64,000 bases of DNA from the NCBI RefSeq assembly GCF_009914755.1, contig NC_060929.1. One strand, written 5' to 3'. The position numbers and the translations under genes are program-made. The stretch is from the human T2T-CHM13v2.0 reference genome, Homo sapiens. Positions within the stretch are counted from its first letter, which is position 1. Every line of letters starts with the position of its first letter. Of this stretch, positions 1-64,000 are shown one piece after another. The notes under the pieces are model-generated. The model worked only from the letters and a program-made list of their open reading frames with translations, ran no database searches and was not told where the DNA came from.

Positions 1-729
1 CCGGTAATATCATCCAGCTTGTCTGAAACTAGTCGGATTTGAGGCCCTAATGACTGATAATGATGTGCTTTCTTCCCCCTCTGGTTGTTATTTTTATTTT
101 TGCAATAGTTTTCATCACCTAAACAAAAAAGAGTAATAAAGGGAGTATTCAGGACTGAGGTAAGGCTAATTATAGAGATGGCTTTTTTTTTTTTTTTTTT
201 TTTGGTGGAGCAAAGAGTACATTAGTGAAATATTTTGTTTTACTGATTTTCTCAAATCACTTATGCCAAAATTTGGATTTTTTTAATACCTTTTCTTCTC
301 TTATTTTTCACATTTAATTCATCAAGTTCTAAGAACTTGACCTACAAAACATCTATGACGCTACTGCCACTCCAATCCAGACCTTCATCATCTCTTTCCT
401 GGACTACTGCTGTAGCCTTCTGACCAGGTTGCTTGCTTCCATTGTTTCTCTTCATGCCAGTCATTCTTCACACAGTAGCCAAGTGGTCCGCATCATAGTG
501 CCTCCAGATTGCTTCTGAGGCATCCAGACCCACCCCGATTACTCATGGATTATTTCTATGTTTATTAAACAAGGTGTGTCACTAGCTGTTAAAAGATGCC
601 TAACCTTGGGCAAATAGGAAACTCCAATAGTATCATCATTCAGTAAGTTTGGTTCAATCAGTTCAATCAGTGATTGTTTTTAGAAAGAAAATAACTTTCA
701 ATTTATGACTTTTTTTTTTTTGGCTTTAG

Positions 730-924
730 ATAGAAAAACTGAAAGTGGAATTAGATGAAGCCAGGCTTAGTGAAAAGCAGCTGAAGCACCAAGTAGATCA
801 TCAGAAGGAACTCCTCTCTTGTAAATCAGAGGAACTGCGCGTAATGTCTGAACGTGTGCAGGAAAGCATGTCTTCAGAGATGCTGGCTCTTCAAATTGAG
901 CTGACAGAAATGGAGAGTATGAAG
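730..924 (+). CDS. SPDL1: SPDL1 internal coding exon (IEKLKVELDEARLSEKQ...TEMESMK), coiled coil
   Basis: Poly-T tract and ttag acceptor ending 729, GTAATT donor at 925, 195 nt phase 0/0; translation matches recalled human Spindly. Confidence 0.96.
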
Positions 925-1520
925 GTAATTTTTATGGCATGTGTTTCTCAGGGTTTTCTCTTTTTTTTTCTGGCATATTTTTACATGTTTTGGTAATAAT
1001 TCTTAAGAGCTAGTTTGAAGGCTGAAACATTTTTTGACCTAACTTGCATCTAACTAATTAAAAAATGGGTTTTTTTTAGGTGGATGACTTCATTCATAAT
1101 ATAGCTTTAGACTATATGATTATGTAAGGCAGCCTTTCTCTTAGATTAATGAAACGTCTGGAAGAATTTAGAGGCATATACTCTGATCCCAGATTTTATC
1201 GTAAGAGCCCAGTGTAAAACGTTGGCTCAGTGGAAGTTGAAATGCATGTGAACTTGGTTTTTTCATTGAAAGCTAAGGTTAATTAAAAATTAAAGCCTGA
1301 AATTGATAGAGGAAAAAGGGCAGTCTCTAAAGCCATTTGTTTCCTTGTTGAAAAATTTAACAGTAATAGTAATTTCTATTATTTTAGAATGTACCTGACA
1401 ACTTTTGACTGGTTCTTTAGTTTTAATTTTGGATGTGAACCACAACTGAGATAAACTGAGCAGCTGCCAAATGAAAGATTATTCAAGAGAATTTCCTCCT
1501 TTTCAATTCCTGTTAAATAG

Positions 1521-1670
1521 ACCACCCTCAAAGAAGAAGTGAATGAACTACAATACAGACAAGAACAGCTAGAACTTCTTATTACTAACCTAATGCGCCA
1601 GGTAGACCGGCTTAAAGAGGAAAAAGAGGAGCGAGAGAAAGAAGCAGTTTCTTACTATAATGCCCTAGAG
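1521..1670 (+). CDS. SPDL1: SPDL1 coding exon (TTLKEEVNELQY...SYYNALE)
   Basis: aaatag acceptor, GTACTA donor, 150 nt, continues the frame. Confidence 0.96.
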
Positions 1671-1769
1671 GTACTATGATTACAGTAACATCATGTTTTC
1701 CAATTTATCATAACTTATTTTCTTGCTAATGTAATCTCTGTTGCCTAAATTGTTTTCTTTTGAATTTAG

Positions 1770-1868
1770 AAAGCTCGTGTAGCAAATCAAGATCTTCAGG
1801 TACAGTTGGACCAGGCACTCCAGCAAGCCTTGGATCCCAATAGTAAAGGCAACTCTTTGTTTGCAGAG
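1770..1868 (+). CDS. SPDL1: SPDL1 coding exon (KARVANQ...DPNSKGNSLFAE), carries the Spindly motif
   Basis: tttag/GT boundaries, 99 nt; GNSLFAE(V) Spindly box. Confidence 0.97.
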
Positions 1869-1946
1869 GTACTTATAAGTATCCTAACTACTAAATTGGT
1901 ATTTTCATTTACTACCAGAACAATTAAGCATGTTAATATTTTGTAG

Positions 1947-2057
1947 GTGGAAGATCGAAGGGCAGCAATGGAACGTCAGCTTATCAGTATGAAAGTCAAG
2001 TATCAGTCACTAAAGAAGCAAAATGTATTTAACAGAGAACAGATGCAGAGAATGAAG
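1947..2057 (+). CDS. SPDL1: SPDL1 coding exon (VEDRRAAMERQ...QMQRMK)
   Basis: ttgtag/GTATAG boundaries, 111 nt in frame. Confidence 0.96.
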
Positions 2058-2749
2058 GTATAGAACTTTCACTATCAAAGGTTTATTAAACAAATTTTGT
2101 GTCAGCATTACATGTATGAATACATCAAAGAAACTAGCTTTTTCTGCAAGGAGTGTACTTATATAGTTGTTTCTAGAACTGCATGATTTCAAAAAATCAA
2201 TTTTGAAATTAAAAGATTCATTTATAGTTTAAAAATCTTGGAATAAATATTTAGTAATAGTATATTTAGCAATGATTATTGTTTGTTTTAATGGTTACTC
2301 ACTAGCTTTGACTTAAATCTTTCTTTGTGGAGTAGAAGAAAGAAAAGTATTTATTTCTTATTCTTGGCCTGATGTCTTTCCAAGCATAGCCCTAGGGTTC
2401 CTACTTCAGCTGAAACTCGCTGCCTCACCATTCCTCTGCTCTTTCACCAAGGCTTATTATGGAGTGAAATTTGGATTATTCAGGGTTCCCTTTCCTTGTA
2501 GCTCCTCAAGTCAAGCACATAGACCCTTTTAATTTTACGGGTTTTGTTGGTTGTCATTCTAGCCAAATAAGAGGTAGCAGAAAAACATGTGGGAATTAGA
2601 AAGATTTCAGTATTGTAACAGTCCTTAGAATCCTGATCCCTCATCCATTGTGCCTCACTCTACTGAGGTAGTAATTGGAATCTGGAAAGGCTTCCTTCCT
2701 TTTATTCAGAATCATGGGCTTTGCCAAAGAAATGGGAAAGGTTAATGAT

Positions 2750-2960
2750 TAAATTTGGGAGTTAGGTGGATTTGGGTTTGAATCATAGTTTTGTCACTTG
2801 CTAGCTCTGTGACCTTGGACAAGTATTTTAACTTTGAAAGCAACAGTACCTCATCTATTAAGTGAAGATGATAGAACCCCCTCTTAGAATTGTCCTACAG
2901 TTAAATGAAAGTGTAGTAAAATACTTAACCTGCTACTTGGCAAATGAGTGTTTAATGAAC
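2750..2960 (+). mobile_element. MIR SINE
   Basis: gggtttgaatc...ctgtgaccttggacaagt...cctcatctat core motifs. Confidence 0.6.
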
Positions 2961-3936
2961 AACAGCTGTGAATTTTATTTCTAAGGGTTTCCAGACTGTG
3001 CTGCCTCATTTCCTGAGACTCTCCCCTGTCTGGGAAGTATTTCTTTATAAATTTTCTCACGTTTACTTTAGTTTTCTTACAGTATTTGTTGGGGTTACTT
3101 TTAATCTACCAATGTTGCATATGTCCCAAACTATCTTTAGAGACTAGAAGCATTCTGAGTCTTAGGCTAAGTGGGCCTAGCCTCCAATCTGAAACAGGAA
3201 CAAAAAGGATATCCTTTAAAATGTTAAAAGTCATCTGCAACCTCATATCATTGATTGTTTTACTCAAAACTATATTTAAACTAATAGGCACTCTTTTCAA
3301 CTCCAGAAATTTCCAAAGGCAGAAAGAAATGCTAGATTTAGAGTCTACTTAATTTCCCTCTGGTAGCTTCACAACTCCAGATTTGGGGTGGGGGAGGTAT
3401 AATGAGGTAAGTTGAGTGCTGCTCTAAAAAAATTAAAACATGGTATATTGAAGATTACCCCAGTATACTAAGATAGCCTTTTATCTTTGCTTTTAACGTC
3501 ATTTGTGAATCTAACATTTGTGGCTGTCAGTAGCTTAGTTTTCCTCACTTAATTAAAGTTAATTAAAAATTTTGAGAAACCCATCAGAACCTTAATAAGA
3601 GCGAGTGCTTATGATAAGCAGTCTGCAGCGTTTGGCCAGGCTTACTTACCAGTTCAGTGGTGTGCTTTCAGACCACAGCCATGCAAGTCAGTTTTATGTT
3701 TCACAAAAGTACAAATAATTACATTACAGACTTCAGTTATCATTCATAAGTAGTCAAAATAAGTATTCAAATGTTATGTCTACAAAAAAATTTATTATTA
3801 GATTAGAAATAGCTAATTTAGTTTCCAAAATGAGTTCAAAGTAATATAGTACAAATTATGAATTGTATCAAAAAAGTAGTTATCAGAATCTTTCTCTCAC
3901 TTAATTTTATTAGAGGGGGTAATTTTATTTTTCTAG

Positions 3937-4077
3937 TTACAAATTGCCACGTTGCTACAGATGAAAGGGTCTCAAACTGAATTTGAGCAGCAGGAACGGT
4001 TGCTTGCCATGTTGGAGCAGAAGAATGGTGAAATAAAACATCTTTTAGGTGAAATTAGAAATCTGGAGAAATTTAAG
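3937..4077 (+). CDS. SPDL1: SPDL1 coding exon (LQIATLLQMK...NLEKFK)
   Basis: ttttctag/GTATGT boundaries, 141 nt in frame. Confidence 0.96.
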
Positions 4078-4606
4078 GTATGTATAACAGTTAAAAAAAC
4101 ACACATCCAAATTTTGATTTGAATATCTTAAAATTTGGTTTGTTTTTTAAGTTTAAATTATTAATAAATATCTTGTGGGAGATACTTTGAGACTAAGTAA
4201 ATGGCTGTTTCTCCTTATACTTAAACATCCATTGGTGATTCTTGCCTGAAACATAATTCTGTGATGATTGCTAAATGGGTAATTCCATCACTTCTTCTAT
4301 ATTTATTAGTTGGAATTTTAGTAAAGGGACAGAAAAGAAAAATCTTTTTCCTCACTTACTCATTCATTTATATCAGTATAGCCTCATGGATTCTTATTTT
4401 ATCCTATGAGTTATAATCCATTGCTTGCTTTATTTACTCTGATACTCAAATTGTCCCAGATTTGATAGTCGAAGTGCTCTTACTTGAATATTTCCTTACT
4501 CTATGGCACAACAAGGGTTTCCTAGCTCACCTGGCCCACTTCTGGGATTAGCATTTCTTCAAGGAACATTGGTTTATTTTAGTCGAGAATGGTATTTGTG
4601 TAAGCA

Positions 4607-4608
<2 letters not shown>

Positions 4609-4637
<29 letters not shown>
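4609..4637. repeat. (TG)14 microsatellite
   Basis: Read directly. Confidence 0.95.
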
Positions 4638-4641
<4 letters not shown>

Positions 4642-5845
4642 ATTCACCCATGTTTTCTAAATAAGTAGGCAGTTGTCCCAGAGTCATTTGTTAAAAAATC
4701 AATCTTGATCCCAGTGATTTGAGTTGACACCTTTATCATACATCAAGTTTCCATATATACTTGAGTCTGTTTCTAAATTTTCTGTCTACGCCATTGGTCT
4801 GCTTCTCTGTGTGTCTGTACCACACTGTTTTATTAATTATAAAGGCTTTTAAGTATGTTTATCTGGTAGGACTATTTCCTCACTATACTTTTTATTTTTC
4901 AGTATTTTCCTGTCTATTTTTGAATGTTAGCTTTCATTTACAAACGTCTTGTCTAGCACCAAAAAAAGCTTGTTGGCTTTCTATTAAAATTGCATGCAAT
5001 TTAAGATTTTATAAATTGACTTAGGGAACATTGATATCTTCATTAACCTCCTAATGAACTAAAGTTCTAAATGACAAATTTTTGTAAATGTTAATAACCT
5101 CTTAGGCATTCTAAATTGTAGCCATTAGTATGTCATAAAATCTTAATTAAGTTTACATAACTTTATTTCTGTGTCTTATAAAAACTGTTGAAAGAACTAC
5201 AAATTTGGTTAAGTTGGCAGCCTTATGTTTCCATCAGTGGGCTCAGAACTATACTCTGAAAATTATGGCCTTAAATCAGGGGAATTTTATTTATAACCTG
5301 AAATTGTTTCAAGTTTTTAAGCAGATTTACCTTTTCTATCCCACTAGAGAAATGTATAGTTTCCATCAGTCTCAGAAGAGCTTGCACTACATTCTTGCCT
5401 GGGGTGGGGGGAAGAATCTCAGAAGAGGGGGACACCAGATATAAATGTAAGGCTCTCATCTTCCTTTCATATTTTTCCAGTTTATGGTTTTGTTACAAAG
5501 GCCAGAATTTAATCCAGCAGGCATTTATTTTTCTATTTTCAAAGCCAGGAGAGAGAAGGCAGAGCATGTAGGTAAGGCTAGAAGCCTAGGCCTTGTAGTC
5601 AGATTTGGGTTCAGGTTCTCTCTTCTTGGTTTACTTTCATCTGTATTCGGAGCCTGTTTCCTTATCTGTAAGAGAGGAATGTTAATTATTTACCTACTTC
5701 AGAAGGCAGATAAATTAAATGGGTAGTTCTTAGCGTAGTACGCCAAGGGATATAAATTCAGGAAGTGATGGTGCTATTATTAATAAACATACACTAACCT
5801 TATTTGTTATTTATTTTAAGTAATACAAACTTTTGCTTTTTTAAG

Positions 5846-5949
5846 AATTTATATGACAGTATGGAATCTAAGCCTTCAGTCGACTCTGGTACTCTGGAAG
5901 ATAACACCTATTATACAGATTTACTTCAGATGAAGCTGGATAACTTAAA
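5846..5949 (+). CDS. SPDL1: SPDL1 coding exon (NLYDSMESKPS...MKLDNL)
   Basis: ttttaag/GTAAGT boundaries, 104 nt, ends in phase 2. Confidence 0.95.
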
Positions 5950-6341
5950 GTAAGTGTCTGGGTTGGTGGATGGAAAGATGAACATGTCACTTGCTTACTA
6001 TGGTAGTGTCAGTGACTACAAAGTTTTTTTGAAATTGCCAAAGGAAATTTTCCGAAAAGAAAGGTAACAAAAATATCTTTGTGCAGATATTCATGTGTGA
6101 ATACATTTGAAAGACTATTTCCTCCTTTGTCCATTTCCTTTCAAGAATGCATGAGTATTTTTTAAATTTAACACTACTATTGTTAAGGATTATTTAAATT
6201 GTTTATTGTTTCTTTGTTACTAAAAACCCCAGAAAAATGTATTTTTAACTAAGAATTCAAATATGCGATGAAATATTTATACCACTACACTTATTATATG
6301 CTGTCTTAATACTCGTTGGTTCTCCTTTTTTATTATCATAG

Positions 6342-6529
6342 CAAAGAAATTGAAAGCACTAAAGGTGAATTGTCCATACAGCGAATGAAAGCATTATTTG
6401 AGAGCCAGCGGGCTCTAGATATTGAGCGAAAACTTTTTGCAAATGAAAGATGCCTCCAGCTTTCAGAAAGTGAAAATATGAAACTGAGAGCTAAACTAGA
6501 TGAATTGAAACTAAAATATGAACCTGAAG
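6342..6529 (+). CDS. SPDL1: SPDL1 coding exon (KEIESTKGEL...KLKYEPE)
   Basis: catag/GTATAT boundaries, 188 nt, phases fit both neighbours; overlaps ORF 6316..6561. Confidence 0.96.
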
Positions 6530-7164
6530 GTATATATGTCTCATATATTTTTGTCTTTTAAATTATGAGTAACCTGAAATTATATCAAATTATTTTCTTA
6601 CTGTAGTTTTATGCAACTCTATTACAAACTCATTTGTAGTTATATACCTATAGTTAATAAAGCAAATTTATTGTGTAAAATAGGTAGGAAAATTCAGGGA
6701 GAACTGGATACTGGGTGTGCATGAATATAACATGTATCCTTTTTGGATATCTAATTTCATCATACTGTATAGTAGAAACTTGAGATTTGAGACTTTCCCA
6801 TTTTAAGATTACAGTATTTTATGTCATACCTAATAGTTTAATTATGTTGAAGCAGCTGATGTTTGGAAGCTATACGAGGTAGGACTGTTTATAGAAAATC
6901 TAAAGTAATGGAGACTTTAAAAAGGTGGGTCTTTATCTCTGCCTCTGATGGAAGTCTGGAGGAGGCCTTCCAGGACTGGGAAAGCACTCCACGGTATCAA
7001 GATTCAGGCTTCTTGTGTTTGTTGGTCTGCTGCCATCCTGTGGAGCAGAATTTAGTCATGCAGCCTCACCTGCTGACAGGAAGGGCTGAGAAATGCAGTC
7101 TTGATTCTCAGGGGCCATGTTCCTAACTAAATATTGGGAATTCTTTTATTAAGGAAGAACAGTG

Positions 7165-7280
7165 AGCCAGGCGTGGTGGCTCGTGCCTGTAATCCCAGCT
7201 CTTGGGGAGGCAGAGGGAGGAGGATAGCTGTGCCCAGGAATTTGAGATTTGCTTGGGCAATATAGCAAGACCCCATTCTC
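7165..7280 (+). mobile_element. Alu left monomer (FLAM-like)
   Basis: gccaggcgtggtggctcgtgcctgtaatcccagc...gcaagacccc, single arm only. Confidence 0.75.
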
Positions 7281-8214
7281 CACCAAAATGGGGGGGAAAG
7301 GAAAGAACAATGAAACATATTAGGGAATATCTAGCAAGTCTAATGACCGAGCTGGAAAGTAGCCTAACCATACAGTCTCTGCATCTTATATACTACAGAG
7401 AGTGAAGTTTACTGTATGTAAATTCAAAAACAAAAGGCCAAGTGTGAAGGAGTCTAAGAATGTGATGGTTCTACAACACCCCTTCCCTAAAAGAGTGTTA
7501 CATGTTTTAGGTTAAGGATTCTCAACAAGTTTTTGTCCCCGCACTCTGCACATGCCTCAGTCTCTCTTCGTATTGTCTCAGTGAACTGCTATGATTCTCA
7601 ACAATAGTGGGGAGGTTGCCAAAAATAGGAAGGTTTTTACACAATTTTAAAAGGCTTCTCTTGCTCTTAACTCTTTTTGTTTCTTCCATGATTCTAATAG
7701 GCTCCCCTGATTAAGAATTATCCATTATGAATTTCAAACATCTGTTGAACTGAACACAGCAAATAGACAGGAGGCAGGGTAGTGAATCCTGATAATGTGG
7801 GTTTCAAAGGAGCAGTGCCAGAAAAAGGGGAAATCATGGTCTAAAAGCAACAATGTAGAGCAAAAACAGCAACCCCTTGTGCTACCAGTGTTCCTCAGAC
7901 TCCACTAACATTTTGATTTTGAAAATGAAACACATCGATAATGGGCATAGGGAAAAGATATTAGAGCAGTTAATTCAGTGGCTGTGTTTATGACCTGTTT
8001 AGATAGAATGATATTAGGCCATGAGGATAGAAGGCATTGCAGTAGTCTTTGATGAGACATGATAGGATTGGACTAGGGAAGTATCCATCATAAAAGTAGT
8101 CTGATTCTGCTTATATTTTGTAGGTAGAGCTAACAGGCATATATTACCAATATTCAGAAAGTTTGGCCTATTCTTATCATTTAATCCTTCTAATACACAA
8201 TACCAAGTGAAGTG

Positions 8215-8320
8215 GGTGCTTTTAATCCCCATTTTACAGATAAAATGAAGCTCAGAGAGGTTAAATAATTCCCCAAAGACATGGCTGTCACATACGAGGA
8301 TTAGGATTCGAACCTGGACT
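8215..8320 (-). mobile_element. MIR SINE
   Basis: ccccattttacagat...ctcagagaggttaaataa...ggattcgaacc. Confidence 0.7.
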
Positions 8321-8649
8321 CTGCCGCTGTCTCTTCATCTCCACACTGAGATCTTATGAACCACCTTTTTCAAAACACCAAGAGAGAACAGTGAAGCATT
8401 CATGCCTAAAGTCAAAATATTGAATTCCCAAGGAAAAATATATAGCCAAATAAACTTTAAAATATATAGTTTATATAGATTCCATGATAAAGAATAAAAG
8501 GTAGAAACAAACGATGCATTTCAGTGAGGAGATGGTTGCATTTTAAAAGAATGGAAAAAGGTATACATATAACTAGTTCTGGCTTCTTGTGTTGATTGTG
8601 TCTTTGTTTTCTTAGATTTTTTCTTTTCCCCACTCGTTTTTATTCTCAG

Positions 8650-8995
8650 AGACAGTTGAAGTGCCTGTACTGAAAAAGAGGCGTGAGGTGCTCCCTGTGG
8701 ATATAACCACCGCTAAAGATGCATGTGTCAACAACAGTGCTCTCGGGGGAGAAGTTTATCGATTACCGCCTCAGAAAGAGGAGACACAGTCCTGCCCTAA
8801 CAGTTTAGAAGATAACAACTTGCAATTAGAAAAATCAGTTTCTATACACACACCAGTAGTCAGTCTCTCTCCTCACAAAAATCTGCCCGTGGATATGCAG
8901 CTGAAGAAGGAAAAGAAATGTGTGAAACTCATAGGAGTTCCCGCTGACGCTGAGGCCTTAAGTGAAAGAAGTGGAAACACCCCTAACTCTCCCAG
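8650..8995 (+). CDS. SPDL1: SPDL1 penultimate coding exon (ETVEVPVLKKRR...GNTPNSPR)
   Basis: ttctcag acceptor, AG|GTCAGT donor, 346 nt; overlaps ORF 8661..9194. Confidence 0.95.
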
Positions 8996-10479
8996 GTCAG
9001 TGTCCTCTTTTCCTCCAGGCAGCCAGCAGACCTCTCCATCTCTCCTCTCTCGCTGCATGAACTGTGCTGTCTGTTTCTTTATCTACTTTCTTACAATTGC
9101 ATGCAGTATAATTCCTCAGTTTCATCTACCTACCTTCAACTTTTCCAGAACTTTAAGAAAGACTAAACTGATTGCAAAGGGAAAGGACTCTTGAATAAGG
9201 CAATCACATTAAAAAGTTACACGTTTCTGTTTCATGAAAGGGAATATCACAGTTTAACACATCTCTGAATGTTTTATCAGTTTGAATACATGTACTGTTA
9301 TTTTTCTCCTGGTTCAAGCATGGCCATGAAAGAAAAATTAACTTACTTTCTCAAAGGGCTTTCCAGTAGTCTAAGAAATTTCAGCCTTCTAGGAAACTTA
9401 GGTGAATTTTTTATGTCTTTTGAATTGCTTATCCTAGGCATTCAAAAATGGTCTTCAATACTTATTTTGACATTTTTACATATCAAAGCTAACTCATTTT
9501 CATTGTTTCCAAAACTTGAAAGCCTCTAGTTTCTGCATAATTGAGTTTGTGACTAAAAGAAATAGCGTCAGATATGTGTGTCTGAAGGAATTAATGTCCC
9601 AAGGGCTTTGTCTTAATAAAAATAATTGAGGTCAGAAGGTAAGAGAAAGTGAATGGAAGGGAAAGGTAAGTAGCAGTGGCTGAGGCTCGAGTTCTGGATG
9701 TGCGCAGCAGGAGAAGTGAATGAGGAAATTGAAGAAAGTAAAAGAAAGATGAAGGATGTCTGCATGCAGTGGGATTGTTAGAGGCATTTAAAACAAATAT
9801 CTAGACATTCAAAAAGATGTGCCAATAACTAGCCTAGATTATCTCCTATGAAATGAGATGTTGAAGGTGCTACTAGGGCTACCTTAGTCTTAGAGAGTGG
9901 AGACAGATTAATAAGACATTTTACTAATGTGCATTTGAGTAGAGAGAGTAAGACAGCCCTGTTTAAAAGGGCTTCCTTATATGTTTTATCTGATTTCTCT
10001 CCAAGTCTTCAGTGCTACTAAATGTAATACTCAACAGTAAAAGCACTTTAACAATGTTAGCTGCTATTATTATAAGGCATAGTAATTTTATTACTCCCTC
10101 CTTGGATTTTTATAGAATGTTATAACCTCTGAGTCACATAAAATAAAAGCTTACCATTCTTAAGGAAAAAGTAACTTCAAATGAGTATCTGCCACATACC
10201 CATGGTTTCAAAGAGTTCTGAAATGAATCCAGCAGATTATGCCTGTTTATATGTGATGCATTGTATAAACATCCTTGACCAGTGTATATTTCTGGAGGTG
10301 GATTTCCAGAATTGATAAGTGCCAGCCTTGCTATCTGTATTGTCTTCATTCCTTTTTCTGCCTTTTTTTGCTTGATAAAAAATCACTTAAGCAAATGTAT
10401 GTGGCTAATTGACTCAAGTAGCACGTTGGAAACTTTTTGTCTTGTTCGTTAAACAAAAAATAAAATACCACAAAACATT

Positions 10480-10499
10480 TGTGTGTGTGTGTGTGTGTG
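10480..10499. repeat. (TG)10 microsatellite
   Basis: Read directly. Confidence 0.9.
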
Positions 10500-10945
10500 A
10501 GTCCATCTGCTAACTTAAAATGTTTCCGACTCTTTGTTTTCTGCCTGTTTAACTTAGATACACAATCCTAAGATAATTTTGGAACAATAAATATGGCTTT
10601 TATTGGGAACTTCACTATTGCATGCTTTACAAAACTAATTGGTGTTCTTGTTACCGAGAATCTTTACAGGCCTTTAAGAATCTCTCTACTGTTTATCTTT
10701 TCTTTATTCTACTAGTTGAAACTCAATTTTTTAATATGAAACAAATAGACATCTATTCATGCAGCCCAAGATTCCATGTTATTTTTGTCTTGCCTTTTGT
10801 ATGTCATGTTAACATTAAAATATTGCTGTAACATTTCAGTTTTTGTGTTAGGTGTGCTTATCATGATAGGTGCCCTGTCATATTTTCTTTAATTTAGGCC
10901 TTGCCATGACTTTTTAAAGATATTCTTTAGACTTAAAAAATAATT

Positions 10946-11251
<306 letters not shown>

Positions 11252-11431
11252 CTATTGATATAAAAAGACTTTTAGACAGCCAGTGACTTAATATTCTTAC
11301 AGTATTAGAGTCAACTATATTTTTTTTCCTTGAATACCATGCCTTATTGGAGGCCCATTATACTGGGGGTTTGTTTCTTCAATCCTTCATAACCACATTT
11401 GAATTCAGAGTGGATGCTTTAATGCCTGTAG

Positions 11432-11579
11432 GTTAGCTGCTGAATCAAAGCTTCAAACAGAAGTTAAAGAAGGAAAAGAAACTTCAAGCAAATTGGAAAA
11501 AGAAACTTGTAAGAAATCACACCCTATTCTATATGTGTCTTCTAAATCTACTCCAGAGACCCAGTGCCCTCAACAGTAA
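11432..11579 (+). CDS. SPDL1: SPDL1 last coding exon ending ...STPETQCPQQ-stop (CaaX-type farnesylation signal at 11565-11576)
   Basis: ctgtag acceptor, frame fits the preceding phase-2 donor, TAA at 11577-11579; CPQQ is the known Spindly farnesylation site. Confidence 0.96.
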
Positions 11580-11797
11580 AGACTTTTCTTTAATAAGAGT
11601 ACGGTGCCACTTGCCTCAAAAGTTACTATGGTGCTTAAGATTGTCTTGATCTGACATATATCACCTTCTGGGTTATTTACTCATTGTGCCAGGACCTGGC
11701 ATTTTCATGTGCCTTTGACCAAGTGTTCAGAATTTGCTTGACTCTAACCTGGAGAGCTTCTTAAGTGATGCCCCTTCATGGAGCTTCTATGACAGTG

Positions 11798-11803
11798 AAT
11801 AAA
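11798..11803 (+). terminator. Proximal AATAAA polyadenylation signal in SPDL1 3'UTR
   Basis: Canonical hexamer about 220 nt after the stop, followed by T/GT-rich sequence. Confidence 0.5.
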
Positions 11804-12122
11804 CTATTAATTGAAGGAAAATGTTATAATTAATGTATCTATTTGCTGCATTGTATATGGATTAAATGATAAAAAACAAGTAATCTACCCTCAGAGCCAT
11901 GTATTTGAGAATGCTTCAATCATATTTTCCTATGTACTTTTTTTTATAAACTTAGTTTTAGACTATGTTGTAAAAATGGGAAGGTTGTAAACTATGTTGT
12001 AAAAATAGGAAATGTGGCTTAAAATATATACATTATATTGTTTCAGGATTTTGTCAGTGTTTAAAGAACCAATGTTCATCTTTGTATTTATATACATGAT
12101 TTAAATTTTGTCTAAAATTTTA

Positions 12123-12128
12123 AATAAA
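12123..12128 (+). terminator. Distal AATAAA polyadenylation signal, likely SPDL1 3' end
   Basis: Canonical hexamer at the end of AU-rich unique sequence, just before repeats start. Confidence 0.7.
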
Positions 12129-12197
12129 ACTGCAGTGATTTATCCTTAAATTTCTTACTCTCTATAGGTAACAGGATGTTATCAAAAGGGAGTAAAA

Positions 12198-12462
12198 AGC
12201 ACTTTGGGAGGCTGAGGCGGGTGGATCGCTTGAGCCCAGGAATTCGAGACCAGCCTGGGCTACATGGCAAAACCCCATATCTACAAAAAAATACAAAAAA
12301 TTAGCTGGGCATGATGGTGCACACCTGTAGTCCCAGCTACTCTGGAGGCTGAGGTGATAGGATCATCTGAGCCCAGTAAGGAGGTCGAGGCTGTAGTTGA
12401 GCTGTGATCATACTACTGCACTCCAGCCTGGGCAACACAGCAAGACCCTGTCTCAAAAAAAA
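12198..12462 (+). mobile_element. 5'-truncated AluJ
   Basis: ggatcgcttgagcccagg, gaggtcgaggctg AluJ diagnostics, A tail. Confidence 0.85.
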
Positions 12463-12563
12463 GTGGGGGAAATAAATAAGAGGAAAAAAGAAACCTCAGG
12501 AATTCTTAATTCCCTTATGTATAATTTTATATATAATTTTATGGTTAATTATATGTACATATA

Positions 12564-12926
12564 CAGATGGTCTCTGACATAACAATGGTTTGACTTAATG
12601 ATTTTTCGACTTTTCAGTGGTACAAAGACAGTATGCATTCAGTAGAAACTGTACTTCAAGTACCCATATGACCATTCTGTTTCTCACTTTCAGTATACTA
12701 CTCAATAAATCACATAAGATATTCAACACTTTATGACAAAATAGACTTTGTGTTAGATGATTTTGCCCAGTAGTAAACCAATGTAAGTTTTCTGAGCACA
12801 TTTAAGGCAGGCTAGGCTGAGCTATAATGTTCATTAGGTTAGGTGTATTAAATGCATTTTTGACTTAATATTTTCAACTTATGGGTATATCGAATTGTAA
12901 CCCCGTTGTAGGTCAAGGAGCATCTG
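12564..12926 (-). mobile_element. Tigger-family MITE (MER47A-like)
   Basis: Terminal inverted repeats cagatggtctctgac / gtcaaggagcatctg, about 363 bp, TA on left flank. Confidence 0.75.
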
Positions 12927-12937
12927 CATATATACAT

Positions 12938-12945
12938 ACATAGAT

Positions 12946-12992
<47 letters not shown>
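12938..12992. repeat. (GATA)n tetranucleotide STR
   Basis: About 11 perfect GATA units plus an imperfect lead-in. Confidence 0.95.
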
Positions 12993-13073
12993 TTAATTCT
13001 AAACTTTCCAAATACTCTTTCATTTAAATGATTATAGTTTTACAACAATTTCATATATTCTATAGGTAGGAGA

Positions 13074-13460
13074 ATTAGGGTTTTCCAGAGAAATAGAACC
13101 AATAGGATGTGTGTGTATATAAAGATTTACTTTCAAGAATTGGTTCACATGGTTGTGGGGGCAAGTCCAAACTTGTAGGGTGGGCCAGCAGACTGGAGAC
13201 CAGGGAAGGGAAGAGCTGATGAGTTCGAGTCCGAAAGCCATCACACTAAAGACCCAGGGAGATAACTGCCACTGCAGTTCAAGTTCAAAGGCTGTCTGCA
13301 TCAGAATTTCCCTTTGCTGGGGTAGGTGAGTCTTTCCATCTAGGACTTCAATTCATTGGATGAAACCCATTCACATTAGAGAAGGCAATCTGCTTTAAGT
13401 CCACTGATTTAAATGCTGATCTCACCCAAAAACATCCTCACAGAAACGTTCAGAATAACA
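13074..13460 (-). mobile_element. MLT2 (ERVL) LTR
   Basis: attagggttttccagagaaatagaaccaatagga terminus and caaaaacatcctcacagaaac motif. Confidence 0.75.
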
Positions 13461-14676
13461 CTATAAAGCAATTAGACCTAAAGAAATATGTAGCATACTC
13501 CACCCAAAGGAGAATACACCTTCTTAAGTGTACACAGAACATTGTGCAAAACAGACCAATGTTATGCCACAAATCTGGTCTCAATAAATTTTAAAAGTTG
13601 AAAAAGTATCTCGACTACAATGGAATGAAATTAAAAATCAACAACAAGAAAATCTGGAGAATTCACAAATACTATGTAGAAATAAAACAATACACTCTTT
13701 AAACAGCAGATGAATCAAAGAAGAAATCACTAGGGAAATATTTTGAAGATGAATTTTAAAATATTTTAAAATGAGTGAAAATGAAAACACAACAATAACA
13801 AAACTTGTTAAGTGTAGCGAAAGCAAAAGCCCTCAGTGGGGAATTTATATTTGGAGATGCCTACATTTTAAAAAAGAAAGCTCTCAAACTAATAACCTAA
13901 CTTTATACTTTGAGGAACTAAAACAAGAAGAGAAAACTAAAAAGCTAAATCCACGGCCAGCAGAAGGAAGAAAATAAGAGATGAGAACAAAAACAAATGA
14001 AATTGAGAACACGAAAACAATGGAATCTATGGAACCTAAAGTTTGTTCTTTGAAAAAATCAAAATTAATAAACTTTTAGCTAGACTGATCAAGGAAAAAG
14101 GAGAAAAGACTCAAATTACTAAAATAAGGAATGGAAGTAGGGACAATACTGTCAATCTTATAGAAGTAAAAGGGGTTATGAGAGAACGCTATAAACAATT
14201 ACAAATTATGTATACTAGATGACATAGTCAAATTCCTAGAATCAAACTACGAAAACTTATTCAAGAAGAAATAAAAAAAAACTCAATAGAGCTTTAAAAG
14301 AGGGAATCAAATCAGTAATCAAAAAAACTTTCAAAAAGAAAAGCTCAGGACCAGATGGTTGCACTAGTGAACTCTACCAAATACTTAAAAAAGAGCTTAT
14401 CTTTCTAAAACTAGTATGTCTCAATCTCTTCCAAAACATCAAAGGAGATTATTTCCTAACTAATTCTATGAGGAAAGTATTGTCCTAATTCCAAAGCCAA
14501 AGACATCAGAAGAAAACTACAAACCAATATCCCTTATGAATATAAATGCAAAAAATCTATAAAAAAAATACTAGCAAATTCAATCCAGCAGCATACTGAA
14601 TTATACACCATGACCAAGTGGGATTTGTCCCAGGAATGCAACGGTAAATTAAAACAGGAAAACCAATGTAATATAC

Positions 14677-15072
14677 TGTATTAGTTTCTGGTGAAATGAA
14701 TTACCACACATTGAATGGCTTAAAACAATAAAAATGTACTGTTTTATAGTTCTGGAGGCTAGAAGTCTGAAATCAAGTTGTTGGCATGGTCTTGCTCCCA
14801 CTGAAGGCAATAGAGAAGAAATATTTCCCTACTTTTGGTGGCTCCCAGCAATCTTTGGCATTCTTAGCCATCACTCCAATGTCTGGCTGTCTTCACACAG
14901 CCCACATCTCCATCTCTGTGTGTCCTCTCCTCTTCTTATAAGGACACCTTAACTAAGTATGATCTCATCTTGATCCCTAACTAATTATATCTGCAAAGAC
15001 CATACTCAAAATTAGGTCACATTCTGAGGTTCTGAGTGGATAAATTTTGGGGGGATAGTATTTGAACCAATA
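14677..15072 (-). mobile_element. MLT1 (MaLR) LTR inside L1
   Basis: tgtattagttt...gttctggaggctagaagtctgaaatcaag...ggtcacattctgagg. Confidence 0.75.
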
Positions 15073-15782
15073 CACACACCATAGTAACAGAACAAAGAGG
15101 GGGAAACACCCCTGACATGATTACCTCAATTGACACAGAAAAAGCATTTGAAAAAATCCAGTATATGTTTATGATTTTTAAAACACTCAACAAACTGGAA
15201 ATAGAAAGGAACTTCCAAACTAATTAAAGGGCATTAATGAAAAAAATAATGAAAGTATGAAAAAATCATACTGGTAAAAGACTGAAAGCTCTTCCCGTAA
15301 TATCAGGAACAAGAAAAGGATGTCTTATCTTGACACTTATATTCAACGTTGTACTGAAATTGATAGCCAAGTCAGTTAGACAAGAAAAAGAAACAAAAGG
15401 CATCCAAATCAAAAAAGAAGGAGTAAAAATATCTATATTCACAGATGACATCATCTTTCACATAGAAAATATTAAAGAATTCTCCAAAAATCTATTAGAG
15501 CTAATAAATGATTTCAGTAGTTGCAGTATACAAAATCAACATATAAAAATCTAGTTTTCTTACACACTAGCAATGAACAATTAGAAAATGAAATTAAGAA
15601 AATTATTTAAGCAGCACCAGAAAGAACAAGCTCTTAGGAATAAATTTAACCAAGGAAGTGAAACTTTAACACACTGAAAACTACCAAGTATTATTGAAAG
15701 AAGTTAAAGACCTAAATTAATGGAAAGATATCTCATGTACATGGATTGAAAGACTTAATATTGTTAAGATGGCAATACTTTC

Positions 15783-16130
15783 TGTCTTAGTCAGTTTGGA
15801 CTGCTGTAGCAAATTATTGTAGACCGGATAGCTTAAACAACTAACATTTCTTCTCACAGTTCTGAATGCTAGACAGTTCAAGATCAAGGTGCCAGCAGAT
15901 CCAGTACCTGCTGAGGGCTCACTTTCTGGTCTGCAAATGGCAGTTTTCTTGTATCTTCCACATGCTGAAGAGCAGAGACAGAGAATAAGTTTGTGTGTCT
16001 TTTTATAAGGGCACTAACCCCATTCATGAGGGTGGAGCCCTCATGATCTAATTACCTCCCAAAGGCCCCACTTCCTAATGCCATCACATTGGGAGTTCGT
16101 ATTTTGAAATATGAATTTTGGCAGGGGATA
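15783..16130 (-). mobile_element. MLT1A/MST-type MaLR LTR inside L1
   Basis: tgtcttagtcagtttggactgctg...ttttataagggcactaacccc. Confidence 0.75.
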
Positions 16131-16782
16131 CCCAAAGTGATCTACAGCTTCAATACAATTCCTATCAAAACCCCAATGAAAACGTGATTCTAAAATTTAT
16201 ACAAAATTGCAAGAGACCCCAATAGCCAAAACAATCTTGAAAAAAAAAAAAAAGAAACAGAGTTAGAGGACTTACATGTTCCTATTTAAAAACTTAGTAA
16301 AGAGACAAGAAACGAAACAGTGTGGAACTGGCATAAAGATAGACATAGATAATGGAATATAATTGAGAAATAAATGAGACTATAAGTAAATCAGAAATAA
16401 ACCTATACATGTATGATCAATTGATTTTTAACAATGGTAGCAAGACCATTTAATGGGGAGAGAAGAGTTTCTTCAACAAATGATGCTGGAACTACTTGAT
16501 AACCACATGCAAAAGAATGAAGTTAGACCCTTACATCACCTCATATGTAAGTATAAGTTCAAAATGAATCAAAGATCCAAATGTAAGAAGTAAACTATAA
16601 CACCCTTAATAGAAAACATAAGGCTAAATCTTTGTTACTTGGATTTCACTATGATTTCTTATATATAACATGAAAAGCACAAGCAACAAAAGAAAAAATA
16701 GGTAAAATGGTCTTCATCAAAATTAAAAACTTTTGTGCATCAAATGACACTATTTAGTGGGTAAAAAGATATCCCGCAGAAG

Positions 16783-18010
<1,228 letters not shown>

Positions 18011-18861
18011 TAAACCATAGCTACGGCAAACAAACACAGCCAAAACCCTAGCCAGATAAACAAAAACTCATCACTTCGTTTTACTCAATATATTAGGTTT
18101 GGCTTTCAAAAAAATTTACAAGGCATACCAAAAGGCAAAAACACACTGTAGAGAATCAAGCAGGAATCAGATGCAGACTCGAATATGACAGGAATTTTAG
18201 GTGATCAGGTCAGGAATTTAAAATAACTATGACTAATATGCCCAGAGCTGTAATGGAAACAGTGGACAGCAGTCAAGTATGGATGGGTAATGTAAACCAA
18301 GAGAGAGAAACTCTAAGAAAGAATCAAGAGGAAATGCTAGAAATCGAAAACACTGTAGCAGAAATGAAGAATGCTTTTGATGATTGTTTTTGATGATCAA
18401 AGGACTGGGCATGGCCAAGGAAGGAATCTTCAAGTAAGCTTGAAGATATGTTAATAGAAACTTTTCAGACTGAAAAGAGAAGAACAAATTTAAAAAAAAA
18501 AGAATATCCAAAAACTGTGAAGCAATTACAAAAGGTCTACATTTCATTACATGTAATAGGATTAGTAAAAGAAGAAGAGAGAGGAAAAGGAACAGAAAAA
18601 ATATTTAAAATAATAATGGCTAAAATTTTTCCAAAATTAACAGCAGATACCAAACTACAGATCTTAGAAGCTCAAAACAACACCAAGAAGGATAAATACT
18701 AAAAAATCTACAACTGCATGTAGGTTTATCATATTCAAACTTCAAAAAATCAAAGACAAAAAAAAATCTTAAAAGAAGCCTGAGGGGGGGGAAAATACCT
18801 TACTTAGAGACAAATGAAGATAAGAATTCTATCAGACTTCTATTCAGAAACCATGAAAAGA

Positions 18862-21527
18862 CTTGCTTTAGATATGCGGGCTCTTTTTTGGTTCCATGTG
18901 AATTTTAGAATTGTTTTTTCTAATTCCATTAAGAATGATGGTGGTATTTTGATGAGAATTGTATTCAATTTGTAGACTGCTTGTGGCTATATGATCATTT
19001 TCACGATATTGATGCTACCCAACCATGAGCATGTGATGTGTTTCCATTTGTTTGTGTCATCTATGATTTCTTTCAGCAGTGTTTTGTGGTTTTCTTTATA
19101 GAGATTTTTCACCTCCTTGGTTAGGTATATTCCTAAGTTGTTCTTCTTTTTCTTTTTTCTTTTTTTTTTTCAGTTATTGTAAAAGGAATTGAGTTCTTGA
19201 TTTGATTCTCAGCTTGGTCCCTGTTGGTATATAGAACAGCTACTGATTTGTGTACATTAATTTTGTATCTGGAAACTTTGCTGAATTTTTTTTATCAGTT
19301 CTAGGAGGTTTCTGGAGGAGTTTTTAGGGTTTTCTAAGTAAAAAAAATCACATCATCAGCAAACAGTGAGTTTGACTTCCTCTTTACTGATTTGGATGCC
19401 CTTTATTTCTTTCTCTTGTCTGATTGCTCTGGCTAGGACTTCCAATACTATGTTGAAGAGGAGTGGTGAGAGTGGGCATCCTTGTCTTGGTCCAGTTCTC
19501 AGAGGGGATGATTTCAACTTTCAGTATTATGTTGGCTGTAGGTTTGTCATAGATGGCTTTTATTACATTGAGGTCTGTCCCTTGTATGCTGATTTTACTG
19601 AGAATTTTTATCATAAAGTGATGCTGGATTACGTAAAATGCTTTTTCTGCATCTATTGAGATGATCGTCTATTTTTGTTTTTAATTCTGCTTATGTGGTG
19701 TATCACATTTACTGACCTGCGTATGTTAAACCATCCCTGGTATGAAACCTACTGGATCATGGTGGATTTTCTTTTTGATATGTTGTTGGATTCAGTTAGC
19801 TACTATTTTGTTAAGGATTTCAGCATCTATGTTCATCAGGGATATTGGACTCTAGTTTTCTCTTTTGCTTATGTCCTTTCCTGGTTTTGGTATTAGGGTC
19901 ATACTAGCTTCATAGAATGATTTAGTGAGGGTTCCCTTTTTCTCTATCTTGTGAATAGTGTCAATAGGACTGGTACCAGTTCTTTGAATGTCTGGTAGAA
20001 TTCAGCTGTGAATTGTCTGGTCCTGGATTTTTTCTTGGTAGTAATTTTTAATTATCATTTTAATCTTACTGCTTGTTATTGGTCTGCCCAGCATATCTAA
20101 TTTTTCCTGATTTAGGCTAGGAGGGTTGTATCTTTCCAGGAATTTATCCATCACTTCTAGGTTTTCTAGTTTATGTGCGTAAAGGTGTTGATAGTAGCCG
20201 TAAATAATCTTTTGTATTTCTGAAGTGTCCATTGTAATATCTCCTGTTTCATCTCTTATTGAGCTTATTTTTATTTTCTCTCTTCTTTTCTTGGTTAATC
20301 TTGCTAATGGTCTATCAGTTTTATTTATGTTTTCAAAGAACCAGCTTTTTGTTTCATTTATCTTTTGTATTTGTTTGTTTCAATTTCATTTAGTTTTGCC
20401 CTGATCTTGGTTATTTCCTTTCTTCTGCTGGTTTTGTGTTTGGTTTGTTCTTGTTTCCCTGGTTCCTTGAGGTGTGACATTAGATGGTGTGTTTGTGCTC
20501 TTTCAGACTTTTTGATGTAGGTGTTTAGGGCTATGAACTTTCCTCTTGGCACTGCCTTTGCTGTATCCCAGAGGTTTTGATAGGTTGTGTCATTATTGTC
20601 GTTTGGTTTGAAGAATTTTTAAATTTCCATCTTGATTTCATTTTTGACCCAATGATCATTCAGGATCAGGTTATTTAATTTCTATGTATTTGCATGGTTT
20701 TGAAGGTTCCTTTTGGAGTTGATTTCCAGATTTATTCCACTGTGGTCTAAGAGAGTGCTTGATATAATTTCAGCTTCCCCTGGAGGCATCACATTACATG
20801 ATTTCAAACTACACTATAATGCCATAATCACCAAAACAGCATGATACTGGTATAAAAATAGGCATGTAGACAAATGGGACAGAATAGAGAACCCAGAAAT
20901 AAACCCAAATACTTACAACCCACTGAACTTTGACAAAGCAAACAAAAACATAAAGAGAGGAAAAACACCCTTTTCAACAAATGATGCTGGGATAATTGGC
21001 TAGCCACATGTAGGAGAATGAAACTGGATCCTCATCTCTCCCGTAATACATACATATATATATATATATGTATATATGTGTACATATATGTAATACATAT
21101 ATGTATGTATTATATACATATATATGTATTATATACACATCATATATATATATATATATATATGATAGAATACTAGTCATCCATAAAAAGGAATGAATTA
21201 ATGGCATTTGCAGCGACCTTGACAAGACTGGAGACTATTATTCTAAGTGAAGTAACTCAGGAATGGAAAACCAAACATCATATGTTCCCACTCATAAGTG
21301 GGAGCTAAACTATGAGCATGCAAAGGCATAAGAATGACACAATATACTTTGGGGACTCAGGGGGAAGGGGTGGGAAGGGAGTGAGGGATAAAAGACTAAA
21401 ACAGGGTGCAGTGTGTAGTGCTCAGGTGATGGGTGCACCAAAATCTCACAAATCCCCACTAAAGAACCTACTCATGTAACCAAACACCACCTGTTCCCCA
21501 AAAACCTATGGAAATAATTTAAAAAAA
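18862..21527 (+). mobile_element. 5'-inverted L1MA-type insertion (minus 18862-20775, plus 20780-21527)
   Basis: Strand switch near 20778, L1MA 3' end ccacctgttccccaaaaacctatggaaataa, degenerate TSD. Confidence 0.85.
21046..21162. repeat. (TA)n-rich compound microsatellite
   Basis: Read directly. Confidence 0.9.
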
Positions 21528-21997
21528 AGAAACTATGCAAAGAAACAGAAGAGTGGCATAAAATGAAGTCTTGAAAAAAATATAGAATTCTGCACCCTGT
21601 GAAATTATCCTTTAAAAGTGAAGGAGAAATACTTTCTTAGAAAAACAAAAAATGAAGGAATGTATCACAGTAAAAATGCTTTACAAGAAATATTCATAAA
21701 AGTTCTTCAGAGAGAAGAAAAATGATATAGGTCAGAAACTTGGTTTTACATAAAGAAAGAACTTTAGACAAGGAAAGAATGAAGATAAAACTTTTTTTCT
21801 TATTTTAATTGATCTAACAGATAATAGTTTGCTCATAATAATAATAGCAACAAAATGTATTGGGTGATTATAGCCTATAGGTAAGTAAAATTAATGAAAG
21901 CAATGTAATAAAGGATGAGAGAGGGGAACTGAGAATATTCTGTTATAAAGTACCTGCCTTACCTGTTAAGTGCTATAGTGTTATTTGAAAGTGGACT

Positions 21998-22333
<336 letters not shown>

Positions 22334-22891
22334 TTAGTTGTAAATATATATTGCAAACTATAGGGTAACCACTAATATTTTTTAAAGTTTAATTTGATAA
22401 TCTAAGATGACAGGAGAGAAATTAAAATCATACAAAATGCTCAGTTAAAACAAGAGAAGGCAGGAAAATAATGGAAGACAAAAAGGAAACAAAGAACAAG
22501 GGTGATGAATAAAAAACAACTACAAATATGGTAAGTATTCATCCAACAATATCAAAATCACTTTAAATGTGAATGGTTAAAATGCAATTCAAAGACAGCC
22601 TGTTGGAGTAGATAAAAAGCTGATACCCAACTGTTTGTTGTCTGCAAGAATCCCAGTTTAAAGACACAGATAAATTAAAAGTGTTGAAATATGTGAGGTA
22701 AAAACTAAGTGAATGTCAAGGAGAAATACACAAATCCATTTTTATAGTTGGAGACTTCAACAGCCCTCCATCATTAATTGATAGATGCTTCAGTAGTCAA
22801 AAAAAATCAGTAAGGATATAGTTGAACTGAACAGCATCATCAATCAACTGGATCTAATTGACATTTATAGAACAACAGCAGAATACACATT

Positions 22892-23257
22892 TGATATGGT
22901 TTGTTCCTGTGTCCACACCCAAATCTCATCTTGAACTGTCATCCCCAAGTATCAAGGGAGGGACAAGGTGGGTGGTGACTGGATCATGGGGGTGATTTCT
23001 CATATGCTGTTCTCATGATAATGAATGAGTCCTCATGAGATGCTATGGTTTTATAAGTGTTTGGAAGTTCCTCCTTCACTCTTCTCCCTCTCCTGCTGCC
23101 TTGTAAAGAAGGTGCCTGCTTCCCTTTCCATCATGATTACAAGTTTCCTGAGATCTCCCCAGCCATGCGGAACTGTGAGTCAATTAAATCTCTTTCCTTT
23201 ATAAATTACCAAGCCTTGGGTAATATCTTTATAGGAATGTGAAAATGGACTAATACA
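22892..23257 (+). mobile_element. MSTA/MSTB MaLR solo LTR
   Basis: tgatatggtttg...aatggactaataca termini; acatt/acaat 5-bp flanks. Confidence 0.85.
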
Positions 23258-24834
23258 ACAATCTTTTCAAGTTCACATGGAACATTCACCTTAATAGACC
23301 ATTTTTGAGGCCATAAACACACATTAACAAATCTAAATGAATAGAAATCATACAAAGCATGCTCTCAGATCATGATGAAATTAAGCTAGAAATCAATAAC
23401 AGAAAGATAGCTGGAAATATCTCCAAATTAAACAACATACTTTTAAATAACACGAGTTTAAGAAGTCTTAAGAGACATTTAAAAATTGTTTAAGCTAAAT
23501 GGAAATGAAAACACAATTGATCTAAATCGAGGGATGCAATGCAGGAAGTGCTTCAAGGGAAATTTCTCACATTAAAAGCATATATTAGAACATTCAGGAG
23601 ATCTAAAAGTCAATGCTCTAAGTTTCCACCTTAGGAAACCAGAAAAAAATAGCAAATTATATCCAAAGTAAGGAGAGGAAAATCAATAATAAATAGAGCA
23701 GAAATCAGTGAAGTTAAGAACAGGAAATAAGTAGAGAAAACCAATGAAACAAAAAGCTGCTTATTTGACAGGATCAATAAATTAATAAACTTCTAGCCAG
23801 GCTAACTGAGAAAAAAAAGGGAGAAGATATAAATTATTAGTACTAGAAATAAAAGAAGGGTTATCACCACTGATCCCACGGCCATTGAAAGGATAATAAA
23901 AGAATATCACAAACAACTCTATGCCCACAAATCTGAAAACTTAGATAAAACGGACCTATTCCTTGAAAGACACAACCTACCAAAATTCACATGAGGAAAA
24001 ATGGATAATCTGAGAAGGCCTATACCTGTTAAATAAAATGATCAGTAATTAATCACCTTCCAAAACAGGAAGCACCAAACATTTGGTAGAATTCAAACAG
24101 TTGAATTCTACCAAACATTTAAATGGAATGTATCTCAATTCTCTGCAATCATTTTTAGAGAATGGAAGCAGGCAGAGCACTTCCTAACTCATTCTACATG
24201 GTCAGCATTACCTCAATACCAAAACCAGACAAAAACCTTACCAAAAAAAATACTATAGACCAATCTTTCTCATGAACAAAGATGCAAAACTTTTCAACAA
24301 AGTATGAGAAAAATGAACCCAACAATGTACAAAAAGAACTATATGTCATGACCAAATGTGATTTACTCTAGGTATGCGAGGCTGGTCCAACATTCAAAAA
24401 TCAGTTAATCCATCACATCAACAGACTAAAGCAAAAAAAAATTACATGATAATATCAATAGATGCAGAAAAAGTATTTGACAAAATCTAACACCAATTTA
24501 TGACAAAAACTCTCAGCAAACCAGGAATAGAGAGAGACTTTCCAAACTTGCAAAAGGACATCAACAAAATACCTACTGCTAACACCATGCTTAATGGTGA
24601 GAAACTTGGCACATTCCTACAACCACTATGGAAAACAGTGTGGAGATCCCTTAAAGAATTAAAAGTAGAACTACCATTTGATCCAGCAATCCTGCTACTG
24701 GGTATCTACCCAGAGGAATAGAAGTCATTATATGAAAAAGATACTTGCACACACATGTTTACAGCAGCACAATTTGCAATTTCAAAAACATTGAACCAAC
24801 CCAAATGCCCATCAATCAATGAGTGGATAAAGAA

Positions 24835-25078
24835 ACTGTGAGATATATATATATGTATCTCACTCAACTGTGAGATACATATATATATATGTATCTCACT
24901 CAACTGTGAGAGAGATATATATGTATGTATCTCACTCAACTGTGAGAGAGATATATATGTATCTCACTCAACTGTGAGATATATATATATATATCTCACT
25001 CAACTGTGAGAGAGATACATATATATATATCTAACTCAACTGTGAGATATATATATATATATATCTCACTCAACTGTG
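24835..25078. repeat. Minisatellite, 7 units of about 32-38 bp: actgtgag(ag)n(at)n-ctcactca
   Basis: Units counted directly. Confidence 0.92.
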
Positions 25079-25597
25079 AAACTTTGTGCTTTCCTCCTGA
25101 TTAGAAACTTGGCAAGGATACCCCCTCTCACTACTCCTATTGAACATTGTACTAGAAGTTCTAGCTCATGCAGTAAGACAAAAAAAAAAAGGGGAAATAA
25201 AGATAAACAGGCATGCAGTCTTGAAATAAGTAAATAAAACTGTCTCTTTTTTTCAAATAGCATCATTGCGTATGTAGAAAATCCCAAATAATCAACAACA
25301 AAAAGCACCCTGCTAGAACTAATAAGAAATTATAACAAGTTTGTAGGATACAAGGTTAATGTAGGATACAAGGTTAATGTGCAAAAGTCCACTGCTTTCC
25401 TATCTACTATTACAACAATACAAAAGTATAACTTAAAATTTAAGACATGATACCATTTACACTATCAACCCCCCAAAATGAAATTGTTATAACAAAATAT
25501 GTACAATATCTATGTGAGACAAACTACAACACTCTGAAGAAGGAAGTCAAAAAAGATCTAAATAAATGAAGAAACATTCCGTAATTATGGTTAGAAA

Positions 25598-26700
25598 TGT
25601 TGCGGGAAGTCAGGAACCCCCAGTGGAGGGACCGGCTGAAGCCACGGCAGAAGAACATGAATTGTGAAGATCTCGTGGACATTTATTAGTTCCCCAAATT
25701 AACACTTTTATAATTTCTTACGCCTGTCTTTACTGCAATCTCTGAACATAAATTGTGAAGATTTCATGGACACTTATCACTTCCCCAGTCAATACCCTTG
25801 TGATTTCCTATGCCTGTCTTTACTCTAATCTCTTAATCCTGTCATCTTCGTAAGCTGAGGAGGATGTATGTCACCTCAGGATCCAGTGATGATTGCATTA
25901 ACTGCACAAATTGTTTGTAGAGCATGTGTGTTTGAACAATATGGAAACTGGGCACCTTGAAAAAAGAACAGGATAACAGCAATGTTCAAGGAACAAGAGA
26001 GATAACCTTAAACTCTGACCATCAGTGAGCCAGGCAGAACAGAGCCATATTTCTCTTCTTTCAAAAGCAAATGGGAGAAATATCACTGAATTCTTTTTCT
26101 CAGCAAGGAACATCCCTGAGAAAGAGAATGCGTCCCTGAGGGTAGGCCTCTAAAATGGCTGCTTTGAGGGTGGCTGTCTTTTACAATCAAAGCTGTAGGG
26201 ATGAAATAAGCCCCAGTCTCCCGTAGTGCTCCCAGGCTTAATAGGATGAGGAAATTCCCGCCTAATAAATTTTGGTCAGACTGGTTGTCTGCTCTCAAAC
26301 CCTGTCTCCTGATAAGATGTTATCAATGACAATGCATGCCCGAAACTTCATTAGCAATTTTAATTTTGCCCTGGTCCTGTGATCTCGCCTTGCCTCCATT
26401 TACCTTGTGATATTCTATTACCTTGTGAAGCACATGATCTCTGTGACCCACACCCTATTCGTACACTCCCTCCCCTTTTGAAAATCACTAATAAAAACTT
26501 GCTGGTTTTATGGCTCAGGGGCATCACGGAACCTGCCGACATGTGATGTCTCCCCCAGACACCCAGCTTTAAAATTTCTCTCTTTTGTACTCTGTCCCTT
26601 TATTTCTCAGACCGGGTGACACTTATGGAAAATAGAAAAGAACCTACATGAAATATCGGGGGTGAATTTTGCCTGATATCTGGCTGAATTTCCCCTGATA
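25598..26700 (+). mobile_element. MER11 (HERV-K HML-8) solo LTR with perfect 6-bp TSD tagaaa
   Basis: tgttgcgggaagtcagg start, aatttcccctgata end, internal AATAAA; TSD 25592-25597 and 26701-26706. Confidence 0.9.
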
Positions 26701-27395
26701 TAGAAAGACTCAATACAGTTAAGATATCAGTTCTTCCTGAGTTGAGCTTTAGATTCAATGCAATCCAAATCAAAATTCTAGCAGGCTGTTTGATGGATGT
26801 CAATAAATTAGTTATAAGGTTTATATGGCAATGTAGATGACAAAGAATAGCCAAGACAATATGGGAGAAGAAGGACAGTCGGAGGATCGATACTACCCAA
26901 CTTCAAGGTTTAATATAAAGCTGCAGTAATCAGTACAGTGTGGTGTTGGTGAAAGAATAGACAAATCGATGAATGAACAGATTAGAGAGCCCAGAAATAG
27001 ACCCACACAAAGTCAACTGATCTTTGATGAAGGAGCAAAGGCAATTCAATAGTGATAGGATAGTCTTTTCAACAAGTGGTGCTGGATCAATTGCATATCC
27101 ACAAGTAAAACAAAACAAAACAAAATGAATCTAGACATAGACCTCATATGTTTCATGAAAAAATAACTCAAAGTGGATCTTAGACCTAAACATCAAATAT
27201 ACAACTATAAAATTTCTAGAAGATACTACAGTGGCCTGATGGCCATCATAAATCTTATAGACATAAAATGTCTCCTATAATGTATTACTTTAGGGTCTTG
27301 TAAGACAAAAAAGAACCAAAATATCAGAGGACTCAGAACTCCTCTCCCATGTCCCCAGCCATAGACAACAAAAATTATTTATTAAAGATTGTGCT

Positions 27396-34168
<6,773 letters not shown>

Positions 34169-35499
34169 CTTTATTTTCCAGACTTCTTTGCAACTAGATG
34201 TGGGCATGGGACCAATTCTTGCCCAAAGGAATGTGAGCAAAAGTGTTGAGTGCTATTCTGAGCCATGCTGTTATTTCCCTCTAACTCCCTTTCTGCTGAC
34301 TGGAATGGAAATATGGTGGTGAGTCATTGTGGATCATGCACATAATGATTGTGAACCTGGGGGATAATGGAATAGCAAGAAAGAAGGAGCCTTCACCCTT
34401 CACAATGTCATAGAACTGCAATACCAACTATGCAGAAAAGAATTGGACTTCTATCTTATTTTGGCTACTTTATTTTTGGGTCTTTGGCTTTGGCTGCCTA
34501 CTTGATCTACATATTCATTTCCTTGGTAGGCAAGTCCTATGGATACCATCTCTGAAATATATTTTGCATTTGACTGCTGTGCCCCTACCATTTGGTCCAA
34601 TCCACCATCATCTTTCCCTGGATGCTGAACCACTTACTGGCCTTGTTACTTTCATTCTTGACCTATAGAATTTGTTTTCTAATTGAAATAATTTTTTAAA
34701 AAGATTATATTACCTCCTGCTTAAAATCCTCTAGTGACATTGTCAATGCCTTCCACCTAAAGACCACCAGCAATGCACCTGCAGTAAAAAAAAGTTGGGT
34801 TTATTGCTTGTGGCTGCATACCATGGGGAGTCCTGGGGTGTTCCAGTAAGAGTATGTTAGAAGGGACTTTACTATGGATAGGTCTTGGACTTGTGTTATG
34901 TGATTTGGGGTAGTGTTTAAGAAGGCAGTGTTAATTCTGTGATTAGGTAACTTAATACATCTCATCTAGAAGAATGGAAGACTAGAATGAGGCTAAGCCT
35001 GAAACTGATTAAAAGGAAAAATCAGTAGTCATTCACGTTAGCCATGACAGAATAATGACATCTGGTCATTTTTGGTTTGGACAATGTTCATGTTTTGTCT
35101 ATGATCACTCATGGTTACAGAGTTGTCTTATTTTTGTCTAGATTCGTCACAGTCACAGGCTGGCGCTGCCTGATGTTGATGTTCAACATGAGAAATTGTT
35201 CATGTTCAATAGGAGAATATCACAGCCTACCTGTAAGGGCCTAGCCAGCACCTGACTGTCTTTCTCACTTCCCAGTACACTTATAGTAAAATTCCAACTC
35301 TTTAGTGTGATCTTCAAGGTTTTATGTAATTTGGTTCCTATCTAACTTCCAACCTAAATTTTACCACATGGTCACTGCACACCCATGACACAGGCCATTT
35401 TTGGTTTCTTAAATACAGTAAGCTTGTTCTCCCATTGGGATCTATACAAACGTGTTTGCCTCTCCCAGGAACATGTTTTTCCCAAGGGTCACTTTTTAA

Positions 35500-36162
35500 A
35501 AAAATATTTTTACTTAAATTCCGGGATACATATGCAGAAGGTGCAGGTTTGTTACATAGGTATACATGTGCCGTGGTGGTTTGCTGCACCTATCAACCTG
35601 TCATCTAGGTTTTAAGCCCTGTATGCATTAGCTATTTGTCCTAATGCTCTCCCTCCCCTTGCCCTCCACCCTAAGACAGGCCCCAGTGTGTGATGTTCCC
35701 TTCCCTGTGGCCATGTGTTCCCATTGTTCAACTCTCATTTATGAGTGAGAACATGTGGTGTTTGGTTTTCTGTTCCTGCGTTAGTTAGCTGAGAATGATG
35801 GCTTCCAGCTTCATCTATGTCCCTGCAAAGGATATGAACTCATTCTTTTTTATGTCTGCATAGTATTCCATGGTGTATATGTACGACATTTTCTTTATCC
35901 AGTCTATCATTGATGGGCATTTTGTTTGGTTCCAAGTGTTTGCTATTGTAAATAGTGCTGCAATAAACATACATGTGCATGTGTCTTTATAGTAGACTGT
36001 TTTCTATTCCTTTGGGTATGTACCTAGTAATGGGATTGCTGGGTCAAATGGTATTTCTGGTTCTAGATCCTTGCGAGGCTGTGAAGAAATAGGAACACTT
36101 TTACACTGTTGGTGGGAGTGTAAATTAGTTCAACCATTGTGGAAGACAGTCTGGTGATTCCT
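35500..36162 (-). mobile_element. L1PA 3' end with short 5' inversion and perfect 17-bp TSD
   Basis: TSD caagggtcactttttaa at 35483-35499 and 36163-36179. Confidence 0.92.
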
Positions 36163-37939
36163 CAAGGGTCACTTTTTAACTATTACTTTCTCAGACAGCC
36201 CTTCCCAGACCATCCCCTTTTCCACTCTCCCACAGTACTCTTTATACAATTTATTTTCTTTATTAAAATGTATTATGTACATGGATTTTCTGCCTTCCCT
36301 TCTAGCCTACAGGATTGATGAGAGTGGCAATCTTGTTTGTGTTGTTCCCCAAGATATATCCTCAGGACTTTTCACATGATGAGTTCTCCATAGACGTTTG
36401 TGGAATGAAGGAGCACTCAGCCTCTAGGAATGGGTGGAAGTCCAGTAAAGCCACAATTACAACATGGCATGCAGATGTGTATTGGACTTAGAGAAGAGAT
36501 ACACCCAGATGACTGGAGGCTTATTGCTAGAACATGAAGGCTTATGAGGAATCTATTGTCTCTTTCTAAACCAGATAATTGATTTCTCCAAAAAATCAAG
36601 AGATTGAGATTATTCAAGAGGCGCTCTTGGCTCAAGTAATTTGCTTTCTGCAGTAATGTCTACTATTTATACTTCTGAAATGAGAAGACCTAACTGGGTT
36701 GGTTTGCTATCACCCAATACAAAGCCTCCTTATTGGCCAGAAACTGTTGGCCTTTCTCGTTTGTAATACACCCACCAAGGTCTCAACTCAGTGTCTATGG
36801 GGACTAGGCAGGTAACTTAAATGAATGAAGCAAACTGGGTTTGTTGTTATTATGGCAACTTAAGAAGAACTTGTTCTATGTAGACCTACATCTAAGAATA
36901 TTCTTCACATCTGTAAATATATACACCCTCTCCCATGTTTCCTGAAACATATATCTTTTCAGTCTCTCTTATTTTCCCACTTTTGATAGAACACAGGGCC
37001 AAGCAGTATTTCATTTTTGTTTTTATCTTAAGAAAAACAACTGTGTAAGCACAATGGTAAATAGCCATTGAAATTTGGCCTCAGCATTGGAGATTGTGGC
37101 AACTAGAGTGCATGTTCAAACTCAAGGACAGCTGCTGAAGCTGCCTCCAGCTGAAACTGCCTTGTGGAAATGCAGTGTCTACATTTATTTAGAGAGAGAC
37201 TAGAAATCTAGAAGTTCAGGTAAAATCTCTTGATTGTTAATTGCTGGCAATTTTTAAAAACATTAAAAACTGTAAAATAAAATATGCTTGTTAAACAAAT
37301 ATGTCACCCTCCAGATTTGGCCTTTGGACTGCTAGTAGTTGGCCCCTGTCAAATATCATTGTTTCTAGATGAGTCAGTGCCAACGAGATGTGGAAAAGGA
37401 GCAGTGCTGATGTCACTGCACCCAGTATGAGCCTTGGCAGCTTTGCAGAAAGAGCCATTGCGACTACTAGACAGACCAGTAGTTCATGAGCATGGGCTGC
37501 CGCAGGAGGGTTGTCTAACTGGAGGGGGAATTGGGAGGTGGGGGGAGTCACCAAGTAAATCTTCCCAGAACTACTTAACCTAGAGGGCAAGAAGAGGTAT
37601 TCCTATTGGAGGAAGGACTACAGCACACAGAGATCTGAGAATTGTGGCACTTCTAGGAAACTTCAAACAGCACCATCTTGTAAGAGTGTAGGGTGATTGT
37701 GGGTGTGGTGCAGGGAGGTGGTGTAAGAAGGGGCAGAGGAGGCAGGAAATGAAGCTGTCGGGGGGAATGATGGCCCTGCATAATATTCTTAAGACTTTTA
37801 AATAGTGTGCAAAAGTATTTGAAGGATGCACTGAAAGATATTAATCTGGGCCTTGACGTCTTAGTCTCACAGTTGAGGTAGATCCCACCGGCAGATGCCT
37901 ACAGCATTAACTAGCAGTGGGCTTGAGGCTATTAACATT

Positions 37940-38303
37940 TTTAAATATATATACATATATATATACTTTATTTCCATAGGTTATTGGGAAACAGGTGGTG
38001 TTTGGTTACATAAATAAGTTCTTTAGTGGTGATTTGTGAAATTTTGGTGCACCTATCACCTGAGCAGTATACACTGCACCCTATTTGTAGTCTTTCATCC
38101 CTCACCCTCTTCCCACCATTTCCCCTTGAGTCCATTCTGTCATTCTTATGCCTTTGCATCCTACAGCTTAGCTCCCATTTATGAGTGAGAACATACAATG
38201 TTTGGTTTTCCATTCCTGAGTTACTTCACTTAGAATATACTTATGATAGAATAATACTCAGCCATAAAAATGAATGAATTAGTGACATTCGCAGTGACCT
38301 GGA
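37940..38303 (-). mobile_element. L1MA 3' end with short 5' inversion and perfect 16-bp TSD
   Basis: TSD tgaggctattaacatt at 37924-37939 and 38304-38319. Confidence 0.9.
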
Positions 38304-40654
38304 TGAGGCTATTAACATTCATCTGATAGAGCAAACTCTAGGTAAGCAGGAAAGCTCTTGATTCTCCCTATCGCCAACCCTCACTCCCACAGTCACTTCT
38401 AGAGTTTTGTCTGTTACTGAAGGCAGAATTATTTGAATGCCTACTTATCTACATGCCATCTTTGTTGTTGGGCCTCCTTCCTTTACTGTAACTAATTGAT
38501 TTTGGGAGCGTATATCCTTCTTACCGAGAGTCTTTTATGGTCCTGATCGGAATGTGGACTCCTCTTTGGTGAGTAAAATTTAGGTAAGTACAAGCTTTTG
38601 CTCTCGACTGTCTGAGCTGCTGAGAATATACTCGGCTATTTGCCATGACTGTAACAGCTAACACAAGAAGAGACAATGAGAAAAATGTTGACTAGTACTG
38701 TGGAGGATGGAGTTTCCAAAGGCAGCCATGTGATGGACACAGGTCAGTGGGACACCAGAAGCCTCTAGGCATCTACCTACTGACGTGCCAATGCTAACTC
38801 CGGGTAGCCCTCTCTCCTATCTGGGCCCAGGAGCTCTCTGGCTGGGTGTTGGTGGACTTGTGCAGTAGGGGGCCCACCCCCATGAACTACTCAGAACAAG
38901 CTGACAGGCACTGTAGTGACGCAAGAATGGGAGGAGGGCACTCGAATGTCTTGAGATATAGCTATTTAGCAACTGTATGGAAATATTCCAATATTTAGTA
39001 ATCATTACAGGCATACTAGTGAAATCCAGCCAAATCTTGGACCTGAATACATATGACTCTGAAAAAGATGGACATCAGAAACCTCCCCTTCTGCTGTGCC
39101 TTAGGGAAAGAGTTTTCTTCAATTTACCTAAACCATGAGTCCAGTTAGATTTCTTTGGGCTATACTTGAGGCTTTGCATAGTTATTTCCTGTGGAATGTC
39201 TTTATTTCACATTTCACAAAAGTTGTTAAACCTCTCACGTTATTACAAACCTGCTTTGCTTATATTTTTCCTAGATTATTCCAGAAGCTTGAGAAGACCA
39301 AAACTACTTGGGCAAAGGTTCTCAGAAGTAACATGGAGAAGAGATTGGAAGGAGGCAAGGTTGGAGGAAGGGATCTCTAATCCAAGTTTCAAGGAAGATC
39401 TTAAGTTTGTGGGATGGGGAAGAGGGCAGATTCAACAGCTGTTTTTGAGATTATCATTTGGAATGAAAGGAAGATTAGGATGAGTTAAATTTCTGACCCG
39501 AGTGAAGTGAAGGGTAATGATGCACTCATGGGCAATCATAGTGGATATTGGCTACAATAAGGGATTTCATTTCTCTGGCCTCAGTTTGCTGATTAGCAAA
39601 TTGGGGGTAAAATTGGGGTAATAATGGTACCTGTCTTATGGGGCTGCTTTTAGGATGACACGAGATAATGCATGCCAACTGTTTAAATCAGGGATTGAAA
39701 GGCAGTAAGTATTCAATGAATGGGGCTCAGAAAGTGTTCAGTGAATTTGCTGCAAACCACAAAGCTAGGTAAGTGATGGAGATGGGGTTCTAGCACCTGA
39801 TTAAAGCACAGTCTGGTCACTTCATCTGTTAACATTGGGTAGAAACAGTCAGAAGAGGGACAAGTCTAGGGTACAGTTATGATATGAGCTTGGTTTTGAA
39901 ATATGGAGACATTGATGGGGCTGGGAGGGGATGTCTAGGAGGTAGTTGGACACACAGGACTGAACTTAACAGAAATCTTGGCTAGAGATGTCCTTTTACC
40001 CACAGTCATCCCTCACAATGTATGTGAAGTTATAGTCATCAAGAGTGTACTACCTAATAGTCAAGTAACTGACAGATGGTGTTTAATAAAATTGTGTGAC
40101 CAAGATTATTGTAAATTCTTTAAGTGGTTTTAGTCAGATTTTTATGTTTGACTATTGATCTCTCTTGCCAAAAAATTTTTATGATGCCATAGGATTGTTA
40201 ACTGTAATGAAAAGCCCATATTTCAGAAACATAAAAGCCATCTCCTAACCATATGAAGTTTAAAGATTTCTGCACTAAAAGCCACCCCATTAAGAAGTTA
40301 ATTAACCCTCAGTCAAAATTTCTAAACTTCATCTCCTTCAACTGAAAGCAGTTTTTCAACTCTTTTAATATGCTGAATTTGTTTGTTTAACATTATTTAA
40401 GGAAGAGATTCCTATTATAGGTTGTGTCACAAGTTGAATGGGGAAAAAAAAACTTCAGTGCTCCTCAAGTTCAATCTTATTTGCTTTCTGGCACCACCAC
40501 CTACTCTTGGCCTCCCATCAGATACTTTACCACACTGTTAATGTGAAGTTGCCTGTTTGTATGTCAGAAGCTTAAACCTAAATCGAAAAAAAAAAAAAAG
40601 TGTATTTTAGATCACCTGGCTACAAGTTTATGAAGACAACACAACTGTGTATAG

Positions 40655-42721
40655 CAGAAGATAGCAAACTGTGGTTCACAGATCAAATCTGGCTTGTTGC
40701 ATGTTTTTGTATGGCCCATGAACTAAGACTAGTTTTTACATTTTTAAACTGCTGAAAAATATCAAAATAAAGATAACATTCCATGCTATATGAAAACTGT
40801 AGGAAGTAAAAATTCCATTTTATGGGAACACAGCCATGCTCATTCATTTATGCATCATTTATAGTTGTTTTCATTCTACAATGGCAGAGTTGACTATTTG
40901 CAACAAGGACTGTGTATGGTGTTTTCAATGCTACACAGTGCTCTCCAGCAACCCACTAATCACGAGGATGAGATTACAACTCCACAGCATTTAAAGTGCA
41001 TATCTCTCTCTATGGTAACATTTAAAAAAATTACCAGTGCTATAGCCACCATGTCAAAAAGAAAAGAAAGAATAGTGGGCTCCAAATGTCATGCTTCTAA
41101 GGCACAGTGGAGTGTGTATTGTTTGTTACCAAATTAAATAGCACTATGGTTTAAATGTGACCCCCCCCAAAGTTCATGAGTTGGGAATTTAATCCCCAAT
41201 ACAGCAACAGTGTTGGAAGGTGGGGCCTAATAAGATGTAATTAGTAGATCATGAGGGCTCTGCATAAATAGATTAATGTTGTTATCGTAGGAGTGGGTTA
41301 GTTATTGAGGGAGTGGTTAGTTATTGTGAGAGTGGGTTTGTTATAAAAGTGAGTTTGGGCTTCTCTTGCTCTCTGGCTCTTGCCCTGTCACCTTCCACCA
41401 CGGGATGGCACAGCAAAAAAATGCTCTTGCTGGATGTTGGCCCCTTGATATTTAACTTCCCAGCCTCCAGAGGTGTGAGCCAAATAAATTTCTGTTCATC
41501 ATAAATTACACAGTCTGTAGCATTCTGTTATAGCAGCACAAAACAAACAAAGCAGAGGAGAAAGCATTGTGTTTATTACATGTTGACACTCCAAACAATA
41601 TAATAGATTAAGCACTCATCACATCTTTTCCAACTTACACAAAAGCAATGACAAGAAAAATTAGAAAATTTAAAACAGAATATCTCATCACAGCACAATT
41701 TCTTTAAAATAATAAAAAGTGAAAATGAGACTACAACCAGAATAAGTTTCCAAGTGGCTTATTTGTTATGCAAGCAAGGCAAAATATTTTATTGATGTTG
41801 AGTTCATTAAATCATGTTTGATTATAGCAGCAGATGAAATATATCCAGTGAAAATAAATTAGTTTAAGACTTTTAGCCTTTTGGTGACACTGGTTGCTTG
41901 GTTGAGAACATTGACAGAAGCATCAATAGTGAATTTTAAAATGACTTCTAGTGGTTTTCCTTAGTTCTTGTTGACAAATATTACCAATACAGCTCAGTTG
42001 TTGTTTATTTGAGAAGTCAATGCTGAGTTCGAAGTGAATGAAGAAATAGCTTCTATGAAGAGCCTGTGTAGAAGAACTATAGGCAAGATTACTTTAAAAG
42101 AAAATGAGAAAACACTAATTCAACACAACCTGAAGTGGAATCTGCTAAGATGTGTTGCTAGTGTTCATGGTAAAAAAAATATCTGTGGAGCAGAAGAAGG
42201 CTTTTGGAGCAAATTTAGAAGGTGGGTGAAAATATAAGATATTTAAAGCTTATGATTATTAATTGTAATATTCACCATCAGGTACTTTGTGGAAAATATC
42301 TAAATCTGTGATGTTATTGAATCAGTGGTATCAAAGGTTAATTTTATTAGCTTTTCTGGACTTTTAACCATTGCCCATTTGGTAAACATTTTTTTCAGAA
42401 ATAGAAAATAAATATCCTGTCAGATCAGCATTAACATATGAATATTTGAATCAATTTCGATAAGGCACATTAACTTTGAACTCCAATAAGGTGAAATGTG
42501 ATATCATTCCCAAAATGTATTTTTTTTTGCCTTACTAAGCTAGTATTACAAAAAATACTCATTCACATGATATTTTGAATTTTATTAATAAAAAAAATTT
42601 AGAACCTTTTTTCTTTCTTTACATAAGTACCTGCATCCTACATATATACTTGATTTTGCTTTCTGGACTGCAAAGACTAAAATACTATCTGTGACTTTAC
42701 AGAAAATGTTTGGCATCCTCT
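40655..42721 (+). mobile_element. hAT-Charlie DNA transposon remnant (Cheshire/MER58-like) with decayed transposase
   Basis: MER58-like ends (agcaaactgtgg...caaatctggc; ctttacagaaaatgtttg); MSKRKERIVGSKCHASKAQWS start near 41051. Confidence 0.65.
41143..41556 (+). mobile_element. MST-type MaLR LTR inside the hAT element
   Basis: ctatggtttaaatgtg...caaagttcatg...ttctgttatagcagcacaaaac. Confidence 0.75.
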
Positions 42722-42749
42722 ATTGTATAGTCCCAATTTATAACATTGT

Positions 42750-43269
42750 TGTGATAGCTAGTTTTGTGAGTCAACTTGGCAAGGCTATGGCCCAGTTATT
42801 CAATCAAATACCAATCTTCACAATCTTCACAGGGGTTGCTGTGAAGTACTTTGTAGATGTGATTAACATCTACCATACATTGAATTTAATTAAGGGAGAT
42901 TATCCTCAATACATTTGGTTGGTGTGATCCAATTAGTTGACAAACCTTATGAATAGAACTGAGGTTCCTTGAAAAAGAAGAAATTCCTCCTGAGGACATC
43001 TGCCTGTGAGTTTCCAAACTGCTCTTCCTGACAGCCCCACAATCGCATTAGCCAATCCCCAATCTCTCTCTGTCTCTCATATACATATATATGTATGTGT
43101 ATATATATATATATATATGCATATATGTATGTGTATATATATATATATATGCATATATGTATGTGTATATATATGCATATATGTATGTGTATATATATGC
43201 ATATATGTATGTATGTGTATATATATGCATATATGTATGTATGTATGTGTATATATATATGCATATATG

Positions 43270-43301
<32 letters not shown>

Positions 43302-43340
43302 AAATCTCCTACTCTGGTCATCTGGTGGAACCCTAATACC
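42750..43340 (+). mobile_element. MLT2 LTR containing an expanded (TA/TG/CA) compound microsatellite at 43080-43300
   Basis: tgtgatagctagttttgtgagtcaacttggc start, ctggtggaaccctaatac end. Confidence 0.75.
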
Positions 43341-43821
43341 ACTGCTGACTGTATAAGACATTATTACCTAATTTGTGCTGCTAGAAAACAGAAAAGAAAA
43401 TAACTGCAGATAAAACAAAATCAATAATTTTTTGTTGCTCCAGTTCAGCTGTGATATTGCCTAATCTATCTTAATGACTCTCCAGTGTAAGGCAGAAAGG
43501 GGTAGTGAGAGTCATGAATAAAGAAAGAAAACTCAGCAAAACTTAAATTCAGCCTTATCACTGTGGATCAGACTTTTTTTTTTTTTTTTGGACAGAATCT
43601 GTTCTCAGAGCAAAAATGAGATTTTTCGAGGAAATGTCTCCATTAGCCTAACTCTAGGGCTCTTTTCCTGGGTCCCACTGTTGCTGGCTGTGACAGCACC
43701 CTTCACCTTGCAGTGATGTTGGTAAATAGTGTATTTACGTATTTTCAGAGTAGAGCTTCTAGAGCTTACATCAGATTTTCCAACGGGTTTGTAGCACCAA
43801 AACGATAAAAAGCTGTAAATG

Positions 43822-44330
<509 letters not shown>

Positions 44331-44379
44331 AGGGGAGTTAAGGAGGTTTGTTCAGTCCCTAGGCACGGCAATCAGGAAA

Positions 44380-45075
44380 CTCTCTGCACTTGCGGTGGTG
44401 GTCTGGCGAGCCCCAGGTGGGGACTGGCCTCTGCTCCCTCGCCTGGGGAGGAGACAAAGTGGGAGTGGTCCCCAAGTTTTGCGTGAAGTGGGGTGGGGTG
44501 GCGTGTCTTAGCCTACGGGGCACCAGCCTTCTAGTGTGCCCCTGCCCAACGGGAGGGAGGAGGGAGCGGGGAGCCCCGGCGAGGGAGGAGAGGGCGGGCC
44601 CTGAGAGGAGTTTGAAAAGAGGAAGGAAGTGGGGCCCTGCGGCGCCCAGCCACCCCCTGACGGCTTCCCCACGGGAGGACGCGAGGCCCCGGCCCAGCCA
44701 TGGCCCCCTGGCGCAAAGCTGACAAGGAGCGGCACGGCGTGGGTAGGTGCGGGCCCCAGGGCGCGGCAGGGAGCGGGACAGGTGGCGGGAGAGCCGCGAG
44801 CAGGAGGATGCTGCGGGGCCGGCGGCGCGGGGTGGGCAGGGCGCGCTGCCTGCAGGTCAGAGGGCGCAGCCTGCGGCGGGGCCTCGGGGCGGGAAAGCCG
44901 AGGCTCGGGGAGAGGATGGCGGGACCCCACCCCGCAGGCTAAGCACAGCCCTCGCCCTCTCGCCTGCTGAGGGAACCTTAGACATTTCCGAGATAGGGTC
45001 AAGACCTGCGCTTGACAACTCAGTTCTTCGCGCCAAACTCGGCGTCCCCAGGAGTGCCCCAGCTCGCCGCGTGGG
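44380..45075 (+). promoter_or_regulatory. DOCK2: DOCK2 CpG-island promoter, TATA-less, with GC box (44592-44597) and PU.1/ETS-like aaaagaggaaggaagtg (44615-44631)
   Basis: Sharp rise in GC and CpG around the ATG; motifs read directly. Confidence 0.85.
44700..44742 (+). CDS. DOCK2: DOCK2 exon 1 coding part (MAPWRKADKERHGV)
   Basis: Strong Kozak gccATGG, GTAGGT donor at 44743; recalled DOCK2 N-terminus. Confidence 0.97.
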
Positions 45076-47219
45076 AGACTTGGCCTTGTAGAGGGAGCTC
45101 CACTCTCCCCTGGCTCAGCCTTGGCCTGCCCACCATGCATACTTCCACCCCCTCCAAAGCGACACCCATTTGCCTGCTTCCCCTGTCTGTTCCTCCTGGG
45201 TCAGATGACTCCTGATTTGGCAGGGCATCCAGAGGGCAGCTCAAGCTTGGGGGAATGGGGCTGGACGGTGGGGTTCTCTACTCAGCCCCCCAGAGCCTCT
45301 GGGGAAAAAGGCTCCCGCCAGGTGGTCTTAGGGTAACCAAGAAGCTAGCTTCGTCAGCCTCAGCCATCTAAACTCCCAGAAGCCTCTGCCTGGAGCTCAG
45401 GGGCGGAAGTGGTGGCTGGGGGAAGGGAGGCCTCAGGTGCTGCTACTCTAAGTGTCATCCGTGGTGCAATCTCCATGGACTCACTGTGGTTTTTAAACTT
45501 AAATATCAAATAAAAAGTCACTCTGGAGCTTCCTACACAGGCGGATACCAGACACCATCTCAGAGATAAATATTTCGCAGGTGAGGCATTGGAAGACCCA
45601 AACACCCAGAGGGATTTGATGCAGGGGGTCCCCAGGCCACTGTTTGGGAAACACTGCCCTGGAGAGATCAGCAGTTATCCACTCAATTACTGGGTACCGG
45701 GCACTGTGGGGTCATTTTGATATAAATGGTCCCCATCCAGAGAACAAATAATAATTCATATCTCAAGGGGCAGTTACAAAGTAAGGAAGGATACAGCTTC
45801 TGCCCTTGAGGAGTTATGTGTAAGGCTAGAGGCTTGGACTGGGAAGTCAGAACTGAGTTCAAATCAGGGTCTGTTTCCTCGTCTATAAAGTGGAAGTAAT
45901 AATAATGCAGGTCTCATGAGACTCTTGTGAGGATTGAATGGGGTTATGCATGGAAAGCATTTAGTAGTGTGCTGGCTCAATAAGAGTTAGTGATTCAGGT
46001 CCAGGGTCTTACCTAGCAGCTTCAGAACCAAGAGACACCAGCACCAAGATGCACCCTAATGCCAGATTCAGGACAGTCATGCCTTATGAGACTGTAGTAT
46101 TTCATGGTTTGCAAGACCAAAGGTCATGCAATCTCTGTCTGACTTCAGAACCCCCATGTGAGGCAGTGTATTATTCCCAACTTACAGGTGAAGTAACCAA
46201 GTTTACATCACTTGGAAGCAATGGAGCGGGCCTTAAATTCAATTGTCTTCAGACCCTAGGCCCTTTGCATGGCACCAGAAAAGCATCTAGAAGGGGAACA
46301 TCATGGGTAAAGGCAGGGAACTGGCATCCCTGAAGTGTGTGGGTCAAACAATAAGTAGTCTGTTTTGGTTTTAGTATTGCTTTTAGTGTTAAAAAAATTT
46401 CAGAGGTAGATTATGGCTAGATTGTGAAGGGCTTTGAGTGCCAACCTTCAAAGTTTGGATTTCCTTCTCTGAGCACTGGAGGTTTTGAGCAGTGTCATCT
46501 GGAAGAAGTTAAATAGTTAATTAGGATAGGAGTGGGGAATTGGACTTAGAATAGAAGGAAAATGGGTAACAGTTTTACCTGTCTGCTGACTGCCTGGTTA
46601 ATCTAGCAGGAGGTCACTTATAATCAACATTGCCTGTTAACCTTTACTAGGTTAATCCACTCTGCCTGAGGCTCTTGTCAGTGAAGAGAGCTTTCTCCTT
46701 GCAGGAGAGAGGAAAGGGCAGAAAAGAAGGAGGTAGAAAGAGAAACTAACAGTATCAGTTAGGGTTAAGTGTGACAAAGGGTGACAGAAAACCTCCAAAA
46801 TTGTGGCCTAACCAAGCTGCAAGTTTATTTCTGTCTCTCATGGAAAGCTCAGAAATGGTCTGTGAAGAGGTGGTAAGGTGGCTCATTCTATATCTCACAC
46901 TGTATCCTTGGCATGTGACTTCTGCCTCCTGAGCCACATAGGCTGCTTAAGCTTCGGTGATCAGGTCCACCTTCCAGCCAGCAAAAAGGATGCAGGGAAA
47001 AAGAAGGTCATGGCTTTTCCCTTTAAAGACATTTTCCTGAAGGCACACTTGACATTTCTTCTTACATTACATCCTATTGGCAAAAATGTAATCACATGAC
47101 TGACTATAGCTGCAAGGGAAGCTAGGAAATGTAGTCTGTAATGTAGGCAGCCATGTACCCAGCTAAAAATTAGGAGTTCTCTTCATAAGTAAGGAGAGGA
47201 GGAAGAATATTGAGGATGA

Positions 47220-47610
47220 TATATTAGTTTGCTCGGGCTGCTGTAGCAAAATACCACCAACTGGGTGGCTTAAACAACAGAAATGTATTTTCTCACAGTT
47301 CTCGAGGCTGGAAGTCTAAGATCAAAGCACCACCAGGGTTGGCTTGTCTCATGGCCTATCTCCATGGTTTGCAGATGGCTGTCTTGCTGCCTCTTCATTG
47401 CTTTCTGTGCAGGCACACCCTTGCTGTCTCTTCCTCCTGTCATGAGAACACCGGTCATATTGGATTAGCATCCCACCCTAAAGGACTCATTTTAACTTAA
47501 TAATTCCTTTATCTCCGAATATGCACTTATCTCCAAATAGGAGTACCTTCTGAGACACTGATGACTGGGACTTCAGCATAAGAATTTTGGTGGGGACACA
47601 AATTCATGAC
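47220..47610 (-). mobile_element. MLT1 MaLR LTR
   Basis: tattagtttgctcgggctgctgtagcaaaataccac...ggcttaaacaacagaaat. Confidence 0.8.
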
Positions 47611-47761
47611 AAATAATCTGTGGTCTCTGGCATGGTATTTTGGGACTATAAAGAGGGCTTCAAGGCAGGAGTCCTGAGATAAAGGGTGAGGGTAGAAAAG
47701 AGTTTTGTTTACCCTGAAGCTGAGCCTGCCAGGCAGATTTGTGTGGGACTCTAGTTATTCT

Positions 47762-48270
47762 TGTAGGGGAGGGAAAAGCTTCTTTCTGCTACTGCATCTT
47801 GGGTTTTCTGTAAATTAGACTAACAAAAGACTGATGAACAAGAGAAAACAAACAAGTTTATTAGCATGTACATCCTGCTTACATATGGAGTACTCAAAGG
47901 GTTGGTTTGAACTTGAGCTTATACAGCATCTTAGCAAAGGTACAATAAAGGTTTAGAGAAGTAGCAAGTCAAAGGAGGGTTTTAGGCCTCCAAGGGCAGC
48001 AAACTGTGGGAAGGGAAATATATGGGGAATCTAATGGAAGATAAAGGGTTATTTGTGCAGGTTCATCTTGGAGCCAACTTTCTGTCTTCTTCATTGCCAT
48101 AAAACTTCCCTGGGAGAGGGGATTTATGACAGTCCTTATTTCTTAGGAGTTTCTTCAGATAAATATCCAGGAAAGCTTCTTGCTGTACCTGTTGATTCTT
48201 ATTTGCATCCAGCTCAAAATAATCAATATGCCCTATGGAAGTGGCATATTTTGATCAGAAACCTGTTCTG
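47762..48270 (-). mobile_element. ERV1-type LTR (MER34/MER39-like)
   Basis: cagctcaaaataatc...gtggcatattttg and aagtttatt motifs; subfamily uncertain. Confidence 0.5.
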
Positions 48271-48334
48271 TATGCAGCTTCTCTCTAGCTATGGTTTTAC
48301 ACCCATGTGTGGTGTTGAGGAATATTTGTTGGTT

Positions 48335-48672
48335 TCTTCTGAGGGCTGAGGGAAAATCTGTTCCAGGTGTCTCCCCCAGCTGCCAGTGGTTTGCTGGCAA
48401 TCCTCGGCATTCCTTGGCTTACAAAAGCGTTGCCTTGATCGCTGCCTCCAACTTCACGTGGCATTCTCATTGTGTGCGTGTCTGTCTCCGCATTTCTCCT
48501 TTTAAAAAGGACATCCAGTCATATTAGATTAGGGCCCACCCTAGTGACTTCAGTTAAATGTGATTACCTCTGTAAAGACTGTCTCCAAATAAGATCACAT
48601 TCTGAGGTACTGGGAGTTGAGACTCCAACGTCTCTTTTTTTGGAGGGGGAGGGCACAATTCAAACCATAACA
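48335..48672 (-). mobile_element. MLT1 MaLR LTR fragment
   Basis: aaggacatccagtcatattagattagggcccaccc...acaattcaaaccataaca. Confidence 0.75.
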
Positions 48673-50713
48673 GGCTCTGCAGAAGCAGAGAAGGGATCTT
48701 TTTCACAGCTTGGTTGGGGAATATGGAGGAATCCATAACCAGCTCGTGGTCCAGGGATGTGGGTGATGCTGTCGCAGCCCAGGACCCTGGACAGAGCTGA
48801 TCCATGCACACTGACAGATTTGGCGTGGGCAATGTGTGCTGGTGTCATTTGCACATGGATTTTTGTTGAAGGGAACAAAATCTAGTCAAACCAGTTCAAC
48901 GAAAATGTGTGTGGTGTGTATCTGTGGGAGAGCAGGGAGAAGTGGTGTATTTTAGGGTCAGAGGAATCACATGGAAATCCAGGAAACAGGAGGAGCCAGG
49001 CCTCGGAAAGGGCTTGAACTGAGGCAACCCTGGAAACCTCTGCCTCTCCTCTCATGGCTTCTCAGCTTCTCTGAGCATGCCAACTGTGGTCTCCTTTCTC
49101 TCCCCACCACCTCCCTCTGATTGCATTGTTCCTTCGTAACTGATACTCTAATACCACAGTGGTGGCCCCAGCATGCAACCCACCCATCTCTGCACAACCT
49201 TGCAGTTCAAGCATCCACTGAATCTTCTCTGTGTTTATTTGTTCAAAGTCCCAACAGAAGAGAGTGGTAGCTTGATTTCCCTTTGTAAGAAAGACAACCC
49301 AAGTCAGAGTTCATTGCCAGCCTAATAATGGGCCTCACTCTGGTGAGGGTGCTGCCCCTGGCAGGTCTAATTCTCTGTGACTATGAGGTGGGGTCACATG
49401 GCTTGCTACTCCTCTAGCAGGAGCCATGGGTGGGGACTGATTCTTTGAGTTGGAAGCATGAGTGGAAACTGCATCCCAAACACACCCAGGAGCAGAACTT
49501 CACTACAGAGGGACCAATTATACTGCTTTTATTGCCAAATGCAACAGTTGAAAGGATAGAGAGCATCACTCACTCATTAACTTGTCCATTTGTTCACTCA
49601 TTCATTCTTCATTAACTTCTTAAATATTTGTTGGGTGTGTGTGCCAGGCATTATGCTAGTCACTGAGATTACTAGAATTAGGCCAATATGGCCCCTATCC
49701 TTCTGGAGCCTGTAGTCTAATAGGGAAGATGAAAAAGAATTTCATGAATAAATCAGTAACCATATAATTACAAATTGTGATATGTGCTGTTTTAATATGA
49801 GTGAGAATATTAGGAATGGTCTTGAATTAGATGATGTGAGAAGGCCTCTCAGGAGCAATGGGGAAAAGAATCCCAAAGCCAATGCTTGGAGGGATATTAA
49901 TACATGCATCTTTGCTACAGTGGCTGACTGTACCTTTGGATTGGTCCCCAGAAATTAGTCTGGTGAAACAAAAATACATGGATTAGACATCTAATTCCTT
50001 CCTGCCACCAATTCTTAGGTGCCGGGGCTTCCTACTTTCAGATGCTTCAGCAATTTGGGTCTGTTTAGGAGTGCCTGCTGGGCTGGCTGTTTGAGTTCAT
50101 GTAAGGAGATTGTCCTAATCCGTAGTTATATGGGCACCTCATTAGGCAGTGGACATCTTGCCCCTGACCATAATGTTTGCATTTGAATGAGCCTTGAAGA
50201 CAGATTGTGTTTTCTAAGCTCTGCTTCCTCCTGAGATCAGCATCCTATTGCTGCTGTCTTTTGAGAGATGAAATGTAGTCACCATACTGCTCCGCTAATT
50301 TCTGGACCTTTGGATTTGTTTTTTTTTTCAATAGTCAATTACACATGGGTGCCACAGTCTGTGCTCTGCAGCATATGTTCTGCAAATGGGGAATGACAGT
50401 GCTTATCACCACGCAACTCCAGAGGAGTCTGGGCGGAGACACCACAAATGTTCCCTTTAATAGGCACTTTCTCCTTTCTTCCCCCTTCCCTTAATTGGTG
50501 TGAATTGAAAAACAGTCAGGCTGAGTTTGTGAGCTGCTTAAGTCTTATTCTGTTGTTAGTTCTCCTTGGAGAAAGTCATTCCTTGTCTCCCTGCACCCCA
50601 CCAGGTCAGCTTCTGCTTTGGTTTAAAGTCATGGTGGCAGAAACTGAGGCTGGAGAAAGTATGACCGCCAATGTGGACACTTTCCAGAGCCCTCTCCGTT
50701 CATCACTCTAGGG

Positions 50714-51070
50714 CAGTGGTCTGCAACCTTTTCAGCACCAGGGGCTGGTTTGGTGGAAGACAATTTTTCCACAGACTGATGGGGAGGTGGGGCGGGGCGG
50801 GAGGGATGGTTTCGGGATGAAGCTGTTCCACTTCAGATCATGAGGCATTAATTAGATTCTCATAAGGAGCATACAACCCAGATCCCTCGCGTGTGCAGGT
50901 CACAATAGGGTTCCTGCTCCTGTGAGAATCGAATGCCCCTGCTGATCTGACAGGAGGCAGAGCTCAGGCTAATGCTGGATTGCCTGCTGCTCACCTCCTG
51001 CTCTGCAGCCCGGTTCCTAACAGGCCACCAACCAGTACCGGTCGGTGGCCTGGGGAGTTGGGGACCCCTG
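50714..51070. mobile_element. MER1B hAT MITE with 8-bp TSD ctctaggg/ttctaggg
   Basis: TIRs cagtggtctgcaac / gttggggacccctg; TSD 50706-50713 and 51071-51078. Confidence 0.88.
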
Positions 51071-51993
51071 TTCTAGGGCACTCAGTTCCCCTGACTGCAC
51101 ACGGCCCCTTGGATCACAGCCTAAGCTAAGATGATGGTTGGAGACATAGGTGGACAGTATGACGTGCACACTGTCACGGCACAGGGTCTGAATGGGGTAA
51201 TAGGCATTTGTTTGGTTGAATTAAATGGTGCAATGCCAGGCCTAGAGACACCCTGACTGACATGGTGGGCTGCAGCAGCAGGGCCATCCCAGTGTCAGCT
51301 GAACCTTGAGGGTTTGCCTGGAAAGTGGGTTTTTGCTGCTGGCTTCCCTGGCGGTGGCAGTCAGGGAAGGACCCTTCTAAGTAGAACGAATAGCCAATAT
51401 AAAGAGGAGGAAGCCTCTCTGATGTGTGGGAGGCCAGTGTGGCTGCAGTAGAGTAAGCAAGATGCAAAGCAGTAAGGAATGGATTCTCTGAGAGAGGTCA
51501 TAGGGAGCAGTGCCTCGTAGGTATTGTGAGGTCCTTGGCTTTTACTCTGAATGGGGGAGGGGGACATTGCAGGATTTGGAGTAGAATTGTAGGACGACCT
51601 GTCTTAAGTTTTAAGAGGATTGAACATAGCAGTTTTATGGTGCATTAATCAGGGGGAATTAAATGTGGAAGGAGAGGGACCAGTTAGGCAGCAACAGTGA
51701 TAACTCAGGCCAAGAGATGGCGGTGGCTTGCAGCAGGAGGGAGCAGTGGAGACAGTGAGATATGCTTAGATTCGGGATGTATGTGTTGTAGGTCAAGCAA
51801 ATGGGGTTTTCCTCTTGGAATGGATGTGGGTATGAGAAGGAGAGAGGAGCCAGTGGTGACTCCGAGGTTTCTGGTCTGAATAGCTAGAAGAATGAGGGCT
51901 GCATCGAGGCCTTCCCTAGTGAAAACCTTGATCTAAGTAGTCATCGACATTGGCATAAATCATGCCATTGCCTTACCTTTTGTACCACGGTAC

Positions 51994-53692
<1,699 letters not shown>

Positions 53693-54623
53693 TCCCATAG
53701 CATGGTACATTTACAAAGCCCTTGTGTCATCATGTTTAGCCCTCACAGACACCCTAAGAAAAATAACTTCTGTCTTCATTTTGCAGGTGAGGAAACTGAG
53801 GCATAGATCTTTGAGGTCTCTCTGAAAATTCCCTCTATTTTATGGAAGTTGCCCCTTTTCACCTTGTCTTTTAGTTAGGTAACTGCATGTCATCTTCCCC
53901 ACTAGCTGGTACATTGTTGGAGGGCAGAGCTGTATGGAGGGTTAACTTTGAGTCCATTCAGCATCACTGCAATAGCAGGAACGTGGTAGGTCAGAGAAAC
54001 TAATCATTATTGTAGCATAGGTCCCATTGAGAATCCTGTGACCGCTAGAAACACACTTCTTCCCATTAAAATATGCACATGTGCAGTTCTGCATTGTAAT
54101 GTCGCCAAAACTCATTCATGGAAGCCAGTTAAGGTCCCTGGCAAAATGTGCTTATTTTACTCTGTAACTATTTAGTAAACAAATACAATAGGTATAGCCA
54201 AAGCATTCTGCCTAAGGTTTGAATTCTTGAAGCCAGGAGCTTGTCAAGAGTCGGAAAACAATTCTTACAGTCTGTTCAGATCAATTAAGTTCAGTAAGCC
54301 TGTCCTGAGTGATGGTCCTTAGCTGGGTGTTTGGGCCCAGAGATGAATAAAACAGTTCGGGAAGCTTACAGTCCAGTCATAACCTCTCTTTCTGTATGAG
54401 GCAGCAGAGAGCACCATTATTAGTACTAATGTCCCCATTGGACAGGTTGGGGGCAGTGCCCCCTTTGCTTCATGTTACTAGAGCTGCCATCATCCCCTTC
54501 ATACTTCCTTGCAGCCTCATGTTGAATGATCTGGGCACCTCTGTAGAATGCAAGCTCTATGATGGCAGGGCCATGTCTGTTGTTCTTCTTCAGCACAGAG
54601 CAGGTGCTCAGCGGCTGCTGATC

Positions 54624-54760
54624 GGATGGATGAAGAGGTGGATTCATAGGTGGATGGATAGTTGTTGATTAGATGGATGGGTGGGTAGATGGATGATAGA
54701 TGGGTGAGTGGATGCATGGATGGGTGGGTGGGTAGATGAGTGGAGGGGGAGGAGGATGGG
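54624..54760. repeat. Degenerate (GGAT/GGGT)n repeat
   Basis: Read directly. Confidence 0.8.
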
Positions 54761-55522
54761 TAAAGGGTAAGAGTTGGAGGTTTTAAAATTTTCTGGTGGC
54801 CTTATAGGATTCAGATGGACTGAGTTGCCCCATCTTGCCTTTATCTTCCCACCTCATCCATTTCCCTGTCAGGAGGCGAGGTCCTGTGAGAGCACAGCAC
54901 AGCAATAAATAGAGTACTCTTGAACTCGTCTCCAAACAGTGGACTCCTGCAGATGGTCACTCTACCAAGCTCACCAGTTCTCCCTGGGACTCCATCAAGA
55001 TGGCCCTGCCATTCATCCCTCACACATCAAGCTGGTTTCCCCCCTCTCTTCCCTGCTGTCACACCCTCTCCCCACCTCCTTGGGGGCTCTCAGTCCAGTT
55101 CTTCCCCTTGCCAGTCTCTGCCCCTCCCTCTCCCTCCAGTCTCACTTCCTTAGTGGGGCCTCTTTTTCCCTCTGAGAGTCCACAGCTGCTGTGACTTGCA
55201 GTTTAGCCTTTCACTTCTGAAGACAGCTCTTTGTTTCTTGTGTGTTTATTTTGTCTCTTCGACTAGATTTCACAGAAGCTCAGGAGAGCAGGAGCCACCC
55301 CCTTTCACCCCACTTTTCTAGCTGCAGGATCCTGCAGAGTGCCAGACGCTCTCTGCATTTGGGGCTGGAGGGCTGATTTGATTGATTTCACCATAAACTC
55401 TCTTCCAACTCTGTAGTGTGTGTGTGCATGTGTGAGTGCAAGAGTGTGTGAGAATGTGTGTGTGAATGTGCCTATAGGAGTACTAGAATGGAGAGAGTGA
55501 AATCCAGCATGATGTTTCAGAG

Positions 55523-55754
55523 CAGGGTTTATCAACCTTGTCACTATTGACATTGTGGGCCAGGAAAATCTTTGTTATGGGGCTGTCCTGTGCACTGTAG
55601 GATGTTTAGCAGCATCTCTGGCCTCTAGTCACTAGAGGCTAGTAGCACTGACACCCCCGACTCCCCTCCCCCAGGTTGGGACAAGAAAAATGTCTCCAGA
55701 CATCAACAAATGTCTCTTCTAGTGGGGCAAATTCGCTCCCAGTTGAGATCACTG
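55523..55754 (-). mobile_element. MER20 hAT MITE, 8-bp TSD tttcagag/tttgagag
   Basis: ggggctgtcctgtgcactgtaggatgtttagcagcatc core; TIRs cagggtttatcaac / gttgagatcactg. Confidence 0.88.
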
Positions 55755-55934
55755 TTTGAGAGAATTCACTGGAATCCTAACTTTCGTCTTGTCGGCTGGG
55801 CATGTCACTGGCTCGCTAAAAACTGTGCACTACAATATGCAGCCCATAAGGTTGTTATCATGATCCAGCAAGAGGCCTAAAGCACCTGGCACAGTGCTGG
55901 GACCAAATGCATCTCCACTCGTGAGAGGCGATGT

Positions 55935-56190
55935 GAGTGTGGTGCATGGCTGAGAGAGTGTGCTCCGGAGCCAGCCTGTCTGGGGTGAAATCCTCACTTG
56001 GCCCCTTCTTTGCTGTGTTCACCCCAGGATGTTTACTTGATCTTGCACTACCTCAGTTTCCTCATCTGTAAAACAGAGACGATAATAATCACACCCACCC
56101 CAAGAACTGCAGATTCACGATGAAATGGGTGGCTGTGCGTAAAGCCCTTGGAATAGTGTCTGGTATGCAGGAAGTGTTTGGCAGAGGTTA
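55935..56190 (+). mobile_element. MIR SINE
   Basis: cctcagtttcctcatctgtaaaac core. Confidence 0.7.
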
Positions 56191-57120
56191 GCTGTTCTTC
56201 TGCTCTCTGCTCTCTCCTGGTGGGTGGAGGAACACCTCCTCCTTCTAGGTTCCCTCTGGCTGTAATTCTTCTGCCTCATTTGCTGCTGACTAGCGCCCGC
56301 CCGGGTTTGAGCTCTGGGGTGGCTGCCAGAGGCTTCTGCTGGGTCATCGCAGTCACCCTCGTGGATGCAATGTCAGGATGCTGCCTCAGTGCGGAGGCTG
56401 TCAACACCTGTCCAGAGACTTCAGGCACACTGCTTACGCATTTCGATGAGCGCATTTCACTTGAATCCACCAAAGTGGACCTGCTGCTAGTTCTATTTCC
56501 CCCTGGAGTGGAGACTCTCCAAAGTGAGCTTCGGGCAATTACATTCTTTCTCCATTATTGCTTTTGTTCCTCTTACACAGCCACTTGTCCAAACTCTATT
56601 AACACTTGGTGTTGGCTGAAGCTTGTGTTTTCAAACATGTCAGCAGATGGCAGGGCCCCAGATGAGGTACGAATCCATCTTGAAGGGTCACAGGGCACTC
56701 GATGGCTGCAATCAAAATTGGCAGCCAAGACGTGTCTTTTGAAGCAATCTTGATAAATGCAAGAAAGAATATAGCCAGAAGAAGGGACATAGCTGCCCTT
56801 CATGTTCATTCACATCCCTTCCGTCCAATGAGCATTTCTTAAAAGTTCAATAAACATTGATTGCACTTCTACTGTGGGCCAGGCGCTAGGAATTCAGTGG
56901 TCAACAAGATAGGCTCAGTCTCCATCCTTACTGAGGCTGGATGTAACGAGGATATAAACAAGCCCAGTGTATGTGTAATAGAGTGTGATGCCTGGTGAGG
57001 AAGCAGGGACTCTGGACTCCACTCTAGGTTTGAATCCGCTTTCTGCCACTTTCTGTGTGGCTATGAGCAAGTTCCTTAACATCTCTTTGAGTTTCTTGTA
57101 TGTTACAGGAAGAGTAATAA

Positions 57121-57504
<384 letters not shown>

Positions 57505-60500
57505 TGACTATAGTACTCAGAGCAATATCTAGCACCCAGTAGGTACTACATACTGTGTCTACAGTAGTTAGGACAGTATCTAGCACACACTAGATGTTCA
57601 CATGGATATCTGTTGAAAACACCATGGAGTATATACTTGGCATTTAAAATGTGCTCTAAATATTTACCATTTTCTTAGGAAACAGGGTGTGCAGTAGTTA
57701 GAATTTAGACTCCGAGATCTATCTATATATCTTATTAGGTGGAGAAGTTGTTTACCCACCCCTTCCTCAGTTTCCTTATATATAAATCAAAGAGAAACAT
57801 TGAACTTATCTCCTAAAATTGCACAAAGCACAGAGACCCTTCTTTAGTTGTTTTTGTGAGCCACTGTGCTAGAACAACGGTGTTTACTTTCACCTTAGCT
57901 CCCTCTATTTGAACTCCTGATGAATAGAGTACTTCAATATGTTTAGGTGGAATTGGTAGCTAATCAGTGGATTCGATTTCCAGGGTTGCTAGAAGTTCCA
58001 TCTGCCTCAAAATAGCAGTCCGGTGGCTTGCCAACCTGGGATTTCCAATGTGAGTCCTTGCTGGAGTCAGTGACCCAAGATGGCTCCATACTTGGGAACA
58101 TCCCTTTGATCCTTGGCCATAAATGCTTTGTTCTGGGTGGGCTTGTCAGGATACCAGTTTCTGTTTTGGTTCCTATGTATGGTGCTTTGGTACAAGGAGA
58201 GGTCAAGTCTTTCCTAGGGAATGTGTCAGTATTCCCCAGGGCTTGGCGACCTGGCACGATGGGGAAGCTGGAATGAGTATTTGCGGGAATGGCCGAGGGC
58301 CTGAGGGCTGTGGGTAGGCTTCCCTGATTTGTCTATCTTTTGTGGACAGGCACTGGGCAGGGTGGAGCAGGCTATGATTTCTTCCTCTTGTTTTTCTGCC
58401 TTTTTCATCCCTTGTTCAAAAGTTGAGAGTGGTTAGGCCCATCTTAGACTGGTCAGAAGCAAACTGAAGGACAGAGATAAGCCATCAAACGTAGCAGAGG
58501 GGAATTCTGGCTTGGAGCTTCCTGTTAGTCATCTAGAAGACTAAACAGAATTGGGTATTCATAGGCAAAGCCACTTCCTTTGTCAGTCATGTCTGCTTTT
58601 CTTCAAATGGAGCCTTAAGAGGCCCTTATGCAAAGGCAGAAATAGATTTATAAATTAAGTGCCAAAGTCAGTTACTTTCATTTTTGTAATCAGTGAGTAC
58701 TTGGAATGAATATGGATCTTCACTTTGAATACCCAGTTTCAAGATCTGTCCAGGACATCTTAAGCCAATCTACTGGCACCTTCTCACCTGACATTGCTGG
58801 GCAGAGGATGAGGGAAGATTCCCGAGGAAAGCAGGGAGGAGCTGGTCACGGAGTAACACACGGTCCTGCTCCACCTCCACATATCTGATGGACACCCCTG
58901 ATTTGCTCGTGCTCCAGAGACTAACACACATTGTGCCTGGTTTTCTTCTGTTGGAAGCCTCAGTTGCTTCCACCATCCTGTCCAGTTCTACTGCCAAGTC
59001 CTCAGGCAGACCACTTGGGCTGAAAGAGCAGGGAGCAGAGTCTACCCAGTGAGGACACCAGCAAACTGGAGTATGTCCAAGCAACAGCAGCCTATGAGGG
59101 GAAGGGGGTTGAAATCAGGCCAAGTGCGGAGGGAATGAAGAAACAGGCTGCGTTTATGCAGGAGGAGAGAAGCCTCAGCATCCCCCGAGGGCCCTCTCTA
59201 GATTTGCTTTTGGACAAAGGATTAATTTGATTAAGTGTTGGTCGACAGAGCAGTTGGTTGCAAAGTGCAGGAAAGGAGATTTAAAGGCTACACAAAGCTC
59301 TGGAGGAGTGAGCCTTGTTCAGGAGATAATATAATGCTAATAAAAAGAAAAGTGACTACATTTACTGAGCACTTACTATAGCTGGACATTAAGTCAAGTC
59401 GTGTATGGGCATTAATTTCAGCTGAGCCTCCCAGGAACCCAGTAAGGTAGGGACCATTATTTCTTGCATTCTACAGTCAGAGGAACTGAGGCTTAGGGAG
59501 ATTCAGCCACTTGCTCAAGCAGGCTGCCCCTGGCTCCTACAGTGCCTTTGTGTGGATTACAAAAAGATATCCTTCCTCTGGTGGGCACAGTGCCAGGGCA
59601 GGGTGCAAGCCTTGGCAAGCAGATCGCAGGTTGGGTGCCAGCCTTCACTGCTCTCTTGGCTGGGTGGCCTTGTGCAGGGCACAGCCTGGGCAGTTGTACA
59701 CTGCAGCCCTAGGCTTGAGGCCAGAGCCAGGAAAAGACAGAACTGGCCTCAAAAGCCACATCTGTCTGACTCCAGAGACAACTAGCTCTTAACTCCTAAG
59801 CTTTATCATCTCTCAGGATGGAGACTTCATCTCTCTGAATGCACACAAAAGGGAGGTTAGGGATATGGGGCACACCTGGGAGTAGAGGGGACAGCCTGTG
59901 CTCCTTTCCACTGAAGCATCCTAAAAACCCTGCGAGATAGGTACTGTTAACATCCCCATTGTAAGAAAGTGAGGCAGAGAGGTGAAGTCACTTGCCCAAG
60001 ATCACACAGTAGTGAGTGGCAGAGCTGGGGTTCCTTCTGAACCACTCTGGTCTTTTAATGTGGTTTAGGCAGACGTGTTGGGGTGATTGGACCAGGGGAA
60101 GGAGGAAGGAGGGAAGAGAGAGGGAAGGAAGGGAAGGAGATAAGTGGGAAGAGGCAGAGATGAATGAGAGTTAGAGACTGGCGGTGGTCTCTGTGATGCA
60201 AAAGAATCTGCACAGAACCCAGTGGCATTTCACCCAGCTTCTGCATAGGGGTTAGACACAGAGCAGCATTGGCTATTTAGACCCTGGTCACTTAATGGAT
60301 CAGCCTACGGTCCGTATCCTCAAAGGTAAAAGGAGGTAATTATGAAGAGGTGTACCTGTAGAGTAGAGGAGTAGGAAAGAGCATGGGCCTGTACTCCCAG
60401 TTCCAGCATTGTATGACCTTGGGCAAGGCAAGTAACCTCTCTCTGTCTGAGTTTCTGTATCTGAAATTTGGAAATAATAAGACTTCTCACTTGCAAGGAG

Positions 60501-61732
60501 TGTTGTGAGAATTAAAGGAGTAAATGCACATGGAGAACTTAGAATCATGTCTGGGATATAAGTGATTGCTACACATTCGTTCTTATTAGGATCCATACTG
60601 ATAAGCCACTTCCAGAAAAGTGGGGCCTGCCTACGTTTAGTTCCTCTTTAGGAATAATAACCTTTTTACAGTGGTATCTTCTTATCTTAGCTCCCCACCC
60701 AACATTGTGGGGTGGGTAAGAGTGGCACAATAATGCCTACTTTAAAAGTGGGGAAACGGATTCAGAGGGAAAGTGAGTCTGTTTTGTAGCTGTCACCAGC
60801 TAGAGCGGGTTTGGAGGAGTCTGGAGACGTAGCTACTGCCTGTTGTGTGGGCAGCAGCAGGGCCAAGGGCGTCATGAGGGACTGGAGCTCACACCGGGGC
60901 CTTCCTCCTGGTAAATCTCCTACACAGGTTCCTTCCCTTGCGTAGCCCTCTCCATTGTCCCAATGGTGCTGTGCTGGTCGGGGAGGAGCATGGGCCCAGC
61001 TCAGCTGGCCCTGCCTGCAGGAAGCCTCCTGTGGCCCCCATGCATGGCTCCAGCATGTTATCTCCTGTGCTCTCAAAGCACCTGTACCTCCTGAGCCCAG
61101 ACCATCCATCAGGTCATTGCAGGTGGACCTGTCAGCTTCTCCCATTAGAATACAAGGCCCTGGCTGTCTAATTCTACCATTTGGTTACTGGTTATGGAGC
61201 ATTACAACATGGCAGGCTCTTCACACACTGGGACTGTCTTTCTTTCTCATAATAATTTGCCATAGATCCCTGGGGTGCCTGAGCTGGGACTCAACCCCAG
61301 GCCTGGCTGAAGGAGGGGCTCAGGGTCTCAGAGGCCACAGCTGCCTGGCTCTCCTGCTATCCTGCTCACCAGTGCATCTCTCCTACCTGGTATAGCACCT
61401 CACCACACTTCAGGTGCTTAGTATGCAGTTGTTTCTTTTTAATTGTAGCAAAACATGCATAACAAATGATGTAACATTTTAACTGCCTGGTGTACAGTAA
61501 GAGGACAGTCCATAGTAAATAGCAGCCTCCTTGTCACTCAGGCTCAATGCAGGGCCTGTGTTGAGGAAAGGTCAACTTTGGTTAATAGAAGGTCTTGGGA
61601 GCCAGGCTGAGTCTGAAATAACTCTTGTGGCAGGCAATAGGTTTCTGTGTTGGTTTTGTTTAGCCCAGGTGGGCTGCGTGGGCATGGGATGGACTTGAGG
61701 CAGGGAAAGCAGGAAGGAGCAGAGACTAATGA

Positions 61733-61912
<180 letters not shown>

Positions 61913-63049
61913 TAGTACACCCAGGCCCCTCAGCGCTGTCTCTGAACCTGCAACTGTGTGGTCTATTTAAAAACTTTTTGGTAACGCTAGTAATTAGAAT
62001 TTACTAAACAGAAATGCTTTCTCATTTTAGGAATGTATGTTTCATAGCAAAAGCCTAACTGGGTGGTTCGATGTTTGTTATGCTCTCCATTTGCTTCAGC
62101 CATGGGGCTATTCAGCCTGTGACTCTTCCTAGATACAGTTCTTTATTAGTATTAATATCACGATAAAGGGAAATAAGCATCATTAGGGTTTGGAAGGGTC
62201 CCATAAATCACACCTCTAATTCCAGGAGAGCCGATGTGCACAGTTGTGTTGTTTGTTTACTGCATGAAGGCACCCAGCCCAGGGAGCAGGAGCTCACTCC
62301 CCTCCCCAAGCTGGGAGCCCTGTCTTGGGCAATGTGGTGGCATCTCTTTCTTTCTCCTACAAAGATGCCATTGCCTTGTGAAGCCAGGTGTCTACTGGGC
62401 TGCGTCCACCCATGGTGGTGTGCTTGTAGGGAGTGCTTTTTAAAATTTGCACAAAGATGAATGGCCTTGGACTCATAAGTCAGGCAGTTGGAAATCAACA
62501 TGTCATTGATAAACTTGATATTGGGAGCATGGCTTGGGCATGAGAACCAAATGAGCTGCTGATCTGTTACCTGCAGTCAGGCAGGCTCCCACCCCTCACT
62601 GGCCCAACTGGCCTACCACAGTTCCCTCCTACCTGGGCCTGCTGATACCTCCTGCTGCATGGAGGGCACAGAGCCTGGGCTTCCTGTGTCTCGGCAGAGT
62701 GGTAGAGGAAGAAGAGAGAGTGTATTGAGCACATAGGCCTGTTCTGCCCCGAGTGAATCCATTAGAGGAGGCCCTGGGGAGGGAGTGACGGTCAGGGAGG
62801 AGGCAGGTGTGCCACTGTGAAGGAGTCCTTTCATGGGGAAAGGCGGTCACCTGCAGGAGTAGCCATCTTTGGTCCTTTCCACAAAATAGACACTGTGCTA
62901 AGTTCTTTATAACACATGATCCTAGTCACTCCTCACCACAACCCACAGGACAGGCAGTGTCATTTCCAGTGCTGGATTAGCTACATGCAACCTCTTAGGC
63001 AACAGAGCCCCTAGCTGGGTCTGCAGATTTGTACAAGGATGCTTGTGTA

Positions 63050-63125
63050 AACACATACACACACACAGACACACACAAAGACACACACAAACATACATAT
63101 GTACATATATACACATATGCATACC
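63050..63125. repeat. Imperfect (CA)n/(TA)n microsatellite
   Basis: Read directly. Confidence 0.85.
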
Positions 63126-63696
63126 TGTGCATGTAGATACAACCAAAAAACATACAGAAAACCATTTTGTGGGCAAATAATTTGAAATTTGATATGTCAA
63201 GACAACTTTAAAAGGGGTCATGGGGGAAATGAGAACTTTGTTCATCTTCCTTATATTTATTTTATGCTTTAGTATTATTTTTACTTGGGGTTGTAGATGA
63301 GGGGATACCGTACACTTTTCAGTGTCCAGGGCCTGCAAAGTTCACACTCCGGCCCTGTTGAAACCTTTTACGCAAGGAGTGGACAAGGCTGGAGGAGAGG
63401 GGTGGAGACGCTGTCCTAGAGAATTGAATTGGGTCTGTGATTCCACGCACGCTGCCCCCTGCTCACAGCATAACCCTATCTTTTACAAATCTAGTTCTGC
63501 CCAGTGGCAGATAAGCAAACTGTAGGTGACTACCAAAGGCAAAGAATGAAAATAAAAACAGCAGCAACTCTCCTCAGTGCCTCTTTCATGCTACTGGATG
63601 CTAATCCTGAGAAACAGGCACGAGACCTCACATTTGCAGATGAGGAAATGGAGGCAGTGAAATGACTCATCTAAGGTTGCACAGTGAGCTAGTGGA

Positions 63697-63985
63697 TTTT
63701 TTTTTTTTTTTTTAAGACGGACTCTTGCTTTTGTCTCCCAAGCTGGAGTGCAGTGATGCGATCTCGGCTCACTGCAGCCTCCGCCTCCCAGATTCAACTG
63801 ATTCTTGCGCCTCAGCCTCATTCGTAGCTGGGATTACCAGCATGTGCCACCACGCCTGTATTTTCAATAGAGACGGGGTTTCGCCATGTTGGCCAGGCTG
63901 GTCTCAAACACCTGGCCCTAGGTGATTCGTGCACCTCGGCCTCCCAAAGTGCTGGGATGACAGGGGTGAGCCACCGCACCTGGCC
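63697..63985 (-). mobile_element. AluS, antisense in DOCK2 intron 2
   Basis: Poly-T then the reverse complement of an Alu dimer. Confidence 0.9.
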
Positions 63986-64000
63986 CCAGTGGCTCTTTTC

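What the first reader, a model, noticed from the sequence alone, without database searches (positions are those of the whole stretch)
8996..9240. Intronic-polyA Spindly isoform that would swap the farnesyl CaaX for a tail-anchor-like transmembrane C-terminus
Seen: the penultimate exon frame stays open for 65 more codons past the AG|GTCAGT donor, to TGA at 9192-9194. An ATTAAA follows at 9208-9213. The added peptide has a Ser/Pro/Gln linker, about 20 uncharged hydrophobic residues (CAVCFFIYFLTIACSIIPQF), and a basic end (RTLRKTKLIAKGKDS). The competing last-exon acceptor (gatgctttaatgcctgtag) has a poor pyrimidine tract. Established: Spindly needs CPQQ farnesylation to bind RZZ at kinetochores, and tail-anchored proteins use a C-terminal TM helix flanked by basic residues. 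Inference: a roughly 622-aa isoform (using recalled 605-aa numbering) would keep the dynein-dynactin adaptor region, lose kinetochore targeting, and insert in ER or mitochondrial membrane, turning a mitotic adaptor into an organelle adaptor. A long isoform of this size may already be annotated, so novelty must be checked. T-rich introns also give hydrophobic peptides by chance.
Basis: partly seen in the sequence, partly recalled or inferred. Interest (0 to 1): 0.85.

Follow-up and report, generated by a model that had tools for sequence, protein, structure and literature searches.

The report
Known lipid-droplet long Spindly isoform
The open frame running past SPDL1 exon 11 is real, but it is the already annotated and published 622-residue long Spindly isoform, which ties the dynein adaptor to the ER and lipid droplets instead of kinetochores.

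Summary
The exon 11 frame stays open for 65 codons past AG|GTCAGT to TGA 9192-9194, and ATTAAA lies at 9208-9213. The tail holds a 17-20-residue hydrophobic helix followed by a basic end. The canonical last exon ends in CPQQ.

It is not new. It is SPDL1-L, listed as RefSeq NP_001316568.1 "protein Spindly isoform a". It was described in chicken in 2023 (Pan et al., seen only as a citation) and in human in 2026 (Su et al., PMC12970171). That paper reports 622 aa made by polyadenylation in intron 11. Residues 558-622 target the ER and, after oleate, lipid droplets. The isoform clusters droplets at the MTOC through dynein.

My own checks agree. Five unnamed homologue fragments conserve the tail better than exon 11 itself. 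AlphaFold2 gives one confident helix, aa 573-594.

Three details differ or stay open:
- The destination is lipid droplets, not mitochondria.
- A bilayer-spanning tail-anchor topology is untested and sits badly with transfer onto a monolayer.
- The annotated intronic 3' end is 10479 (AATAAA 10459 plus a TG repeat), not about 9230.

The parts
8650..8995 (+). SPDL1 exon 11, shared by both isoforms (through the first two bases of codon 557)
   Evidence: Hub gene table; translation in frame from 8652
8996..9001 (+). Exon 11 donor GTCAGT. The C at +3 makes codon 558 TCA (Ser). In this phase a consensus A or G at +3 would give TAA or TGA
   Evidence: It is the only one of the 8 donors in the window with C at +3; the 7 others have A
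8997..9191 (+). SPDL1-L-specific coding extension (published 'E11a'), aa 558-622
   Evidence: translation. It matches the published length, the named residues and the immunogen peptide aa 606-622
9042..9167 (+). Published lipid droplet targeting motif (LDTM), aa 573-614
   Evidence: Boundaries from PMC12970171, mapped onto the window by codon arithmetic. 20-30 of 41-42 positions are identical in five homologue fragments
9063..9113 (+). Hydrophobic core, aa 580-596: 17 uncharged residues with a low hydrophobic moment
   Evidence: KD17 = 2.51. (<H> 0.70 and muH 0.29 for the 18-residue window aa 579-596). The AF2 helix aa 573-594 has block-mean pLDDT 84-92
9147..9185 (+). Basic C-terminal cluster, aa 608-620. 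It includes R608, R611, K612 and K614, published as needed for droplet targeting but not for ER targeting
   Evidence: The C-flank aa 597-622 has 6 K/R and 1 D
9192..9194 (+). TGA stop of SPDL1-L
9208..9213 (+). Its use is not shown
10459..10499 (+). AATAAA (10459-10464), the RefSeq alternative transcript end at 10479, and a (TG)10 downstream element (10480-10499). This is the likely main intronic poly(A) site
   Evidence: hub table 'exons of other transcripts 8650-10479'
11413..11431 (+). Weak acceptor of the last exon: 55% pyrimidines at -22..-3, longest run 4
11432..11579 (+). Coding part of exon 12, specific to SPDL1-S. It ends in the CPQQ farnesylation box (11565-11576) and TAA

Best explanation
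The stretch 8997-9194 is the coding extension of SPDL1-L, the 622-aa long isoform of Spindly. The published Table S1 names it RefSeq NP_001316568.1, 'protein Spindly isoform a'.

How the mRNA is made. If the exon 11 donor is not spliced, the transcript is cleaved and polyadenylated inside intron 11, or the intron is simply retained. The best-supported cleavage site is the annotated end at 10479, after AATAAA 10459 and before a TG repeat. Either way the stop at 9192 lies in the terminal exon.

What changes in the protein. The 48 residues that end in the farnesylated CPQQ box are replaced by 65 residues. These hold one uniformly hydrophobic helix (about aa 573-596), a proline-containing break (P597, P602) and a basic cluster.

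Shown by others. The tail alone takes a reporter to the ER and, after lipid loading, to lipid droplets. The hydrophobic residues are needed for both locations, and the basic residues only for droplets. The full protein clusters droplets at the MTOC in a dynein-dependent way.

Inferred here.
- The protein is most likely embedded monotopically, with both ends on the cytosolic side, because it moves onto a monolayer.
- The isoform ratio is probably set by competition between splicing at a weak donor and weak acceptor and the intronic poly(A) site.
- The C at donor position +3 serves both as the Ser558 codon that keeps the frame open and as a departure from the donor consensus.
For: Sequence.
- The frame, stop, signals and CPQQ are as described.

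Identity with the published isoform.
- 622 aa, aa 1-557 shared, and a specific region aa 558-622.
- The immunogen peptide aa 606-622 equals the window translation.
- R576, P597, P602, R608, R611, K612 and K614 all fall on those residue types in the window translation.

Annotation.
- The hub table lists exons 8650-10479 and 8650-12150.
- Table S1 names NP_001316568.1 for human.

Function, from published passages and sections I read.
- ER and droplet localisation, LDTM aa 573-614 and Seipin dependence.
- Mutagenesis of the hydrophobic and basic residues.
- Dynein dependence, and expression in SH-SY5Y cells and brain.

Independent conservation check.
- A phmmer search of 1.84 billion representatives with the 65-aa tail gave 6 hits at E <= 1e-3. 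Five are exon 11 plus tail fragments.
- Tail identity is 45/65, 34/63, 36/65, 27/57 and 26/56. The exon 11 part gives 63/110, 29/110, 26/108, 18/88 and 13/79.
- 16 of 19 invariant alignment columns lie in the 65 tail residues.

Fold and signals.
- AF2 on that alignment gives one confident helix, aa 573-594.
- The hydrophobic core has <H> 0.70-0.75 and muH 0.25-0.29, so it is not amphipathic.
- The donor and acceptor are the least consensus-like among those in the window.
Against: - I could not see any 3'-end reads, so the site of cleavage rests on the RefSeq model and on the paper's statement about PolyASite.
- By the authors' own account the endogenous protein was undetectable by western blot in all tested lines. 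Loss-of-function evidence is a knock-down of both isoforms plus one accidental insertion line.
- The monotopic topology and the splice/poly(A) competition are my inferences. Neither is tested here or in the paper.
- My AF2 model did not recover the second helix that the authors report from AlphaFold 3. Block-mean pLDDT is 52-67 after aa 597.
- The five homologue fragments carry no names, so their taxa are unknown to me.
- One residue number in the paper (F598) does not fit my count (Q598, F599).
Confidence: 0.93

Rival explanations
1. True tail anchor. The helix spans the ER bilayer and the 26-residue basic tail is lumenal. Insertion is post-translational through GET/TRC40 or EMC. SPDL1-L would then be mainly an ER or mitochondrial membrane adaptor.
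For: - There is a single hydrophobic segment 26 residues from the C-terminus: KD17 = 2.51, and a summed apparent free energy of -2.35 kcal/mol on the Hessa scale, whose values I recalled.
- The AF2 helix is 22 residues, long enough to cross a bilayer.
- It has a low hydrophobic moment.
- ER colocalisation with Sec61beta depends on the hydrophobic residues.
- PMC12915902 calls it a transmembrane domain on the basis of InterPro.
Against: - After oleate the protein is almost exclusively on droplets, which have a monolayer and no lumen.
- The transfer is helped by Seipin, as for ACSL3.
- The basic residues after the helix are needed for droplet binding, so they should face the cytosol.
- No passage I read places it on mitochondria.
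- From recalled targeting rules, a basic tail with moderate hydrophobicity would favour mitochondria or peroxisomes rather than the ER.
Confidence: 0.12
2. The proximal ATTAAA at 9208-9213 is the main poly(A) signal, giving a very short 3' UTR with cleavage near 9225-9245.
For: ATTAAA lies 14 bases after the stop, with a T/GT-rich run (GTTTCTGTTTC) shortly downstream.
Against: - The RefSeq alternative exon ends at 10479, 15 bases after the canonical AATAAA at 10459-10464 and directly before (TG)10 (hub table).
- No annotated transcript end near 9230 appears in the hub table.
- The T-rich run starts only about 10 bases after the hexamer.
Confidence: 0.15
3. A non-functional by-product: occasional intron retention that happens to read a T-rich intron as a hydrophobic peptide.
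For: - 4.7% of 65-codon windows in the window's non-exonic DNA are open by chance.
- Endogenous protein was not detectable by western blot.
Against: - The tail is better conserved than the constitutive exon 11 in five homologue fragments.
- The paper lists 185 species, from mammals to one amphibian.
- Only 0.08% of null windows are both open and as hydrophobic, and none is also as basic at the end.
- Published mutagenesis and an endogenous insertion line give phenotypes.
Confidence: 0.02

Closest known systems
SPDL1-L, the lipid-droplet-localised long isoform of Spindly (Su et al., Adv Sci 2026, PMC12970171; chicken: Pan et al., Dev Cell 2023, seen only as a citation)
   Same: It is the same object: same junction, same 65 residues, same 622-aa length, same C-terminal peptide, and the same origin by polyadenylation in intron 11.
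   Different: Nothing differs in the sequence. My additions are the exact window coordinates, the observation about the dual-use donor, and the argument that the main intronic poly(A) site is at 10459-10499.
Canonical Spindly (SPDL1-S, 605 aa, NM_017785.5)
   Same: It shares aa 1-557, including the dynein-dynactin-binding coiled coils. These lie mostly upstream of the stretch I translated.
   Different: It ends in a 48-residue tail with the farnesylated CPQQ box that binds RZZ at kinetochores (for the published statement, for the sequence). SPDL1-L lacks this tail.
Tail-anchored proteins such as Sec61beta and cytochrome b5 (recalled)
   Same: One hydrophobic helix close to the C-terminus, ER localisation, and a cytosolic N-terminal functional domain.
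   Different: Tail anchors span the bilayer with a lumenal end. SPDL1-L moves onto a monolayer and needs its post-helix basic residues for that step.
ER-to-droplet (class I) lipid droplet proteins: ACSL3, GPAT4 'LiveDrop', caveolins, spastin M1
   Same: They are on the ER without lipid loading and on droplets after oleate. Transfer is helped by Seipin. A hydrophobic segment works together with nearby basic residues. Spastin M1 is likewise an isoform-specific droplet form of a microtubule-related protein.
   Different: The typical hairpins have two hydrophobic arms. Here there is one long helix followed by only a short segment after the prolines, and it sits at the extreme C-terminus.
Drosophila Klarsicht lipid-droplet isoform
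   Same: A motor-regulating adaptor carries a droplet-targeting domain that includes conserved C-terminal basic residues (the paper's discussion). That this domain is supplied by an alternative C-terminus is my recollection, not something I read in the paper.
   Different: An unrelated protein with no sequence similarity tested here. The alternative Klar C-terminus is a KASH domain, not a CaaX box (recalled).

Membership tests
SPDL1-L / RefSeq 'protein Spindly isoform a' | Exon 11 is read through into intron 11, sharing aa 1-557 with the canonical protein | tested here: met
   the junction codon is residue 557 by arithmetic from the 605-aa form. Exons 1-3 lie outside the window and were not examined.
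SPDL1-L / RefSeq 'protein Spindly isoform a' | A 65-residue specific tail, 622 aa in total | tested here: met
   65 codons from 8997 to 9191, then TGA. The published length is 622 aa.
SPDL1-L / RefSeq 'protein Spindly isoform a' | The published residues and the immunogen peptide match | tested here: met
   The aa 606-622 peptide is identical. R576, P597, P602, R608, R611, K612 and K614 all fit. The paper's 'F598' is Q598/F599 by my count.
SPDL1-L / RefSeq 'protein Spindly isoform a' | ER and lipid-droplet localisation, and dynein-dependent droplet clustering | not testable with these tools
   Published experiments only.
Tail-anchored membrane proteins | A single hydrophobic helix of about 18-25 residues within about 30-40 residues of the C-terminus | tested here: met
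   Hydrophobic core aa 580-596 with 26 residues after it. AF2 helix aa 573-594.
Tail-anchored membrane proteins | The helix spans the bilayer and the C-terminus is lumenal | not testable with these tools
   The main text of PMC12970171 does not contain the words topology or carbonate. Published transfer to droplets argues against it.
Tail-anchored membrane proteins | Post-translational insertion by GET/TRC40, EMC or a similar pathway | not testable with these tools
   No data seen.
ER-to-droplet (class I) lipid droplet proteins | A membrane-embedded, non-amphipathic hydrophobic motif with a helix break | tested here: inconclusive
   <H> 0.70-0.75 and muH 0.25-0.29. The helix ends before P597 and P602. 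A second hydrophobic arm is short and modelled with low confidence.
ER-to-droplet (class I) lipid droplet proteins | On the ER before lipid loading, on droplets after it, with transfer helped by Seipin | not testable with these tools
   Published.
Intronic-polyadenylation (composite terminal exon) isoforms | A stop codon and poly(A) hexamers inside the intron, downstream of the unused donor | tested here: met
   TGA at 9192; ATTAAA at 9208; AATAAA at 9615, 10142, 10459 and 10586.
Intronic-polyadenylation (composite terminal exon) isoforms | An observed transcript 3' end inside the intron | not testable with these tools
   Only indirect support: the RefSeq exon 8650-10479 in the hub table, and the paper's statement that NCBI and PolyASite data show it.
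Pfam domain families | A match of exon 11 plus tail to any Pfam-A model | tested here: not met
   0 families at E <= 1.

The most novel reading that the evidence does not exclude
Two points that the main text of PMC12970171 does not address, and that I saw addressed in nothing else I read, remain open.

(a) The exon 11 donor may be a conserved dual-use element. In this codon phase a consensus GTRAGT would read TAA or TGA. The C at +3 (Ser558, invariant with R557 and V559 in 6 of 6 aligned sequences) would therefore both keep the frame open and weaken U1 pairing. The ratio of the kinetochore form to the droplet form would then be set by U1 and splicing kinetics against the strong poly(A) site at 10459-10499, for example in post-mitotic neurons.

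(b) A fraction of SPDL1-L could sit in the ER as a genuine bilayer-spanning tail anchor. That would give a dual-topology adaptor that also links the ER to dynein.
Probability: 0.3. Interest if true: 0.35.

Novelty: already known. Interest (0 to 1): 0.1.

Why it matters
The isoform is a clean example of alternative polyadenylation re-addressing a motor adaptor. Exchanging a farnesylated kinetochore-binding tail for a membrane-embedded tail moves dynein recruitment from kinetochores to lipid droplets. That biology has been published for chicken (2023) and human (2026), and the isoform is in RefSeq, so the finding adds no new entity.

Its value here is as a check on the scan. A reader working from raw sequence alone predicted the length, the loss of CaaX, ER targeting and the switch to an organelle adaptor. 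What remains worth testing is the membrane topology, the true 3' end or ends, and how the choice between splicing and intronic polyadenylation is regulated.

Tried and rejected
- My first null model used a wrong threshold (KD19 >= 2.3, while the observed value is 2.16). It gave 20 of 16,408 windows. I replaced it, which uses the observed values.
- A search for 'SPDL1' with 'intronic polyadenylation' found 1 paper. It concerns soluble PD-L1 and is irrelevant.
- The 2023 Developmental Cell paper on chicken SPDL1-L is not held. I know it only from the reference entry and the sentences that cite it.
- A search for 'SPDL1-L' found 4 papers. I read parts of two. The STAR Protocols paper and the colorectal cancer paper I saw only as listings; in the latter the term probably means 'SPDL1-low'.
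- Pfam gave no family for exon 11 plus tail.
- Hit P0006 (E = 1.6e-4, six repeated stretches in an unrelated repetitive protein) was set aside as a hydrophobic-segment match. It is not a homologue and was left out of the alignment.
- Mitochondrial targeting: of the 12 passages shown, those that mention mitochondria do not concern SPDL1-L localisation.
- An amphipathic-helix reading of the hydrophobic segment is rejected on its low hydrophobic moment. The authors leave that possibility open.
- The chance-ORF reading is rejected on conservation.
- I ran no formal splice-site or poly(A)-site scoring and no dedicated TM predictor, because none is on hand. The Kyte-Doolittle, Hessa and Eisenberg scale values in the scripts are recalled.
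- The supplementary figures (the zip files with images) were not viewable. I read only the legends and searched Table S1 for five species names.

Full report
OBSERVATION

- In the frame of SPDL1 exon 11 (8650-8995, codon phase from 8652) the exon ends in AG. The intron starts GTCAGT, so the split codon reads AGG (R).
- The frame then runs 65 further sense codons (8997-9191) to TGA at 9192-9194.
- ATTAAA lies at 9208-9213.
- The added peptide starts Ser/Pro/Gln-rich. It has an uncharged hydrophobic stretch: the best 17-residue Kyte-Doolittle window is aa 580-596, mean 2.51. It ends with 26 residues holding 6 K/R and 1 D.
- The normal last exon (coding 11432-11579) ends in CPQQ-stop.
- Its acceptor has 55% pyrimidines at -22..-3 and a longest pyrimidine run of 4. 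That is the lowest of the 9 acceptors I examined, tied with exon 1947.
- The arithmetic gives 622 aa for the read-through product.

CHANCE

One search examined 114,816 overlapping 65-codon windows from the window's non-exonic DNA on both strands.
- 5,450 (4.7%) are open.
- 93 (0.08%) are open and as hydrophobic as observed.
- None of those also has a net charge of at least +5 in the last 26 residues.

These windows overlap, so the figures describe the background and are not probabilities. Read-through lengths at the eight SPDL1 donors in the window are 24, 3, 26, 2, 15, 0, 9 and 65 codons. An earlier run with a mis-set threshold is superseded.

WHAT IT IS

A full-text search for SPDL1 and isoform led to Su et al., Adv Sci 2026 (PMC12970171). 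I read its outline, sections 1, 2.1, 2.2, 2.6 and 3, term-search passages from the other sections, the supplementary legends, and hits in Table S1.

The paper describes 'SPDL1-L':
- It shares aa 1-557 with the 605-aa form and has a specific region aa 558-622.
- The immunogen peptide given for aa 606-622 is letter for letter the end of the window's translation.
- R576, P597, P602, R608, R611, K612 and K614 all fall on the right residue types in my numbering.
- One number in the paper (F598) does not fit: by my count 598 is Q and 599 is F.
- Table S1 names the human entry NP_001316568.1, 'protein Spindly isoform a'. It also lists gorilla, chimpanzee, orangutan and macaque entries.

The hub's gene table likewise lists transcripts with exons 8650-10479 and 8650-12150. 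The isoform was first described in chicken cone cells (Pan et al., Dev Cell 2023). That paper is not held, and I know it only from citations.

PUBLISHED FUNCTION (not tested by me)

- N-terminally tagged SPDL1-L colocalises with Sec61beta and with droplets. After oleate it is almost exclusively on droplets.
- aa 558-622 alone suffices. The minimal motif is aa 573-614.
- Targeting is reduced in Seipin knock-out cells, as it is for ACSL3.
- Replacing hydrophobic residues abolishes both ER and droplet binding. Replacing the basic residues abolishes droplet binding but not ER binding.
- Over-expression clusters droplets at the MTOC. This requires dynein and the dynein-binding motifs.
- The mRNA is relatively high in SH-SY5Y cells and in brain (GTEx).
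- Endogenous protein was not detectable by western blot. Loss-of-function evidence is a knock-down of both isoforms and one accidental in-frame insertion line.
[quoted passage not shown] It states that zebrafish encodes only the short form (PMC12915902, passages only).

INDEPENDENT CHECKS

A phmmer search of 1.84 billion representative proteins with the 65-residue tail gave 6 proteins at E <= 1e-3 and 3 at E <= 1e-10.
- Five are short unnamed ORFs that each hold an exon-11-like part followed directly by the tail.
- The sixth is an unrelated repetitive protein and was dropped.

In the alignment of the five with the human stretch:
- 16 of 19 invariant columns lie in the 65 tail residues.
- Identity to human is 45/65, 34/63, 36/65, 27/57 and 26/56 in the tail. 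In the exon 11 part it is 63/110, 29/110, 26/108, 18/88 and 13/79.

So the 'intronic' peptide is better conserved than the constitutive exon before it. This agrees with the paper's 185 species: 116 mammals, 47 birds, 21 reptiles and 1 amphibian, with the frame broken in mouse by a tandem repeat. Conservation fades after the basic cluster, which matches the published C-terminal limit of the targeting motif.

Other checks:
- AlphaFold2 on this shallow alignment (mean pLDDT 53.5) gives one confident element, a helix at aa 573-594 (10-residue block means 84 and 92). The rest is disordered. The second helix the authors report from AlphaFold 3 was not recovered.
- The hydrophobic core has a high mean hydrophobicity and a low moment (<H> 0.70-0.75, muH 0.25-0.29; recalled Eisenberg scale). 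It is therefore not an amphipathic helix. The basic end has 11-residue windows with muH 0.5-0.6.
- Pfam has no family for the stretch.

HOW IT MOST LIKELY WORKS

Shown: the alternative 3' end replaces the CaaX tail by a membrane-embedded tail, and the adaptor then moves droplets by dynein.

Inferred, topology:
- Droplets have a monolayer and no lumen.
- The post-helix basic residues are needed for droplet binding.
- Transfer follows the Seipin-assisted ER-to-droplet route.
- The main form should therefore have both ends in the cytosol. A classical tail anchor with a lumenal +5 tail is unlikely as the main form (my estimate about 0.12).
- The main text of PMC12970171 contains no occurrence of topology, carbonate or tail-anchored, and 'protease' appears only for tag removal. 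The question is open.

Inferred, the 3' end:
- The intron holds ATTAAA at 9208 and 10814, and AATAAA at 9615, 10142, 10459 and 10586.
- The annotated alternative end at 10479 lies 15 bases after AATAAA 10459-10464 and directly before (TG)10 at 10480-10499. This is a textbook arrangement.
- I therefore think this is the main site.
- Either site, or full intron retention, gives the same protein. In all three cases the stop is in the terminal exon, so nonsense-mediated decay is not expected.

Inferred, the donor:
- The exon 11 donor is the only one of eight in the window with C at +3. The other seven have A.
- In this codon phase an A or G at +3 would create TAA or TGA. The C therefore keeps the frame open (Ser558) and also departs from the donor consensus.
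- R557, S558 and V559 are invariant in all six aligned sequences. This fits a conserved GTC donor, if the gene structure is the same in those genomes.
- Together with the weak acceptor, this suggests a kinetic competition between splicing and intronic cleavage.
- The main text of PMC12970171 does not contain the words splice or splicing.

COMPARISON AND NOVELTY

The object is identical to published SPDL1-L, so the finding is already known. It works like the ER-to-droplet class of droplet proteins (ACSL3, GPAT4 hairpin, caveolin, spastin M1). In logic it also resembles the droplet-specific C-terminal isoform of Drosophila Klar. It resembles tail-anchored proteins in sequence layout only.

VERDICT

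Interest as a discovery is low. The open points are modest.

Noticed in passing
window 8996-9001: The exon 11 donor GTCAGT is the only one of the 8 SPDL1 donors in the window with C at +3. In this phase a consensus purine there would make a stop codon. The same base therefore opens the long-isoform frame and weakens the donor. Neither 'splice' nor 'splicing' occurs in the main text of PMC12970171.
   Followed up: partly
window 10459-10499: AATAAA, then the RefSeq alternative transcript end at 10479, then a (TG)10 microsatellite. This looks like a strong poly(A) site whose downstream element is a potentially length-polymorphic repeat.
   Followed up: partly
window 10906-11249: A sense-oriented Alu-like element with an A-rich tail lies in intron 11, between the intronic poly(A) site and the weak last-exon acceptor. 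Any effect on splicing of the last exon is unknown.
   Followed up: no
PMC12970171, section 2.6: The paper speaks of a 'deletion of F598'. By the paper's own P597 and P602 numbering and the window translation, residue 598 is Q and 599 is F. This is probably a slip of one.
   Followed up: yes
P0003 (unnamed homologue fragment), residues 210-271: In this homologue the open frame continues about 62 residues beyond the point where the human tail stops. P0004 and P0005 stop just after the basic cluster. The extreme C-terminus is not conserved, whereas the motif up to the basic cluster is.
   Followed up: partly
P0006 (unnamed, 422 aa): An unrelated protein built of about six tandem copies of a roughly 55-residue unit matched the hydrophobic segment at E = 1.6e-4. 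It was judged to be a compositional match.
   Followed up: no
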